The notes below the pieces were generated by a model, which saw nothing but the letters and a program-made list of their open reading frames with translations, did not search any database and was not told where the DNA came from. The position numbers and the translations under genes are program-made. A stretch of 64,000 nucleotides of DNA from an uncultured delta proteobacterium (lineage in GTDB: Bacteria > Desulfobacterota > Binatia > Binatales > Binataceae), in NCBI GenBank assembly GCA_963724765.1, contig CAVRVY010000003.1, positions 384,001 to 448,000 on the forward strand, given 5' to 3'. The number at the start of each line of letters is the position of its first letter. Positions within the stretch are counted from its first letter, which is position 1. Of the stretch, positions 1-64,000 are shown piece after piece.

Positions 1-781
1 TCGGCGCGCGCAGGTCGGCGACGAAATCGGCGATAGTGTAGTCGATTTCGTGGCCGACGGCCGAGATCACTGGAATTCGCGAGCGATGGATCGCGCGGGC
101 GACCGTCTCTTCGTTAAACGCCCACAGGTCCTCCAGCGAGCCGCCGCCGCGCCCGACGATGAGCACTTCGGCGCGCGCGTCGGCGTTGAGGTCGTCGATC
201 GCCTGCGTTATTTCGGCCGCCGCTCCCGCGCCCTGCACGCGCGCGGGCCGGATGATGAGCCGCACGTTGGGATAGCGCGCGAGCGCGACGGTGACGATGT
301 CGCGCAGCGCCGCGCCGCCGAGCGCGGTCACGATTCCCACCACCGCAGGCAGAAACGGCAAGGCGCGCTTGCGCGCCTGGTCGAACAGCCCCTCGCGCCC
401 CAGCCGCTCCTTTAGCTGCTCGAAGGCGAGCTGCAGCGCGCCGAGCCCCCGCGGCTCCATCTCCTCGGCATAGAACTGCAGCGCGCCGCGAGTTTCGTAG
501 AGGTCGACCCGGCCACGCACCACGACCTGCATTCCGTCGCCGATCTTGAAACGCAGCCGCGCGGCCGCCGAGCGGAACATCACCACGCTGATCGCGCTTT
601 GGGGATCCTTGAGGGTGAAGTAGAGATGGCCCGAGGAGGCGTGACGGGCATTGGATATTTCGCCCACCACCCAGCACTCATCGAGATTCGCTTCCAGCGT
701 CTCGCGCACCATCCGCACCAGCTGCGTGACGTTGAGCGCCCGCACCTGGCCACGAAGCGAGAGTTCGAGCTGGCCGGCCAT
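1..781 (-). CDS. xseA: Exodeoxyribonuclease VII large subunit (5' part; runs off window start)
   Basis: Hand translation from ATG at 781: ...[73 protein letters not shown], the canonical XseA motifs. Absent from the ORF track because it is truncated. Confidence 0.95.
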
Positions 782-953
782 GCGGCCAACTTACCAGATG
801 GACGCCGCCGAGCGTAAGGCGGGTTCGGCGATGGCGTCAGCGAGATAACGGCAAGACGACGGATGTATAGCGTGCAAAAGAACTCCGCCGCCCGCATTGC
901 GTGCGGACGGCGGATTGTCAATCAGAATCTGACTTGGAATTGTCAGTGCGGCG

Positions 954-2414
954 TTACTGGCCCGAGCCGTCCGAGCCGGAGTCACCGCTGGGAGCGGTCG
1001 CCGCGGTCGGCGCCGCCTGGGGCGGCGGAAGGTCGTTGCGCGCAAGCTGAAGCTTGTAGCTGCGCCAGTTATCCAGTACCTGGATCGCGCGGTCGAGCTG
1101 GACGTCCTTCGGCTCCTTCGATGCGGCGGCCGCAGAAGTTTTGGGATGTCTCCCGGGCTCCGCACCTGGGGCAGTGCCGTCTTTGCCGGAGGGCGCATTC
1201 GGGGCCTTTAGGACGCCATTGTTCTTGAAGTGATGCAGCAGGTCGCTTTCGCGAATCTCGGTGTCCTCGTTGATAGTCGCGCCTTCCTGCTCAAGCGAAG
1301 CCAGCGTGGTCTTGGGCGGCTCGGAGGTCACGTCGGGCGTGATGCCGACGGCCTGGATCGAGCGGCCGTTGGGCGTGTAGTAGCGCGCCGTGGTCAGACG
1401 CAGGGCTGAGTGATCGTCGAGCGGCAAAATGGTCTGCACGGAGCCCTTGCCAAAGGTCTGGGTGCCGACGGTGATCGCGCGGCGCTGGTCCTGCAACGCG
1501 CCGGCGACGATTTCGCTCGCGCTCGCGCTACCGCCGTTGACCAGCACCACCATCGGGTAGTCCACGAAGTCCTTCTTGCGATGCGAGAAGTACTTCTGCT
1601 GCTGATTCTCCTGGCGGCCCTGGGTATAGACGATAAGTCCGCCGTCGAGGAATTCGTCGCCGACCTGCACGGCCTGGTTCAACAACCCGCCCGGGTTGTC
1701 GCGAAGGTCGAGCACGAGGCCCTTGATCTGGCCATTATGCTTCGCGCGGAATTTGTCCAGCGCCTTCTGCAAGTCGTCGCCGGTGCCTTCTTCGAAACTG
1801 CTGACGCGCACGTAGTCGTAACCGTGGCGCAGATCCATGGCCTTGACCGACTTTATCTTGATCACCTCGCGGGTCACGGTCACCGTGAACAGCTCGGGCA
1901 CGCCCTTGCGATGGATGGTCAGATGGATCTTGCTGCCCTGCGGCCCGCGCATCCGCTTGACCGCGTCGGTCAGCGTCATGCCCTTGGTAAAGTCGTCATT
2001 GATCTTGACGATCTGGTCGCCCGCCTTGACCCCGGCCTTGTAGGCGGGAGTGTCCTCGATCGGCGAAACGACGGTCAGCATGTCGTCCTTGACGGTAACT
2101 TCGAGACCCAGCCCACCGAAGCTGCCGCGGGTTTCGACCTCAAGGTCACGGTACAGGTCCGGCGTGAGGTAGGCGCTGTGCGGGTCGAGCGAGGCCAGCA
2201 TCCCGGTTATCGCGCCGTTGATGAGCTGCTTGGTGGTGACCGGCTCTACGTAGTTTTTTTGTACGATCGCGAGCACGTTGGCGAAGGTCGCCAGTTCCTT
2301 GTACGTATCGTCGGGTAGCGCGTCGGCACGCCGCACCGCGATTTCCGCCAGCAGGACCAGGATCGCTACCGCGCATACGCCAGCGACCAGAAAGGGTGAA
2401 CGATTGCGTTTCAT
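954..2414 (-). CDS. ctpA: Carboxy-terminal processing protease, S41 family (PDZ + catalytic domain)
   Basis: LDPHS, GLGLEV, LDLRDNPGGLL, SASASEIVAGALQD, TFGKGSVQ, ARYYTPNGRSIQ; N-terminal signal/TM. Start set at MKRNRS (2414). Confidence 0.93.
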   Translation of the reverse strand: MKRNRSPFLVAGVCAVAILVLLAEIAVRRADALPDDTYKELATFANVLAIVQKNYVEPVTTKQLINGAITGMLASLDPHSAYLTPDLYRDLEVETRGSFGGLGLEVTVKDDMLTVVSPIEDTPAYKAGVKAGDQIVKINDDFTKGMTLTDAVKRMRGPQGSKIHLTIHRKGVPELFTVTVTREVIKIKSVKAMDLRHGYDYVRVSSFEEGTGDDLQKALDKFRAKHNGQIKGLVLDLRDNPGGLLNQAVQVGDEFLDGGLIVYTQGRQENQQQKYFSHRKKDFVDYPMVVLVNGGSASASEIVAGALQDQRRAITVGTQTFGKGSVQTILPLDDHSALRLTTARYYTPNGRSIQAVGITPDVTSEPPKTTLASLEQEGATINEDTEIRESDLLHHFKNNGVLKAPNAPSGKDGTAPGAEPGRHPKTSAAAASKEPKDVQLDRAIQVLDNWRSYKLQLARNDLPPPQAAPTAATAPSGDSGSDGSGQ

Positions 2415-2566
2415 TACTTGCTCGCAGCTGGAACCCGCCATGGTAAGCGCGCGGGTTGCCTAGTAAGCATATTCTTTACGCACTGCAGACGCCACTGCCC
2501 TCGCGCGCAGATAGTGTCTCTTAATGGCATCATAGGGTACCTTGCGTCTCATGCGCCGCTTTCGCC

Positions 2567-3172
2567 TCATCCCTTGCTGTTGTCCTTGAGCAATTCTTCC
2601 AGCGCGTCGCGAATCGCGGGCTGCGACCAATCAAACGCGCCCGAGTGATGGGCGACAATACGGCCCTGGCGATCGATTATGAAGGTTTCGGGAACCCCGC
2701 TCACCTTGTAGGCCTCAGCGACCGCGTTCTTCGGATCGAGCAGCACGTCGAAATGGTAGCCGTGCTTTTTGATGTAAGCCACGACCTCGTCGCGGCTGCT
2801 GGTGTCCTGGCTGACCGCCAGCATCACGAAATCCCTGTCACCGTGGAGCCGCTCGTAGAGCTTTTCCATCGAGGGCATCTCTTCACGGCACGGCGCGCAC
2901 CAGGTCGCCCAGATATTAAGGAACACAACCTTGCCGTGCAGGTCGGCCATCGAAACCGAATCGCCGCGCAAATCCGTCAATGTGAACGCCGCGGCCTTTT
3001 CGCCCGCCGCCACTGGTCCGTGTTCGTCAAGACCCGAACCCCTGGTGGTCTCCTCCGCAGGTAGCGGCGCTGGAGGGGCCGACCGCCGAATCTGCGAGGC
3101 CGCGACCAGTAACACGCCTACCAGCAGCGCCGCGCCAGCGATCGTGGAAAGCAGCTTTACCCGAGGAGCCAT
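2567..3172 (-). CDS. TlpA/ResA-family thiol-disulfide oxidoreductase (redoxin)
   Basis: N-terminal TM; [17 protein letters not shown]; GVPETFIID. Confidence 0.92.
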
Positions 3173-3185
3173 CCTGACGCCTGCG

Positions 3186-4082
3186 CTACGCCCCCGCCGC
3201 CGCTTTAGCTTCAGGACGGCTATGCGGTGCCGGCTCCTCGCGCGTCCATCCGGAAAACAGGCCGCCGGTCAGATGCAGCGCAACGACTCCGGTCACCACC
3301 ATCACCAGCCCGATGAGCTGAGCCTCGCTCAGCCCCCACAGCACACGCGGGTTGATCCGCAGGAACTCGACCATGAAGCGGCAACCGCCCAGAAGCACCA
3401 GGTAGAGGTAGAAGATGCGGCCTTCGGTGCCGGCCCGCCGGCGCATCGACCACAGGATGATAAACACTATCGTGTAGAGAACGGCTTCATAGATGGGCGT
3501 CGGATGCACTCTGACGCCGGGGAAAAATCCCGACACCAGGTTGCCATGAGGGCCCAGCTTGAGGACGGTCTCCGGTCCCCAGCCCACGATCGCTTTGGGG
3601 TAAGCAACCGCCCACGGCAGCGTCGAGGGCGCGCCCCAGTCGCCGTCGCCCGACAGATGGCATCCGATACGTCCGAGCGCCTGTCCAATCGCCAGCGCCG
3701 GCCCGCACATGTCGGCTGTCGCGCCGACCGAGACCTTGTAATAGCGCGCGACGAGGCAGGCGGCCGTTACACCGCCGATAAAGCCGCCGAACCAGACGAA
3801 GCCCGAGCCCGACCATATGATCGAAATCGGATGGGCCATGTAGAGCTGCCACTCGTCGAGAACGTCGTACAGGCGGGCGCCGATAAGTCCCCCAAGCGCG
3901 CCCCACAACACGACGGCGGTGGCATACTCGGAGTCGATGCCGCGGCGGGGACAATCGGCGGCGATCACGAGGTCGGCCGCGATAAAGCCGAGCGCCATCA
4001 TCAGACCGTAGCTGTAGATGGTGAGCGACAGCGGATGGCCGAACAGATAGAAGGGTCCCAGACGCAACAGAATCGGAATCAT
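3186..4082 (-). CDS. lgt: Prolipoprotein diacylglyceryl transferase
   Basis: [46 protein letters not shown]; multi-TM. Start at MIPILL (4082). Confidence 0.92.
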
Positions 4083-4355
4083 TGCACCGACAACTATAGT
4101 ACGGAGCGAAGCCCGCAAACCAGACAGGCTCCGAGGTGCGGTTCCTTATCAGCCCTCGCGCCGCCCTTTTTCACCAACTCTCTCGGCACCGCTGTTTTTC
4201 TTCCCCGTTCTTTTTATGCCCTCGCCCGCGATAGGGAGAGGGCCATAAAAAAGATTGCGGACAGAAAGGAAGCGCGCACCGCGATTTCTTTCGAGTGTGT
4301 CGTGCGGTGCTGCGCGCTTTGCGTAAGGATCGCCATCGGTATATATGACGCCGGG

Positions 4356-4802
4356 ATGCGAGCGGTTGTTCAACGCGTGAGCCGGGCCGAAGTCGGCGTC
4401 GGCGGCAAATGCCTCGGCCGAATCGGTCTGGGCTTCGCCGTGCTCCTCGGCGTCGCGCGCGAGGACACCGAAGCCGACGCGGAATTCCTCGCCGACCGCA
4501 TCCTGGGCCTGCGCGTGTTCGCCGACCCAGCGGGCAAGATGAACCTGGCGCTGGACACGGTCGGCGGCGAGTTGCTGGTGATTTCGCAATTCACGCTGCT
4601 CGCCGACACCAGCGGCGGACGGCGCCCGTCGTTCATCAAGGCGGCGCCGCCCGAACTCGCCGAGCCGTTGTACGAGCATTTCCTGTCGCTCGTGCGCACT
4701 CGCGGTGTTAAGGTTGAGACGGGCGAGTTCGGCGCCCACATGGAGCTGGCGCTGGTCAATGACGGGCCGGTGACGATTATTCTGGATAGCCGGGTGCGTT
4801 GA
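4356..4802 (+). CDS. dtd: D-aminoacyl-tRNA deacylase
   Basis: [13 protein letters not shown]...SQFTL...GRRPSF...[16 protein letters not shown]; the C-terminal part of the 2931..4802 ORF, real start ATG 4356. Confidence 0.96.
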
Positions 4803-4803
4803 G

Positions 4804-5286
4804 ATGGCACGGGCAGGTTTTTACGCCGTCGAGTCGGGCAAAATCTCTTTTCGCCGCGACGGCAACTGGTATAGCGACGACGAGCGTATCGATAACCCGC
4901 GTATCGCGCTGCTGTTCAGCCGCAGCATCCGGCAAAACCCCGACGGCAGCTACTATCTCCAGGTCGCCGAGGAGCGCGCCCCGATTACCGTCGAGGACAC
5001 GCCCTACGTGGTCAAGGCGATCGACGGCGACGCGCACGGCGGCTTTACCGTAGTGCTCAACGACGAGGAACGCGAGGAGCTTGACCCGGCCACGCTCGAG
5101 GTCGGGCCCGACAACGTGCTTTATTGCCGGGTCAAGGGCGGCGCCTCGCGCGCGCGCTTCCTGCGCAACGCCTATTACCATCTGAGCCCCAGCTTCGAGG
5201 CCGACGCGCGCGGCGGCTTCTCGATCTCGACGCGCGGCCGGCGCTATCCGCTTTTGCGCGCGGGCTTTGCGGGCACGAACCATTGA
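4804..5286 (+). CDS. DUF1285-like protein
   Basis: RRDGNWY..I.NPRIALLF..E.APITVEDTPY..LYCRVK..ARF.RNAYY pattern; tightly coupled to dtd. Confidence 0.7.
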   Translation: MARAGFYAVESGKISFRRDGNWYSDDERIDNPRIALLFSRSIRQNPDGSYYLQVAEERAPITVEDTPYVVKAIDGDAHGGFTVVLNDEEREELDPATLEVGPDNVLYCRVKGGASRARFLRNAYYHLSPSFEADARGGFSISTRGRRYPLLRAGFAGTNH

Positions 5287-5333
5287 GTCCGTCGCGCGGT
5301 CCGCAGTCCGCGATTCGGTACCCGCGCGATCCG

Positions 5334-5846
5334 ATGGCCGATTTGACCATCCCGATCTTTCATATCGTGCTGGTGCGGCCCGAGATTCCGCAGAACACGG
5401 GATCGATCGCGCGGCTGGTGGCGGCAACGCGCGCGCGGCTGCATCTGGTCGGCCCGCTCGGTTTCTCGCTCGAGGACCGATATCTCAAGCGCGCCGGACT
5501 CGACTATTGGCCCCTGGTCGATCTGAAGACTTATCCCGGATGGGACGATTTTGCGCCGCCCGAGTATCTGCAACCAGACCGGCCATCCACCGAGCGCGAG
5601 CCGCGCCTGAAGTATTTCTCGGCGCGCGCGAAGAAGTCATACCTGGAGGCCGATTTCGCGCCGGGCGACTTCCTGGTGTTTGGCAGCGAGACCAAGGGGC
5701 TGGGCGAGGAATTTCTGCGCGCGCGGATGGAGGCGACATACAAAATTCCGATCTTCGAGCCCGGTGTGCGCAGTCTCAACCTGGCCAACGCCGTGTCGAT
5801 CGTGCTCTATGAAGCGCTCCGCCAGACCGGCCGGCTTATCGAATAG
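5334..5846 (+). CDS. trmL: tRNA (cytidine/uridine(34)-2'-O)-methyltransferase, SPOUT family
   Basis: PEIPQNTGSIAR, GPLGFSL, KRAGLDYW, FGSETKGL, RSLNLANAV. Start ATG 5334. Confidence 0.95.
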   Translation: MADLTIPIFHIVLVRPEIPQNTGSIARLVAATRARLHLVGPLGFSLEDRYLKRAGLDYWPLVDLKTYPGWDDFAPPEYLQPDRPSTEREPRLKYFSARAKKSYLEADFAPGDFLVFGSETKGLGEEFLRARMEATYKIPIFEPGVRSLNLANAVSIVLYEALRQTGRLIE

Positions 5847-6312
5847 CCGCCGGAGCGCCGGGCGCGCGAATTCCGGTGTCGACCCAGATGTCGAGCCGCG
5901 TCTCGCCACCGGGGCTTATCGTCACCATCGCGGGCAAATTCCTGGCCGCGCCTGAAAATCCGCCGCCCCGCTCAACCCGGTAGTCGCCCGGCGGCAGGGC
6001 CAGACGATAAAGCCCACCGGCGTCAGCGCGGGCTGTCGCTACCATGGCGCCTTTGGAATCGAAGATCTTAAGCTCCGCGCCGGCCGCGCGCGCGGACGGT
6101 GGCGCCGTGATGCCGGGGCCGCTGACCGGAGACGTCGGTCCGCGCGTGATTCGTCCGGTCAAAGTGCCATAGGACGCCGCTGTCCCATTCGAACGGCCGG
6201 CGGCACTTGCGGACCTGCCGTCGCCCCGTGTGCAGCCCGCAATTGCAAGTGCGACCGCCACCACCACGCAAAGCAGTAGCTCGCGGGCGCAAATCGAAGT
6301 GATCGCCTCCAT
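5836..6312 (-). CDS. Small lipoprotein with carboxypeptidase-regulatory-like beta-sandwich domain
   Basis: ATG 6312; hydrophobic signal ending in lipobox-like IAG-C; GTLTGRITRGP...ADAGGLYRLALPPGDYRV. Fused to the upstream gene in the ORF track only because of an upstream frameshift. Confidence 0.65.
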   Translation of the reverse strand: MEAITSICARELLLCVVVAVALAIAGCTRGDGRSASAAGRSNGTAASYGTLTGRITRGPTSPVSGPGITAPPSARAAGAELKIFDSKGAMVATARADAGGLYRLALPPGDYRVERGGGFSGAARNLPAMVTISPGGETRLDIWVDTGIRAPGAPAAIR

Positions 6313-6373
6313 GCGCACGAGCCTATCGCATCGAGACCATGACTGCCCGCGCGCGGCGCGTCGAGTAGCGTGG

Positions 6374-8170
6374 CTACGGCTGGACCGGGCTGCTGAAGCG
6401 TTATGGCCGATCGCGGTGCGATAGAAGGCGGCGCTTTTCGACGACTCGCCGGCGAACCAGAATGACGCCTGTGTTCCCGGCGTCAGATCGAGCGAGGCCG
6501 CCGTGTAGTCGCCCCAGCGATTAATATTGTTGCTATCGAGAAGTACATACGTGGCCAGGCCACTCTGGAGGAAAAAGCCGCTGTCGTGCATCGTGCCCAG
6601 CGCCTCGGTCGCGCGGTTGGTCGCGTAGGCCGACGAAGGAAAGGTGCCGTCGTCGGAGTAGTTGAATACCACCAGCACGTTGCCCTCGGGGTCGGGTTGG
6701 ACCTCAGGATAAAACGTCGCGCCGGTGCCGTCGCCCTGGCCGGAGGCGCAGGCCCAGCAGACCTCGTTCAGGATGCTGGCGCCGACGATTTGCGGACATT
6801 TGTTCAGGTAACTGCCCGTGCACTCGTTATCGTTGTCGTTGAGCACCGGCCGTATCTGGAACCAAAGAAAATGCGAGGCTCCGGCGCCCGCGCCAGTGCC
6901 GTTGGTGTCGAGCGCCGCGTAGAGCGACCCCGACGCATAAATCACCTCGCCCGGGACGCGGGTATCGGCCGGTATCGATGAGACAGTCGCCGAGGGCGCA
7001 TTGGGGCTGCTGTGCGCCCGGGGGAAGAGAATAGGTGTCAGAGGTGGTTACCAGGACTTGCGAGACTTCCGGCCCAGGGTCGGCGGGGTTGGTGCTAAAG
7101 ACCGGATTCGATATCGCAAAGATCGCCACGTCGGAGCATCCGGTGGCGCAACCGTAGCCGCCGGCGGCGTTGATGTTGTGCGAGGTGACGACGAACTCGG
7201 CGCGCGGGTTATCGGTGCGATCCATCACGTTGGCCGGCTGCAGCGAGTCCATCACTTCGTTTGTACCAAGCGTGAAAAAGTTCGGCGTCAGGGCGAAAAA
7301 GTTGAAGGTCGCGCCGGCGTACATCGCGCTCTTGTTCAGCAGCAGCATGAAGGCGCCGTTGAAGATGTCGGCGGGTACCGTGAAAGCGTTGAAGCCCAGG
7401 TAAATTATCCGGCGGTCCTGCCCCAGCGTGGGAAAATCCGCGATTTGACTGGTTGATAGAAGCGGGGTCGCGCCGGCGGTCAAGTTGAAATGGTAGATGA
7501 ACCATCCGCCCAGCGGACTGGAGGACTGGCTCACCGCCACGTCAAGGAACGGCGCTCCCGCCGCGCTGATATGCGCGGCCGACACGATGTAGCGCTGGCT
7601 GGCCCAATCGAAGAGCGCGCGCGGATCGAAGGGCGGCTGCTGCGCTTGGCGCCCACCAGCATGAAAGAGGCAAGGCTCTTGGGGAAACCAGCCTGCCCGC
7701 TGCCGTTCTTATCGAACACGCTCACGCAGCCATTGATCACCTGCAGCACAAAACTCGGCCCGGCCGCCAGCGCCATATCGGGCGGGATCTCATGCCCGCA
7801 ACCTAATCCGAGGCCGCCGAAGGCCGTGATCTTCGTCGCCGCCGGACCGGGGGCTGGCGTCGGCGCGGGGCTCGCCACGAGGAGCGGCTGCGCGGCGGCG
7901 CGTGAGGGCGTCGCGAGCTTAACGGTCGTGGACCGCGCCTTTAGCGCTGCGTATTGCTGGATCGAAATTCCATACCGTCGTGGACGGGTCGCGGGAGTCA
8001 CCACCGCCTCCTGCTCGGTCATTTGCGGCAGGTCGCCCAGCACCACGACATCCGGCGCACCCTGGCTGACCGCTACCGCGCGCTTTGCGGACTGCTGAGC
8101 GCGTGCGGCCGGCGAGGTCAAAACGAATGCAACTGCGAAGATGGCGGCGAGACCGTAATACCGAGTTCAT
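6374..8170 (-). pseudogene. Frameshifted secreted RWGDY-motif protein, paralog of 8368..10002 (pseudogene or assembly indels)
   Basis: GGAGG RBS + ATG 8170; fragments in changing frames join into one protein: signal TRYYGLAAIFAVAFVLTSPAARA, PPDMALAAGP, FDPRALFDW, DFPTLGQD, IDTGDTR, RWGDYTA, stop TAG at 6374-6376. Frame breaks near 8166, 7645, 6967 and 6398. Confidence 0.8.
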
Positions 8171-8309
8171 CGATCCTCCAATACGCAGAATGGGGGCTTA
8201 AAGATCGACAACGCAGTAACCTTTGTAAGCGCGTGTGGTGGAGCAATCAACCGGGCTGTGTCACTTCGAAGCCTTAGCGAGCGGATCTTGAGCGCCGTAC
8301 TGACCGCAA

Positions 8310-8343
8310 CAAAAAAGCGGGGCCGGAACACTCCGGCCCCGCC
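8310..8343 (-). terminator. Rho-independent terminator downstream of the 544-aa secreted protein gene
   Basis: Stem GCGGGGCCGGA / TCCGGCCCCGC with a 4-nt loop, followed by a T-run on the minus strand (AAAAAA at 8311-8316 on plus). Confidence 0.85.
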
Positions 8344-8367
8344 GTTAATTACAGCGGCAGACTCCCC

Positions 8368-10002
8368 TTACTGCTTGACCTTCGCGATCTTGGTACCCCA
8401 GAGGCTCGCGCCCGCAACCCTTTGGTTGGTGATCCAGCCAATGATACTTCCCGAAGTCCCGGTGGAGGAAGTCGCCGGATCGAATCGCGCGGCCGAATAA
8501 TCACCCCAACGTTGGGGACTTGACGCGGCAGGACTGCTATTGCCGCTCAGGCAGACCGCACTTTTTGCCACCGGAGTGGCACTCAGAGACACCGGGCCGT
8601 TGGCGAGCGAGCCGCCAAACAATACCATGGGCTTCAAATTTCCCGTTGTATCGGTCGCAGTCTCGGTTACGAAGATGTCGCCCAGGGCATCGGCCGCGAG
8701 CGATGGGTTGAAGTCATCCGACGTGGCGCTGAGAAAGAACGTACCAGTACCACCCGTAGGAATAGTGTCCGTCGACGGATCGAAGGCGTACCACGTGGGC
8801 ACGGGAAATCCGGCAATCCCAGCCGTGTGGACGCAATAGAGCAAGCCGTCAGTGAAACCGCCGGTCGGAGGAATCTGGTAACAGGCGTTCTGGAAGCGGC
8901 CGTCCAATGTATCGATGGTTTCCGTGCAGCCCGGCTGCACCGCACTGGGCGGTGTAGAGAAATTGGTGCCGGGAATACTGACCGGCCCCGACATAGCGGG
9001 TGAGGTGCTGGCATTGGTCATCGTGTAAAGCGATACCCCACTGCCGGCCACGGCCGCAGCAAAATAGTCGGCCGGGAAGTGTCCATAGAAAGGGGCGCCA
9101 AGCTGAATCGGTGGCATCAACGTGCCGGTAAGCCCGGTGAATATCGGCACGCTAAAGCCTAGCCCGTTGTAGGCGCGCGCCTTCGGAATCGCAAATGCAA
9201 CAGTGGTGAGATAGGTATCGGAACTGTTGTAGACGTTGCCGGTGAATAGCAGAGCATCCTGATCCATTCCTAGATGCGGGTAGTCGAGAAAATCGGGCAA
9301 ACCAAACGCACCGCCGGTGATTCTGTATACGAACCATCCGCTGGTGGCGGAACCGGTCTTCGATATCGCCAACCACAGGTAGCTCTTCGTGAAGTCGTCC
9401 GAGGTCACAACCCATCGCTTCCAGGTGCTGTCGAAGAGGACCTGCACGTCGCCCAGGAAGTCCGATGTGCCAAACAGCGGGTTAAGGGAAGTCCGCGCCA
9501 GAACGTTGCCCAACTTGTCGAAGACCCACAACGAAGCGTTGGTAATCTGGACGACCTGACCGGTCGACACATCCGCATCGTCGTCCGAAGGATATTCATT
9601 GTGCCCGACCGCCCCCTCCACGGCACCGAGAAAATTAACCGCCGTAACGCTGGGGGCCTCGACGCTGGGACTGGCGCTCGGAGCCCTCGATATATTGCTC
9701 GCCGCGTTTGCGGCGGCCTTAAGCGCGGCGTACTGCTGCTGGGGGATGGTAGGCCGCCGCAGCGCGAGCGCAGCAGCAGGGACCGGGCCTGACGGCGCGA
9801 GCGCCGCGTCGGCGGCGATCGCTTCCGGAGTCCGGTCTATCGGGCCGGACGCGCTCACCGTACCTGAGGCGGTTATGCTAGGACCGGCATAAGCTTGAGG
9901 CGCCTCGCTTTGTGCGCGCAGCGAACGCTGGATGGTAAAAACCACCAGCATCGCGACCGCGCTCACCGTCGCCAATAACACCAAACATCTCGAGCGTTTC
10001 AT
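8368..10002 (-). CDS. Uncharacterised secreted Ser/Thr/Gly-rich beta-rich protein (RWGDY motif)
   Basis: Signal peptide, Ala/Pro-rich pro-like region, then YPSDDDADV, DVQVLFD, DYPHLGMD, IDTLDGR, RWGDYS; 544 aa intact. Confidence 0.8.
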   Translation of the reverse strand: MKRSRCLVLLATVSAVAMLVVFTIQRSLRAQSEAPQAYAGPSITASGTVSASGPIDRTPEAIAADAALAPSGPVPAAALALRRPTIPQQQYAALKAAANAASNISRAPSASPSVEAPSVTAVNFLGAVEGAVGHNEYPSDDDADVSTGQVVQITNASLWVFDKLGNVLARTSLNPLFGTSDFLGDVQVLFDSTWKRWVVTSDDFTKSYLWLAISKTGSATSGWFVYRITGGAFGLPDFLDYPHLGMDQDALLFTGNVYNSSDTYLTTVAFAIPKARAYNGLGFSVPIFTGLTGTLMPPIQLGAPFYGHFPADYFAAAVAGSGVSLYTMTNASTSPAMSGPVSIPGTNFSTPPSAVQPGCTETIDTLDGRFQNACYQIPPTGGFTDGLLYCVHTAGIAGFPVPTWYAFDPSTDTIPTGGTGTFFLSATSDDFNPSLAADALGDIFVTETATDTTGNLKPMVLFGGSLANGPVSLSATPVAKSAVCLSGNSSPAASSPQRWGDYSAARFDPATSSTGTSGSIIGWITNQRVAGASLWGTKIAKVKQ

Positions 10003-10367
10003 AGATCGTTCCCCCCGAATTTGGCTGATAGCGAAAGTCTTTCCTCTGACCCCTTTCTCCTTAAGCGGTTTTGAGAAGCATCATCGTTTCAGCCGGACAT
10101 TATCCGACAAAGCGGGTTGACGCAAATAAATTAATGCTAAAAGATTTCTATACAGTTAATTTTATCTAATTCAACGTTTTTCAGTAAATTAGAACGAATC
10201 TAACATATATGGCACAAAATGTAGCGAATTTTCGTATTCTTTCAATAGCGACTTCTGAGACCGCAATTTTCTGCGATATGTTGAGATATCTGCTGAGAGA
10301 ATCGATAAAATAGGTTCACGCGCTTGTGCACCGGCCCACTGGGCGCGCGAGCATCGGGAACAAGCTA

Positions 10368-10676
10368 ATGGGACCGCCACTTCTGCTCCTGCTGATGCTG
10401 GCCACAGCAGTGGTCCCCCATATTGCATGGGCGCAGCCTACGTCCGAAGCTACCCCGCAGAGCAATGCGACGGTCTCTCAAGCAACGGTGGGCGCAGGGC
10501 GCGCGGTCGTCAGGACCCCTGAGGACATTGCGCGGGATCGCAATATTGTGCCGCGGGACGGTACGGCTCGCGAGGTTCCGATCCATCCCACAATCCCGCA
10601 GGATCGCTACCTGAAGTTGAAACAGGGAAGCGCTCAGAGCGCGCCGGATGACCAGAACGGCCCAGCTCGAAAGTGA
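10368..10676 (+). CDS. Small secreted protein resembling the N-terminal pro-region of the RWGDY proteins
   Basis: ATG 10368; signal ...LLLLLMLATAVVPHIAWA-Q; RTPEDIARD and PTIPQDRYLKLK match RTPEAIAAD and PTIPQQQYAALK of 8368..10002. Confidence 0.7.
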   Translation: MGPPLLLLLMLATAVVPHIAWAQPTSEATPQSNATVSQATVGAGRAVVRTPEDIARDRNIVPRDGTAREVPIHPTIPQDRYLKLKQGSAQSAPDDQNGPARK

Positions 10677-10788
10677 GACTTCCTATCTACGTCGCGGACC
10701 ACGCGCAGCGGAGGCGAATCGAAGGGGGCGGCTAAGCTGCGATATAAAGACGCGAACTAAAGATGCGCGCCAGGTTCGAGCCGGGCTG

Positions 10789-11061
10789 CTAGTGACCCCG
10801 CGTCCCGCAGGTCCCGCATCCGCTGGCGCATCCTCCGGCCGCCGCATCCTTCTCGGGTGGCGGGCCGAAGTAGTAGCCCTCTTGTTCGAGCTCGCCGGCC
10901 TTGACCCAGCGCACCGGCGCTCCTATCTCCGTATCGCAATGCACACAGCACCTGCGCTCGCGATCGCCGTCATCGAGGGTTACATGCACCAGCACGACGC
11001 GCTCGCAGGCGGCGCAATGCGCGGTGGGAAAACTCGACGCATTGAGCGACAAATCCTTCAT
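10789..11061 (-). CDS. Small Cys-rich (zinc-ribbon-like) protein
   Basis: CAAC...CCVHC and C-terminal GGCASGCGTCG in 90 aa. Confidence 0.65.
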   Translation of the reverse strand: MKDLSLNASSFPTAHCAACERVVLVHVTLDDGDRERRCCVHCDTEIGAPVRWVKAGELEQEGYYFGPPPEKDAAAGGCASGCGTCGTRGH

Positions 11062-11093
11062 CGTAAAGACGAGTCCTTCATCGTCAAGCCGAT
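11054..11093. repeat. 20-bp tandem duplication spanning a start codon
   Basis: TCCTTCATCGTAAAGACGAG / TCCTTCATCGTCAAGCCGAT (17/20); each copy reads ATGAAGGA on the minus strand. Confidence 0.75.
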
Positions 11094-11212
11094 GCCGTGT
11101 ATAGCAAGTGGCCGTGAGGTAGTCTAATCCTCCTCCGCCGCCGGATCATCACCGGCAGAGCGGAATACGCGCGGCGCAATCTCGCAGTGGAATTACGCGC
11201 CATAGAATTGCA

Positions 11213-11572
11213 ATGGACTGGAAGGACTCATGGCTATGGATTTCCGCGCTGCTCGGCATCGCCGGCGGGGTCACGATGTTCCTCCCGTTCGGGCGGGTGC
11301 TGAAATGGCGCGCGCGGATGCTGGAGCGGATGGAAGGTGCGCCCAACCGGACGGCGCTTTCGATAGGGATGGAGGCGGGAACGCTGGGATGGGCGGTTGC
11401 GGGAGCGATCGTATTCCTGTTCCTGCCTACGCTGCTGCTGCCGCACGGGACCGGAATCGCCTACCTGGCCGGCTTTATGATCGGGATGAGCTACAAGCGG
11501 CCGCGCTTCAATCGCCAGATGGAAGCGATCGGGCTTGCGCCGCACGCCACCCGCCGCCGCCCGGGCGTGTGA
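11213..11572 (+). CDS. Hypothetical small membrane protein (about 3 TM)
   Basis: Three hydrophobic segments, ATG start, typical codon usage. Confidence 0.6.
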   Translation: MDWKDSWLWISALLGIAGGVTMFLPFGRVLKWRARMLERMEGAPNRTALSIGMEAGTLGWAVAGAIVFLFLPTLLLPHGTGIAYLAGFMIGMSYKRPRFNRQMEAIGLAPHATRRRPGV

Positions 11573-11617
11573 CTCAAGACACTGGTTGAGAGAGGCCCTC
11601 GGGGCGATCCGACGATC

Positions 11618-13075
11618 CTAAGCGTGCACGCTCGGATGGCGATCCGCCCATGGCGCGGCCTGCTCGAGCTGCGCCGCCAGCCGCAACAGCAAGTCCTCGC
11701 GTCCGTAAGCCGCGACGAACTGGACGCCTACCGGCTCCCCGTCGGGCGTCATGTGCAGTGGCAGTGAGATGGCCGGCTGGCCTGCGATGTTCCACGGCGC
11801 GGTAAACGGGCTGACCTCGTTGAGCCGCACGCCTACGTTGCGCGGATGCTCGCCGGCGCGAACCTTGAAAATTCCCAGCTCCGGCGCCGGCCGCGCCATC
11901 GTCGGCGTCACCAGCACGTCGAAGCCGCCGCTCCACCATCCGGCCGCCGCGCGCGAGAAGTGGTTGAACCATTCGCACGCGGCCAGATAATCGACCAGCT
12001 TCAGCCGCCGGCCGCGCTCGACCAGGAACCATGTCCATTCGTCGAAATCGTCGGCGCCGACCGCGCGACCGAGCATCGTCTCGACCACCGCGGCCTGCCG
12101 CGCGACGCCGCCGGCGACGACTCTGCCGAAGGCGGAACTCAGCGTGGCGTCGTCGAGCGCCGCGGGGAAATTCGGCTCGACCTTGTGGCCCAGCGACTCC
12201 AGCAATTTTGCCGCGCCGCGCACCCCCGCCGCGCACTCCGGATGGAGCCCCGGATGAGACAGCGGGGCGCGGTCCATGAAGCCGATTCGCAACCGCCCGG
12301 GCGCCTGGCCAACCTCATCGCGGAACCGACGCGAGGGCGGCGGCGCCATCCACGGATCGCCCGGCATATAGCCCGCGATAACGTCCAGCGCGGCGGCGGC
12401 GTCGCGCACCGTGCGCACCAGCGCGCCCTCTTCACACAAGCCATGCCAGAACTCGGCGTGCGCGGGCCCGAGCGAGGTCCGGCCGCGCGAACCCTTGAGC
12501 CCGACCAATCCGCAGAAGGAGGCGGGAATCCGCACCGATCCGCCGGCGTCGTTGCCGTGCGCAATCGGGACGATGCCCGAGGCGACCGCGGCAGCCGCGC
12601 CGCCACTCGACCCGCCCGCGATCCGCGCCGTGTTCCACGGATTGCGCGTCGCGCCCCATGCGCGCGTCTCGGTCGAGAGCGTCGCGCCCCACTCAGGCAC
12701 CGTGCTCTGCGCCAGCGTTATCAGACCGGCCGCGCGAAACTTCGCCGCCACGTACGAGGTCGACGGCGCGACCATTTTAGCGTCCTTGAACGCTTTCCAG
12801 CCCCAGCTAAACGGCTCGCCCTCCGTGCTCTGGAGCAGGTCCTTCATAAGGAACGGTACGCCGCGGAAAATGCCGGCGGGGATGGCGTCGCGGTCGCGCG
12901 CTTCGGCGCGCGCCTTGTCGTAGCGGGCAAAGATGACGCAGTTGAGTTGCGGATTCAGCCGCTCGATCCGCGCTATCGCGGCCTCGGCCAATTCCGCCGG
13001 CGTCACCGCACCCTTGGCGACGAGTTCGGCCTGCGCGGTCGCATCGAGCCAGGTAAGTTCATCGTTGCCGCTCAT
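11618..13075 (-). CDS. Amidase signature family enzyme
   Basis: GVPFLMKDL, TRNPWN, GGSSGGAAAAVA, GNDAGGSVRIPAS, GLKGSRGR. Start at MSGNDEL (13075). Confidence 0.93.
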   Translation of the reverse strand: MSGNDELTWLDATAQAELVAKGAVTPAELAEAAIARIERLNPQLNCVIFARYDKARAEARDRDAIPAGIFRGVPFLMKDLLQSTEGEPFSWGWKAFKDAKMVAPSTSYVAAKFRAAGLITLAQSTVPEWGATLSTETRAWGATRNPWNTARIAGGSSGGAAAAVASGIVPIAHGNDAGGSVRIPASFCGLVGLKGSRGRTSLGPAHAEFWHGLCEEGALVRTVRDAAAALDVIAGYMPGDPWMAPPPSRRFRDEVGQAPGRLRIGFMDRAPLSHPGLHPECAAGVRGAAKLLESLGHKVEPNFPAALDDATLSSAFGRVVAGGVARQAAVVETMLGRAVGADDFDEWTWFLVERGRRLKLVDYLAACEWFNHFSRAAAGWWSGGFDVLVTPTMARPAPELGIFKVRAGEHPRNVGVRLNEVSPFTAPWNIAGQPAISLPLHMTPDGEPVGVQFVAAYGREDLLLRLAAQLEQAAPWADRHPSVHA

Positions 13076-13143
13076 CTTTGAGATGCCCCTTTCCAGGATT
13101 TTTCCAGAATTTTCAATAATTTCTGATGTCGCCGCCGCGAAAC

Positions 13144-14655
13144 TCACTCGGCCACCGTCTCCGCGGCAATACCCGCGCTGGTGCGCTTCAAGAGCATGCA
13201 CCAGGGCGCGAGCAAAAGTATAACAATCGCGAGCACCCGGTAGACGTCGTTGTACGCGAGCAACCAGGCCTGCGACGCTGCGGTCGCGGCGACGAGATGC
13301 TTCGCGGGGGCCGAAACCGGCGATGCGATCAAATGCGCCAGGTGAACCTTATGGCGCGTAGCCAGAAGATTGGTCGACGCCGCGATGCCGGTGGCCGCGC
13401 CGATATTCACCATCATGCTGAACAGGCTGGAGGCGAAGCCCATCCGCTCGCGCCGGATCTGGCCGAGCCCGACCGCGGTGACCGTCGGAAACACCGAGCC
13501 CAGCCCCAAGCCGAAGAAAAAGATCGGCCACAGCACCGCGCTCATGCTGATGGCGAGGCCCCAGTGCGACATGCGCCAGACCTCGTACGCGCCGAGCACG
13601 AAGCCGCCGGCGACGATCGGGCGCATATCGGTGCCGCGTCGCGAAAGCTGGCCCACCGCCAGCAGCGCGATTACGACGCCGATTCCGCGCGGCGCCACCG
13701 CGAGGCCCGCCTTCCACGCGTCGTAGCCGAGCAGCGTCTCCATGAACAGCGGGTTCAGCAGGTTGATGCTGAACAGCGCCAGCGCCTGGAACGAAATGAT
13801 CAGCACGGCGAGCGTGAAGCCGAAAATCTTGAGCATCCGGAAATCGATGATCGGTTCGGGAAAGCGCAACTCGTGGAATACGAGCGCGACCGTCGAAAGC
13901 GCGGACAACACGCAGGCGTAACGCACCCACGGCGCCGCGAACCATCCCGCGCGTCCGCCGACGGCGAGCACGATCTGGAACAGTCCCAGCGCCACGGCGA
14001 CGAGGATTATCCCGAAATAGTCGATACGGCCGCTGCCGCGCTGGCGGCGCAGGTAGGGCGGATCGTGCACGAACGCATACACCATCAGCATCGCGACCAC
14101 GCCGGTCGGCACGTTGATGAAAAAGATCCAGCGCCAGCTCCAGTTGAGCGTGATCCAGCCGCCCAGCGTGGGGCCGAGAACCGGTGCCGCCATCAGGCCC
14201 ATCCCGAACGTCGTCATCGCGAGCGTATGCTCGTCGGGCGGAAAGGTTTCGATCAGGATCGCCTGCGACAGCGGAATCATCGCGGCCCCAGCCGCACCCT
14301 GGAGCAGGCGGAAAATCACCATCTCGCCAACGCTCCCGGCCAGCCCGCACATCGCGGAGGTAGCCGCGAACATCAGCACCGAGGCGAGGAAATAGCGCTT
14401 GCGCCCGAAGCGCACCGCGCACCATCCGGTCATCGGAATCGTCACGCTGACCGCGACCAGGTAGCTCGTGAGCACCCAAGTGATCTGGTCGACGTCGGCG
14501 GCGAAACTCTTTTGCATATATGGCAGCGAGACGTTGACGATCGACGCGTCGAGCACCGTCATGACCGCGCCGATCATCACCGCCCCCGCGACCAGCCATT
14601 TTTGAACGGCCAGCGGATGCGCTGCGGCGCCCGCCTCGAGCGAAGGGGTTGCCAT
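13144..14655 (-). CDS. DHA2 (EmrB/QacA) family MFS efflux permease
   Basis: LDASIVNVSLP, WVLTSYLVA, RFGRKR, RLLQG, APVLGPTLGGW, WRWIFFINVP; 14-TM pattern. Confidence 0.92.
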   Translation of the reverse strand: MATPSLEAGAAAHPLAVQKWLVAGAVMIGAVMTVLDASIVNVSLPYMQKSFAADVDQITWVLTSYLVAVSVTIPMTGWCAVRFGRKRYFLASVLMFAATSAMCGLAGSVGEMVIFRLLQGAAGAAMIPLSQAILIETFPPDEHTLAMTTFGMGLMAAPVLGPTLGGWITLNWSWRWIFFINVPTGVVAMLMVYAFVHDPPYLRRQRGSGRIDYFGIILVAVALGLFQIVLAVGGRAGWFAAPWVRYACVLSALSTVALVFHELRFPEPIIDFRMLKIFGFTLAVLIISFQALALFSINLLNPLFMETLLGYDAWKAGLAVAPRGIGVVIALLAVGQLSRRGTDMRPIVAGGFVLGAYEVWRMSHWGLAISMSAVLWPIFFFGLGLGSVFPTVTAVGLGQIRRERMGFASSLFSMMVNIGAATGIAASTNLLATRHKVHLAHLIASPVSAPAKHLVAATAASQAWLLAYNDVYRVLAIVILLLAPWCMLLKRTSAGIAAETVAE

Positions 14656-14691
14656 GAGTCAGAGACCGCGGGCCCGAATCAACCTCGCCGC

Positions 14692-15804
14692 CTAGCCCAG
14701 GTTGCCCGGGTCGAGGCGGTCGCGCAGATGATCGCCGAGAAAGTTGAACGACATCACGGTCAGGAAAATGAAAACACCGGGGATAAGAATCCACGGATAG
14801 CGCGCGAGGTTTTGCACGTCCTGCGCCTGCGCCAATAGATTGCCCCAGCTCGCGGCCGGCTCCTGGATGCCCAGGCCGAGCAGCGAGAGTGCGCTCTCGC
14901 CGAGGATGAAACCGGGAATCGACAGCGTCGCGGCCACGATCGCGTAGCCGAGCACCGACGGGATGACGTGAAGGAAGATTATCCGCGTGCGCGAGGCGCC
15001 CAACGCACGCGCCGCCTCGACGTAGGGGCGCGAGCGCACCGAGGCCGCCATCCCGCGGATGATCCGGGCGAAGCCGGCCCAGCTGATGAAGCTCATGATC
15101 GCGACGATCGTGAAAAAAGTCATCACCGGGCTCACGCCCGAAGGAATCACCGCGGCCAGCGCGAGCAGGAAATAAAACGACGGCAGCGACATCTCGATCT
15201 CCGACCAGCGCATGATCAGATTGTCGGTAAGCCCGCCGACATAGCCCGAAAACGCGCCCACCACGATGCCGAGCGAGAAAGTGATCAACACGCCGATAAG
15301 GCCGACGCACATACTGACGCGCGCGCCGTATACGATGCGCGAGAAGAGGTCGCGGCCCAGCCCGTCGCTGCCCATGATGAAGTACGGCTCGTCCGCCGAC
15401 TCGGTGGTGAAGAGATGGCCGTGATGGAAAACCCGCAGATAGGTCTTGCGCGAGCGGTCGGGGGTGAAGATGCGCGCCGCCGCGTCGCTCATCCGCATCG
15501 GATGGGCGTAGAAAAATCCGTGCGCCCACTCGGCCGGCCGCGCCAAATGCAGATGCATCGGCGGACAGTCGGGCAGGTCGCGATATTGGCGGATCGGATC
15601 GTAAGGCGCGACCAGGGGAGAGGCGGCGGCGAAGAAATAGAACAGCAGCAGGCAGCTAACCGAGAGCCGCACTACCCACGAGGCGCGGCGCCACTCGCAG
15701 CCAAGGCCGTCCAGCAGCGCGCGCGCGCGCCACGCGCGCGCGGCCGGCAGACCGGACGGGGCGTAGTTGTTCGGGATCGTCGCCTGGGAAGCCGGCATGC
15801 TCAA
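14692..15804 (-). CDS. ABC peptide/nickel transporter permease (OppC/DppC type)
   Basis: GSDGLGRDLFSRIVYGARVS, YVEAARALGAS, GESALSLLGLG, FNFLGDHLRD. Confidence 0.92.
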   Translation of the reverse strand: MSMPASQATIPNNYAPSGLPAARAWRARALLDGLGCEWRRASWVVRLSVSCLLLFYFFAAASPLVAPYDPIRQYRDLPDCPPMHLHLARPAEWAHGFFYAHPMRMSDAAARIFTPDRSRKTYLRVFHHGHLFTTESADEPYFIMGSDGLGRDLFSRIVYGARVSMCVGLIGVLITFSLGIVVGAFSGYVGGLTDNLIMRWSEIEMSLPSFYFLLALAAVIPSGVSPVMTFFTIVAIMSFISWAGFARIIRGMAASVRSRPYVEAARALGASRTRIIFLHVIPSVLGYAIVAATLSIPGFILGESALSLLGLGIQEPAASWGNLLAQAQDVQNLARYPWILIPGVFIFLTVMSFNFLGDHLRDRLDPGNLG

Positions 15805-16781
15805 TCCGCGCTAAGCCCGGAGAAATCGACACGCGGGTCCACCATCACCAGCGCGATATCGGCCAGCAGATTGCCCAGCAACAGCAGTACGGTGCCCATC
15901 AGCACCGAGCCCATCACCAGGTAAATGTCGAGCGAGCGCACCGCGTCGAGCAGCAGCAGGCCCAGTCCCTGCAGGTTCATCACCGCCTCGATCAGCGCCG
16001 CGCCACCGAGCAGGTCGGCAAGGCCATAGCCGGCCAGCGTGACGAAGGGATTGAGCGCGTTGCGCAGCACGTGCTTGTACATCACGACGCGTTCCGGCAG
16101 GCCCTTGGCGCGCGCCGTGCGCACGAACTCGGAATTCTTGATCTCGAGAATTTGCGAGCGCATCAGACGCATCAGCGACGCCATCCCCGCCACGCCCAGC
16201 ACGAACACCGGCAGAATGAGATGGTTGATACGGTCGGCGATACGGCCCCAGGTGTTGAGGCTCTCATAGTAAGGCGAAAAGGTTGCGCCGACCGGGAACC
16301 ATCCGGTGCGCAGTGCCAGGTACATCATCAGGAAGGCGAGAAAAAAGTTTGGCACCGACATCCCGAAGAACGCCACGAACGACAGCACGCGGTCCCAGAT
16401 CGAGTTCTGCTTGACCGCGACGACGATCCCGATCGGAATCGCGACGACCCATGCGAAGATCATGGCCGCCAGCGCCAGGATGACGGTGTTGAACGCGCGC
16501 GCGGCGATGAGTGAGGTCACGTTGACCCGGTAGCTCATCGAAATCCCGAGATTCAGATGAATCACCTGCCAGAGCCACTTCGCGTAACGCACCATGAGCG
16601 GCTGATCGAGGCCGAACTGCGCCTCCATCTGCCGGATCACCTGGGGCGAGATGGCCGGGTTGAGCTTGAGGTTGGTGAGGAAGTTGCCCGGCGCGAGCGA
16701 CATCACCAGGAATGACAGGAACGTGATCCCGATGATCAGCGGGATCATGTTGAGCAGGCGCTTTATCAGGAACCTGGCCAT
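15801..16781 (-). CDS. ABC peptide/nickel transporter permease (OppB/DppB type)
   Basis: FGLDQP, FVRTARAKGL, KHVLRNAL, NLLADI...DPR. Confidence 0.93.
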   Translation of the reverse strand: MARFLIKRLLNMIPLIIGITFLSFLVMSLAPGNFLTNLKLNPAISPQVIRQMEAQFGLDQPLMVRYAKWLWQVIHLNLGISMSYRVNVTSLIAARAFNTVILALAAMIFAWVVAIPIGIVVAVKQNSIWDRVLSFVAFFGMSVPNFFLAFLMMYLALRTGWFPVGATFSPYYESLNTWGRIADRINHLILPVFVLGVAGMASLMRLMRSQILEIKNSEFVRTARAKGLPERVVMYKHVLRNALNPFVTLAGYGLADLLGGAALIEAVMNLQGLGLLLLDAVRSLDIYLVMGSVLMGTVLLLLGNLLADIALVMVDPRVDFSGLSAD

Positions 16782-16799
16782 CGCTTGTGCGGCGGGCGG

Positions 16800-18500
16800 T
16801 TACTCGGGCCGGAACTCGATCCACTCGGGCTTGTAATTGCCCCATACCGTGGGCTGGAAATTCTCCAGCGTGTTCTTCCACGCCTCGTAGCGCACCTGGC
16901 GCACCGTCTCGATGATCGGCAGTTGCTGGTACAGGATTTCCTGGATGCGCCAGTAGTACGGCGCGCGTTTCAGCGGATCCATCACCATCGTGCCCTGTTC
17001 GAGCAGTTGATCGATCTCGGCCTCCCACGGCGTGGCCGGCTTGGGCTCCTTTGGGTACCACAGGTGCAGGGCGCCCGACGAGCGCAGGAAGTCGGCGCCG
17101 TTGTTAGGCTCGATCCCGCCGGTAAAGCCGATCAGTACCACGTCCCAGTCGTAGGTGGAGTCGAGTTTGTCGACCAGCGTAGTGAATTCCAGCGGCCGGT
17201 AATTGACCTTGATGCCGATGCGCAAGAGGTCCTGCTGCAGGATGACGCACATCTCGTCGCGCACGTTCACGCCGGTGTTGGTCGCGAGGTTGAACTCCAG
17301 CCGATTGCCCTGCGGGTCGAAGCGCACCCCACCCTTGAGGTGGTAGCCAGCCTGCTCCAGCAGGTCGCCCGCTTCCTTGAGATTGTAGTCGTAGTCCTTG
17401 AGATTGGGATTGTGGAAAATCTTGTTGGCGGGCGAGGTGTCGGAGACCGCCGGCACGGCGAGTCCGTGAAAGCAGAGATTGATCATTCCCTGCTTGTCGA
17501 CGGCGTGGGCGATCGCGCGCATGAAGCGGGGGTCCGTGAACCAGCGGTACTTCGGATCGGTCACGCCGTTATGGATGTAATGATTGGGATTGCGGTTGAA
17601 GGCGAAGAACAGCGATCCGGTGTCGATGCCGATTTTCTTGAGCGTGATGCCGAGTTGCTTCTGCTTGTCGCGCAGATCGACGACTTCCTCCGGGCGCGGC
17701 GTGTAGGTGTCGATCTGCCCGGCGAGAAACCGCAGGTACTGGGCGTTGCCGTCGGGCACAATTTGCAGCGTCTCGCCGTGCAGCCGCGGCAGCCGCTCGC
17801 GCTTTTCGTCGCGCATCCAGTAGTCCGGATTGCGGTTGAAACGGACGAACTGCGCCTGGACGTAGCGCGCCATCTCGAACTGCCCTAGGCCGACGATTTT
17901 TTTCGGCGGCGTGTTGATACCCCAGGTGTGATTGAATTTACCGGCCTCGAGCGCCGGCTCGAGCAGATGCGCGGGAATGATCGGCACGCCGATCGCGTAG
18001 AGCAGCGGCGCGAATACCCGCGGCATCGTCATCCGCACCGTGTAGTCATCGAGCGCTTCGACCTTCAGCGGCTTGCCGTCGACGGTGAGGCTGGGCTCCT
18101 CGATGTTGGGCACGCGCGGGTCGTAGATCACGCGCATCGTGAAAACCACGTCGCGCGCGGTGAAGGGCTGCCCGTCGAACCATTTCACCCCGTGGCGCAG
18201 ATGGAACACGATAACTTTACCGCCGTCGCCAAGCTCCCAGCTCTCGGCCAGGCCGGGCTCGGGCAGAGTCGTTATCGGATTGATCCTGACCAGCCCCTCG
18301 AAGAGATCGCCGACCACCTCGCCCGAGGCGTTGTCAGTGACCAGGATCGGATTGAAGGTGCGCGGATCGCTGATGCTCGATTGGTAGAGAATCTGCTCGC
18401 GCTCGTGCTGGCTGGGCGGCTGCTGCACGCGGCATCCGAGCGCCGCCGCGGCGGCGAGTGCGGAGCACAGCAACATCGCGAGCGCGCGGCGAAGACTCAT
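16800..18500 (-). CDS. ABC transporter substrate-binding lipoprotein, family 5 (OppA/DppA/AppA type)
   Basis: Lipobox ALG-C; DPRTFNP, PGLAESWE, FHLRHGVKWFDGQPFTARDVVFT. Start at MSLRR (18500). Confidence 0.92.
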   Translation of the reverse strand: MSLRRALAMLLCSALAAAAALGCRVQQPPSQHEREQILYQSSISDPRTFNPILVTDNASGEVVGDLFEGLVRINPITTLPEPGLAESWELGDGGKVIVFHLRHGVKWFDGQPFTARDVVFTMRVIYDPRVPNIEEPSLTVDGKPLKVEALDDYTVRMTMPRVFAPLLYAIGVPIIPAHLLEPALEAGKFNHTWGINTPPKKIVGLGQFEMARYVQAQFVRFNRNPDYWMRDEKRERLPRLHGETLQIVPDGNAQYLRFLAGQIDTYTPRPEEVVDLRDKQKQLGITLKKIGIDTGSLFFAFNRNPNHYIHNGVTDPKYRWFTDPRFMRAIAHAVDKQGMINLCFHGLAVPAVSDTSPANKIFHNPNLKDYDYNLKEAGDLLEQAGYHLKGGVRFDPQGNRLEFNLATNTGVNVRDEMCVILQQDLLRIGIKVNYRPLEFTTLVDKLDSTYDWDVVLIGFTGGIEPNNGADFLRSSGALHLWYPKEPKPATPWEAEIDQLLEQGTMVMDPLKRAPYYWRIQEILYQQLPIIETVRQVRYEAWKNTLENFQPTVWGNYKPEWIEFRPE

Positions 18501-18510
18501 CGGGAGCGTT

Positions 18511-19422
18511 TCAGCCCGCCGCTCCCGGCGCGGCGCTCGCGCCGGCGTCAATCGAAATCTGCTTGGTGCCCGGCGCCGGCGTCAGCACGAACAGCGCGGG
18601 CGCGAGCGTCGTGTTGAGCGCGGGCGCCTCGTAGCGCAGCGTGACGCGACTTGCGGGAAAGTCGGCCTCGACCTGGTGCGGAAAGTTTATCGCGCCCACG
18701 TCGCGCCACTGGCTATAGCGCACCTCGTAACGCTGGCCCCCTGCGCTGTCCCGCTCGCGCACCATCGCCAACTGCCCGGCGGTGAAACCCAGCTCGCGCG
18801 TGCCGCCATCGCCGAGGCGCCACAGCGCAACCGTCATCCCCTCCGTATCGTTGACCGAGTCGGGCGGCGTGGCAAGTTCAGCCGGGTCCGGCGCGAGGCC
18901 CATCAAAAGATTCACCGCAGCCGGCGGCGCCAGCGGTATACGCACGTAGCGCTCGAGCGTCGCGGCGTTGGCGCCGCCGCTCATCAGGACGTTTTTCGAC
19001 GGGTCGAAGATCATCAGCCGGCCGGCGTCGTCTGCCGCCAGCACCATCGTGGCGCCGAACGGCGCGACTGCCTCGACCCGCATGCTGGCCGGGCGCGCGA
19101 GCGCGATCTCCTCATGGGTGCGGAAGTGATGGCCGTCGGCGGCGCTGTACTCCATTATCGCCCCGCTCTGAATCGAGCGCAGCGATCGCTCGCGATCGGC
19201 GAGCGCCGAGAGCATCGCGGCGCTAGCCGGCGTGACGGAGGCGGGCGCGGCGGACGTCGCTGCGGGTGGCGCACTGGCGGTGAGCGCGCACGCCGAGAGC
19301 TGGCAGGATGCGAGTAACAGAACGGCTGCGCCCGCGGCCGCGCGCCATCTGCGGCACAAGGGCTCCCCGCTCACGCGCAACGGTCCCGCGCGCAACAATT
19401 CAGTGACTGGCGCTGCCGACAT
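18511..19422 (-). CDS. LolA/LolB-fold periplasmic (lipo)protein (DUF4292/LolB-like)
   Basis: Signal with Cys; ARPASMRVEAVAPFG, EVRYSQWR..GAINFPHQV, LNTTLAPALFVL; directly downstream of a TPR lipoprotein gene. Start uncertain. Confidence 0.6.
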   Translation of the reverse strand: MSAAPVTELLRAGPLRVSGEPLCRRWRAAAGAAVLLLASCQLSACALTASAPPAATSAAPASVTPASAAMLSALADRERSLRSIQSGAIMEYSAADGHHFRTHEEIALARPASMRVEAVAPFGATMVLAADDAGRLMIFDPSKNVLMSGGANAATLERYVRIPLAPPAAVNLLMGLAPDPAELATPPDSVNDTEGMTVALWRLGDGGTRELGFTAGQLAMVRERDSAGGQRYEVRYSQWRDVGAINFPHQVEADFPASRVTLRYEAPALNTTLAPALFVLTPAPGTKQISIDAGASAAPGAAG

Positions 19423-21196
19423 TGCGCAGGGCTTGCAACTTTCCCTTGAGCCGCGCGGCCTGCTCCTGATCCGTGGTCCGCCGAAGCGCGTCCTCGTACT
19501 GTTGCCCGGCCTGCTCGGAGCGGCCGAGCTTGGAGTAAGCGTCGCCAAGGTGTTCGGTGATAGTCGGGTCGTCGCCGGTCAGGTTGACCGCCTTCTCGAG
19601 CTCTTCGGCCGCCTTGCCGTATTCGCCCTTCTGGTAATAGACCCAACCGAGACTGTCGATATAAAAGCCGTCTTCGGGTTCGATCGCGAGCGCGCGTTTG
19701 ACCAGCTTTTCAGCCTCGTCGAGGTGGTCGCCGGCCTCGGCGTAGGTGTAGCCGAGGTAGTTGAGCGCCTGCGCGTTTTTCGGATTCAGATCGATCGCCT
19801 TGCGCATCTCCTCGATGCTGGCGGGGCGCTGCTTGCTCTCGTCATAAAGCGCGCCGAGCGTGAAGTGGTATTTGTCGCTTTTGGGCTCGAGCACGACCAT
19901 CCGCTGCGCGAGTCTGATCGCGGTTGGATAGTCCTTCTTTTCCTGGTACACGCCGACCGTGAAGCCGAGAATCTCGGCGTCGTCAGGTTTCTTTGCCAGC
20001 GCCTGGTTGAGCGCGGCGATCGCCTGGTCGTACTCCTGCTGCTTGTCGTAGATGTAGGCGAGCTGCAGGCGCGATTCGACGTAATGCTCGTTACCCTCGG
20101 GAATCTTCCCGAACTCCGCCGCCGCCTTGTCGTAGTCGGACAGTTCGCTGTAGGCGGTGCCGAGATAGTAGTGGACGCGGTAGTTGTCGGGATCGGCGCC
20201 AAGCACCAGGTTGAACTCGGTGGCCGCGCGCTCGAAGTCGCCACGCTCGAAATACAGGAGGCCAATCTTGGTGCGCGTGTCGCCGGGACTGATGTCGATC
20301 TTCTCGGGTGGCGGCGCCGGCTTCACCGGTCCCTCGGCTGAAGCGTGCGCGGCAAAGTACAGTTCGGCCATGCGCTTGCGCGCACGGTCGTCGTTGGGGT
20401 TGATCTGCAGGATCTTTTTGTAAATCGCGACCGCGTCGTCGCGCCGGCCCTGGTCCTCGCGCAGCGCGGCGAGGTCGAGCAGCGCCAGCTCGGATTGCGG
20501 GTTGAGCTCGAGCGCCTTGTCGTAGTAGCGCTCGGCCGCGGCATAGTTGCCCGCCGCCAGCATCGTGCGTCCGGCGTAGTAGTAGCCGAGGAACGATTGC
20601 GGATCGAGCGCGATCAACTGCTCGAAAACCTTGCGCGCCTGCTCGTACTCGCCGCGCTTGGCGTACAGCGTACCCAGGAACAGGTAGGACTCCTGGTTCT
20701 TGGGCGCGGTTTTGATCACTTCCTGATAATCCTGCTCGGCGCTCGCGTCGTCGCCCAGCGCGGAGTCGATACCGGCCGCGAGCAGCAGTGCGTGCGATGA
20801 GCCGGGATCGATCCTGACTGCCTGGTCGGCCTGGCTCCGCGCCTCCGGCAGGCGGCCGTCGCGCACATAGAGCGTGGCCAGTGTTACGCGCAGCGTGGCG
20901 TTGTCCGGGTCGTACCGCACCGCCTGCTCGAGCGCTTTTAACGCCTCCGTGCGATCGCCCTCTTCGGTTGCGACCTCGGCTTGCAAAAACGCGCCCATCG
21001 CCCTGGCTTGCGGCGGGATGTCGACCGCCGGCTTGCCGCCGAACGGCGACTGTGGCTCTGCGGCCTCGCCTGGCGCGCTGGCGGAGGCGGCGCCGGGCGG
21101 CTGAAACCTGGGGCCCCGCACCTGCCCGCACCCGGCGCCGAGCAGCATCGCGGCCGCGGCCAGTGCAGCCGTCAGCGTGTGCCGTGATTTATGCAC
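19400..21196 (-). CDS. Large TPR-repeat lipoprotein (LbcA/PA4667-like)
   Basis: Many TPRs, lipobox-like GAG-C, C-terminal ALNYLGYTYAE...YIDSLGWVYY...EHLGDAY. Start set at GTG 21196. Confidence 0.85.
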   Translation of the reverse strand: MHKSRHTLTAALAAAAMLLGAGCGQVRGPRFQPPGAASASAPGEAAEPQSPFGGKPAVDIPPQARAMGAFLQAEVATEEGDRTEALKALEQAVRYDPDNATLRVTLATLYVRDGRLPEARSQADQAVRIDPGSSHALLLAAGIDSALGDDASAEQDYQEVIKTAPKNQESYLFLGTLYAKRGEYEQARKVFEQLIALDPQSFLGYYYAGRTMLAAGNYAAAERYYDKALELNPQSELALLDLAALREDQGRRDDAVAIYKKILQINPNDDRARKRMAELYFAAHASAEGPVKPAPPPEKIDISPGDTRTKIGLLYFERGDFERAATEFNLVLGADPDNYRVHYYLGTAYSELSDYDKAAAEFGKIPEGNEHYVESRLQLAYIYDKQQEYDQAIAALNQALAKKPDDAEILGFTVGVYQEKKDYPTAIRLAQRMVVLEPKSDKYHFTLGALYDESKQRPASIEEMRKAIDLNPKNAQALNYLGYTYAEAGDHLDEAEKLVKRALAIEPEDGFYIDSLGWVYYQKGEYGKAAEELEKAVNLTGDDPTITEHLGDAYSKLGRSEQAGQQYEDALRRTTDQEQAARLKGKLQALRNVGSASH

Positions 21197-21257
21197 CGAT
21201 AATTTGGGCGTGCGCGAGGGAACGCCCGGAACAAATTCATTTGGAGTTAGCACAAAG

Positions 21258-21299
21258 GCAAATGACTCAGGAGCAAAAGGCTCAAAGCAAAAAGACTCA
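21258..21299. repeat. Three degenerate 14-15 bp-period direct repeats upstream of the TPR operon
   Basis: GCAAATGACTCA (21258), GCAAAAGGCTCA (21273), GCAAAAAGACTCA (21287). Confidence 0.65.
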
Positions 21300-21461
21300 A
21301 AAGTTTGACCGTCGGCACCGGCCTGTCGTCCGGCGGGACCCACTTAATATACGCGGTTATACGCGCTATCGATACCATTTATAAGTGTTGTCCGCGAGGC
21401 CACCCTCGCGCAATCCCGCCGCCTTGTGCCGGCGCCGACGCTCGGCTAGAGCCTAGCCCTG

Positions 21462-22907
21462 ATGAAGCGGCTGAGCACGGATCGCGCTGAGCATGAACGA
21501 ATCGAAGCGGCCGCAACCGCCGCCGCGCCGCTCAACCCGCGCGCCGCGATCGCGATGCAGGGCGGCAAGCTCAGCCTGCTCTCGCTCACCTGCGTCGTCT
21601 ACCTGGTGGTAAGCGGCGGCGCCTACGGGACCGAGGACGCAGTGCGGATAGCCGGCCCGCGCCTCACGCTCCTTTTGTGCGTGCTGGTGCCGCTGACGCT
21701 CAGCGTGCCGACGGCGTTGATGGCGGCCGAGCTCAACGCGCTGATGCCGGTGGAGGGCGGCTTCTATTTCTGGGTCAAGGAGGCGCTCGGGCCGTTTTGC
21801 GGCTTCGCCGAGGCTTACCTGACCCTGCTTTATACCGCGATGGACATGGCGATATACCCGGTCCTGTTCAGCGCCTACCTCGCCTTCCTGTATCCGCTCG
21901 GCACTGGCGGCCAGCTCGTGGTCGGGGTCGCGCTGGTGTGGCTCGCCGGGCTGCTCAACTTTAGCGGCGTGCGGCCGGCGGGCGACAGCGTGGTCCTGCT
22001 CACCGCGCTGTTGCTGGCGCCGTTTGCGGCGCTGGTCGTGATCGGCTTTGGTCATCTCGTGCACTGGCATCCGCCGGGCGGCCAGATTTTCGGGCCCGAC
22101 TTCGCGCTCGCGCTCGGCGGCGGACTCACGATCATAATCTGGAATTTCAGCGGATGGGAAAACGCGAGCGTGGTCGCAGGCGAGATTAGCAACCCGCGCC
22201 GCACCTACCAGCGCGCGCTTGCGATCGCGCTGCCGATGGTGGTGCTCGGCTACATGCTGCCGCTCGGCGTGGCGCTCTCGGGCGCGCATAGCGGCGCCAA
22301 GTGGGAGACTGGATGGTACTCCGAAATTGGCCGGCAGATCGGCGGCCCGGCGCTAGGCGCCGCGCTCGCGCTGGGCGGGATGGTGTCGGCATTTTCGATC
22401 TTCACGGCCGCGATGCTGTGGGTGTCGCGGATGCCGTTCGTGCTGGCGCGCGAGCGCTATCTGCCGCGATGGCTGGCCGAGGTCTGGCGCACCACCGCAA
22501 CGCCCGGCAAGTCGATCCTTGCCTGCTGCGTGCTCTTCACGATGCTGGTGCCGCTCGGCTTCGTCACGCTGGTCATCCTCGACGTATTCTTTTACATGGG
22601 GGCGCTGGTGCTCGAGCTGAGCGCGCTGGTGGTGATGCGTCGCAAGCGGCCCGTGCGCGACGGCCTGTTCATGATCGGCGGCGGCCGGACCGGCCTCTAC
22701 CTGGTCGCGGGACTCCCGATGCTGACCTGGTGCGCCACCTTTGGTCTCGCGCTTACTGCGGGCGGCATCAAGGAGGACTTCATCGTCGCGGTCGTGCTGG
22801 CGGCGACGACCTATCCGGCCTACGCGCTATGCCGCAAGTTGTGGGGCGGACCGCCGCGTGGACAAAGCGTCTTCGCCCCTCCCGCCAGTCCGGCCGAGGC
22901 TCCTTGA
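21462..22907 (+). CDS. APC-family amino acid/polyamine permease
   Basis: VSGGAYGTE, AEL..MPVEGGFYFWV, WNFSGWENAS..AGEI; about 12 TM. Start may lie slightly downstream. Confidence 0.88.
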   Translation: MKRLSTDRAEHERIEAAATAAAPLNPRAAIAMQGGKLSLLSLTCVVYLVVSGGAYGTEDAVRIAGPRLTLLLCVLVPLTLSVPTALMAAELNALMPVEGGFYFWVKEALGPFCGFAEAYLTLLYTAMDMAIYPVLFSAYLAFLYPLGTGGQLVVGVALVWLAGLLNFSGVRPAGDSVVLLTALLLAPFAALVVIGFGHLVHWHPPGGQIFGPDFALALGGGLTIIIWNFSGWENASVVAGEISNPRRTYQRALAIALPMVVLGYMLPLGVALSGAHSGAKWETGWYSEIGRQIGGPALGAALALGGMVSAFSIFTAAMLWVSRMPFVLARERYLPRWLAEVWRTTATPGKSILACCVLFTMLVPLGFVTLVILDVFFYMGALVLELSALVVMRRKRPVRDGLFMIGGGRTGLYLVAGLPMLTWCATFGLALTAGGIKEDFIVAVVLAATTYPAYALCRKLWGGPPRGQSVFAPPASPAEAP

Positions 22908-22958
22908 GCGAGCGGCGACGCGGCCCGCAAGCGTAAGCCGGAACTGGAGATTCTGTTT

Positions 22959-24080
22959 ATGGCCAGGCGCACGGTGGTAAAAGCCTACTTCAACCAGGGC
23001 GGGCTGGCCCGGCCGTATGCGCCCGTGGCCCGGCGCGTACGAACCGCCGACCGCGAGTTCGCTGGTCTGCTCTACAGCGAGGACGGCGTCCGCAGACTCG
23101 ACGCCACGCTGGAGCAGGCGCGAATCGCCGCCGGCTCGCTCATCGGCGCGAGCGCGAGCGGCGGTGGCGTCTCGCTCCTGCCCAACTCCTCGACCGCGCT
23201 GAATCTCGCAATCAGCATCCTCGGCGCGACGCTCGGTCCGGGTGAGATCGCCGTCACCACCGACCAGGAGCATCCGTGCGTCAACTGGCCGCTCTCACGC
23301 CTTAGCGCGCGCGGGATCGAGATCGCAACGATCGGCGGCGGATCGCCTGCCGAGTTTCTCGACAATTTGCGCGCGCTAATTCGCCGGCGGCGTCCGGGCT
23401 TCGCCGTGTTCTCTAACGTCTCGTGCCAGGACGGCCGCGTCCTGCCGGTCGAAGAAGCCGGAGCGATCCTTGGGCAGCAGGAAATTCCGTATATCGTCGA
23501 CGGCGCGCAGGCGCTCGGACAGGTCGCGATCGACGTGGCGCAAATCGAAGCGTGGGCCTATGCGTTCACCGGCCACAAGTGGCTATTCGGTCCGATGGGC
23601 ACCGGGGGTCTGTGGACCAGCGAGCGATTTCTGCGCGCCAACACGCTCGCCTGGACGGGGCCAGTGGGTTTCATCCGCAGGGGCGGCGGCGAACTCGAAA
23701 GCGGATCGCTCAACTGCGCGCTGTTCGCGGGGATGGCCGAGGCGCTCCGAACGTGCGCTGAGGAATTCGCGTCACGGGTCGAGACCCTGATGCGGATGCG
23801 GACGCGAATCAGCGGGCTGCTCGACGCGCTCTACGAAAATACGGCGTCGAAATGGGACGGCCCGCACGCGCCCGGCATCCTGGCTTACGCGCTGCCGCCT
23901 CAGACGCGGCCTGAGGAGTTGGCCGAGGCGGCGCTCGGCCGCTTCGGCGTCGCGATCAAGCCGCTGCGCCCACCCCAGGATCCCAACGGCTTCCGCGTGA
24001 CCTTCTCACCCTGGACCACCGATGACGAGGTCGAGTTGCTGGGCGAGGCGATGCGCTCGCTCGCCCGCGAATCGCACTAA
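22959..24080 (+). CDS. PLP-dependent class V aminotransferase-fold enzyme (C-S lyase/epimerase-like)
   Basis: TDQEHP, VDGAQALG, FTGHKWLFGPMGTG (PLP-binding Lys). Confidence 0.85.
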   Translation: MARRTVVKAYFNQGGLARPYAPVARRVRTADREFAGLLYSEDGVRRLDATLEQARIAAGSLIGASASGGGVSLLPNSSTALNLAISILGATLGPGEIAVTTDQEHPCVNWPLSRLSARGIEIATIGGGSPAEFLDNLRALIRRRRPGFAVFSNVSCQDGRVLPVEEAGAILGQQEIPYIVDGAQALGQVAIDVAQIEAWAYAFTGHKWLFGPMGTGGLWTSERFLRANTLAWTGPVGFIRRGGGELESGSLNCALFAGMAEALRTCAEEFASRVETLMRMRTRISGLLDALYENTASKWDGPHAPGILAYALPPQTRPEELAEAALGRFGVAIKPLRPPQDPNGFRVTFSPWTTDDEVELLGEAMRSLARESH

Positions 24081-24150
24081 TTAACTCATCCCGTCTCGAT
24101 CTTCTTGCAGACAGAGGCGGTTCTCACGGAGATTGAGGACCGACTGGACT

Positions 24151-24188
24151 CCCCGCCCTCACCCTCCCCCAAAACTGAGGGGGAAGGA
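24151..24188. repeat. REP-like CCCTC...GAGGG hairpin element
   Basis: CCCCGCCCTCACCCTCCCCC-AAAACTGA-GGGGGAAGGA, intergenic; same style as the hairpin at 54243-54271. Confidence 0.5.
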
Positions 24189-24296
24189 ATTTGAAACCAA
24201 AGCGTATGATTATCGGACGCGTCGAGGGTGCTGTTCGGCGCCGACCGCAAGTGCTACAGGATGATCGATGCGCAGCGGCGCAGGCGGAGCATCAAA

Positions 24297-24920
24297 ATGG
24301 AAAATTCCGGCAATCATCGAATCACCAGCGTGGACCAGTTGCGAGCGCTCATGGGCACCCCGCATCCGGCCACCCCACGCAAGCTCCTGCGCGCGCTCGA
24401 CGATACCGCGATCGACTTCATCGGCCGTTCGCCCTTCCTGGTGCTCGGGACAGCGGACGCCGAAGGCAATCAGGACGTCTCGCCCAAGGGCGGTGCACCG
24501 GGTTTCGTTGCGGTCGAGGGCCCCAACACGCTGCTGATTCCCGACAGCAAGGGCAACAAGCTGCTTTTCGGCCTGCAGAACATCCTGGAGAATTCGCACG
24601 CCGGGATTATCTTCATGGTTCCCGGCACCGACGAGACGCTGCGGGTCAACGGCACGGGCGAACTGAGCGTCGACCCGGCCTTGCTCGCGCGGTTTTCGGC
24701 TAGCGGCTCGGCGGCCCAGATCGCGATCCGAATCACCGTGCGCGAATGTTTCTTCCACTGCGCGAAAGCCCTGATGCGCTCGCAATTGTGGAAGCCCGAG
24801 AGCTGGGGCGCGCGCATCCCTTTTTCATGGGGAAAATACCTGGCCGTGAAGAGCGACGGCGAAGACGCGGCGGCAAAGATCGACCGCTTCGTCGAGCTCG
24901 ACTACAAGAACAATCTATAG
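24297..24920 (+). CDS. Pyridoxamine 5'-phosphate oxidase-like FMN-binding protein (MSMEG_1061 type)
   Basis: FIGRSPF, DVSPKGGAPGF, PDSKGN, PGTDETLRVNG, FFHCAKALMRSQLW. Confidence 0.88.
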   Translation: MENSGNHRITSVDQLRALMGTPHPATPRKLLRALDDTAIDFIGRSPFLVLGTADAEGNQDVSPKGGAPGFVAVEGPNTLLIPDSKGNKLLFGLQNILENSHAGIIFMVPGTDETLRVNGTGELSVDPALLARFSASGSAAQIAIRITVRECFFHCAKALMRSQLWKPESWGARIPFSWGKYLAVKSDGEDAAAKIDRFVELDYKNNL

Positions 24921-24936
24921 GCCGTAAGCGCGCGGC

Positions 24937-25398
24937 TCAGGATTCTTCAGTTTTCTTTTTCTCGGGCTCCCACATCCGCTGCCATGCGCGCAGCCCGTCC
25001 TGCAGCGTCTTCTGCACCGACTCGGCCTGCTTGCGCGCCTCCTCGGTCCACTTGTCCGAGGCGCTGAACGACTCGGTCGCCTTGCGCCAGCTCTCGGCCC
25101 ACGCCTCCATCGGATTGGGCTTCTTCTCCGAGCCAGCCGCCGAAGCCGTCCGGCGCACTTGCTCGCGGACCTGGCGCTCCCACCACTGGAAGCCCTGCTC
25201 CAGCGCGGTCACCATGCCGTCCTTGCTCATCCGCGCGGCGCGCAGCCAGTTTTCGACCATCTGCTCGCGGTCGACCCCGGCGCCGGCCTGCGCCGCGAGA
25301 TCCTTGACCGCTTTGTTCACCGCCGAGAGAGTTTCGGCCAGCGCCTCGCTGGCCTTGCGAATCACGTCGCCGATGCTCGAAGAATCTTCGGTCGCCAT
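24937..25398 (-). CDS. Hypothetical amphipathic helical Trp-rich protein (possibly PHA granule-associated)
   Basis: 153 aa, all-helical composition with many Trp; GGAGGG RBS upstream. Confidence 0.65.
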   Translation of the reverse strand: MATEDSSSIGDVIRKASEALAETLSAVNKAVKDLAAQAGAGVDREQMVENWLRAARMSKDGMVTALEQGFQWWERQVREQVRRTASAAGSEKKPNPMEAWAESWRKATESFSASDKWTEEARKQAESVQKTLQDGLRAWQRMWEPEKKKTEES

Positions 25399-25500
25399 CG
25401 CTGCCGCCCTCCGTGTCGATTAATGATCCGAACCGACGCGCCCGGCATCAAAGAGCATCCCGACGCGTGTTCGTCATCTTATCGTCCTACAGATCGCGGC

Positions 25501-26826
25501 CTAATTCGAGACGCGCGCGACCGCCGCGCCCGTCGCCTCTTTTGCGGTCGCGGGCTGCATGCGGACGCCGGCTGTTCGAGGCGCGGCCCTGGAGATGGTC
25601 ATCCAGAGCGCCGCGAAATAGGCGCATCCGAGCGAAATGAACGCGGCCTCGGCCGGCATCACATACGACGCATGCATATGTCCGGCGATCGCACGCGACA
25701 ACGCCCGACTGAGGAAGCCCAGCGGGCCGCCCATGAACATTGCTGCCACGTAGCTCGCACCGGCAAGGTTCAATACGCGCCGCGCCAGCGGTCTTTCTTC
25801 AGTGGCCGCGTGATTCGCCGCCGCGATACCGACGTAAAGCGGAACGATGCAAACGAGGAACTGCGGCCAGGCCACCGGCGAGAGCATCGTGATCACCACC
25901 AGCCACAGCGAAAAGCCGCATCCATAACGGTCATCCTCAATCGCGACGGTGGCGGCAAACGCGAAGGCCGCCGCCAGCAGTTCGATCGCCAACCCTGCCA
26001 CGGCAGCCCAGTCGCTATAACCGAGCACCAGTTGCACGAACGAGCCTAAATTGAGATTCGCCGGATGCTTCAACAAGCCAGCCGGCGCGCCGCGGGCGTG
26101 CACTCCGGACATCGGCGCCGCCAGATGTGCGAAACTCAGGACCGGCCGTAATCCCGCAAACCCAATCGCAATCGCACTACCGATAACGCACGCGGCCACA
26201 AAGTACGCGCTCGCGCGCCAGTTGCGCCGCGCAACCAGATAACCCAGCATCCCCAGCGGATAGGCGCGGAGCAAAGCCTCCGCCGCCAATATCACTCCAG
26301 CCGTCCCGTCATGGCGTCGTGCAAGCGCGCACAGCGCCAGCACGAAGATCAACAACAGTACAACTTCGCTCTGTGCAAACCAGAAATTGATCGCGATCGG
26401 CGGATAGAGCAGCATCAAGGCCGCAACCGTCCAGCCCTCCACGCCGGGCGGTCCCACTTCGCGAATCAGCAGGAAAAGCGCCGCGGCGAGGCACAACACG
26501 TTGAACGCGGCCCACGTCCAGTAGGCGGTTATCGGCTCAAGGAACGTAAACGGCTCGAAAAATATCAGCCAGGCCGGCGTATCGAGCAGCGGCTCGGCTC
26601 ACTCCCAGGCCGAGAGATTACTCAGCGGACGGCCGGCTGCGGTGAAAACAGTCTCGAAATCACCGTCGTAAGGATCAATACCCTGTCGAAGCGCCAGCGA
26701 CCCGACATAGTATGGTTTGAAATCCTGATAGCCACTGACGTTCGAAGGCAGTGACTCGAAAATAACAGTCGCCGCAACGCCGACAATTATCCATAGCGCA
26801 AGTGCGATTTGCGTTCGTACGCTCAT
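25501..26826 (-). pseudogene. GT87/DUF2029 membrane glycosyltransferase interrupted by an in-frame TGA
   Basis: ORFs 26599..26826 (DFKPYY..GIDPY) and 25501..26499 share one frame; reading through TGA 26599-26601 gives AWE*AEPLLDTPAWLIFFEPF..AYWTW, the usual GT87 layout (442 codons in total). Confidence 0.75.
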
Positions 26827-27035
26827 CTTCAGCCGGCACGGTCTACGCCAGTGCGATTGGCGTATCGCCGGCCTGAGATGATGCTACTCGCGCGCGGCCG
26901 CCGCAAGTCAATGGCTTGCAGGTGTTGTCATCGCCTTCGCGTGGCGCTGACTATCGCATCCAATAGTAAGACTCGAAAGTCTAATGGCGATTGAAGCTGC
27001 GCGCCTGGGGTCTCAGGCTGGTTCGAGACGCCGCC

Positions 27036-28178
27036 TCATGCGAGATAACGGTAGGCGACCGCGCCGATTGCGCGGGTGACGGACAGCGGCAGCCGGCGCC
27101 AGATTCGCGCCAGCGCACTCGTGGAATGATCGGCCGTCTCGGCGCTTGTGTGACGCGGCGGGCGGGGAAAGTAGCTATAGGGAAGCGGCGACGGCACGGC
27201 GCCCATCTCAGCCTTGAAGCGCGCGAGTCCCGTGTTGCTCGAGTCAGTGCGGCCAAGGTCGAGCACCGCCGCCTTGCCCGCGTGATGCTCCAGGATGCTG
27301 AAGAACAGAAGATGCGAGGCGCCTGCGGTGCTCTCAGCCGCGCGCGCCGACCATTTGGCATAGAGCTTGGGACCGTCGCGCAGCAGCACGACCGCGGCCT
27401 GGTCGCGCCCGGCGCACGACGCCAGCCAGACCTCGAGGCCGTGGGTCTGGGCGAAGACCTCGCGCACGAGCGAAAAGAAACGCAGCGGCTGCGGCGGCAC
27501 GCCCAGGCGCCGTCGGGTCTCGAGCTGGATCGTATAAAAGCGGCCTAACATCGCGGCGCTATCGCCGGTCTCGACGGTGAGCGATTCGGATGCGGCGCGC
27601 TTTACCTGGCGGCGAAAATTTCGATCCGCCGCGCGCTGGATCTCCGCGAACGGACGTCCGAGATCAATCGACCATTGCTCAAAGCTGTCGACCGTCTGCC
27701 ATGGCGCGGCGGCCTTGATCCCCCGAATCTCCAGACTGCCGCCGATCCGCGATTCGGCGGTCAGGGCGCGCATCAATGCGGCGGTCGCATTCTCATCAAT
27801 GCCCAGTGGCGCGCATGAATCGGAAAACGGCAGACCGACGACGCGGCGGTTAAACGGATTCCTGGTGCGCGACAGCAGACAGCCGGCGAGGACTTTGCCG
27901 CGGCGTTCGATAGTTGCCGCGAAAACCTGAAATCCATAGGCGCGGCGGAGCACCTGCGCCCACGCCGGCGTGTGAAATAACGTGGCATTGCCGCTCGCTT
28001 CGCCAAGCTGCTCCCATCGGTCAAGCGCCTGGGCAAGCGGTTGGATCGTTACGCCAAGCGGAGGCTCGGCGTCGCCGGTGCCGTCCATCGCCGGGTCCAG
28101 CGCGAACGTCTGCGCGCCGAAAGTATGGGAATCGAAATTATGCCTGGTGACCGCCATCGTCGAAACGTCCTCCCTCAT
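27036..28178 (-). CDS. FemAB-like / CelD-BcsL GNAT family protein (EPS-associated type)
   Basis: TLFHTPAW, GLPFSD, RRLGVPPQP..FF, LDLGRT...GLARFK..MGA. Confidence 0.82.
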   Translation of the reverse strand: MREDVSTMAVTRHNFDSHTFGAQTFALDPAMDGTGDAEPPLGVTIQPLAQALDRWEQLGEASGNATLFHTPAWAQVLRRAYGFQVFAATIERRGKVLAGCLLSRTRNPFNRRVVGLPFSDSCAPLGIDENATAALMRALTAESRIGGSLEIRGIKAAAPWQTVDSFEQWSIDLGRPFAEIQRAADRNFRRQVKRAASESLTVETGDSAAMLGRFYTIQLETRRRLGVPPQPLRFFSLVREVFAQTHGLEVWLASCAGRDQAAVVLLRDGPKLYAKWSARAAESTAGASHLLFFSILEHHAGKAAVLDLGRTDSSNTGLARFKAEMGAVPSPLPYSYFPRPPRHTSAETADHSTSALARIWRRLPLSVTRAIGAVAYRYLA

Positions 28179-28202
28179 TCTCCTGCGCTCTCCTGAACGG
28201 AT

Positions 28203-28889
28203 TCAAGCGGAACGGTTCTTGGGAATTATATAGGCCCCTGCCAGCTTGAATCCCCACTGCGTCACCCACGTGCCTTCGGCCGCGAGCGTGAATCGCCCCT
28301 TTTCGACGACCCGGATGGACGGCTGATTGATGGCCTCGACGACATACCACAAGCGCCGCCCCGGCTTAGCGAGCATCGCCACTATCGTCTGAAGCGCGAA
28401 GAATGCAAGGCCTCTTCCGCGATGCGCAGGATCGGTCCAGGTGTCGCCAATCTGGAAGTCGTCGTCGGCTACGAACGGAAAGCGCCAATACCTCGGAGTA
28501 AATCCTGAATAGTGCACCAGCCGCTCGCGGTCATAGACCAGCAAGACGCCGCACCCCGGGCCGGCGAACAGATGCAGCCTATGTATGGCCCATCGGAAGA
28601 GGAATCTCAGCCTGAGTCTGACGCTCAAGAGCCCCTGCGGCAACGTAGGCCAGATTCGCGGCCGCCACACGGTCCACGAATACGGAGCAGGCAGGGCGCC
28701 GGCGGCAGTGTCGTCGTTTGCGCACTCGTGGCGCGCGTTCTCGTCGCCCGCACTCTCGCCGCAGGTGTAACAGTAAAAAAGATAATGGGGATCCAGACGG
28801 GTCTCCGATTGAGACGGCGCGAATTCCTCAGGCATCTCTCGCGCTGAAAACTTCTGAGGGGGTGATACTATCGCGTTGGTTGCACTCAT
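28203..28889 (-). CDS. GNAT family N-acetyltransferase
   Basis: IGDTWTDPAHRGRGLA (motif A), NQPSIRVVEKGRF (motif B). Start uncertain (28889 or 28928). Confidence 0.8.
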   Translation of the reverse strand: MSATNAIVSPPQKFSAREMPEEFAPSQSETRLDPHYLFYCYTCGESAGDENARHECANDDTAAGALPAPYSWTVWRPRIWPTLPQGLLSVRLRLRFLFRWAIHRLHLFAGPGCGVLLVYDRERLVHYSGFTPRYWRFPFVADDDFQIGDTWTDPAHRGRGLAFFALQTIVAMLAKPGRRLWYVVEAINQPSIRVVEKGRFTLAAEGTWVTQWGFKLAGAYIIPKNRSA

Positions 28890-28946
28890 CCAGATGCCAG
28901 TCGTTGGTCGGAAGGCCAAGGACCTCACAAACTCGCCAAATAGATG

Positions 28947-28961
28947 GCAAGAGATATGCCA
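28947..28961 (-). promoter_or_regulatory. Putative sigma54 (-24/-12) promoter of the GNAT-GNAT-GT87 unit
   Basis: Minus strand TGGCATATCTCTTGC versus consensus TGGCACG-N4-TTGC; correct GG/GC spacing; AT-rich tract upstream. Confidence 0.65.
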
Positions 28962-29217
28962 TGCTCAAGGGAGCACTGTTAAAAGAGCAAATGCTCATAA
29001 ATCAGCGTGTTTAGCACTGTCTCGCCTCAGCCGCCTGCACGGATCGCCATATCACGACAAAGGCGAGGTATTTTTTACAGTACAAGTTTTACCGTCCAGC
29101 GCGCCAATGTAGGCCGCCAAGCTGACGTACGCCCGCCAAGCGACCTGCGCCAAAGCCGACCCCCCGCGACCAACGAGCCTCCCGCTGATCATCGGAGAGG
29201 ATGATGGACGTCGCCGA

Positions 29218-29637
29218 TTAAGGCGAGACCGGCATTTGCGCGGTGGCGGTGAGAGTCAATTGCTTCGACTGCATGAAGGGAACCTGGATGTTGTACGTGT
29301 AATTGATCACGACCTTGGCATCCAGTTGCGACGGGACATTGAGGTCCTGCGGAAAGCTGACGGTCACATTGCTGGTGGTCAGTCCAAGACTGGGGGCGGC
29401 AGCGATTGCGACCTTCTGTATAGAAGACTCGTCAGCGGCAGTGCTGCCATGGATGAGCGCGAAGCGCGCGCCCTCTCTGGCCGCTGCGCTAATCGAATTA
29501 TAACTAAACACCATGTGGCCCATGAGGAGAATGGCAAAGGTGGTCATTAGTAGCAAGGCAGCGCCGAGCGCAAACTCGACCATCGTTTGGCCCGTTTGAT
29601 AGCAGCACAGACCTATCGATGCGCCGATTCGCTTCAT
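29218..29637 (-). CDS. TadE/TadF-like minor pilin
   Basis: GQTMVEFALG...AAAREGARFA; ATGA overlap with the upstream gene. Confidence 0.88.
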   Translation of the reverse strand: MKRIGASIGLCCYQTGQTMVEFALGAALLLMTTFAILLMGHMVFSYNSISAAAREGARFALIHGSTAADESSIQKVAIAAAPSLGLTTSNVTVSFPQDLNVPSQLDAKVVINYTYNIQVPFMQSKQLTLTATAQMPVSP

Positions 29638-30122
29638 TGTAGGACCTGCATTTCTGCGGTTCTGGTCAGAGTGACCGGGTTCGAGAGCCCCGGGTACCGG
29701 CCGAACGTGGAAAGCGAAGCCGATACGGTGACGGTCACGTAGGTCGCCCCCGGGTTGTCCGAGCAATCGTAGGCCGAGGGGCAGATCGAGACGGTGGTTG
29801 CGGTACTGACGCAGGTGCACTGGCTTATTGTGGGAGAGCCGCTCGTTAAGGAAATGTTTGAGGCGTCATTGAGTACCGCCGACTTGATTCCGCTCGCATT
29901 AGCCGCAGTGGTCAGGCTTTCCGAGCCAAATTGCGCGCCGGCCCGGGCCGCGTCGCTCACGGTAACGTAGGTATAAAATATTCGGCCGAGGTCACACGCC
30001 AGCAGCAACAGGGTAGTCAAAAAGAACATGCTGAACGCGAGCTCGACATAGCTCTGGCCCCTATGCCAACGCTGCAAGGCGAGCCCGAATCGCTTTTGCC
30101 GACGGTATTCTCGCTTATTCAT
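29634..30122 (-). CDS. TadE-like minor pilin
   Basis: RGQSYVELAF...DLGR...DAARAGAQFG; four C-terminal Cys. Confidence 0.85.
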   Translation of the reverse strand: MNKREYRRQKRFGLALQRWHRGQSYVELAFSMFFLTTLLLLACDLGRIFYTYVTVSDAARAGAQFGSESLTTAANASGIKSAVLNDASNISLTSGSPTISQCTCVSTATTVSICPSAYDCSDNPGATYVTVTVSASLSTFGRYPGLSNPVTLTRTAEMQVLQ

Positions 30123-31410
30123 AGATGGTACTGGACTGGAGCGGAGAGGTGCCACCCAGGCTGGTAAAGTCGTCGCAAATGTTGATGTTGGTAGTTCCGG
30201 TTATCTTGAGAGTATCGGCAATCAGCAAAGTATATTCGCTGTTGGGGCCTGTGCAGTTACCAGACAGGTTGGAGCTGCCTTCGTATGTAAGCTCGCTGGT
30301 CGGAAAATAGGGGGCCCCGTCAAACACCGACGAGGAGCTTCCGGTAACGGTGTTGCTCGCCGCTACTCCAGTCGGCGTGATGGTTCTATCCTGAAAAAAC
30401 AGGACTCCCGGAATGCCCCCGCCCGAGCTCGAGGTGGGCGCGCTCAGCGTCACGGTACCGCTGCCGGACATGTCGATGGGTCCGTACCCTCCCGTTCCCG
30501 AAGTGTTGTAGAAAGTCACGCCCGTACCATTAATGGTTGCACTGCCGGTGACCTTCAGGCCCCCGCCTGCGAGGATGTACAGGCCCGAGCCAAAAGTTAT
30601 CGTGCCACTCCCAGTGATGGTGATACCGCCGCAATAGGTGCCGAGAGTCAGGGTGGCGCTGCTCGATGTTCTGTAATTGGTCTGATTGCAGCTTCCAACG
30701 GTAGGTTCCGCCAGCGATGCCAACGGGTCCGGAGCCGGTGCGATGCCGGTAACCGGGGTCGGTGTCCAGGTCGCAGAGCCCAGGTGATCGCCGCCGGCTA
30801 CACCGATGCCCGTTGCAGTGTATGTCCCGCTGCCGGAGCCGTAGAGCGCTTGCGAGTCGCTGGAGTCGACCAGAATGCCGCAGGCCGCGTTGAAGCCACC
30901 GCTGCCGGTCACCCAAAACGATTTGGTTGCGCTAGAGTCCAGCGCGTAGATGCACGCCGGTGAATTTGTGCCGCCGGCGATCGCCTGAGCGCTCACATTC
31001 ATCGAGCTATATCCAAACACCCGCAGAAAATAGATAGATATGGGCGCGGATACCTTGGCTTGGACACAGTCCTCGCCGCTCGTGTTCGGGCAGCTTACCT
31101 GCGTAACAGTGACCGACACGCTATTGGCGCTATTTTTGAAGCCATTGTTGCTAGCCGCGTCGGTGCCGGCCTGCTGGTATCCCGCCGACACAGTCGAGGA
31201 GCCTTGCAGCGCATTGGCGCCTACAATCGCCGCAGCATCTGCCGCTGTCTGCATCTGCCGCCGGGCGACGTACAGAAGACCCCCGTCGACGACCAGCCCG
31301 ACCATGCCAATGAGCGCGACCAACGCCAGTGAGACGAGCACGAATACCTGGCCGCGAGCAGGTCTCGATTTAGACCCGCGCAGGCGCCCCCTCAGCAAGC
31401 TGGCAGCCAT
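30115..31410 (-). CDS. TadG-like pilus-associated protein / adhesin
   Basis: RGQVFVLV...VVDGG...RRQMQTAADAAA, ACIYALD, repeated TGS/GSG beta-rich C-terminus; AGGAGG RBS. Confidence 0.85.
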   Translation of the reverse strand: MAASLLRGRLRGSKSRPARGQVFVLVSLALVALIGMVGLVVDGGLLYVARRQMQTAADAAAIVGANALQGSSTVSAGYQQAGTDAASNNGFKNSANSVSVTVTQVSCPNTSGEDCVQAKVSAPISIYFLRVFGYSSMNVSAQAIAGGTNSPACIYALDSSATKSFWVTGSGGFNAACGILVDSSDSQALYGSGSGTYTATGIGVAGGDHLGSATWTPTPVTGIAPAPDPLASLAEPTVGSCNQTNYRTSSSATLTLGTYCGGITITGSGTITFGSGLYILAGGGLKVTGSATINGTGVTFYNTSGTGGYGPIDMSGSGTVTLSAPTSSSGGGIPGVLFFQDRTITPTGVAASNTVTGSSSSVFDGAPYFPTSELTYEGSSNLSGNCTGPNSEYTLLIADTLKITGTTNINICDDFTSLGGTSPLQSSTIYE

Positions 31411-31458
31411 GCGGATTCCTCCTGAGATTTCAGTGCATTGCTGTAACGGCGGTTGCAG

Positions 31459-31473
31459 GCACGGGTCATGCCA
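31459..31473 (-). promoter_or_regulatory. Putative sigma54 (-24/-12) promoter of the tadG-tadE-tadE unit
   Basis: Minus strand TGGCATGACCCGTGC about 50 bp upstream of ATG 31410; upstream palindromes GTTGCG-GTCG-CGCAAC (31547-31562) and TGCACCGGTGCA (31583-31594). Confidence 0.55.
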
Positions 31474-31733
31474 CCCCCGTGCTCTAGGGCGAACCCTTAT
31501 TTCTCTCGAATTTTCAGGCGATTTTCGATTTGCATCGGCTTAATCCGTTGCGGTCGCGCAACTTTGGATCGCGGGCAGGATGTGCACCGGTGCAACGTCC
31601 CGCCGTCTCGCCTCCCGAAACTTCGGAAGGCTGAGCCGCGTATTCCTAAGGAAGGCGACGCCGATGTGGGCGACGGGCGCCCGAGCCCCGCCTGACTTTG
31701 TGCAGCCCTGTGAATTTTGCGAATTCTTCGCCA

Positions 31734-32306
31734 TCAGCGCCGACGCATCTTACGCGGCGGGTTGTAGACGTGGAAAAACGAAAACGCCGCGATGACCAGC
31801 GCGTGCGTGATCTTCTCCGACGCAATCAGCCGCCTCACGTCCCGAAGCGGCACAATCACGACCTCCGTCTCCTCCGAACCACCCAGGCGAGGCCGCCTGA
31901 CGCGACGCACGTTGCGGGCCACGAACGAGTAGCAGTAGTTGGGCTGGATTGCGGGATTGGGATGGACGCGGCCAAGCTCGAGCACATCCTCGGAGTCGTA
32001 GCCGCACTCCTCGCGCATCTCGCGCCGTGCCGCGAAAAGCGGGCTTGGGTCCTCCGGGTCGACCATCCCGCCGGGAATCTCCAAAGTGAAGTCGCCGACG
32101 CCGTGGCGGAACTGCCGCACCATCACCACCTCGTTGGCGGGTGTGATCGGGATGATATTGATCCAGGCCGGCGCCTCGAGCACGAAGAAGTCGTGTTCGC
32201 CGCGATGCGGATGCGAGCGCTGATGGCGATGCAGATCGAAGATCGGCGTCGCGTAGACGCGCTCACTCTTGAGCGTTTCCCAGCGGCGGGCTTTCGTGCG
32301 CGCCAT
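31734..32306 (-). CDS. NUDIX hydrolase (ADP-ribose pyrophosphatase-like)
   Basis: RQFRHG..LEIPGGMVD..AARREMREECG Nudix box. Confidence 0.92.
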   Translation of the reverse strand: MARTKARRWETLKSERVYATPIFDLHRHQRSHPHRGEHDFFVLEAPAWINIIPITPANEVVMVRQFRHGVGDFTLEIPGGMVDPEDPSPLFAARREMREECGYDSEDVLELGRVHPNPAIQPNYCYSFVARNVRRVRRPRLGGSEETEVVIVPLRDVRRLIASEKITHALVIAAFSFFHVYNPPRKMRRR

Positions 32307-32336
32307 CGCTAACAGCGCCGGTGCCGCACGCCGTGC

Positions 32337-32810
32337 TTAGAACAGCCGCCCATACTCGATCGCCGGGCAGCGGTCCATCACGACCGTCATCCCGGCCGCA
32401 CCCGCGCGCGCGGCGGCCTCAAGGTTGACCACGCCAAGCTGGCACCATAACACGCGCGCGCCCTTGGCGATCGCCGCCTCGGCGATTTCCGGCAGATATT
32501 CGGAGCGCCTGAAGACGTCGACCATCTGGACCGGGCCGGGAATCGAGGCGAGGTCCGGGTAGCATCGCTCGCCGAGCGCGCCCATCAGCGCGTCGGGCCC
32601 AAGCTGCGGATTGACCGGGATCACGCGGAAACCCTTGCGCTTGAGCAGCATCGCGATCTGCAGGCTGTCGCGCGCCGGATTATCGGAGCATCCAACCACC
32701 GCGACCGTGGCCGGATGCGAGAGTATCTCGCGAATCTCGGCATCCGTGGGGTTGGTGAAGTCCATCAATTCGAATTCCTTGTCGAATTCCTTGCCGAATT
32801 CGTTTGACAT
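32337..32810 (-). CDS. CoA-binding protein (YccU-like)
   Basis: VAVVGCSDNPARDS, VIPVNP, VDVFRRSE, WCQLGV, VMDRC. The real start may be ATG 32765. Confidence 0.9.
   Translation of the reverse strand: MSNEFGKEFDKEFELMDFTNPTDAEIREILSHPATVAVVGCSDNPARDSLQIAMLLKRKGFRVIPVNPQLGPDALMGALGERCYPDLASIPGPVQMVDVFRRSEYLPEIAEAAIAKGARVLWCQLGVVNLEAAARAGAAGMTVVMDRCPAIEYGRLF
32771..32806. repeat. 12-bp tandem repeat x3 at the 5' end of the CoA-binding protein gene
   Basis: CGAATTCCTTGT CGAATTCCTTGC CGAATTCGTTTG; two copies give AAGGAA on the minus strand just before ATG 32765. Confidence 0.75.
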
Positions 32811-32825
32811 CCCTTCGATGCCGTC

Positions 32826-33356
32826 TCATTCGTCGCCGAGCAGGCGATCGACGACTTTCGGGATGAGCCTTGCGATTTCGTCGCGGCAGACGTCGAAGAC
32901 TTCGTAGCCCTGCTCGAACGGATCATCTATATCGCCCGACTCGCCGGCGAACGCGCGCAGTGTGAAAACTGCGCGCCCGGCGGCGGCCGGAAAGCGCTCG
33001 CGCAGGTCGCGCTCCTGCGCCACGGTCATCGCGATCACCAAGTCGGCCGCCTCCAGCATCTCCGGATGGCGTTTGAGGTCGGTCGAGGACGCTTCTTCGC
33101 CAATATCGATGCCGATCGACTTGAGCGTCATCCGGGTATCGAGCGAAACCAGCGCGCCGTCGCGAGCGTAGGGCGCGATACCGGCCGAGCGGATCTCGAT
33201 CGAGCCGTCGGCGCCGCGCGCGCCAAATTCGCGCCGCAGCATATGCTCCGCCATGATGCTGCGGGCGGTGTTGGCCGCGCAAATGATTAGCACCCGGCGC
33301 GCGCGCGTACCGCGCTGCGCGCCGCTCACGCGCGAACCGGATTCACCGTTAGGCAT
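32826..33356 (-). CDS. Low-molecular-weight phosphatase family protein (LMW-PTP/YwlE-like)
   Basis: ICAANTARSIMAE, SAGI, ADLVIAM, DIDDPF. Confidence 0.87.
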   Translation of the reverse strand: MPNGESGSRVSGAQRGTRARRVLIICAANTARSIMAEHMLRREFGARGADGSIEIRSAGIAPYARDGALVSLDTRMTLKSIGIDIGEEASSTDLKRHPEMLEAADLVIAMTVAQERDLRERFPAAAGRAVFTLRAFAGESGDIDDPFEQGYEVFDVCRDEIARLIPKVVDRLLGDE

Positions 33357-33363
33357 CGGCCGG

Positions 33364-34302
33364 TTAGCGCCCCGCGGACATGACCTCGGCCATGCTTTCT
33401 TTCTTGGTGACTCCCTTGGCGAGTTCTTCCTTCAGGCGCGTGCCGAGCGCCGCCGGCTCCCAGAAAGTGCCGGGCGCCGCGGCGACCTGCGCCACCGAAT
33501 GCCATCCGCGCATCAGCCACACCCGCCCCATCCCGACACGAAACACCTCGCCGTGAACGTCCTTGGCGTCGTCGCTGCCGAGCCACGCAACCAGCGGCGC
33601 CACGTGGGCGGGACTGAAGAGGTCGAACTCGCCCTGCTTGACGGCGGGCATCGTGGCCGCGGTCTGCGGCGTAGCGTCGATTGTCAGGCGGGTGCGGGCC
33701 ACCGGCGCGATCGCGTTGGCGGTGCATCCGTAGCGAGCCATCTCGCGGTCGATGATTATCGCAAATGCCGCGACGGCGGCCTTGGCGGTGCCATAGTTGC
33801 CCTGGCCGGCGTTGCCGAGCAGGCCCGAATCGGAGCTGGTGTTGATGAGGCGGCCGTTGAGCAGATTGCCGTTCTTCTGTTGCTCGCGCCAGTAGGCAGT
33901 GGCGTGGCGCGCCATGTTGAAGGTACCTTTGAGATGGACGTTGACGACGGCGTCGAAGTCCTCTTCGCTCATGTTGAAGATCATGCGGTCGCGCAGGATG
34001 CCGGCGTTGTTGACCACGATGTTGAGTTTGCCGAAGTTGTCCAGCGCGCACTCGACGATGCGCTTGGAGGATTTGAAATCGCTGACGCTTTCGAAATTGG
34101 CCACCGCCTCGCCACCGAAGCCGCGGATCGCTTTAATAACTTCCTCGGCCGGGGAACGTGACTGGCCGGTGCCGTCGAAGTGGCCGCCGAGATCGTTGAC
34201 TACGACCTTGGCCCCCTGTTTGGCCAGCAGCAGCGCCTCTTCGCGGCCAATACCGCGTCCGGCGCCCGTAACGATCGCGACCTTCCCATCAAGTAATGCC
34301 AT
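33364..34302 (-). CDS. SDR oxidoreductase (hydroxyacyl-CoA dehydrogenase-like)
   Basis: TGAGRGIG, VVVNDLG, NNAGILRD, NYGTAK, NAIAP. Start at MALLDGK (34302). Confidence 0.92.
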   Translation of the reverse strand: MALLDGKVAIVTGAGRGIGREEALLLAKQGAKVVVNDLGGHFDGTGQSRSPAEEVIKAIRGFGGEAVANFESVSDFKSSKRIVECALDNFGKLNIVVNNAGILRDRMIFNMSEEDFDAVVNVHLKGTFNMARHATAYWREQQKNGNLLNGRLINTSSDSGLLGNAGQGNYGTAKAAVAAFAIIIDREMARYGCTANAIAPVARTRLTIDATPQTAATMPAVKQGEFDLFSPAHVAPLVAWLGSDDAKDVHGEVFRVGMGRVWLMRGWHSVAQVAAAPGTFWEPAALGTRLKEELAKGVTKKESMAEVMSAGR

Positions 34303-34625
34303 TGCCGTCTCAATCCTCTCTTTGTCGCGGGTTTCTTCCGCCTCTGGCAGATTTATCCCGTAACTCCGCCCTGCCGCAAGCTCCCGGAACCGGACGCGAT
34401 GCGCGTGAGTTGACTTGGCCGGCAGGCGTTGCGTCTGAGGCCCCACTGATGCGAACTGATGCAAAGGACGGCGCAGTTGGGCCGAACTCGTCTCCGCAGG
34501 TTTGCGCATACCGGCCCGGGTAGGTAATTATGTTGAGCTTCGGGGACCCGATGCCATGGCGTTGCTGGGGAGCCGCAACGGCCACGCCAGTCGGCCTAGA
34601 ATCTCGGTTGCGGAAGGTTTAAGCG

Positions 34626-35267
34626 ATGCAGAACCAGTTCGGCATTATTCAGATGATCCAGCAGGGTTACTATGCCACGTACCCGCTGATCGTCATCTCG
34701 ATCGTTTGCCTGGCGGTCATTTTCGAGCGCCTGTGGGCGTTGCGCGGAATCGGCTCCCGTGCCACCAAGACCGCCGACGCGCTGGTCGGCCCGCTGCGCC
34801 AGGGTAAATTCAACGAGGCCCTGCAGCGCACCGAAACCGGCCATACCGCGGCTGACCGCGTCTTCCATACGCTCATCTCGGGCGCCAAGGATCTCGACCG
34901 CGCGCGGCTGGAAGAACTCGACGAGGAGCGGCGCTTTGCCGAGCTGGTCGAGCTCAAGCGCTACATCTGGGTGCTCGCGACTTCGGGCGCCTCGGCCCCG
35001 TTCATCGGGCTGTTCGGCACCGTGGTCGGCATCCTGGTCGCGTTCCAGTCAATGGCGGTGATGGGCACCGGCGGCTTCTCGGTGGTGGCGGCCGGCATCT
35101 CGGAGGCGCTGATTTCAACCGCGTTGGGATTGGCGGTCGCGATCATCGCGGTCATTTTCTACAACTACTTCTCAGTCAAGATCGACAACATCAACGCCGC
35201 GATCCACATCAACGCCGCCCGCCTCATCGACGCTGCGCTGCAAGGGAGACAGGCCGTTGGCGGTTAG
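34626..35267 (+). CDS. MotA/TolQ/ExbB proton channel protein
   Basis: APFIGLFGTVVGI...GISEALISTALGLAVAI; 3 TM. Confidence 0.95.
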   Translation: MQNQFGIIQMIQQGYYATYPLIVISIVCLAVIFERLWALRGIGSRATKTADALVGPLRQGKFNEALQRTETGHTAADRVFHTLISGAKDLDRARLEELDEERRFAELVELKRYIWVLATSGASAPFIGLFGTVVGILVAFQSMAVMGTGGFSVVAAGISEALISTALGLAVAIIAVIFYNYFSVKIDNINAAIHINAARLIDAALQGRQAVGG

Positions 35268-35712
35268 CGGACCCAAAAGCAGCGGCGAGATGTTCTGGCA
35301 GATAAACATCACGCCGCTGACCGACATCTTCCTGGTCCTGCTCATCATCTTCATGGTAACCACCTCGGTCACCATCGAGGCCGCCTCCCACGTCGACCTT
35401 CCGATGGCCGAGAACACTTCGCCCGAAAACAAGGGCGTTATCGTCACCTATACCGCCCAGCACGAGCTGTTCGTCAATTCCAAGGACGTGACCGAGCGCG
35501 ACCTCGAGTCGGCGCTGACCGACGCGCTGACCCGGGTCGATTCCAAGGTGGTGATTTTCCAGGGCGACGAGAAAGTCCTGCTGGGTGACATGATCCGGAT
35601 CCTGCAAATCGCCAAGTTGGCCGGCGCCCAGCAGATAGCGATCGCGGCCAAGCACGTCTCGCCGGGACAGTTCCAGCGCCTGCAAACCGGGCCGGGCGCG
35701 ACCGGCGGTTGA
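35257..35712 (+). CDS. ExbD/TolR family protein (copy 1)
   Basis: INITPLTDIFLVLLIIFMV with the conserved Asp; VDLP; QGDEKV. Confidence 0.93.
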   Translation: MAVSGPKSSGEMFWQINITPLTDIFLVLLIIFMVTTSVTIEAASHVDLPMAENTSPENKGVIVTYTAQHELFVNSKDVTERDLESALTDALTRVDSKVVIFQGDEKVLLGDMIRILQIAKLAGAQQIAIAAKHVSPGQFQRLQTGPGATGG

Positions 35713-35753
35713 CCCCGGCAAACGAGGCCGGAGCAAGAGGTTAGAACCAGTTC

Positions 35754-36248
35754 ATGGCGATAAGCCCTAATCAAAGCGGCGGTGTTTTCGCCGACATCAA
35801 CATCACGCCGCTGACCGATATCTTTCTGGTCCTGCTCATCATCTTTATGGTTGCAACCGCGATCACCATCGAGTCCGCCGCCCACGTCGACTTGCCCAAA
35901 GTTCAGTCACAGGCGACCACCGACAAACCCAAGGGCGTGGCGGTGATGTACACCGCGGACCATCGCATCTTCGTCAACCAGGGTGAGGTGAATGAGCAAA
36001 CGCTGCCGGCGGCGCTCCACGACGCTATCGCCAAGGATCCCGACAAGCTGGTGGTGTTCCAGGGAGACCCGGCGGTGATCTTGGCCGACATGGTCCGCAT
36101 CCTCGACATCGCCAAAACGGCGGGCGCCCAGCAAATCGCGATCGCGGTGGCCAAGCTGCCGGGCGGCGGTGGCGGCGGCGAGACGGGGGAGCCGTCCCTC
36201 CCCAGCGGACCGGTGGTGCCGCCGGAACCCGCTACCGGAGGACCCTGA
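35754..36248 (+). CDS. ExbD/TolR family protein (copy 2)
   Basis: Identical TM motif INITPLTDIFLVLLIIFMV; QGDPAV; Gly/Pro-rich tail. Confidence 0.93.
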   Translation: MAISPNQSGGVFADINITPLTDIFLVLLIIFMVATAITIESAAHVDLPKVQSQATTDKPKGVAVMYTADHRIFVNQGEVNEQTLPAALHDAIAKDPDKLVVFQGDPAVILADMVRILDIAKTAGAQQIAIAVAKLPGGGGGGETGEPSLPSGPVVPPEPATGGP

Positions 36249-36367
36249 CTTTAGTTGTACCGTCACCGAGAGCACAATATTAAAGGGCGCCCTCAGGCGC
36301 ATAACTGGAGCATGGGCGCCGCCTTTCGGGGGATCAGGGCCGGGGCCGTAACAGCAAAGGGCATCGC

Positions 36368-37582
36368 GTGACCGTCGCGGAAGAAATCGGCCTGCTTGCG
36401 GTCTCGGTAGTCGTTGTAGCGATCGGGCTGTTCTGGATCGCCACGCGCGCGCATCTGGATGAGGAAGATCCGGAAAAGGAAAAGCCCGGCTTCAAACATG
36501 GCCTGCGCCAGGGTCTGCGCTTCCTGCTTGGCCCGTTCCCACTTTCCATTGGTCTGCACGTCGTGGTCCTGCTCTTCCTGCTCTTCGCCGTGCACATGGA
36601 GACCGGCCAGAACTTCATTCCGATAAGCCTCCAGGCCGGTGGCGGCGGCGGCCAGACCAAACCCGGCGAAGACACCAACCTGCCCGAGATGCAGATGCCT
36701 GAGCTGCAGGCGCTGCCGATGGAGAAGCCCAAGCAGATCGACGCTTACGCGCGTGAGGCCGTCGTTACCGCTAACAACTACGTGCGCTCGGCGAACAGTG
36801 GAATCGGAATCGGCCGCGGCGGCGGCATAGGCTCGGGCTACGGCCAGGGCATCGGCGGCGGGTTCGGCGGCTTCATCAGCGGCCTGCGGCGCACCGGTCT
36901 CGACGTCGTGATCGTCATCGACGGGACGGGCTCGATGCGCCTGGTGATCGACGACGTAAAGAACAAGATGCGCCAGTTGATGCTCGCGATCCATGGGCTG
37001 GTGCCGACCGCGCGCGTGGGGATCATCGTCTTCGGCGGACGCGGCGAGCAGGTGCAAATGCTGCCGCTTACCACTTCGCCCGGCGCGGTGGTCCAGTTCC
37101 TGGGCGGCATCCAGGCTCGCAATGGCGGCGAATGGCAGGAAGACACGCTGGGCGCGGTCCGCATGGCGGTCGACAACATGGGATGGCGCTCGTACGCCAA
37201 GAAAGTGATCGTGCTGGTCGGCGACACGCCGCCGTTCAAGGAGGATTTCGATCCGGTCCTCCAATTCATCCGCCAGTTCCACGCTGAGAACGGAACCTTC
37301 AACACGGTCGACCTGACCGTCGAGGAGCACGAGCGCTTCATCAAACAGTGGCAGAGCTTCAGCGGGCCAGTGCCGGTGAGCGCCTCCTCCCTGCCGGAGT
37401 TCTACCTCGAAACCCAGGCGGCTTATCAGGCGATGGCGCGGGCGGGCGGCGGAACATGGCGCAGTCTGACCAAGGACGAGCACATCAACCAGCAGGTGTT
37501 GATCCTGGCATTCGGCGAGCAGTGGCGCTCCGAGGTCGCCGCGTTCGGCCGAGGCATCAGATCCACCAACGCCGACCCGTAG
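36368..37582 (+). CDS. Membrane-anchored vWA (MIDAS) protein with a TonB/TolA-like SxxxH helix
   Basis: Two N-terminal TMs, the second LSIGLHVVVLLFLL; Pro/Gly linker; LDVVIVIDGTGSM (MIDAS), GGEWQED, VLVGDTPP. Confidence 0.85.
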   Translation: MTVAEEIGLLAVSVVVVAIGLFWIATRAHLDEEDPEKEKPGFKHGLRQGLRFLLGPFPLSIGLHVVVLLFLLFAVHMETGQNFIPISLQAGGGGGQTKPGEDTNLPEMQMPELQALPMEKPKQIDAYAREAVVTANNYVRSANSGIGIGRGGGIGSGYGQGIGGGFGGFISGLRRTGLDVVIVIDGTGSMRLVIDDVKNKMRQLMLAIHGLVPTARVGIIVFGGRGEQVQMLPLTTSPGAVVQFLGGIQARNGGEWQEDTLGAVRMAVDNMGWRSYAKKVIVLVGDTPPFKEDFDPVLQFIRQFHAENGTFNTVDLTVEEHERFIKQWQSFSGPVPVSASSLPEFYLETQAAYQAMARAGGGTWRSLTKDEHINQQVLILAFGEQWRSEVAAFGRGIRSTNADP

Positions 37583-38000
37583 GGTTCGTCACGCGAACTC
37601 GCTCCTTCACTCATACCTCGGCGGGCGGCGCAGGTCGCACAGCGCGCTGCCAAAACGGTGCGCAAAGCGATGATACCGGCGAACTCCGAGGTCGCGATAC
37701 AAATGCGCGCGCGGGACCGCGCGCCTCACCGGCGCTAACTGGGCAGGCCGGGAAACGTCGCCTTCGATAGTCCTTTCTTTCATATGACGCGCATCATATT
37801 AATTATTGATGCTACAATATGCAAAATCCATTCCTTTTGTCGAAGCGGCCAAATAATTATAAGTGCGCCACCACTACTACGTTCTTGACTAAGCTTTTGG
37901 CGGCTTTGAATGATATCGCGCAGAGTATATTTGTGATACAAACCAATCGGCGTTAAACTGCGTTTTCGATCAACCTTGTACTTTAAAGAGAGGAGATTGC

Positions 38001-38531
38001 ATGCGAAAGTTCTCTATTGCACTGTTCGCGGTCGCGGCCCTGGCCGTGACACTGTCGGCGGCGCCCAGCGCGCGCGCACAAGATAAAGCGCCGACAAAGA
38101 GCACCACCAAGATCGGCTATTTGAGCTGTCACGTCGCCAGCGGCTGGGGATTCATCTTCGGATCGTCGCGTAAGCTGCAATGCGTCTACACTCCGGCGGC
38201 AAAGGGCAAGAAAATCGAGGACTACAGCGGTTCGATCAGCAAGTTCGGAGCCGACATCGGCTACCTGCAATCTGGCGTAATCCTATGGACGGTGCTGGCG
38301 CCGGCGGTAAAGATCTCGAGCCCAGCCGGTTTGCTCGCTGGCCACTACGGCGGAGCGACCGCTAGCGCGACTCTCGGACTCGGCGTCGGCGGCAACCTGC
38401 TGGTCGGCGGAATGGATGGATCGATTTCGCTGCAGCCGCTCAGCATCGAGGGCACCACGGGCCTTAACGTCGCAGCGGGCGTGGCGATGCTGGATCTCAA
38501 GTTCGAGTCTGTATCAGGCGTCAAGCAATAG
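38001..38531 (+). CDS. DUF992-like secreted protein
   Basis: Signal peptide; GYLSC..GWGFIFGSSRKLQC..YSGSISKFGADIG..LAGHYGG..ISLQPLSIEG; GAGGAG RBS. Confidence 0.85.
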   Translation: MRKFSIALFAVAALAVTLSAAPSARAQDKAPTKSTTKIGYLSCHVASGWGFIFGSSRKLQCVYTPAAKGKKIEDYSGSISKFGADIGYLQSGVILWTVLAPAVKISSPAGLLAGHYGGATASATLGLGVGGNLLVGGMDGSISLQPLSIEGTTGLNVAAGVAMLDLKFESVSGVKQ

Positions 38532-38569
38532 ATTCTTCAAGAGAACCTGATAGATTCTCCAAGAGAACC
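38528..38569. repeat. 20-bp direct repeat (22-bp period) spanning a stop codon
   Basis: ATAGATTCTTCAAGAGAACC tg ATAGATTCTCCAAGAGAACC (19/20); the first copy holds the TAG of 38001..38531. Confidence 0.85.
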
Positions 38570-38609
38570 AAAAAAGAGGGCCGGGGATCGACATCCCCCG
38601 GCCCTTTTT
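38570..38609. terminator. Bidirectional rho-independent terminator
   Basis: A-run, stem AGGGCCGGGG / CCCCGGCCCT, T-run; lies between convergent genes. Confidence 0.88.
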
Positions 38610-38621
38610 CATTGCCCGCGC

Positions 38622-40058
38622 TCAATCCGCGGCGGCGTTAGCGGCAGCCGCGGCGTCAACGTGGCTATGGAAGCGGCCGTAGCCGAAGTAGATCGCAAGT
38701 CCAATCGCCATCCAGACGAAAAACCTGATCCACGTGACCAGCGGCAGACTGGCCATCAGGTACAAGCACGACAGCGCACCCACGATCGGCACCAGCGGTA
38801 CAAACGGCGTGCGAAAAGGCCGGTGCTGACCCGGATTGATGTAACGCAGAATCCATACCCCCAGGCAGACCAGTACGAACGCGAACAGGGTGCCGATATT
38901 GGTCAGCTCGGCGATGTCCTGGATCGGCAGCAGCGCCGCTGTGACGCCTACCGCTGCTCCGGTCAGCACGGTCGGTATGTAGGGAGTCAGGAAGCGCGGA
39001 TGGACCCGGCTAAACGCCTGCGGCAGCAGCCCGTCGCGCGAGATCGCGAAAAAAATCCGCGACTGGCCGAGCAGCAACACCAGCAGCACCGAGGTCAGCC
39101 CCATCACGGCGCCCACCGAGACTACGCCGCCGATGAAGTTGAGCCCGCGCACCACGAAGGCCGAGGCCAGCGGCGCGTTCTTGTCGATCTCGCCAAACGG
39201 CACCATCCCGGTCAGCACCGCGGCCACCGCGATATATAGAGCCGTGCAGACGAAGAGCGACCACAGGATGCCACGCGGCAGATCGCGCCCGGGATCGACT
39301 ACCTCCTCAGCTGCGGTCGAGACCGCATCGAAGCCGATGTATGCGAAAAAGATGTACGCCGCACCCTTGGAAATGCCCGACCATCCGAACGGCGCGAACG
39401 GGCTCCAGTTCTGCGGACGGATGAAAAACATCCCGACCAGGACTACGGTCGCGACCGCGAACAGTTTGATTCCGACGATTATCGAGTTGAGCCGCGCGCT
39501 CTCACGGATGCCGACGTAGAGCACGGCCGAGATCAGCAGCACGATCAGCAGCGCCGGCAGATTGATGATCGCGCCCGGCTCTGAGCTGGGGGCAAACGCT
39601 ATCGCGTGCGGCAGACGTACCCCGATCCCTTCGAGAATCACGCGGAAGTATCCCGACCATCCCACCGCGACCGCCGCCGCGCCCACCGCATATTCCAGCA
39701 CGAGGTCCCAGCCGATGATCCATCCGACCAGCTCGCCCATCGTGGCATACGAGTAGGAATACGCGGAGCCTGCCACAGGAATCATCGCGGCGAACTCCGC
39801 GTAGCACAGCGCCGCCATCGTGCACGCCACGCCCGCCATGATGAATGAAACGATAAGGCCCGGCCCGGCCTGACGCGCGCCGACCCCGGTCATCACGAAG
39901 ATACCGGCGCCGATGATCGCCCCGATGCCCAGTGCGGTAAGGTCGAGCGCGCCGAGCGCGCGGCGCAGTCCGCCGCGATGCGGTCCGGCGTCGTCCAGCA
40001 GGGCGGCGACCGGCTTGCGGCGCAAGATTTGCGCTCTGAGAGCCGCTCCGCCCGTCAC
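38622..40058 (-). CDS. APC-family amino acid permease (cationic amino acid transporter type)
   Basis: GIGAIIGAGIF, LCYAEFA, GSAYSY, FFAYIGFD, RDGLLP. Confidence 0.93.
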   Translation of the reverse strand: MTGGAALRAQILRRKPVAALLDDAGPHRGGLRRALGALDLTALGIGAIIGAGIFVMTGVGARQAGPGLIVSFIMAGVACTMAALCYAEFAAMIPVAGSAYSYSYATMGELVGWIIGWDLVLEYAVGAAAVAVGWSGYFRVILEGIGVRLPHAIAFAPSSEPGAIINLPALLIVLLISAVLYVGIRESARLNSIIVGIKLFAVATVVLVGMFFIRPQNWSPFAPFGWSGISKGAAYIFFAYIGFDAVSTAAEEVVDPGRDLPRGILWSLFVCTALYIAVAAVLTGMVPFGEIDKNAPLASAFVVRGLNFIGGVVSVGAVMGLTSVLLVLLLGQSRIFFAISRDGLLPQAFSRVHPRFLTPYIPTVLTGAAVGVTAALLPIQDIAELTNIGTLFAFVLVCLGVWILRYINPGQHRPFRTPFVPLVPIVGALSCLYLMASLPLVTWIRFFVWMAIGLAIYFGYGRFHSHVDAAAAANAAAD

Positions 40059-40086
40059 CGCGAGGTCCCGTCTGTGCGCGAAGGCG

Positions 40087-40869
40087 TCACCAGGCCTGGT
40101 AGCCGCCGTCCACCGCCAGCATCGAGCCGGTCACGTAGCTCGAGGCCTCGCTGGCCAGAAAAATTATCGCTCCGCGGATTTCCTCGGGCCGTCCAAGGCG
40201 TCCAAGCGGCGTCGATTTTTCCATCCGCTCACGATTGCTGCCCTTGGCAATCCCGGCCTCGGTCGCTTCGGTCGGAATCCATCCGGGCGCCAGCGCGTTG
40301 ACCAGGATTCCGTAGCCCGCCCATTCGACCGCCAGCTGGCGGGTGAGATTGAGCAGTCCGGCCTTGGCCGCGGTGTAGGCCGAGAGGCGGTAAATCGAAC
40401 TGGCGACGGTCGCGTAGATGGAAACCACGTTGATGATGCGGCCGGGGCGCCTGGCTTCGATCAGGCCGCGCGCGACGCGCTGCGCCAGCATCATCGGCGC
40501 GGTGAGATTGGTCGCGATTGCGGCGTCCCAGGTTGCGCGCGGCAGGGTCTCGGCGCGGCCGGTGGGTGAGATGCCGGCGTTATTGATAAGGATGTCGACC
40601 AGGCCGAGTTCGCGCTTTGCCCGGGCGAGCGCCGCGTCGATTTGCTCGTCGGCGGTTACGTCGAGCTGGATTGCGGCGGTGCGCACGCCATACTCGCGCG
40701 CCAGATTGGCGGCGAGCTTCTCCAGGCGCTCGCTGCGGCGCGCGGCCAACGCGACGTCGGCGCCCGCCATCGCGAGCGCCCGTGCGCAGTCGACGCCGAG
40801 TCCCGACGACGCGCCGGTGACGAAGCCGATATGCCCGCGCAGCGAGAACAGCGACTGCAGCGAATCCAT
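40087..40869 (-). CDS. SDR oxidoreductase (gluconate 5-dehydrogenase-like)
   Basis: TGASSGLG, NNAG, YTAAK, NALAPG, VDGG. Confidence 0.9.
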   Translation of the reverse strand: MDSLQSLFSLRGHIGFVTGASSGLGVDCARALAMAGADVALAARRSERLEKLAANLAREYGVRTAAIQLDVTADEQIDAALARAKRELGLVDILINNAGISPTGRAETLPRATWDAAIATNLTAPMMLAQRVARGLIEARRPGRIINVVSIYATVASSIYRLSAYTAAKAGLLNLTRQLAVEWAGYGILVNALAPGWIPTEATEAGIAKGSNRERMEKSTPLGRLGRPEEIRGAIIFLASEASSYVTGSMLAVDGGYQAW

Positions 40870-40875
40870 CGGGTG

Positions 40876-41943
40876 CTATCGCTCCACCGCCGCGGCTGCG
40901 GCGTCGGCGGTTTTGGCGGCGGCCTCAGCCGCCGCCAAAACCGCGCGCTGGATGTCCGCGCCGCTCACGCCATAGTGCGTGACGGCGCGGAACTCGACCG
41001 GGCTCCGCGCACCGACCAGCACGCCGCGCTCGCCGAGCGCGGCGGCGAAGCGCCTCGCCCGCTCGGCGCCCCCGGCGACCTCGAAGAACACCATGTTGGT
41101 GCGCCGGCGCGCCGGATGCACTCGCAGCCCCGCAACGCGGCCGAGCCCTTCGGCCAGCGCGCGTGCGTTGTCATGGTCTTCGGCCAGCCGCTCGACCATC
41201 GCGGTCAACGCGACAATCCCGGCCGCCGCGATTATCCCCGCCTGGCGCATCCCGCCACCCAGCATCTTGCGGACGCGTCGCGCCCGTTCGACGAACGGGC
41301 GTGGCCCGCACAGCATCGTGCCCACCGGACAGGCGAGCCCCTTGGAGAGACAGAACGAAACCGTGTCGGCGTGCGCGGCGATACGGTTTGCGCTGGTCTC
41401 TAGCGCGAGCGCGGCGTTGAAGATGCGCGCGCCGTCGAGATGAACGCCAAGGCCGTGGCAATGCGCCAGTTCGGCGACCGCGTCCATGTGCGCGAGCCCG
41501 ACCGCCTCGCCGCCGCAGCGGTTGTGCGTGTTTTCCATCGCGACCAGCGCGTGCGGCGCGAAATGCGGATCGGGCGGCATCTCGAGTTCGGTCTTCAACT
41601 CGTCGAGCGCGAATTCGCCGTCGTCGGTGTTGCGGATGGGCGTCAGCACCACGCCGCCCAGCGCGGCGGCGCCGCCCGCCTCGTATAGATAAGTGTGTGC
41701 GCGCGCGCCGAGCACCGCCTTGGTGCCGCGCGCGCAATGCACCAGCATCGCGATCAGGTTGCCCATCGTGCCGCTGGCGACCAGCAGCGCGGCCTCCTTG
41801 CCCATCGTGGCTGCCGCCATCGCCTCGAGCCGATTGACGCTGGGGTCCTCGCCGTAAACGTCGTCGCCCAGTTCGGCGCGCGCGATCGCCTCGCGCATCT
41901 CGGGCGTCGGCAGGGTGACCGTGTCGCTGCGCAGATCGATCAC
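40876..41943 (-). CDS. ltaE: Low-specificity L-threonine aldolase
   Basis: IDLRSDTVT, GDDVYGED, ENTHN, HLDGARIFNA, CLSKGL, GGGMRQAG. Confidence 0.95.
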   Translation of the reverse strand: MIDLRSDTVTLPTPEMREAIARAELGDDVYGEDPSVNRLEAMAAATMGKEAALLVASGTMGNLIAMLVHCARGTKAVLGARAHTYLYEAGGAAALGGVVLTPIRNTDDGEFALDELKTELEMPPDPHFAPHALVAMENTHNRCGGEAVGLAHMDAVAELAHCHGLGVHLDGARIFNAALALETSANRIAAHADTVSFCLSKGLACPVGTMLCGPRPFVERARRVRKMLGGGMRQAGIIAAAGIVALTAMVERLAEDHDNARALAEGLGRVAGLRVHPARRRTNMVFFEVAGGAERARRFAAALGERGVLVGARSPVEFRAVTHYGVSGADIQRAVLAAAEAAAKTADAAAAAVER

Positions 41944-41955
41944 GTAAGCGGCCGC

Positions 41956-42825
41956 CTACTCGGGGAAGATCGCCTTGACCACTTCGTCGATCGCGCGCTT
42001 GCTGTCGGCCTCGTCGGTGAGCGACCAGGTCACGGCGACGGTCGCGGCGCGGCGCGGCGCGATTCCCTGGCGGATAAGCTCGCCGGCGTAGATCAGGAGC
42101 CGGGTCGAGACGCCTTCTTCGAGGCCCGAGGCCTTGAGGTTGCGCACCTTCTCGCCCAGCACCGCGAGCTGCATCGCCATGTCGCGGTCGACACCCGCCT
42201 CGTGCTCGATGATCTCGACTTCCTTGTCGGCCGGCGGATAGTTGAACTCGATAGTGACGAAGCGCTGGCGCGTGGAGTGCTTGAGATTTTTCTGGATGCT
42301 CTGGTAGCCGGGATTGTACGAGATCACCAGCAGGAAGCCGACGTGCGCCTCCAGCGTCTCGCCGCGCTTTTCGACCGGCAGGATGCGGCGATGGTCGGAG
42401 AGCGGATGGATCAGCACGGTGGTGTCCTTGCGCGCTTCGACGATCTCGTCGAGGTAGCAGAGCGCGCCGCGCCGCACCGCCTGGGTCAGCGGCCCGTCGA
42501 TCCACACCGTCTCGTCGGCCTGGATAAGGTAGCGGCCGACCAGGTCGCTGCCGGTCAGATCCTCGTGGCAGGCGACGGTGATGAGTTCGGTGGGACCATC
42601 GGGAAGACCCGCGAGGCGATGGGCCATGTGCTCGACGAAGCGGGTCTTGCCGCAGCCGGTGGGTCCCTTGAGCAATACCGGCAGACGCGCTTTGTAAGCG
42701 GCCTCGAAAATTTCGACCTCGTCACCGATCGGGAGGTAATAGGGGGCGTTATGCGGGTCGAGATGGCGGACTTCGGGCCCTTCGGCCTGCATCCTGGTAT
42801 CGAACTTTTTCAACTCAATCGACAT
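41956..42825 (-). CDS. CbbQ/NirQ/NorQ (MoxR-class) AAA+ ATPase
   Basis: [54 protein letters not shown]. Confidence 0.93.
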
Positions 42826-42889
42826 TGCTCACCCTTGTGTGAGGCGCTGCGGGCGTGCCGCGGATTCTAAGAGAGCACGGCCATTATAT

Positions 42890-44323
42890 TCAAGCGACGC
42901 CTCTGCGGGGCATTATAGTAGACCCGCCGCGATGATCCTTCACCTCGTAGCCTTTCGCCTCCAGCTCCTCGCGTAGCTCATCGGCGCGCTCGAAGTCCTT
43001 GGCCGCTCTGGCCGCATCGCGCTCGCTCTGCAACGCGGTTACTTCCGATGGAAACTTTCCGCGTGCTGTCTCGCGTTTGGCTTCAAGGTCTAGCCCGAGT
43101 ACGGCGTCGAATCTCTTGAGTGTATTCCAGATTCTGCGGTCGTTGCGGCGATACGCGTCTCCCACTAATTCGAGCGCGACGGCGAGCGCCTGCGGAGTGT
43201 TGAGGTCGTTGTTGAGCGCATCGACAAAGCGTTCGTCGAACTCCTGCGCCCAGGGCGAATCGGCCGCGGCGTTCGCGTCCTCATCGGAGAGATTGCGGGC
43301 GAACTCGGCGAAGTAATCCAGGTTGCGCTCGGCGGCGCGCACCGCGTCGAGCGAGAACGCAAGCTCTGACCGATACTTCGCACCCAGGCAGAGCAGCCGA
43401 AACGCGAGCGGATTGATTCCCGCCGCCACCAGGTCGTCGAGCACCGGGAAGCGTCCCGCGCTCTTGCTGATTTTCGCCCCTTCCATCCCGACCAGGAAAG
43501 CGTTGTGCACGAAGTAGCGCACGAAGGGTTTGCCGGTCGCGCCTTCGGATTGCGCGATCTCGTTCTCGTGATGCACCGGGATATGGTCGAGACCGCCCGT
43601 ATGAATATCGATCGTCTCGCCCAGGTAGCGCATCGACATCGCCGAGCACTCGATATGCCATCCCGGATAGCCGCGCCCCCACGGACTTTCCCATTGCATA
43701 AGATGCTGCGGCTGATTGAGCACCCAGAGCGCGAAGTCGTGCGGGCTTTTCTTGTCGGGCGAATGTTCCAGCCGCTGGCCGGTGTGCTGCTCGTCGAGGC
43801 TCTGGCGCGAAAGCCGGCCGGTGCGGCTTTGCCCACGCCACTTTTCGACGTCGAAGTACACGCCCGAGCGCGTGATGTAGCCGTAGCCGTGCTCCACGAT
43901 ACGCTCGATGAGTGCGATCATGTCGGCGACGTGGTCGGTCGCGCGGCAGAGCAGCGGCGGCGCGGGCAGCCGGATATTGAGTTTGCCGCAGTCGCGCGTG
44001 AACTGCGCGATATAGAAATCCGCGACCTCGCGCGGCGTCTTGCCCTCGGCGCGTGCGGTCTTTTCGATCTTGTCCTCGCCGGCGTCGGCGTCGGAGGTCA
44101 TGTGGCCAACGTCGGTGATGTTCATCACGTGGCGGACGTCGTAGCCATTGAGCTCGAGCGCGCGGCGCAGCGTATCGACGAACACGTACGCGCGCATGTT
44201 GCCCAGATGCTGCGGCAGGTAGACCGTCGGCCCGCACGAGTAGTAGGTCACAGCGGGCGGATTGAGCGGCTCGAATTCCTCGATCTGGCGGCTCAGCGTG
44301 TTGTAGATCGAAAATGGCTTCAC
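42890..44323 (-). CDS. cysS: Cysteine--tRNA ligase
   Basis: YNTL, CGPTVY, HLGN, NITDVGH, PGWHIECSAMS, DIHTGG, HHENEIAQ, KISKS. Confidence 0.96.
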   Translation of the reverse strand: MKPFSIYNTLSRQIEEFEPLNPPAVTYYSCGPTVYLPQHLGNMRAYVFVDTLRRALELNGYDVRHVMNITDVGHMTSDADAGEDKIEKTARAEGKTPREVADFYIAQFTRDCGKLNIRLPAPPLLCRATDHVADMIALIERIVEHGYGYITRSGVYFDVEKWRGQSRTGRLSRQSLDEQHTGQRLEHSPDKKSPHDFALWVLNQPQHLMQWESPWGRGYPGWHIECSAMSMRYLGETIDIHTGGLDHIPVHHENEIAQSEGATGKPFVRYFVHNAFLVGMEGAKISKSAGRFPVLDDLVAAGINPLAFRLLCLGAKYRSELAFSLDAVRAAERNLDYFAEFARNLSDEDANAAADSPWAQEFDERFVDALNNDLNTPQALAVALELVGDAYRRNDRRIWNTLKRFDAVLGLDLEAKRETARGKFPSEVTALQSERDAARAAKDFERADELREELEAKGYEVKDHRGGSTIMPRRGVA

Positions 44324-44375
44324 GTGGATTGCGCCTGCCGCGCGTCATCGGCGCTGCACACCTCCGGCGCCGCGC

Positions 44376-44807
44376 TCAACGCAGGCGCGCCGTCGCGGCC
44401 GCGACCGCCGCGTCGGTGTTGCGGTAGCGTCTGCCGGCGATGGCTTTGTATTGGCGGTCGGCGATCCATGCGTATCCCGGAAGATACCACAAGTAGGCGA
44501 ACAAGCTGCGCAGGCCGGCCTGGCGGCGCAGAATTTCATTGACCGCGCGCGCCCCGCGATACACCCGGCCGCGGTCGTCGATCACGTGCAGCTCGTAGAG
44601 CAGGTCGTCGAGCCTGAGCTCTGGAAACTGCGCCCGCGCCGCAGGCTCGTTGGCGTCCAGCAGTTCGAGCGACTCGGTATTGTCGTAGAGCACGATTCCT
44701 GCAGCGACGTTGCGGCACATCTCGCAGCCGCCGTCGTAGAGCACCGCGAGCTTGCCGGCCGTGGCCTGGGCCGCGATCCGTTGTGGCTCTCCGAACAGGC
44801 GTCCCAT
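44376..44807 (-). CDS. DCC/DUF393 thiol-disulfide oxidoreductase family protein
   Basis: VLYDGGCEMC, LHVID..G..GARA, Y..IA.RRY. Confidence 0.85.
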   Translation of the reverse strand: MGRLFGEPQRIAAQATAGKLAVLYDGGCEMCRNVAAGIVLYDNTESLELLDANEPAARAQFPELRLDDLLYELHVIDDRGRVYRGARAVNEILRRQAGLRSLFAYLWYLPGYAWIADRQYKAIAGRRYRNTDAAVAAATARLR

Positions 44808-44823
44808 CGAGTGCGCGGCTTGC

Positions 44824-45339
44824 CTAACGCCGCGAGAGCCGCGGATTGGCCGCCATCCGCCGCAGCCGGTTGCGCTCGTGACTGATGCGCCATTCGTAAC
44901 CGTCGACCAGCGACTGCCATCCGGCTTCCGCCGTGTTGGCCGACTTGGCGAGCGTGGTCCAGGCGCTCTGGCCGTCGGAAAATTTCTTGATCGACATCAC
45001 CTCGGCTTCGGTCGATTCACCGCTCGCGTGCATGTAGGTCTCGATCACGCGGACCGGCTCGAGAAACGGGAAATACTTCAGGAGGGCCTTACGCAACGCG
45101 AGGTCGAGCGCATGGACCACGCCGACGCCGCGCGCCGCTTCGGTTTCCTCGACCCCGGCGATCCGGAGCACGACGGTCGCGTCGATCGTCATCCTGCCTT
45201 CGTTCAAGTCGTCGATCACGCGGCGGCGCACGACCACGAACGGAGGCTCGTAGTCGCCGGAGCGGCGCAGTTCGTCAAGCTCGCGCGAGGCCTGCGGCGT
45301 TTCGGCCTCGTAAAATATGGATTTCGATTCGTCCACCAT
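44824..45339 (-). CDS. Stand-alone LeuA/CimA allosteric (regulatory) domain protein
   Basis: ATV.LRI.G....AARGVGVVHALDLALRKAL..FP.L...SDG..AWTT...S.N..EAGWQSLVDGYEW resembles the C-terminal domain of citramalate/isopropylmalate synthase; no catalytic domain. Confidence 0.75.
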   Translation of the reverse strand: MVDESKSIFYEAETPQASRELDELRRSGDYEPPFVVVRRRVIDDLNEGRMTIDATVVLRIAGVEETEAARGVGVVHALDLALRKALLKYFPFLEPVRVIETYMHASGESTEAEVMSIKKFSDGQSAWTTLAKSANTAEAGWQSLVDGYEWRISHERNRLRRMAANPRLSRR

Positions 45340-45509
45340 TCCGATTTCAATTCACCCACTTCGATTCTGCTCGACTATCCCAGCTTCAATTATCTTTCGC
45401 GTCCGCCGGCCTTTCAAGGCAAACGGCCCCGCGCGATCGTCTTTGACGGTGCAGGAATTTAACGCGCGGGTGGCTGTAATTCTTGACAACCGCTTGCAAT
45501 CATTGATCG

Positions 45510-47654
45510 ATGTTCCGGCTGTCACCACTGCTGGCCGCGATCATGGCCTTGGTTTCGCTTTGCGGCCCGGCCGTCGCCGATCCGGCGGCGCAGATAACCA
45601 TCCCGCTCACGATCGATTATTCCACGCTCGGCGCGGCGCTCAAGCGGCAGATCTACGACGCCCCCGGCGGCCGCGCAATCCTGTGGAAGGGCAACAACTG
45701 CGAGTTCCTGTACGCCGAGAACCCACGCTTCACCCAAAACGGCCCAACGACGGTGGTGCTCGAAACCGACGGCGAGCTTGGCCTGGGCGTGCCGCTCGGC
45801 GACCAATGCGTCAATCCAATCTCATGGCAAGGCATTATCGCGTTCGGCGCGACGCCCTACCTGACGCCGAACCTGACGCTGATGTTCCGGGTAAGCGACA
45901 TCAATCTCTACGACCGCCAGCACCAGAAGTCTCTCATCGTCGGCCGCGGCTTCGACCTGATCAAGGGCAACTTCATCCCGCGCATCGAGACTTTCAAGTT
46001 CGACTTGCGCCCGCCGATCGAGGAGTTCCGCGCGCTCGCCGAAGAGGCCGCGCCGCCCGACCAGGCCGAGCGTTTCAAACAGGCGCTCGCGACCGTCCAC
46101 GGCGTCGGGCCGGCCGTCGCGGCGCCCGAGGGTATAAAAGTGACGCTGGGACTGACCGCACCGACGCTGCCCGCGGCCGCGCCAGCCGCCCCCTCGGGCC
46201 CGCTGACACCGGCCGAGCTGGCAGCGTGGAATCAAAAGCTCGACGAGTGGGATGCGTTTATCGTGTTCGCGATAAAGCAGGTCGGCACCGCAGTACCCGA
46301 CAAGCAGTTTCGCGCAGACCTGCTAAATGTGCTGCTCGACGGACGCTATCGCCTGGCCCAGGCGATCGATCAGCCGCCCGCGCCCGGCGGCCCGGACCCG
46401 GTGCGCGTGCTGTTTCTCGATCAATGGCGGCAATTGCGCGACTTGGTGCGCAAGGCGGCGGCGCGCGGGCAACTGGGCGACCGCGCGCTCGAGTTCCTGT
46501 CGTTCTTATCCGCCGGCGACGCGCTGATGGCGTTCGATGAAGCCGCCCCGGCGCTCGGCGCGCGCATCTCCGCCTCCGACCTGCGCCGCCTCGCGCGCAT
46601 CATGGCTCCGCAATCGACCGCCGATCCGCTCCAGTTCAACTACCGCGAAGATCCGGAGCTGCAACACATTTTCGGTTTCACGCCGCCACCCCTGACGCCG
46701 GACTCCGTCGAGCCGTCCGATTCGGACGAGCCCGAGCCCACTGCGGCCGCGACCGCCGGCAGTCCGCAGACAAGTGGCGCAACGCCGCAAACTATGGCAA
46801 CGCCGCCGCCCAGCATGCCGGGCGCGCCATCCGCACCCGCTCGCGTTGCGCCTCCTATGTCGGTTGTGCCAGCCACGCCATCTATATCGGCCACCCCGGC
46901 TGGACCGTCGGCGTCCTCGCCGGCCGCGCCTCCTGCACGCTCATCCGAGCCGCCTGCAACTGCGAATGCACTGCGGATGAGCATCAGCACGGCGCTTCAC
47001 CTGTTGGATCCGGCGGACGTCTTCGCCGACGCGCCGCCGCAGCCTGCGGACTTAAAGCAGCTCGGAATGAGGCTGCGGCGCTCGGTAGTTAACGAAACCA
47101 ACGTGAACAGCTACACGCACGACCTCGGCGCGCTGCTCGACGCGGCGGCCGCAAGTGAAATCGCCAGCGAACGCCCCGACCCTGCGCTGCGGCCGACCTA
47201 TCGCGTGATTGTCAAGGCGGCGGCGTGGCAGGAGAGCTGCTGGCGCCAGTTCGTGATCGCGCGCGGCCGCATACGCTTCCTCGAATCATCGAGTCACGAC
47301 GTCGGCCTGATGCAGGTCAACCGCTACGTCTGGCGCGGCTTTTACGACGTGAGGCACCTCGAATGGGACATCGCATACAACGCGGGTGCCGGCAGCCAGA
47401 TTCTCGCGCGCCTGATGATCCGCGCGGCCGGCAAGGCCGAGCACGCGGACGATCCGGACGCGTTCGCGCGCTCTTCATATGCGGCATACAATGGCGGCCC
47501 CGGCGAATTGAACCGATGGCGCCGCGCGGACGAGCGGCATGACAAACGGCTGATCGATGAGGCGTTCTGGCAGAAGTATCGCACGCTCAAAGAGGGCCAG
47601 TCGCTGAACATCCTGAAGTGCGAGGCCGAGTGGAGCCAAGCCCCGGGGCATTAG
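45510..47654 (+). CDS. Secreted protein with a C-terminal lytic transglycosylase (SLT) domain
   Basis: Signal peptide; AWQESCW (catalytic Glu), GLMQVN, AAYNGGP; Pro/Ala/Ser/Thr linker; large unassigned N-terminal region. Confidence 0.85.
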   Translation: MFRLSPLLAAIMALVSLCGPAVADPAAQITIPLTIDYSTLGAALKRQIYDAPGGRAILWKGNNCEFLYAENPRFTQNGPTTVVLETDGELGLGVPLGDQCVNPISWQGIIAFGATPYLTPNLTLMFRVSDINLYDRQHQKSLIVGRGFDLIKGNFIPRIETFKFDLRPPIEEFRALAEEAAPPDQAERFKQALATVHGVGPAVAAPEGIKVTLGLTAPTLPAAAPAAPSGPLTPAELAAWNQKLDEWDAFIVFAIKQVGTAVPDKQFRADLLNVLLDGRYRLAQAIDQPPAPGGPDPVRVLFLDQWRQLRDLVRKAAARGQLGDRALEFLSFLSAGDALMAFDEAAPALGARISASDLRRLARIMAPQSTADPLQFNYREDPELQHIFGFTPPPLTPDSVEPSDSDEPEPTAAATAGSPQTSGATPQTMATPPPSMPGAPSAPARVAPPMSVVPATPSISATPAGPSASSPAAPPARSSEPPATANALRMSISTALHLLDPADVFADAPPQPADLKQLGMRLRRSVVNETNVNSYTHDLGALLDAAAASEIASERPDPALRPTYRVIVKAAAWQESCWRQFVIARGRIRFLESSSHDVGLMQVNRYVWRGFYDVRHLEWDIAYNAGAGSQILARLMIRAAGKAEHADDPDAFARSSYAAYNGGPGELNRWRRADERHDKRLIDEAFWQKYRTLKEGQSLNILKCEAEWSQAPGH

Positions 47655-47667
47655 CAGCTCGCCAGCC

Positions 47668-48414
47668 TCACATCGCGAGGCCGCCGTCGACCTGGATCAC
47701 CGCGCCCGTGATGTATGACGCCGCGTCCGAAAGCAAAAACGCCACCATCGGCGCCACGTCCTCGACCGTGCCGAAGCGTCCGAGCGGAATCATCTCGAGC
47801 GCCTTGGCGCGATGCTGCTCGGAGAGCACGGCCGTCATGTCGGTCTCGATAAACCCGAGCGCGATCGCATTGGACCGCACGCCCAGCGGCCCCAGCTCCT
47901 TGGCCATCGCCTTGGTCATCCCGATCAGCCCGGCCTTGGAGGCCGAGTAGTTCACCTGCCCGGCCATCCCGACCAGCCCGGAGATCGACGTGATGTTGAT
48001 GATCGCGCCACGCTTGGCCTTCATCATGATGAACGCGCTGGCGCGCGCGACGTTGAACGCGCCGGTGAGATTGGTCTGGATGACCGCGGACCAGTCCTCC
48101 TCGCTCATCATCACCAGCAGCTTGTCGCGCGTCAGCCCGGCGTTATTGACCACCCCGTCGAGCCGGCCGAATTCGGCCTTGGCCGCGTTGACCATCGCGC
48201 GCACGGCCTTTAGGTCGGCGACGTCATTCTGGAACGCGATCGCCTTGACCCCGAGCGCGGCGATTTCGGCTTTCAGCTCCTCGGCCTGCTGTTCGCTCTT
48301 GAGATAATTGAAAGCGACGTTGGCGCCGCGGCGAGCGGCCTCGAGCGCGATTGCGCGGCCGATCCCGCGCGTCGCGCCGGTGATGACTATTCCTTTGCCC
48401 TCGAGATCTTTCAC
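47668..48414 (-). CDS. fabG: 3-oxoacyl-ACP reductase family SDR
   Basis: TGATRGIG, NNAGLTRDKL, GQVNYSASKAG, GFIETDMT, VDGGL; GTG start 48414. Confidence 0.85.
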   Translation of the reverse strand: MKDLEGKGIVITGATRGIGRAIALEAARRGANVAFNYLKSEQQAEELKAEIAALGVKAIAFQNDVADLKAVRAMVNAAKAEFGRLDGVVNNAGLTRDKLLVMMSEEDWSAVIQTNLTGAFNVARASAFIMMKAKRGAIINITSISGLVGMAGQVNYSASKAGLIGMTKAMAKELGPLGVRSNAIALGFIETDMTAVLSEQHRAKALEMIPLGRFGTVEDVAPMVAFLLSDAASYITGAVIQVDGGLAM

Positions 48415-48437
48415 TTTTTCACTTTTCACTCTTTCAC
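48409..48437. repeat. Four GTGAAA copies (7-8 bp period) at the fabG start
   Basis: Minus strand GTGAAAGA-GTGAAAA-GTGAAAAA-GTGAAAGAT; the last copy contains the start codon. Confidence 0.6.
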
Positions 48438-48471
48438 AAAAAAAGACCGCCCGCACAAGGTGCGGGCGGTC
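48438..48471 (-). terminator. Rho-independent terminator after the iscA/erpA-like gene
   Basis: Stem GACCGCCCGCA / TGCGGGCGGTC followed by T7 on the minus strand. Confidence 0.88.
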
Positions 48472-48501
48472 GAAATTGATCGAATTGAAATCGAGCCGCG
48501 C

Positions 48502-48918
48502 TCAGGCGCTGAACGACGATCCACAACCGCAGGTGCGGCTGGCGCGCGGATTGTCGAAACGGAATCCCCCGGCATGCAGACCCTCGACGTAATCGAGAGT
48601 GGTGCCGGCGATGTAGGGCAGCGAAATTTCATCGACGAGAATCTTCGCGCCGTCGATTTCCTGCGCCGTGTCGCCTTCCTTTTGTACATCGAAGCTCAGC
48701 GAATACTGAAACCCCGAGCATCCGCCGCCGACCACCGAGATTCGGAGCCCTTGCTCGGCGCCGAGGCCTTCCTTCGCATGCATCTGCTTGACCATCTCAA
48801 GCGCCTTGGGCGTCAGATTGATGCCGGGCACTCTCACGGCCGCACTATCACGAGCGGGCTCGTGCCGATGCTCGTGCCCGTGTTCATGCCCATGTTCATG
48901 TCGGACTTCTTCAGACAT
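48502..48918 (-). CDS. A-type Fe-S cluster carrier (IscA/ErpA/HesB family) with His-rich N-terminus
   Basis: GGGCSGFQY, NPRA..TCGCGSSF; N-terminal HEHGHEHGHEHRHE. Confidence 0.93.
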   Translation of the reverse strand: MSEEVRHEHGHEHGHEHRHEPARDSAAVRVPGINLTPKALEMVKQMHAKEGLGAEQGLRISVVGGGCSGFQYSLSFDVQKEGDTAQEIDGAKILVDEISLPYIAGTTLDYVEGLHAGGFRFDNPRASRTCGCGSSFSA

Positions 48919-49068
48919 CCTGCAATCCTCCGGGCTGTTCTCCTGATGAGGCGCGCCGGTAGCGCGCTAAACAACTGGTCAATTCTAACCCAGCGACGCC
49001 TAACGGAGCAAATCCCCTGCTATCGGATGACCGCGCTGGGTAGTGTCCTAATTCTTTGAGGGTCGAAG

Positions 49069-49094
49069 TGTCCGGATTTGGGCAAATCCGGACA
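49069..49094. promoter_or_regulatory. Perfect 12-2-12 inverted repeat in the divergent iscA/queG intergenic region
   Basis: TGTCCGGATTTG-GG-CAAATCCGGACA. Confidence 0.5.
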
Positions 49095-49183
49095 GCACCC
49101 CGCGCTGGAAGGCGGCTGCGCGGCGGGCGCAACTGGGCGATAATGCCTGACGGCCCAGGTGGACGACGGCGTCCGGCGGGACT

Positions 49184-50299
49184 TTGATGGCTCGACTCGA
49201 AGAAATTTTGACGGCGGTGGCGCACGAGCAGGGCTTCGTGCTGGTCGGCTTCGCACCGCTTCACCGCCTGGATCGTCGCCAGGAGTTTTTCAATCGATGG
49301 CTCGCCGAGGAGCGCGCAGGCGAGATGGGATGGCTCGGGCGCGATCCCGAGCGGCGGCTTGACCCGCGGCGGATCGATTCCCGCCTGCGCTCGGTCGTCA
49401 GCCTCGGCTATCCCTACGCCGCACCCGCAATCCCTGACCTCGATTGGCGCGCCGCGATGCGCGGTCGGATCGCGGCCTACGCGATGGGGCCGGACTATCA
49501 CGACACGGTGCTCGCGCGCGCTCGCGCGGTGGCAGCGCGGCTTAAAAGCGAGCGTCCCGACGCCGTCACGCGCGCGTACGTCGACACGGGCGCGGTGTTC
49601 GAGCGCGAATGGGCGACCGAGGCGCGCATCGGATGGTTCGGCAGGAACACCAACCTGCTCAACCGCCATCACGGCTCGTATTTCTTTCTCGCCGAAATTT
49701 TCACCGACGCCGAATTCACGCCGAACGGCGAGCCCTACCGCGAGCATTGCGGCACCTGCCGTCAGTGCCTCGACCTCTGCCCGACCGGCGCGCTGGCCGA
49801 AGGCTACGTTATCGAGCCGCGCGTGTGCATCTCCTACCTGACGATCGAGCATCGCGGACCGATTCCCGTCGCGCTGAGACCGAAACTCGGCAACTGGATT
49901 TTCGGATGCGACGTCTGTCAGGAGGTATGCCCGTGGAACGTAAGCGCGGGCACGGCATCTGACGATACGCTGATGCCGTTTCTGCCGGGGTTGATGGCGC
50001 TCGACGACGACGGCTTCCGCCGCCGCTTCGGCAAGAGCGCGGTCGCACGCACAAAGCGGCGCGGATTGCTGCGCAACGCCGCCGTGGTGCTGGGCAACAG
50101 CGGAAACCGCGACGCGGTGGCAGTACTGGCACGGTCACTCGTAGAGGAGATCGAGCCGCTGGTGCGCTCGCACGTGGCCTGGGCGCTGGGGCAACTCGGT
50201 GGCGCAAGCGCGCGCGCGGCGCTCGAGCGCCGGCGCAAGGCCGAGAACGACCCGGAAGTACAGGCGGAGATCGAAGTGGCGCTGGCGGCGCTGCCCTAG
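49184..50299 (+). CDS. queG: Epoxyqueuosine reductase
   Basis: YVDTG, GWFGRN, GSYFFL, CGTCRQCLDLCPTGA, CISYLTIE, FGCDVCQEVCPWN; HEAT-like tail. Confidence 0.95.
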   Translation: MMARLEEILTAVAHEQGFVLVGFAPLHRLDRRQEFFNRWLAEERAGEMGWLGRDPERRLDPRRIDSRLRSVVSLGYPYAAPAIPDLDWRAAMRGRIAAYAMGPDYHDTVLARARAVAARLKSERPDAVTRAYVDTGAVFEREWATEARIGWFGRNTNLLNRHHGSYFFLAEIFTDAEFTPNGEPYREHCGTCRQCLDLCPTGALAEGYVIEPRVCISYLTIEHRGPIPVALRPKLGNWIFGCDVCQEVCPWNVSAGTASDDTLMPFLPGLMALDDDGFRRRFGKSAVARTKRRGLLRNAAVVLGNSGNRDAVAVLARSLVEEIEPLVRSHVAWALGQLGGASARAALERRRKAENDPEVQAEIEVALAALP

Positions 50300-50390
50300 G
50301 CTCATCCGCGCTCCAGTGGCCCGGCGGCTCGCAGAATAAGCCGCAGCGCCCGCACTGGATGAAACGGAGGCGAGGCGTTATATAACAAAG

Positions 50391-51215
50391 ATGAATCCTG
50401 CGCGGACCGAATTTGCCCGCATCGCCACACGCGAGCCGATCCCGCTCGCCCACGGCGCCCTGCTAATCGCCAAGGAGGAGTATCCCGACCTCAACGTCGC
50501 ACACTACCTCGAGCATCTGGCGGCGCTGGGGCGCGCCGCTCAAAGCGCGCTGCGCGAGGCCGAGAACACGGTCGAGCGCGTGCAGACGCTCTCCGACTTC
50601 CTGTTCGTGCGAACCGGCTTTACGGGCAATCGCGACAACTATGGCGACCCGCGCAACTCCTTTCTCAACGATGTGCTGGAGCGCCGCCTCGGCATCCCGA
50701 TCACGCTCTCCGTGATTTACCTCGAAGTCGGACGGCGCGCCGGGCTCAACCTCTTCGGCGTCTCTTTCCCTTCGCACTTCCTGGTCAAGGCGGTCGACGA
50801 GCGCGGCGAGCTGATTATCGACCCGTTCAACGGCGGCACGATCCTCGACCTCGACGACATCCGCACCCGCCTCAAACAGATCTACGGCCAGCCAGTCGAG
50901 GTCCAGCCGGCGATGCTGAAGGCGGTGAGCGGGCGGCACATCCTCGCGCGCATGCTGCGCAATTTGAAAAACATCTATGCCAGCGGCGCCGACTGGCCGC
51001 GCTCGCTCGCCGCACTGGACCGCATCCTGATCCTTGAGCCGCGCGCGCCCGACGATATGCTCGAGCGCGCCGCGCTCTACGAGCGGCTGGAATGTTTCGG
51101 CGCCGCGCTCGAGGACTTCCAAAGCTTTCTCACGCAGTACGCCAACCATCCCGCGGCCGACGCGGCGCGCGAGGCCGTGGTGCGGCTCGCCCGCCAGGTC
51201 GCGCGGATCAACTGA
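50391..51215 (+). CDS. SirB1/YchA family protein (transglutaminase-like + TPR)
   Basis: GFTGN..NY.DPRNSFL..VL.RR.GIPITLS, FPSHFLV, IDPFN.G, RMLRNLK. Confidence 0.9.
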   Translation: MNPARTEFARIATREPIPLAHGALLIAKEEYPDLNVAHYLEHLAALGRAAQSALREAENTVERVQTLSDFLFVRTGFTGNRDNYGDPRNSFLNDVLERRLGIPITLSVIYLEVGRRAGLNLFGVSFPSHFLVKAVDERGELIIDPFNGGTILDLDDIRTRLKQIYGQPVEVQPAMLKAVSGRHILARMLRNLKNIYASGADWPRSLAALDRILILEPRAPDDMLERAALYERLECFGAALEDFQSFLTQYANHPAADAAREAVVRLARQVARIN

Positions 51216-51230
51216 TCGAGTTTGGTGCCG

Positions 51231-52700
51231 ATGTCGAACGAGGCCGCCCCAGAGGATTTTTTTGCCGCGAGCGAAGCCGCGGTCGCCGATACCAGTCTGC
51301 GCCGCAAGCTCGAGAACGCGACCGGGCGCCATCTCGAACACGTCGCCGCGACCCGCGCCGAGTTCCCCGCCTACGAGGCCGAGCGCGACGCTTCGCGGCG
51401 GATAAAGGAAGACTCGATCGCGCGGCTCGACGACCTGCTGGTCCAGCTCAAGGAGCGCCTGGAGGCCAACGGATGCAGCGTGTTTGTCGCCGCCGACGCA
51501 GCCGAGGCACGCAAGTATATCGTCGACCTCGCCCGTGAGCGCGGCGCGCGCCGCGTGGTCAAGGGCAAGTCGATGGCGACCGAGGAAATCGCGCTCAACC
51601 CGGCGCTGGTGGAAGCCGGATGCGAGGTGGTCGAGACCGATCTCGGCGAGTACATCGTGCAACTGCGCGGCGAGCGCCCCTCGCATATCATCACGCCCGC
51701 GATCCATCTCTCCAAGGAAGACATCGGCCTGCTGTTCAACGAGAAGCTGCACGTCCCCTACACCTCCGAGCCCACGGCGCTCACCGCGGTTGCCCGCGAG
51801 CGCCTGCGCGAAGTGTTTCTGGCCGCCGACATGGGAGTGACCGGCGCCAACTTCGCGATCGCCGAAACCGGCACGCTGGTGCTGGTCGAGAACGAAGGCA
51901 ACGGGCGGATGTCGAGCATGCTGCCCGAGGTTTTCGTCGCCGTGATGGGAATCGAGAAGGTCATCCCGTCGATGGCCGACTTGAGCCATTTTCTCGAGGT
52001 GCTGGCGCGCACGGCGACCGGGCAGAAGCTCACGACCTACACGAATTTCATCAGCGGACCGCGGCGCGCGGGCGAGGCCGACGGTCCGCGCGAAGTGCAC
52101 GTGGTGATGCTCGACAACGGACGCAGCACGATGCTCGCGGACCCGGTGCTACGCGAGGCGCTCTACTGCCTGCGCTGCGGAGCGTGCCTCAACGTCTGCC
52201 CGATATACCGGCGCGTCGGCGGCCACGCCTACGGCTCGACTTATCCGGGGCCGATCGGCTCGATCGTGAGCCCGAGCCTGTTCGGCGGCGCCACCGCCAC
52301 TTTGCCGTTCGCCTCGACGCTGTGCGGCGCGTGCCGCGAAATCTGTCCGGTGAAGATCGACATCCCGCGCATCCTGTTGCACCTGCGCTGGAAGGAAACC
52401 GCCGCCAAGAGCGACGGCACGCTGCCGACGCCCAAATGGCCGCGCGCCGCGCGGCGCGCGCGCGAGGGAGTCGAAATGTTTTCCCGGATGGCGAACCATC
52501 CGATGATCGTCCGCGTGATGGGCCGCATGGCCGCGCTCGCGATGTGGCCGTTTGCGCGCCACGGTTACGTGCGATGGATGCCGCCGCCGTTCGGCAACTG
52601 GACGCGCGTGCGCGACTTTCCAGTGCCGCGTTTCCGCCGCCGGCGCAAGGCCCGCAGCCGGGCGCAGAGCAAAGCCGCAAACAACGGGGCGCAAGCGTAA
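51231..52700 (+). CDS. lutB: L-lactate utilization Fe-S protein LutB/LldF
   Basis: VKGKSMATEEI, ETDLGEYIVQL, PSHIITPAIH, NEGN, CLRCGACLNVCP, STLCGACREICPV. Confidence 0.93.
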   Translation: MSNEAAPEDFFAASEAAVADTSLRRKLENATGRHLEHVAATRAEFPAYEAERDASRRIKEDSIARLDDLLVQLKERLEANGCSVFVAADAAEARKYIVDLARERGARRVVKGKSMATEEIALNPALVEAGCEVVETDLGEYIVQLRGERPSHIITPAIHLSKEDIGLLFNEKLHVPYTSEPTALTAVARERLREVFLAADMGVTGANFAIAETGTLVLVENEGNGRMSSMLPEVFVAVMGIEKVIPSMADLSHFLEVLARTATGQKLTTYTNFISGPRRAGEADGPREVHVVMLDNGRSTMLADPVLREALYCLRCGACLNVCPIYRRVGGHAYGSTYPGPIGSIVSPSLFGGATATLPFASTLCGACREICPVKIDIPRILLHLRWKETAAKSDGTLPTPKWPRAARRAREGVEMFSRMANHPMIVRVMGRMAALAMWPFARHGYVRWMPPPFGNWTRVRDFPVPRFRRRRKARSRAQSKAANNGAQA

Positions 52701-52701
52701 A

Positions 52702-53400
52702 GTGGCCGAATTCCACAAGCTCATCGCCAACGTGCGCGACGCGCTGGAACACCCAGCCGCCGAGGCGCACAACGGCGCCGCCGCGTCGGCAGCGACCGTG
52801 CCGACGACCAAAGCGGCGCGCCGGGTGGAACTCGCCTCGCAGTTCGCGCGCGAATTGGAAGCGGTGGGCGGCCACTTTCTCGGCACGGTCATCCCCAAAG
52901 AGACGGTCGCGCGAGTTCTCGGAATTGCCGCGGCGCTCGACGCGCATACGGTGGCCGTCGGCGCGGGCATCCTGACCGACCCCACGCCGATCGTCGACGC
53001 ACTCGAGCTCGCCGGCATCAAAGTCTTCCGCACCGCGGCCGTCGCCGACGACGCGGCGCGTGCCGAATTGCGCGTGAGGCTCGCGCGATGCGATTTCGCG
53101 GTGGTCGAGGCCGACTACGCGATCGCCGCGACCGGCACGCTCGCGATGCTCGCGACGCCCGAGCGCCCCGGTTCGCTCACGCTGCTGCCGCCGGTCAACG
53201 TGATTCTGATCAGCGCCGAGCGAATCCTGCCCGACCTGGCCGCGACGCTGGCCGCGATCGGACCCGCGGCTATCGCGAGCCATCGCCTGGCCCTGGTCAC
53301 CGGCCCCAGCCGCACCGCCGACATCGAAAAGCGCATCGTGCTCGGCGTCCACGGCCCGCGTGAGATTCACGTCGCAGCGGTATGGTACGGCGATGACTGA
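52702..53400 (+). CDS. lutC: L-lactate utilization protein LutC/LldG
   Basis: AIAATGTL, LLPP, TGPSRTADIE..GVHGP; GTG start 52702. Confidence 0.9.
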   Translation: MAEFHKLIANVRDALEHPAAEAHNGAAASAATVPTTKAARRVELASQFARELEAVGGHFLGTVIPKETVARVLGIAAALDAHTVAVGAGILTDPTPIVDALELAGIKVFRTAAVADDAARAELRVRLARCDFAVVEADYAIAATGTLAMLATPERPGSLTLLPPVNVILISAERILPDLAATLAAIGPAAIASHRLALVTGPSRTADIEKRIVLGVHGPREIHVAAVWYGDD

Positions 53401-54115
53401 AGTACGGCTCTTCGGCACCTGCCTCGCGGAGGAATTTTACCCTTCCGCAGTCGACGCGGCGGCCCAGGTGTTGCGTGGGCTGAAGCTGAAGGTGCGCCCG
53501 CTACGCCGCGCGTTCTGCTGCGGGCAGGCCGCGTTCAACGAGGGGATGCGCGAGCAGGCGACCGAACTCGCGCGCCGTTTCCTTGGCGCATGCGAGCCCG
53601 GCACGCCGCTCGTCGTCCCGTCGGGGTCATGCGCCGCGATGGTCAAAATATTTTACGCTGACCTCTTGGCTGGCGATCCGAAACTCGCCGCTAAGGCCGC
53701 GGCGCTCAGGCCGTGGGTGTACGAATTTTCACAGTTCCTGGTCGGCGTGATGAAGGTGCGCTACCTGGGAGCGCGCTTCGAGCACGCCGTCGCCTACCAT
53801 CCGGGATGCCATCTGCTGCGCGAGATGGGCGTGCGCGATGAGCCGCGCCTGCTGCTGAGCGCGGTTAGCGGAATCCGCTTGTGCGAGCTGCGCAACGTGC
53901 AGGAGTGCTGCGGCTTCGGCGGGATGTTCTCGGTCAAGTTTCCGCACATCTCGGGCGGGATGCTCGCCGACAAGGTTGCGAGCGTGCGCGAGAGCGGCGC
54001 CGATACGGTGGTGGCGAATGACTGCGGATGCCTGATGCAAATCGGCGGCGGGCTCAGCCGCGCCGGAGTCGAGATCGAGACACGCCATCTGGCCGAAGTG
54101 CTGGCGTCAAGGTGA
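53393..54115 (+). CDS. lutA: L-lactate utilization CCG-domain protein LutA/LldE
   Basis: GTC, CCGQ, PSGSC, YHPGCH, CCGFGGMFSVK, DCGCLMQI; ATG 53393. Confidence 0.92.
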   Translation: MTEVRLFGTCLAEEFYPSAVDAAAQVLRGLKLKVRPLRRAFCCGQAAFNEGMREQATELARRFLGACEPGTPLVVPSGSCAAMVKIFYADLLAGDPKLAAKAAALRPWVYEFSQFLVGVMKVRYLGARFEHAVAYHPGCHLLREMGVRDEPRLLLSAVSGIRLCELRNVQECCGFGGMFSVKFPHISGGMLADKVASVRESGADTVVANDCGCLMQIGGGLSRAGVEIETRHLAEVLASR

Positions 54116-54170
54116 AGTGCTGGCGTCAAGGTGAAGTTCTGGCGTCAAGGTAAAGACCTGGCGTTGAGTT
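54095..54170. repeat. 19-bp tandem repeat x4, decaying, spanning the lutA stop codon
   Basis: GAAGTGCTGGCGTCAAGGT x2, GAAGTTCTGGCGTCAAGGT, AAAGACCTGGCGTTGAGTT. Confidence 0.9.
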
Positions 54171-54193
54171 AGTGTCCTGGCCTCCGCCGGACA

Positions 54194-54351
54194 CGGCCGC
54201 TCGCGAGCGGCCCCTACAACAGAAACGACCAGTTCCTTTGATCCCTCGCCCGCATTGTGTGCGGGAGAGGGCACAGAAGAAGAATCGCGCACCGGCATAC
54301 GCGGACGCCAGGAAAACCTTCTGTCTTGTAGGGGCCGTTCGCGAACGGCCC
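54194..54351. repeat. Inverted pair of GTAG-type REP palindromes enclosing a CCCTC/GAGGG hairpin (REPIN/BIME-like)
   Basis: 54194-54218 reverse complement TGTAGGGGCCGCTCGCGAGCGGCCG; 54327-54351 TGTAGGGGCCGTTCGCGAACGGCCC; middle hairpin 54243-54271. Confidence 0.75.
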
Positions 54352-54437
54352 TTGTTCATTTCCAGCGAGGTCACACGCGCAGGCACACGGCCGGACGCGA
54401 GCGCGCGGCGGCCGAGCCTGCGGCGCAGCGCCGCGCT

Positions 54438-54887
54438 TTAGATGCGATTCCAGTTCTGCTGCGCGAGCACGTAGGCGATTTTCTGCAAGCGCTCGTCCAA
54501 CTGGCGCACCTGGTCGGCAATTCCCGCGCCCTCGTGAGCCGTGCCGCCGCCGTTGCTCGAGCGCGCCTCCAGATCCTCCTCGAGCTTGGCGATTTTGCTG
54601 CTCAGATGCGCAAGCTGCTCGGTCATCCGGGTGAGCTGTGCCAGTTCCTGAGCAAAGCTCTCGACCCGCTGCTCGAGCGCCGCGACCCGGCCCTCAACCG
54701 ATTTGACCGAGGCCCGTTTGGCCCGCGGTTTCTTGGGCGCCGCGCCGTCTTGCGCAGCGCTGGCTTCGGGAGCGTCGTAAGTCTCGGCAGTCCCGCCGCC
54801 GTCGCCGTTACCGTTTTGGCCCTCGCCTTCGCTAACGATCCCTTCACTAACGATCATCGACTCGTGCAGTTCCTTAGTCTCTGCCAT
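54438..54887 (-). CDS. Hypothetical coiled-coil protein downstream of phaC
   Basis: Acidic/Gly-rich N-terminus, basic patch KKPRAKR, long heptad region. Confidence 0.7.
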   Translation of the reverse strand: MAETKELHESMIVSEGIVSEGEGQNGNGDGGGTAETYDAPEASAAQDGAAPKKPRAKRASVKSVEGRVAALEQRVESFAQELAQLTRMTEQLAHLSSKIAKLEEDLEARSSNGGGTAHEGAGIADQVRQLDERLQKIAYVLAQQNWNRI

Positions 54888-54957
54888 CTTACTACTACCC
54901 CTTTCTCAATCCTTCCTGCGTTTCATCGCCAACCAGCCGCGGACTAATTACCGCTGG

Positions 54958-56667
54958 CTATTGTTGCAACACATACCTTCCGGGCGCGGGCTCGAGCGGC
55001 GGAAACCGCAGGCTGCCAAGGCTGGCCGGGGCCTCGTGCTTGTCGCCGGAACGCCTGTCGAGCCATCCGAGCCAGTGGTCCCACCATGAGCCCTTCTGCT
55101 CGGTAGCTTCCTTCATCCACGCGTCAGGATCGTCGCCCAGTCTGGAATTGACGTAGTACTTGGCCTTGAAGTTGGTCGGCGGGCATACCAGGGTCTGGAC
55201 GTGGCCGCTGGAGTTGAGCACGAACTCGGTCCGTCCGCCGAACAAACGCGCCCCGTTGTAAACCGCACGCCAGGCGCAGATATGATCCGTCATGCCGCCG
55301 ACCACGAACATGTCGTAGCCGACCTTGCGCAGATCGATCGGTGTGCCGAGAATCTCGACCGCGCCGGCGCGCGTCAGGCCGTTGCGCAGCAGCAATTCCA
55401 GGAAACCGGCGTGCAGTCGGGCCGGCAGGTTGGTCGAGTCGGCATTCCAGTACAGGATGTCGAACGGCGCCGGATCCTGACCCATCAGGTAGTTGTTCAC
55501 CCAGTAGTTCCAGACCAGGTCGTTAGGCCGCAGCCACGCGAACAGGCGCTCCATCTCCGCGCCGTTGAGCACGCCCTGGCGCCGCGAGCGCTCGATCGCC
55601 GCCGCCACGCCCTCTTCGGTAGTGAACATTCCGGTCATCGACGGCGCGCTCGAATCCAGCATCGTGACGACCAGCGTCGCGGCGTTGACGCGGCGGTCAC
55701 CGAGAGCCGCCAGGTAGCCGAGCATCAGGGTTGAAGTGATTCCGCCGGAGCATACGCCGAGCAGATTGGCCGTGGCGCTGCCGGTTATCTCGCACACCGC
55801 CTCCAACGCTTCCTTGATCGCGCTCACGTATTCGTCGAGGCCCCAAGCGCGATGCTCGGGCTTGGGATTGCGCCAGCTCACGGTGAAAAACGGCACTCCA
55901 TGGGCGACCGCGTACTCGGTCAGGCTGCGCTTGGGCGCCAGGTCCATGATGTAGAACTTGTTGATTTGCGGCGGTACCAGCAGCACGGGCCGTTCATACA
56001 CCTGCCTGGTTGCGGGCGTGTATTGCAGCAGTTCCAGCATCTCCGAGCGAAACACCACCGATCCGGGTGTGACGGCAAGGTTATGTCCGACGACGAACGG
56101 ACGTTTGTCGACCGTCCGCGGCATCCCATGGTTATTCCAAAGGTCGTCAAGGAAGTTGCGCAGCCCGTGCATCAGGCTGGTCCCGCCGGTCTCAAACGCG
56201 CGCTTGAGCGCCGCCGGATTGCTGAGCAGCAGGTTGGTCGGCGCCAGCGCTTCCGTCAGCAGCCGAACCGCAAAGCGCTGCTGCTCGGATTCCTTCCACT
56301 CGCCGTCTGCGCTCTCGGGCACCATCGACTGCAGCGTCGAACGCCAGACAAGGTAAGTCTGCATTATGCGGCGGAAGAAAGGATTGTCGGACCAGGTAGG
56401 GTCGGCGAAACGCTTGTCGCCATCCTCCGGGGTGACCTCGGAAACGCCGGCGGCGATTTTGATCAACTCAACCGCCATTTTGCTCAGTTGGCCGCCGAGG
56501 CCCTCCGGATGCTTGAGGGTCTCGTTGACGAAATTGGTCAGTTGCTCGAGGACCTGGTCTGAATCCAGGCCGACAAAGGGATTCGCGCCTAAAATAGCAT
56601 CGGCCGCCTTGACCGCCTGCTCGGGCGCTTCGGCAAACTCTGTGGATTGCTTCGTGATGGCCCTCAC
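54958..56667 (-). CDS. phaC: Polyhydroxyalkanoate synthase, class II-like
   Basis: DKRFAD..W, APTN, PPQINKFYIMDL, lipase box GVCSGG, RPNDLVWNYWVNNYL, DHI, SGH, GSWW. GTG start 56667. Confidence 0.93.
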   Translation of the reverse strand: MRAITKQSTEFAEAPEQAVKAADAILGANPFVGLDSDQVLEQLTNFVNETLKHPEGLGGQLSKMAVELIKIAAGVSEVTPEDGDKRFADPTWSDNPFFRRIMQTYLVWRSTLQSMVPESADGEWKESEQQRFAVRLLTEALAPTNLLLSNPAALKRAFETGGTSLMHGLRNFLDDLWNNHGMPRTVDKRPFVVGHNLAVTPGSVVFRSEMLELLQYTPATRQVYERPVLLVPPQINKFYIMDLAPKRSLTEYAVAHGVPFFTVSWRNPKPEHRAWGLDEYVSAIKEALEAVCEITGSATANLLGVCSGGITSTLMLGYLAALGDRRVNAATLVVTMLDSSAPSMTGMFTTEEGVAAAIERSRRQGVLNGAEMERLFAWLRPNDLVWNYWVNNYLMGQDPAPFDILYWNADSTNLPARLHAGFLELLLRNGLTRAGAVEILGTPIDLRKVGYDMFVVGGMTDHICAWRAVYNGARLFGGRTEFVLNSSGHVQTLVCPPTNFKAKYYVNSRLGDDPDAWMKEATEQKGSWWDHWLGWLDRRSGDKHEAPASLGSLRFPPLEPAPGRYVLQQ

Positions 56668-56725
56668 CTCGTCGCCCTCCCTCGACGCGATGCAACAGCC
56701 CAATTACAGCCGTAGCAAAGGAGCG

Positions 56726-57757
56726 CTAGCCTAGCAACTCCAAGCCACGTTCAAACAGGCGTGGACCCGACAGGGCTATATCCTCCCAAGTCGGGTCCGG
56801 GCGTTTGCCGCGTCGATGTAACATCAGATTAAAAGCGGTTATAACCCCGAACCGGTAACCCGCGAACGCCCGGAACCATCGCACCTGGTTGATATCGACA
56901 GTTGAAGTCGCGTTCGAGGCATAAAGCCTGGCTACCTCGTCAGGAGAAAGCACGTGCGGCGGCAGCAGGCTAAGGGTTTCCCAGCTCTCAGGGTCTGAGA
57001 ACAAGCAAAGCCATCCGAGATCGATCAACGTCGCGCCTATTTGCGACAATTCCCAATCGATGACCGCGTTGAGGCGCCCAGCGTCGAACAAACAGTTGGA
57101 CCATTGGAAGTCGCCGTGCACGCATCCAACATGCACGCGCTCGGGCGGCGGCAGACTCTGGCGCAGGCGCGCGCGCAAGAGCGGTCCGCGACCGACGACC
57201 TTGGGGTCCAGCGTCGGCCGGTCGAGCAGGTTATCGAGGCGCTTCATTTCATCGGCCAGCGAAAGCGGCTCGCCCCAGGCCTCGCGGCGCGGCTCCCATG
57301 GCACCGCGTGCAGCGCGGCGAGCGCCTTGACCCCCTGCGTGACCATCGCGTGCGTCTCGGCAGCAGTATAGGTGCGTTCGCCCAGGGCGAGTTTGTCGCC
57401 GTTAAGAAAGCCGACCACGAAGAACGGCCGCCCAAACCATCGCGGGTCGCTGTCATACCATTTGACCGGCGGCACCGGCACGGCGGTCCCCGCAAGCGAA
57501 GCCATGATTCGCGCCTGGCGAACGACGTCGGTCGGCCCCGCTATCGGGACGCCCTCGGGCGCGAGGCGGATCACCAGCCGCTCGGTCCGTGGCGTCGCGC
57601 CGGCGCGATAAGTCAGCTCGAAGCTGTAGCTCAATCCCGCATGGCCGGGCAGCGCTGCGGGCTCGCCCACGCCGGCCTCGGGGTCGCCGGTCTTCTCACG
57701 CACCAGGAGCGTGAGCTGGCGCGCGATCTGCGCGATCTGATCAATCTGCGAATCCAT
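56726..57757 (-). CDS. Phosphotransferase (APH/ACAD10-like kinase fold) family protein
   Basis: VPVPPV, GRPFFV, HGDFQWSN, VIDWEL, DLGW. Start at MDSQID (57757). Confidence 0.88.
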   Translation of the reverse strand: MDSQIDQIAQIARQLTLLVREKTGDPEAGVGEPAALPGHAGLSYSFELTYRAGATPRTERLVIRLAPEGVPIAGPTDVVRQARIMASLAGTAVPVPPVKWYDSDPRWFGRPFFVVGFLNGDKLALGERTYTAAETHAMVTQGVKALAALHAVPWEPRREAWGEPLSLADEMKRLDNLLDRPTLDPKVVGRGPLLRARLRQSLPPPERVHVGCVHGDFQWSNCLFDAGRLNAVIDWELSQIGATLIDLGWLCLFSDPESWETLSLLPPHVLSPDEVARLYASNATSTVDINQVRWFRAFAGYRFGVITAFNLMLHRRGKRPDPTWEDIALSGPRLFERGLELLG

Positions 57758-57834
57758 AATTGTGCTGATACTGACGCGGCCTCGCGGCCGATCCGCGGGA
57801 GATGGAACCGCGGACCGGCCGCAAACGGGGTTGT

Positions 57835-58485
57835 TCAGCCGCGCATCTTGAGCTTTTCGGAGGCGGGATGCAGGCTCGCGCTTGCGCTCGGGCGGGCTGC
57901 GACGCGCTTGAACCACGCCTGGAGGTTTTTAGCCGAAGCGGGGATCGGCTGGCCCACGCCGGTAGAGAAATCCGTGCAGCAATAGAGAATGATGTCGGCG
58001 ATGGTGAAACGGTCGGGCACGATCCAGTCACGCCCCGAGATCAGACCGTCGAGCCATTCCATCCGCTTCTGTGCGAGCGACTTGAGCGAGGGAGCCGCTT
58101 CGGGAAAAACCGGCATGCGGCTTTTGAACAGATCGAGGCCCTCCGCATAGCGGAACCCGTTGTAGATGTTCTCGGTGATGTTGAGCTCGACGCGGCGCTG
58201 CCACTGATGCGTCTCGGCGCGTTCCTCGGCCGTCGCTCCGATAAGCGCGGGCTTGGGATTTTTCTCTTCGAGGTAATCGAAGATGGCTACCGTCTCGCCG
58301 ATGGTCTTGCCGTTGTCGAGTTCGAGCGCTGGCAGTTGTCCGCCCGGATTGCGGTCGGTATAGGGAGGCCGGCGGTTTTCGGATGCCATGAGATCGACGT
58401 CTTGCGTCGGGATGGTGATGCCCTTTTCGGCGAGGAACATCCTGAGCGCGCGCGGGTTGGGACCGAAGGAGTTGTAAATTTTCAT
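57835..58485 (-). CDS. Glutathione S-transferase family protein
   Basis: GPNPRALRMFLAEKG, NPGGQLPALELD, ETVAI, FTIADI; AAGGAG RBS, ATG 58485. Confidence 0.92.
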   Translation of the reverse strand: MKIYNSFGPNPRALRMFLAEKGITIPTQDVDLMASENRRPPYTDRNPGGQLPALELDNGKTIGETVAIFDYLEEKNPKPALIGATAEERAETHQWQRRVELNITENIYNGFRYAEGLDLFKSRMPVFPEAAPSLKSLAQKRMEWLDGLISGRDWIVPDRFTIADIILYCCTDFSTGVGQPIPASAKNLQAWFKRVAARPSASASLHPASEKLKMRG

Positions 58486-58778
58486 GCTGGTTGTCTCCTT
58501 GAGAATGAAATTTGCCAAATCAAAGTCGACAGCCGGCGAGCGGCGCGCCAAGACGCGCCGCTCACGGGCCAAACCGCCTATATCCAGAGCGCCTGCGGTC
58601 AGGCGTCCCCCGAGCGCCCCTACCCTAGACCATCCCGAGTTTCGAGTACACCGCCGCGAGCGGGGGTGCGGCGGTGCGGGCGGTTGCGCGGACGGGCGCG
58701 GCTGTGATTTTTTCTTGTGTGCCGCAGTGCACAGCACGAAACGCGCTGCCCGGGCGAAGCCGGGCACAACTAACGTAG

Positions 58779-60338
58779 ATGCGATTTTGTCCGCAATGTG
58801 GGACGCCGGTAATGCCCGGCGCGAAGTTCTGCGTCGGCTGCGGGACCTCTGTGACGGCGCCCGCCGCGAACGCGGCGGGCGCCGTCACCGGCCCGGCTGG
58901 CGGCGTCGGCGTCGGCGCGATGCGGACGCCGGCGGCGCCCGCATCCAGCGCCGCGCCCGTGGGGTCGCACTTCACACCGGCGTTTGCCGCGGTTTTCGCC
59001 GCCATCTTCGCGATTGGGCTTGCCGCCGCCGCCTTCATCCTGCGCCAGCAGCCGCAACGCGAGCGCCAAGCCGCCGGCGCTGCCGCACAGACCGGCGCCT
59101 CCGGCAATCTGCCCCCGGGCCATCCGGAAGTGATCAAGATCCCCGACAAGGCGCGCAAATTCATCGACGAGCTTCAGGCCAAGGCCGCCGCCGCGCCCCA
59201 TGACCTCGCCGCTTGGGACCGCTTCGGCGACGCCGCCGAGCGCGCCGCGATGTTCGATCCGTCGTACTACCCGAAAGCCGCGGACGCTTACGCTCACGTG
59301 CTGAAGCTCGACCCCAACGACCTTCCGGCGCTGCGCGGCGTCGGCAATATCGACTACGACCGCCGCCACTACGACGAGGCGATCGCCGCCTACGAGCATT
59401 ACTTGAGCCGCAAGCCTGACGACTCCCGCGTGCGGACCGATTTGGGCACGATGTACCTCTCCAGCGGGAATCCCGACGTGGCGATCGTCCAGTATAAAAA
59501 GGTGGTCGCCGCGCATCCTGATTTCTTCGAGGCCTATTTCAACCTCGGCGTCGCCTATGCCGAGCAGGGGGACAAACCCGTCGCCCGCGGCTACTTCCTC
59601 AAAGCGCGCTCGCTCGCGCCGGACGACAAGGCCCGGGGCGAGATCGATCAGATGCTCGCGACTATCGGCACCCAGGGAGCGGAGGGCGAGTCCGCCGCCG
59701 CCTCCGTCGGCAACGCCACGACTTTCCAGGGCGCGTTCGAACAGATGGCGCGCGGGCTGCCGATCGCGGGGCCGAAGGTCCACGGTGTGCAGTGGACCGG
59801 TGACAGCCACGCGCGACTGCTGATGGACAATTTTCCGATGGACCAGATGCCGCCGTTCGCGACGTCGCGCTTTCTCGGCGATTTGAAATCCGGAACCAGC
59901 GACGCGATGAAGTCCTATCACGTGCAGGGGCCGGTCACGGTTGAAATCGCCGACGCCGCGAGTAATCGCGTGATGCAGTCCGTGACGGTTGCCGCGGCCG
60001 ATACCTTGGCTGCCGGCGCTCCGGCGGCGGCCGCCGCCACTTCAGCCGCATCCGGATCTTCCGGGACTTTCCAGGATGCGGTGGCCGACATGATGCGTAA
60101 TCTGCCGGTGGCGGGGACGAAGGTCGCCGCGGTGCAGTGGCCCTCGACGATGCGGGCCAAGGTGATGATGGACAATTTTCCGATGGACGCGATGCCGCCG
60201 TTTGCGCGCGACAAGTTCATCGCGGACGTCAAGTCCGGCCTTGAGAGCGCCAAGAGCGCGCATAAGGTCGCCGGCACGGTGACGGTCGATATCGCCGACG
60301 CCCAGAGCGGCCGCGTGATGGAATCCGTCAGTCAATAG
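58779..60338 (+). CDS. Zn-ribbon + TM + TPR protein with a duplicated C-terminal domain
   Basis: CPQCG...FCVGCG, TM, LPPGHP, several TPRs, two ~90-aa repeats containing MDNFPMDxMPPF. Confidence 0.85.
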   Translation: MRFCPQCGTPVMPGAKFCVGCGTSVTAPAANAAGAVTGPAGGVGVGAMRTPAAPASSAAPVGSHFTPAFAAVFAAIFAIGLAAAAFILRQQPQRERQAAGAAAQTGASGNLPPGHPEVIKIPDKARKFIDELQAKAAAAPHDLAAWDRFGDAAERAAMFDPSYYPKAADAYAHVLKLDPNDLPALRGVGNIDYDRRHYDEAIAAYEHYLSRKPDDSRVRTDLGTMYLSSGNPDVAIVQYKKVVAAHPDFFEAYFNLGVAYAEQGDKPVARGYFLKARSLAPDDKARGEIDQMLATIGTQGAEGESAAASVGNATTFQGAFEQMARGLPIAGPKVHGVQWTGDSHARLLMDNFPMDQMPPFATSRFLGDLKSGTSDAMKSYHVQGPVTVEIADAASNRVMQSVTVAAADTLAAGAPAAAAATSAASGSSGTFQDAVADMMRNLPVAGTKVAAVQWPSTMRAKVMMDNFPMDAMPPFARDKFIADVKSGLESAKSAHKVAGTVTVDIADAQSGRVMESVSQ

Positions 60339-60383
60339 CAGCTTTCGGGCAGTAGCGGCTTTCGGGCAATGCCAGCCTGTGGG
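60333..60383. repeat. 17-bp tandem repeat x3, decaying, spanning a stop codon
   Basis: CAATAGCAGCTTTCGGG, CAGTAGCGGCTTTCGGG, CAATGCCAGCCTGTGGG; the first copy holds the TAG of 58779..60338. Confidence 0.75.
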
Positions 60384-60500
60384 ATTGCAATGGCGGTCGA
60401 AACCGAGAACCTGGAAACCGATCTCAATCTGGCTGAGCGGTTTCAGCGGCTCCACGTGCGCAAGCTGCGTAAGCCGCCAACCAAATTTGGAGGTCAACCC

Positions 60501-60896
60501 ATGAGCGGCTTCAAGGAATTTCTGCTGCGCGGCAACGTCATCGACATGGCGGTGGGAATCGTGGTCGGCGCCGCCTTCGGCACGGTCGTGTCCGCGTTCG
60601 TGAAAGATCTGCTAACGCCTTTCATCGCCGCGGTCGTGCGCAAGCCGGACTTTTCCAATATCGCGTTCACGCTCAACAGCAGCAGATTCATGATCGGCGA
60701 CTTCATCAACCAACTAATCTCATTTCTCATCGTGGCGGCGGCAGTCTATTTCGCGGTCGTGATGCCGGTGAACAAGCTGATTTCCCGCTTGCAGCCGCCG
60801 CCCGCGCCGACCACCAAGACCTGCCCTGAATGCCTGAGCGAGATTCCGATCGGCGCCAAGCGCTGCGCTCATTGCACCTCGACGCTCGCGGCCTAA
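60501..60896 (+). CDS. mscL: Large-conductance mechanosensitive channel with C-terminal Zn ribbon
   Basis: FKEFLLRGNVIDMAVGIVVGAAF, GDFIN..ISFLI; tail CPEC...RCAHC; GGAGG RBS, ATG 60501. Confidence 0.95.
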   Translation: MSGFKEFLLRGNVIDMAVGIVVGAAFGTVVSAFVKDLLTPFIAAVVRKPDFSNIAFTLNSSRFMIGDFINQLISFLIVAAAVYFAVVMPVNKLISRLQPPPAPTTKTCPECLSEIPIGAKRCAHCTSTLAA

Positions 60897-60924
60897 ACCG
60901 GCGCCGGCCCGCGATGCTTCACCA

Positions 60925-61410
60925 TTAATCGACGGCCCATGGCGGATCTCCCGATTCCGCCACGCGGCGCAGATCCTCGAGCCATCCCTGATGGCCCCGC
61001 GCGAGCATCCGGCGCAGGTACCATCGCGCGAGCATCGGCACCCATCCGCGCTGCGCCTCCTCGGTGATTACGCGGCATCCCGTACCACCGGGCTCCAGCA
61101 GCCATCCATGGTAGGCGTAGAGTCCGGTCGCGCGCGCGTCCCATCCGAGTTCGCGATACGGCTCGAACATCCGCACGGTGCTGCGCACGCGCGTGCTGAA
61201 GGTGCGCCATTCGAACCTGCGGTCTGCGGCCAAATCCAGCCCATGCTGCCCATCGACGTAGTGAAAGCTCGCGCAGTTGCCGTACCACTGCGGCCAGCGC
61301 TCGGCCCCGATTAGCCATCGCCAGACCCGCTGCGGCGCCGCCGCAATTACAATTTCATTGTGCGCGTACACGGGAACGCTTCCCGGCTCCATCCCGCTCG
61401 GCCATTTCAT
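60925..61410 (-). CDS. SRPBCC (polyketide cyclase/dehydrase-like) protein
   Basis: NEIVIAAAPQRVW..L..AERWPQWY, FEP.RELGW, AYHGW. Confidence 0.85.
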   Translation of the reverse strand: MKWPSGMEPGSVPVYAHNEIVIAAAPQRVWRWLIGAERWPQWYGNCASFHYVDGQHGLDLAADRRFEWRTFSTRVRSTVRMFEPYRELGWDARATGLYAYHGWLLEPGGTGCRVITEEAQRGWVPMLARWYLRRMLARGHQGWLEDLRRVAESGDPPWAVD

Positions 61411-61587
61411 CGCATTTCGGCTCCTTCCCGGTCATACGGGGCACAAGACTCCCACAAGGGGCTAGCTGCCTGCCTCCCCCATAGAATCATTATCGTCAAA
61501 ATGTGACAATTGCCGCTTAGACGTATTCACTATCGGCTAATGACGCGATTACCGTCATGACCGGAGTGGAGGGGAGGAATCAAAACA

Positions 61588-62577
61588 ATGAACGGCTCAG
61601 CGGATGTCGTGCTTCTGGGATGGATGGCGGTTGTGGTCCTGCTCGGATTGATTGTGCTGTTCGGTTCATGGTTCACCGTCGAGCAGCAGGAAGTCGCAAT
61701 CATCCAGCGCCTTGGGAAATTCCGGCGCATCGCGCGCGCCGGGCTCAATTTCAAAATTCCCCTGATCGACCAGGTCGTCGACAACGTCAACCTGCGCGTG
61801 CAGCAGCTGACAGTCAAGGTCGAAACCAAAACCCGCGACAACGTTTTCGTCCACGTGACAGTGGCCGTGCAGTTCTCGGTCTTTCCCGACAAGGTCTACC
61901 AGGCGTTTTATAGCCTCACCGACGCGACGCCGCAGATCACGGCCTTCGTCTTCGATGTGGTGCGCGCTCACGTTCCAAGCCTCGACCTCGACGACGTCTT
62001 CCTCAAGAAGGATGAGGTCGCACAGGCGGTCAAGGGCTCGCTGGGCGCACAGATGTCCGAGTACGGCTACGACATCCTGACCGCTCTGGTCACCGACATC
62101 GATCCCGACGAACGGGTCAAGGCGGCGATGAACGAAATCAACGCCAACCAGCGGCTGCTCGAGGCCGCCAAGGCCAAGGGCGAGGCCGAGAAAGTGCTCA
62201 AGGTAAAGCAGGCCGAGGCCGAAGCCGAGAGCAAGGCGTTGCAGGGCAACGGAATCGCACGCGAGCGCACCGAGATTGCGCGCGGCCTGCACGATTCGGC
62301 CACGATGTTCCAACAGGGATTGCCGGGCGCCACCGTGCAGGAAGCGATGGTGGTGCTGCTGCTGACGCAGTACTTCGACATGCTCAAGGAAGTCGGCGGG
62401 CGCTCCAACACGATCATGCTGCCGCACTCGCCCGGCGGGCTCAGCGACATCGCCGGCCAGATCCGCAGCGCGATAATCGCGGCGCGCGAGGTCCCGGTCG
62501 ATCACGACGACGGCCCGGCCACGCCTGCCGACGGCACGACGATGCTCGGCGGCGCGCCGTCACGCAACAGCGTTTAG
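61588..62577 (+). CDS. SPFH/band 7 domain membrane protein
   Basis: N-terminal TM; GLNFKIP, VETKTRDNVFV, FDVVRA, DIDPD..VK.AMNEINA, AEAESKALQG.GIA. Confidence 0.93.
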   Translation: MNGSADVVLLGWMAVVVLLGLIVLFGSWFTVEQQEVAIIQRLGKFRRIARAGLNFKIPLIDQVVDNVNLRVQQLTVKVETKTRDNVFVHVTVAVQFSVFPDKVYQAFYSLTDATPQITAFVFDVVRAHVPSLDLDDVFLKKDEVAQAVKGSLGAQMSEYGYDILTALVTDIDPDERVKAAMNEINANQRLLEAAKAKGEAEKVLKVKQAEAEAESKALQGNGIARERTEIARGLHDSATMFQQGLPGATVQEAMVVLLLTQYFDMLKEVGGRSNTIMLPHSPGGLSDIAGQIRSAIIAAREVPVDHDDGPATPADGTTMLGGAPSRNSV

Positions 62578-62610
62578 CCAGCGGCTGCGCTCAATCGCGA
62601 AACTGGACGG

Positions 62611-63159
62611 TTATCCGGGCACGATTTCGTGCAGTGAATCGATGATGTCCTGCGCCGCGTAACCCCACAACCCATAGTGATATGCCGCGGTCACGCCGGC
62701 CGCCAGCATCGCGAGCATAATCAGCGCAAGCGGCGTACCCGCGTACCACGGCGCGGGGGTTGGATTCTCCTGCTGGCCCGGCGGATGCGTGACTATGACC
62801 GAGACGTCGTCATGGAGTTCCCGGTAATAGTCGCGCACCTCGGCGATCAGATGGTTGCGCACCTCGACCGCATTCGGGAGACCTTCGCCGGTGAAGCGCA
62901 TGATCTCTTCGAACTGGGCCAGCGCCCGTTCGGCGTGATCGGCAACAATCGAGAGGTACGCCAGCGGCACCTTCGCCAGCTTGCCCTTTCCGAGCCCGCG
63001 GAAGAGCCCCAGGGTTCTTTCAAAGTAGGGGAGACCGCTGCGAAAGCTGAGGTTACGCGGCTGCAAATCCTCGCGCGCCAAAACGGCAGGTTTAAGCCGT
63101 TCGAGTTTCTTGAGGCTCGCTTTCAGACGAGCTCTGTCGCTGCGTTCGGAACCGGCCAT
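62611..63159 (-). CDS. Hypothetical protein with C-terminal TM anchor
   Basis: Helical N-terminal domain and one C-terminal hydrophobic segment; no family recognised. Confidence 0.6.
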   Translation of the reverse strand: MAGSERSDRARLKASLKKLERLKPAVLAREDLQPRNLSFRSGLPYFERTLGLFRGLGKGKLAKVPLAYLSIVADHAERALAQFEEIMRFTGEGLPNAVEVRNHLIAEVRDYYRELHDDVSVIVTHPPGQQENPTPAPWYAGTPLALIMLAMLAAGVTAAYHYGLWGYAAQDIIDSLHEIVPG

Positions 63160-63323
63160 CGACAAATACCCCCGGCCCCCCGCAGCGCATTATGCTACGC
63201 GGTGTGTGTGGATGTATAGGCCTTTCTAAATAATTCTACCATCGTGCCTAGCTCATCAGCACCATTTTCGATGCTCAGTGCTTTCATTGTCAATCTAATA
63301 AGGTTTGATGAACGATAAGCGCA

Positions 63324-63899
63324 TTATAGCGAGGCAAACCGCCGGTTCTCGTGCGGCCATGGCGGCGAGTCCCGGACCGCGTCGAGCACCTGCTCGGGCT
63401 GCGCCACCACCTTCCACATCGCCCGATGCCGTTCGTCCATGAAGCGGCGCTCGATCGAGCGTTCGAGCAGTTCGATCAGCGGGCGGTAGAAGTCCTCCGT
63501 GTTGACGATCACGATCGCGCCGCCGAAGAGCCCCAGCCGCTTCCAGGTTATCGCCTCGAACAGTTCCTCGAACGTGCCGCATCCGCCGGGTAGCGCGACG
63601 ACCGCGCCGACCGAGTCGATCATCAACCGTTTGCGCTCGTGCATGTCGTTGACCACCAGTAACTCGGTGAGCCCGCGATGCGCCCATTCAAGATCGTGCA
63701 TGAAAGACGGAATGACGCCGATTACGCGCCCGCCTGCGGCCAGCGCCGCGTCCGCCAGATGACCCATCGAGCCCACGCTACCGCCGCCATAAACGGTCGT
63801 GTGGCCGGCGCGCGCAAGCTCGCGCCCCAGCCGTGCGGCGGCCTGATGATAAATCGGATCACATTGACGGCTCGACGCGCAGTATACGCATACCCGCAT
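63324..63899 (-). CDS. LOG family (TIGR00730) nucleotide phosphoribohydrolase
   Basis: VCVYCASS, VYGGGSVGSMG, GVIP, MHERK, PGGCGTFEE. Confidence 0.93.
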   Translation of the reverse strand: MRVCVYCASSRQCDPIYHQAAARLGRELARAGHTTVYGGGSVGSMGHLADAALAAGGRVIGVIPSFMHDLEWAHRGLTELLVVNDMHERKRLMIDSVGAVVALPGGCGTFEELFEAITWKRLGLFGGAIVIVNTEDFYRPLIELLERSIERRFMDERHRAMWKVVAQPEQVLDAVRDSPPWPHENRRFASL

Positions 63900-64000
63900 G
63901 TTCACCATGGTTGGGATCGTAGCCGACTCGTCGCGCCTCGCACAGCCGGACCGGCGCGCCGATGTCACGCGATATGCACAGCCCGGAGTGAAAAAGCAAA

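Follow-up and report, generated by a model that had tools for sequence, protein, structure and literature searches.

We identified four genes in the 64,000-nt window (the whole stretch of DNA analysed) that probably form one operon for a dedicated PMF stator and its own vWA transducer, which would pull on or remodel a partner. The operon is a member of the vWA force transducer class of Williams-Jones et al. 2025 (Mol Biol Evol 42:msaf138, PMC12204202), a class that the main text of that paper bases on structure predictions (AF3) only. The initial annotation had taken the architecture to be new, and this claim falls because section 8 of the same paper already describes it. New here are an extra N-terminal helix in a clade of Binataceae, a relocated TPR gene, an orphan paralog and, in sister lineages, fusions to an anti-sigma-like domain. 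The value of the locus is that of a lead and not of a discovery.

The four-gene operon and its stator subunits

The operon consists of only four genes, all on the + strand between positions 34626 and 37582 of the window, and exbB and exbD1 have 11 nt in common at their junction:

34626-35267, + strand: exbB/tolQ-like stator gene (213 aa; Pfam PF01618 MotA_ExbB, 1.5e-28)
35257-35712, + strand: exbD/tolR paralog 1 (151 aa; Pfam PF02472 ExbD, 1.3e-22)
35754-36248, + strand: exbD/tolR paralog 2 (164 aa; Pfam PF02472 ExbD, 4.6e-24)
36368-37582, + strand: vWA transducer gene (404 aa; GTG start; Pfam VWA_2, 1.7e-10, residues 180-286)

Open reading frames, Pfam matches and ortholog alignments agree with the initial annotation, which had read the locus as exbB/tolQ, two exbD/tolR genes with the membrane Asp and a fourth gene. 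The exbB product scores 99.5 bits against PF01618 (cut-off 22.9), and ExbD paralogs 1 and 2 score 80.7 and 85.4 bits against PF02472 (cut-off 25.4). Among NCBIfam models gene 1 is nearest to TolQ and genes 2 and 3 are nearest to TolR, all under the equivalog cut-offs. Gene 1 reaches 111.7 bits against TIGR02796 tolQ (4.2e-32; cut-off 221) and 81.8 bits against TIGR02797 (cut-off 206.2); it belongs to a subfamily of its own, separate from canonical TolQ and from ExbB.

The membrane Asp is invariant in ExbD1 (Asp23, nt 35323-35325; 17/17 orthologs) and in ExbD2 (Asp22, nt 35817-35819; 15/15 orthologs). The two ExbD paralogs are ∼57-60% identical to each other and cross-match in tblastn; the C-terminal tail of ExbD2 is Gly/Pro-rich. 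In a residue alignment to PDB chains of TolQ and ExbB, Ser25 of the window's ExbB aligns with Ser28 of E. coli TolQ, and it is retained in 16 of the 17 rows of alignment A7. G128, L129, G131, T132, T165 and G168 are invariant in the same alignment, T132 and T165 being the pore-lining Thr positions. The Ser-His pair of TonB and TolA contacts three ExbB/TolQ residues in cryo-EM structures (motif definition and contacts in PMC12215075). Two of these three residues are not kept here, so the interface may differ: Trp32 of E. coli TolQ aligns with Leu29, and ExbB Pro190 aligns with Ile174. The Trp position of this contact network is aliphatic in all 15 vWA-linked ExbBs (15/15).

MotA/ExbB genes number only three in the genome. 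The other two belong to a canonical tolQ-tolR-tolA-tolB cluster and to an exbB-exbD-tonB cluster, which leaves the vWA-linked stator with no other transducer nearby. The third stator would be a dedicated one of the 5:2 type, in which an ExbB/TolQ-like subunit, presumably pentameric, is joined by a probable ExbD1/ExbD2 heterodimer. We found no TonB-dependent receptor, tolB or pal within ∼5 kb of the operon, as had been noted before. Upstream lie NUDIX, CoA-binding, LMW phosphatase and SDR genes, all on the − strand; downstream lie DUF992, amino-acid permease, SDR, beta-eliminating lyase and CbbQ-type AAA genes, of which only DUF992 shares the strand of the operon. None of the four operon proteins (0/4) matched the PADLOC models of anti-phage defence stators (e.g. 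Zorya-type) at E≤0.01. Soil metatranscriptome contigs at 90-95% identity match portions of each of the four genes, and one 622-nt contig bridges the exbB/exbD1 junction, a weak hint that the operon is expressed.

Membrane helices, topology and the vWA domain of the fourth protein

The fourth gene stands beside the stator genes and its product is divided into five segments:

36386-36445, + strand: TM1, extra N-terminal helix, residues 7-26 (hydrophobic helix in 18/18 aligned Binataceae-type proteins)
36524-36595, + strand: TM2, residues 53-76, with S60, H64 and L71 (all three invariant in 18 Binataceae-type proteins, alignment A5)
36614-36634, + strand: motor-box or D-box-like strand, residues 83-89 (alternating hydrophobics directly after TM2)
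36653-36859, + strand: linker, residues 96-164 (Pro/Glu-rich part, then a conserved Gly-rich segment)
36860-37573, + strand: vWA domain, residues 165-402 (MIDAS D185-G-T187-G-S189, nt 36920-36934, and D286)

Ser and His of the SxxxH motif fall within TM2, S60 at nt 36545 and H64 at nt 36557, where the initial annotation had placed them. TM2 has the S-x3-H-x6-L part of the SHLS motif, and the position of the last Ser is taken by Val75. By this motif TM2 is presumably the docking helix for ExbB. The motor-box-like pattern that follows is conserved among orthologs (A5), is visible in distant relatives (alignment A1) and leads into an invariant Gly run, G92-G94. The AF2 monomer model predicts no strand at residues 83-89. 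The D-box is defined, and the capture of the TonB strand by ExbD described, in PMC10907165, and judged by its pattern the strand is a candidate ExbD-binding element.

Basic residues are concentrated between the two helices. The window protein has 6 K/R in the TM1-TM2 loop and none in either the N-tail or the 20-residue stretch that follows TM2, which upholds the earlier remark that a basic stretch before TM2 suggests a periplasmic vWA domain. All 18 two-helix proteins (18/18) share this bias, with on average 7.3 K/R in the loop, 0.5 in the N-terminal tail and 1.5 behind TM2; single-helix relatives average 3.0 before the helix versus 1.76 after it. With the positive-inside rule as the sole basis, the charge distribution is predicted to put the vWA domain in the periplasm and, since TM1 and TM2 form a hairpin, the N-tail outside the cell membrane. 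Neither TonB nor TolA has an equivalent of TM1.

In the linker, P106, E107 and P111 are invariant and Gly positions are conserved (A5). The AF2 model of the 404-aa protein has a mean pLDDT of 81, with values above 90 across most of residues 170-400 and below 50 at residues 88-98 and 143-163. Its top Foldseek PDB matches are the Rpn10 vWA domain, TFIIH p44/Ssl1, integrin alpha-I and BatB, with E values of about 3e-9 to 1e-7; the matches include BatB (3ibs) and a B. fragilis aerotolerance protein (4jdu). The model thus supports a true vWA fold with MIDAS residues in the C-terminal domain. D185, T187, G253 and E258 do not vary in A1, nor does D286 in A5. In the window protein a Thr replaces the first MIDAS Ser, and an acidic Gly-rich loop (E255/E258) occupies the usual MIDAS Thr site of many vWA domains; binding of a metal and a ligand by the domain is putative. 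Pfam finds no TonB_C domain on the fourth protein. Pfam, AF2 and Foldseek thus bear out the description of a Pro/Glu-rich and Gly-rich linker leading to a MIDAS vWA domain in place of TonB_C.

These features fit a transducer anchored by a helical hairpin, with its N-tail outside and its basic loop in the cytoplasm. TM2 would dock at the edge of the ExbB pentamer close to Ser25, to judge from the motifs, and both ExbD paralogs would capture the strand behind it with their periplasmic domains, in the manner known for the TonB D-box. The vWA domain would be held in the periplasm by a linker of ∼75 residues and may use its MIDAS metal site to bind a partner, which proton flow through the stator would pull on or remodel. 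Because the linker is short, the outer membrane would be within reach only if the linker were almost fully extended. According to its main text, PMC12204202 independently reached the same model with AF3 predictions, which counts for the proposed mechanism.

The protein resembles TonB and TolA in its Ser-x3-His(-x6-Leu) helix, the β-strand motor box behind the helix, the flexible linker, the globular periplasmic head and the exbB/exbD-type genes beside it. Unlike TonB and TolA, it has a vWA head instead of TonB_C or TolA domain III and two helices instead of one; no TonB-dependent receptor, TolB or Pal is encoded nearby, and Trp and Pro of the contact network are missing from its ExbB partner. 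We know of few jobs for 5:2 motors of the ExbB/TolQ/MotA type: they power uptake by Ton, maintenance of the envelope by Tol-Pal, rotation of flagella, gliding and certain defence systems. The list would grow by one with a transducer whose C-terminus is a metal-dependent adhesion domain.

Conservation, gene order and known systems

We found 662 homologs of the vWA protein at E≤1e-3, the closest of them named Candidatus Binataceae and others coming from MAGs named Gammaproteobacteria and Phycisphaerae. A survey for SxxxH covered the best 150 cluster representatives, 92 of which could be judged, having the family MIDAS strand preceded by 100 residues or more. SxxxH lies in a hydrophobic segment in 78/92; His alone was present in 5/92 (83/92 with His in total) and neither residue in 9/92. 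The order exbB-exbD1-exbD2-vWA occurs in 21 of the 22 related genome loci with upstream DNA, and at 42 loci all four ORFs are tightly spaced. Of the 27 metagenome loci that extend 2 kb or more upstream, 18 have a stator beside the vWA gene and 9 have none nearby. Around homologs of ∼30-37% identity in other families of the same phylum, exbB and exbD were present in 12/14 fetched regions. Gene order varies at this distance (exbB-exbD-vWA-TPR; vWA-exbB-exbD-exbD-TPR; vWA, other genes, then exbB-exbD(-exbD)), and some other clades of the family have a single exbD. The persistence of the vWA-stator linkage despite these rearrangements argues for function. SxxxH and gene order are conserved far past close relatives, more than expected by chance, and the docking motif and motor linkage hold across deep divergence. 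Together with the motor-box-like strand and the charge-based topology, SxxxH and synteny support the initial view of the fourth gene as a TonB/TolA-like, stator-coupled protein with a periplasmic vWA head.

The same results bear on the reading in which the vWA protein is BatA/BatB-like and merely adjoins a stator that serves a TonB or TolA encoded elsewhere. TonB_C genes are present elsewhere in the genome, one of them (C3:851931) without an adjoining stator, and the fold resembles BatB, BatA and BatB being membrane-anchored bacterial vWA domains too. The Bat operon, which holds vWA and TPR genes together with MoxR and DUF58 genes and no stator, differs from the operon here, which has a stator and lacks MoxR and DUF58; the nearest AAA gene (CbbQ-type) lies 4.4 kb off on the opposite strand. 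To our knowledge Bat proteins do not have an SxxxH docking helix, and a family unrelated to the stator would have no reason to keep it. With the linkage also held across rearranged orders in distant relatives, this reading is disfavoured and scarcely credible.

The layout of one TolQ/ExbB-like and two TolR/ExbD-like subunits is identical to that of AglR/AglQ/AglS of Myxococcus, and so far the comparison in the initial annotation stands, with nothing beyond the layout to extend it. An Agl-type motor for gliding or surface motility, with the vWA head as the link to an adhesin, is an idea raised in a passage of PMC12204202, and the Myxococcus gliding adhesin CglB is a vWA protein according to PMC9946355. 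CglB, however, is an outer-membrane lipoprotein and not an inner-membrane transducer, and in that machine force is carried by TonB-like Glt proteins. Glt-like genes stood beside the cluster in 0/43 Binataceae-type loci compared, where housekeeping genes of the opposite strand make up the conserved surroundings, and the clades with a single exbD lack the Agl layout. We regard a gliding motor as very improbable.

The closest likeness is to the vWA force transducer class. Its main text (PMC12204202) describes a TMH that bears the SHLS motif and is followed by a motor box, ∼100 residues of disordered linker and, at the C-terminus, a vWA domain; it takes Tichowtungia aerotolerans as the seed and knows of no deletion phenotype. 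The operon shares with it the SHLS-type helix with the conserved His, the motor box, the linker and the C-terminal vWA domain, and a tolQ-like gene with two different tolR-like genes, a match made to the published description of the class. The TPR gene that co-occurs in the class accompanies the cluster in relatives. Gammaproteobacteria and Phycisphaerae, represented among our homologs, are listed there as well. The operon departs from the description in its extra N-terminal helix and in a TPR gene that is unlinked in the genome. The main text of PMC12204202 does not contain the string 'Binat', so the Binataceae/Binatia lineage goes unnamed in it, nor the word 'sigma', and it makes no mention of stator-less paralogs or anti-sigma-fused copies. 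The class thus reaches Binatia, an abundant uncultured soil lineage, where its variants show an added helix, a TPR gene away from the cluster, more than one transducer for a stator, or fusions to an anti-sigma-like domain. These fusions would offer a transcriptional read-out of machine activity.

The TPR gene, paralogs and anti-sigma-like fusions

A TPR gene adjoins the vWA/stator cluster in other families of the same phylum; it is absent from the operon and from all 43 Binataceae-type loci compared. By reciprocal best hit its ortholog in the window's own genome is an 811-aa TPR protein (C2) on another contig, whose best match in each of four same-class genomes is the TPR gene beside the vWA/stator cluster. 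Pfam scans of the large neighbouring proteins gave no TPR match for 3 of the 8. A secreted TPR protein of ∼810-860 aa is the best candidate for the partner of the vWA domain.

The TPR gene also enters a reading in which the vWA protein is a stator accessory or anchor that tethers or regulates ExbB/ExbD, for instance at a TPR scaffold, in a MotB-like or CpoB-like manner and with no force transmitted. The short linker would suit such a role, as would the co-occurrence of the TPR gene with the cluster in relatives, and vWA and TPR genes also stand together in the Bat operon, whose BatB is among the fold matches. An SxxxH helix with a motor box, however, marks a transduced partner such as TonB or TolA and not an anchor, and the periplasmic part of the stator is already supplied by ExbD, so that we consider an anchor unlikely and retain the pulling transducer as the preferred reading.

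The genome of the window holds one vWA paralog, an orphan with no stator nearby, and no anti-sigma-fused copy. In sister Binataceae lineages the module of helix, motor box and vWA domain is fused to an N-terminal HxxxCxxC anti-sigma-like domain, and the fused gene lies directly 3′ of an ECF sigma gene that passes the NCBIfam sigma70-ECF model (52.0 and 45.9 bits; cut-off 42.9). Sixteen fused copies were found, with a stator nearby in 0 of the 9 that have at least 2 kb upstream. In a quick tree they adjoin stator-linked copies on very short branches. Pfam gives no match for the fused N-terminus; it aligns with PDB 3hug_B at E 0.058 and with the RsrA model at E 9e-4, under the cut-off, a weak assignment as an anti-sigma domain.

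These fusions argue for a signalling device, in which the vWA head would sense a periplasmic or envelope ligand and contact with the stator would gate or report binding, as a mechanosensor or checkpoint and with no work done at the outer membrane. The ECF sigma gene and the short branches between fused and stator-linked copies speak for it. Against it, fused copies are missing from the genome of the window, as is any cytoplasmic output domain from the window protein, the N-terminal domain of the fusions is only weakly assigned as anti-sigma, and a dedicated stator with two ExbD paralogs would be costly for mere sensing. We hold signalling in this sense to be rather unlikely, and the transducer that pulls on a partner remains our preferred reading.

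It is conceivable, if rather doubtful, that helix, motor box and vWA domain together make a proton-powered mechanosensor, in which one Binataceae stator serves the hairpin form, the orphan paralogs and, in sister lineages, the anti-sigma form, with the pull of the stator on a ligand-bound vWA head releasing the sigma factor directly. Such a shared mechanosensor would amount to force-gated transmembrane signalling without a TonB-dependent receptor, and the near-identity of fused and stator-linked copies would then reflect selection or gene conversion fitting them to the same stator and ligand. ECF289-type anti-sigma factors likewise carry a vWA domain, as a passage in Casas-Pastor et al. 2021 (PMC7826278) describes. 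Both types join an anti-sigma domain to a vWA domain; the ECF289 type combines DUF3520 with vWA (YfbK-like), with no TonB-like helix reported in that passage, whereas SxxxH helix and motor box are both retained in the fused copies of the sister lineages.

The operon and its place among vWA force transducers

We identified four genes that encode a stator of one ExbB/TolQ-like and two ExbD/TolR-like proteins (ExbD1 and ExbD2) followed by a vWA protein.

Genes of the vWA transducer cluster, in window coordinates

34626-35267, forward strand: gene 1, MotA/ExbB/TolQ family protein, 213 aa (PF01618, 1.5e-28)
35257-35712, forward strand: gene 2, ExbD/TolR family protein (ExbD1), 151 aa (PF02472, 1.3e-22)
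35754-36248, forward strand: gene 3, ExbD/TolR family protein (ExbD2), 164 aa (PF02472, 4.6e-24)
36368-37582, forward strand: gene 4, vWA domain protein, 404 aa (VWA_2, 1.7e-10, residues 180-286)

Genes 1 and 2 share 11 nt at their junction, and gaps of 41 nt and 119 nt precede genes 3 and 4. The four-gene layout of the initial annotation, together with its placement of S60 (36545) and H64 (36557) in an SxxxH membrane helix and of the MIDAS motif DGTGS (36920-36934), matches the ORFs and residue positions exactly. A Pfam search of the gene 4 protein gave no TonB_C match. The nearest NCBIfam models for genes 1-3 are TolQ and TolR, with scores far under the equivalog cut-offs, and these genes therefore form a separate stator subfamily. 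The membrane aspartate is invariant in both ExbD proteins (D23 of ExbD1 in 17 orthologs, D22 of ExbD2 in 15). ExbD2 also has a C-terminal tail, rich in Gly and Pro and about 30 residues long (residues 135-164, 36157-36248), that has no counterpart in ExbD1 and varies in length among orthologs.

Three MotA/ExbB genes are present in the genome of this organism (5.4 Mb, 97% complete), one each in a tolQ-tolR-tolA-tolB cluster, an exbB-exbD-tonB cluster and the window cluster. The TonB of the second cluster (L002:994-1734, at about 1.263 Mb of contig C1) has Ser-x3-Trp in its membrane helix, not Ser-x3-His, and its ExbB has Gly in place of the conserved Ser. Two soil metatranscriptome runs contained small shares (0.06) of the sampled words, where bins without cover carry no meaning; the contigs, mostly 90-95% alike, come from relatives, with DNA carry-over possible. 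A reading of the cluster as a defence system was dropped, as there was no PADLOC match.

This architecture has a published precedent. In our literature search on ExbB/ExbD or TolQ with vWA domains, Williams-Jones et al. (2025, Mol Biol Evol msaf138, PMC12204202) alone describes it, as a class of vWA force transducers in which a transmembrane helix bearing an SHLS motif is followed by a motor box, a domain II about 100 residues long and, at the C-terminus, a vWA domain. According to that text, these proteins occur in Proteobacteria, Planctomycetes, Verrucomicrobia, Bacteroidetes and Rhodothermaeota, AF3 models place the helix at the TonB/TolA site via the conserved His, the function is unknown, and no deletion phenotype has been reported. 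The initial annotation's reading of the sequence is correct and its motor model agrees with the published work, which at the same time removes the claim to a new architecture. Nothing in the literature searched ties Binatia to the class. What is peculiar to this locus is an extra N-terminal helix, a detached TPR gene and multiple transducers; the architecture itself is already known.

Putative coupling helix, candidate motor box and predicted topology of the transducer

We searched 1.84 billion cluster representatives exhaustively and found 2294 homologs at E<=1e-3, 581 of them at E<=1e-10. The best 150 representatives were surveyed for the SxxxH motif, and those in which 100 residues or more precede a MIDAS strand of the family type were judged (n = 92). 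SxxxH lies within a hydrophobic segment in 78 of the 92, five have the His with Ala or Val in place of Ser, and nine have neither; the remaining 58 of the 150 are fragments or were missed by the pattern, and a few full-length proteins among them do have the motif. The Ser sits a median of 141 residues upstream of the MIDAS Asp. Ten distant representatives were looked up, and the two clusters named among them are a Gammaproteobacteria MAG and a Phycisphaerae MAG; a profile search added few names to these. S60, H64 and L71 do not vary among 18 Binataceae-type proteins, corresponding to S-x3-H-x6-L of the SHLS motif, whose last position is Val75.

In cryo-EM structures of the E. coli Ton and Tol systems, the Ser and His of TonB/TolA touch a Ser and a Trp on TM1 of ExbB/TolQ, and the same Trp contacts a Pro on TM3 (PMC12215075). 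S25 of the window ExbB aligns with TolQ S28, while Leu29 stands in place of the Trp and Ile174 in place of the Pro. In a set of 15 vWA-linked ExbBs drawn from several families, every one keeps the Ser and has an aliphatic residue at the Trp position, with the Pro missing in class Binatia only. The TolQ of the same genome retains Ser, Trp and Pro. Docking of the SxxxH helix (TM2) on ExbB is supported by the motif of the transducer, but the interface probably differs from that of TonB or TolA, because the window ExbB has other residues at the Trp and Pro positions.

The TonB D-box is a short strand right after the membrane anchor in which hydrophobic residues alternate with hydrophilic ones; prolines flank it, and an ExbD dimer captures it by strand addition (Loll et al. 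2024, PMC10907165). Residues 83-89 of the vWA protein have a D-box-like alternating pattern, nearly invariant in orthologs and followed by an invariant Gly run, and the alignment places an alternating strand after the helix at the equivalent position in distant relatives. We propose this segment as a candidate motor box for ExbD1/ExbD2.

All 18 Binataceae-type proteins have a further hydrophobic helix (TM1) ahead of the SxxxH helix. Their mean K+R count is 0.5 in the N-terminal tail, 7.3 in the 28-40-residue loop between the helices and 1.5 over the 20 residues that follow TM2 (0, 6 and 0 in the window protein). Single-helix relatives (n = 42) average 3.0 before the helix and 1.76 after it, which is the orientation of TonB. 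By the positive-inside rule the loop would be cytoplasmic and both ends outside, and the vWA domain would therefore be periplasmic.

An AlphaFold2 monomer model built from 47 homologs (mean pLDDT 81) has two long N-terminal helices at residues 2-29 and 56-79. Confidence is low at residues 88-98 and 143-163, and pLDDT exceeds 90 over most of the stretch between about residue 165 and residue 402. In a Foldseek search of the PDB, the C-terminal domain matched Rpn10, TFIIH p44/Ssl1, integrin alpha-I and Bacteroides BatB (E of about 3e-9 to 1e-7). The MIDAS residues D185, T187, S189 and D286 are invariant or nearly so in the alignments, and the first MIDAS Ser is replaced by Thr across the whole family. 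In place of the loop that usually supplies the MIDAS Thr there is a conserved acidic loop rich in Gly (G253, G254, E258). We put the chances that the vWA protein transmits force to a MIDAS-bound ligand at about even.

Gene neighbourhood and the TPR partner

The closest homologs carry the name Candidatus Binataceae. Among 24 species-genome loci, 22 have upstream DNA, and exbB-exbD1-exbD2 immediately precede the vWA gene in 21 of these, L020 being the exception. Of 75 metagenome loci, 27 have at least 2 kb upstream; the stator is present in 18 and absent from nine. A metagenome scan with a 10-sequence alignment, whose ranking follows its first sequence, gave Binataceae-like loci alone, and the gene context of distant members was taken instead from a search through the phylum (301 genomes). 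All four ORFs occur together in 42 loci. The other neighbours conserved among 43 loci, the window included, are housekeeping genes on the opposite strand, and no fifth co-oriented conserved gene was found among them.

The query of the phylum search was P0145, a single-helix relative about 32% identical to the window protein, and it found the family in 20 of the 301 genomes, including eight of nine other genomes of the class. Twelve of the 14 regions fetched around these matches contain exbB and exbD, in the orders exbB-exbD-vWA-TPR, vWA-exbB-exbD-exbD-TPR, and vWA with two to three genes before exbB-exbD(-exbD); in the two stator-free regions the match is weak and the protein about 695 aa long. 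That the genes stay linked through rearrangement argues more strongly for a functional unit than any other comparative finding, and we consider it likely that the vWA protein works with the window stator. Two copies have unusual reading frames. In genome G076 the vWA gene is a single 1125-aa ORF extending beyond the vWA domain (L136:3921-7298), either a fusion with the downstream gene or an ORF-call artefact, and in G289 the vWA gene adjoining exbB-exbD is broken into three short ORFs (L145:6008-7183), probably through a frameshift or decay of this copy.

Most vWA/stator clusters of the phylum search have beside them a gene whose product is secreted and 756-859 aa long, and TPR families were matched in five of eight large neighbours scanned. 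These neighbours agree with the uncharacterised TPR gene reported beside vWA-transducer clusters by Williams-Jones et al. 2025 (PMC12204202). The window operon contains no TPR gene. Elsewhere in the genome, on contig C2, we found a homolog (C2:122871-125024; L149:8614-11049) with an 811-aa ORF, 27% identity (E 2.2e-37), a signal-like N-terminus and a TPR Pfam match. When it was searched back, its best match in each of four same-class genomes was the TPR gene beside their cluster. We infer that the C2 protein is an ortholog of the cluster-linked TPR proteins and the best candidate for a ligand or adaptor. Its gene is unlinked, downstream of histidine-kinase-like and KaiC-like genes (both assigned by eye), with a sigma-54-type response regulator nearby.

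A vWA paralog of 412 aa lies on contig C4 (C4:113816-114952; L029:1489-2727, reverse strand), with 49% identity, both helices, SxxxH and the MIDAS DDTGT; neither exbB nor exbD is near it. Several transducers may share a single stator, much as happens where a genome encodes several TonBs. A 219-aa secreted-looking ORF without a Pfam match overlaps the end of the paralog.

Two window neighbours were considered as further members of the cluster.

Candidate neighbours of the cluster, in window coordinates

38001-38531, forward strand: DUF992 protein with a signal-peptide-like start, 419 nt past the vWA gene
41956-42825, reverse strand: CbbQ/NorQ-type AAA+ protein (AAA_5 and CbbQ_C)

The DUF992 gene was rejected as a fifth member, as it trails the cluster only in close relatives (at least 89% identity) and does not belong to the conserved neighbours of the 43 loci. 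The AAA+ protein was rejected as a MoxR-like partner of the vWA domain: it is cytoplasmic, its gene lies 4.4 kb off on the opposite strand, and only 16 of the 43 loci have it. ATPases of the CbbQ/NorQ type usually have a vWA partner gene alongside; this one adjoins none, and its neighbours are cysS and a beta-eliminating lyase gene. At 3 kb upstream of the cluster (29634-31410, reverse strand) are Flp-pilus assembly genes of the TadE-like and TadG-like (Tad, Tad_C) kinds.

Anti-sigma-like fusions in sister lineages

The most promising lead is a fusion of the transducer to an anti-sigma-like domain in relatives. TM1 is missing from all nine stator-free metagenome copies and from seven others with too little upstream DNA to judge the stator. 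In these 16 copies a domain of about 110 residues bearing Cys...HxxxCxxC occupies the N-terminus, followed by the SxxxH helix, motor box, linker and vWA domain.

Fused copies in metagenome loci

L044:6665-8134
L063:5221-6690
L070:4430-5845
L075:6662-8080
L078:6101-7522
L073:6659-8122
L060:2030-3478

No stator was found within 2-7 kb of these copies. The gene directly upstream of the fused copies encodes an ECF-type sigma factor (NCBIfam sigma70-ECF, 52.0 and 45.9 bits against a cut-off of 42.9), and the gene directly downstream encodes a further vWA paralog, with two helices and 391-429 aa. The N-terminal domain is anti-sigma-like by its motif, its place behind the sigma gene, the precomputed PF13490 label on homolog P0109, and weak matches to PDB 3hug_B (E 0.058) and to the RsrA model (E 9e-4, below its cut-off); Pfam run on the fused N-terminus alone gave no match. 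A vWA-bearing anti-sigma factor of another type, with DUF3520 and vWA, has been described in ECF289 (PMC7826278). The main text of Williams-Jones et al. 2025 (PMC12204202) mentions neither sigma factors nor Binatia.

In a quick tree the fused copies fall into at least four well-supported groups, each beside stator-linked copies on short branches. This grouping may reflect duplication that recurred, or gene conversion among the copies of a single genome. G204, a genome of the same family, contains one stator-linked copy, two copies in tandem and a fragment; contig breaks fall within the copies, and there is one vWA-type exbB only.
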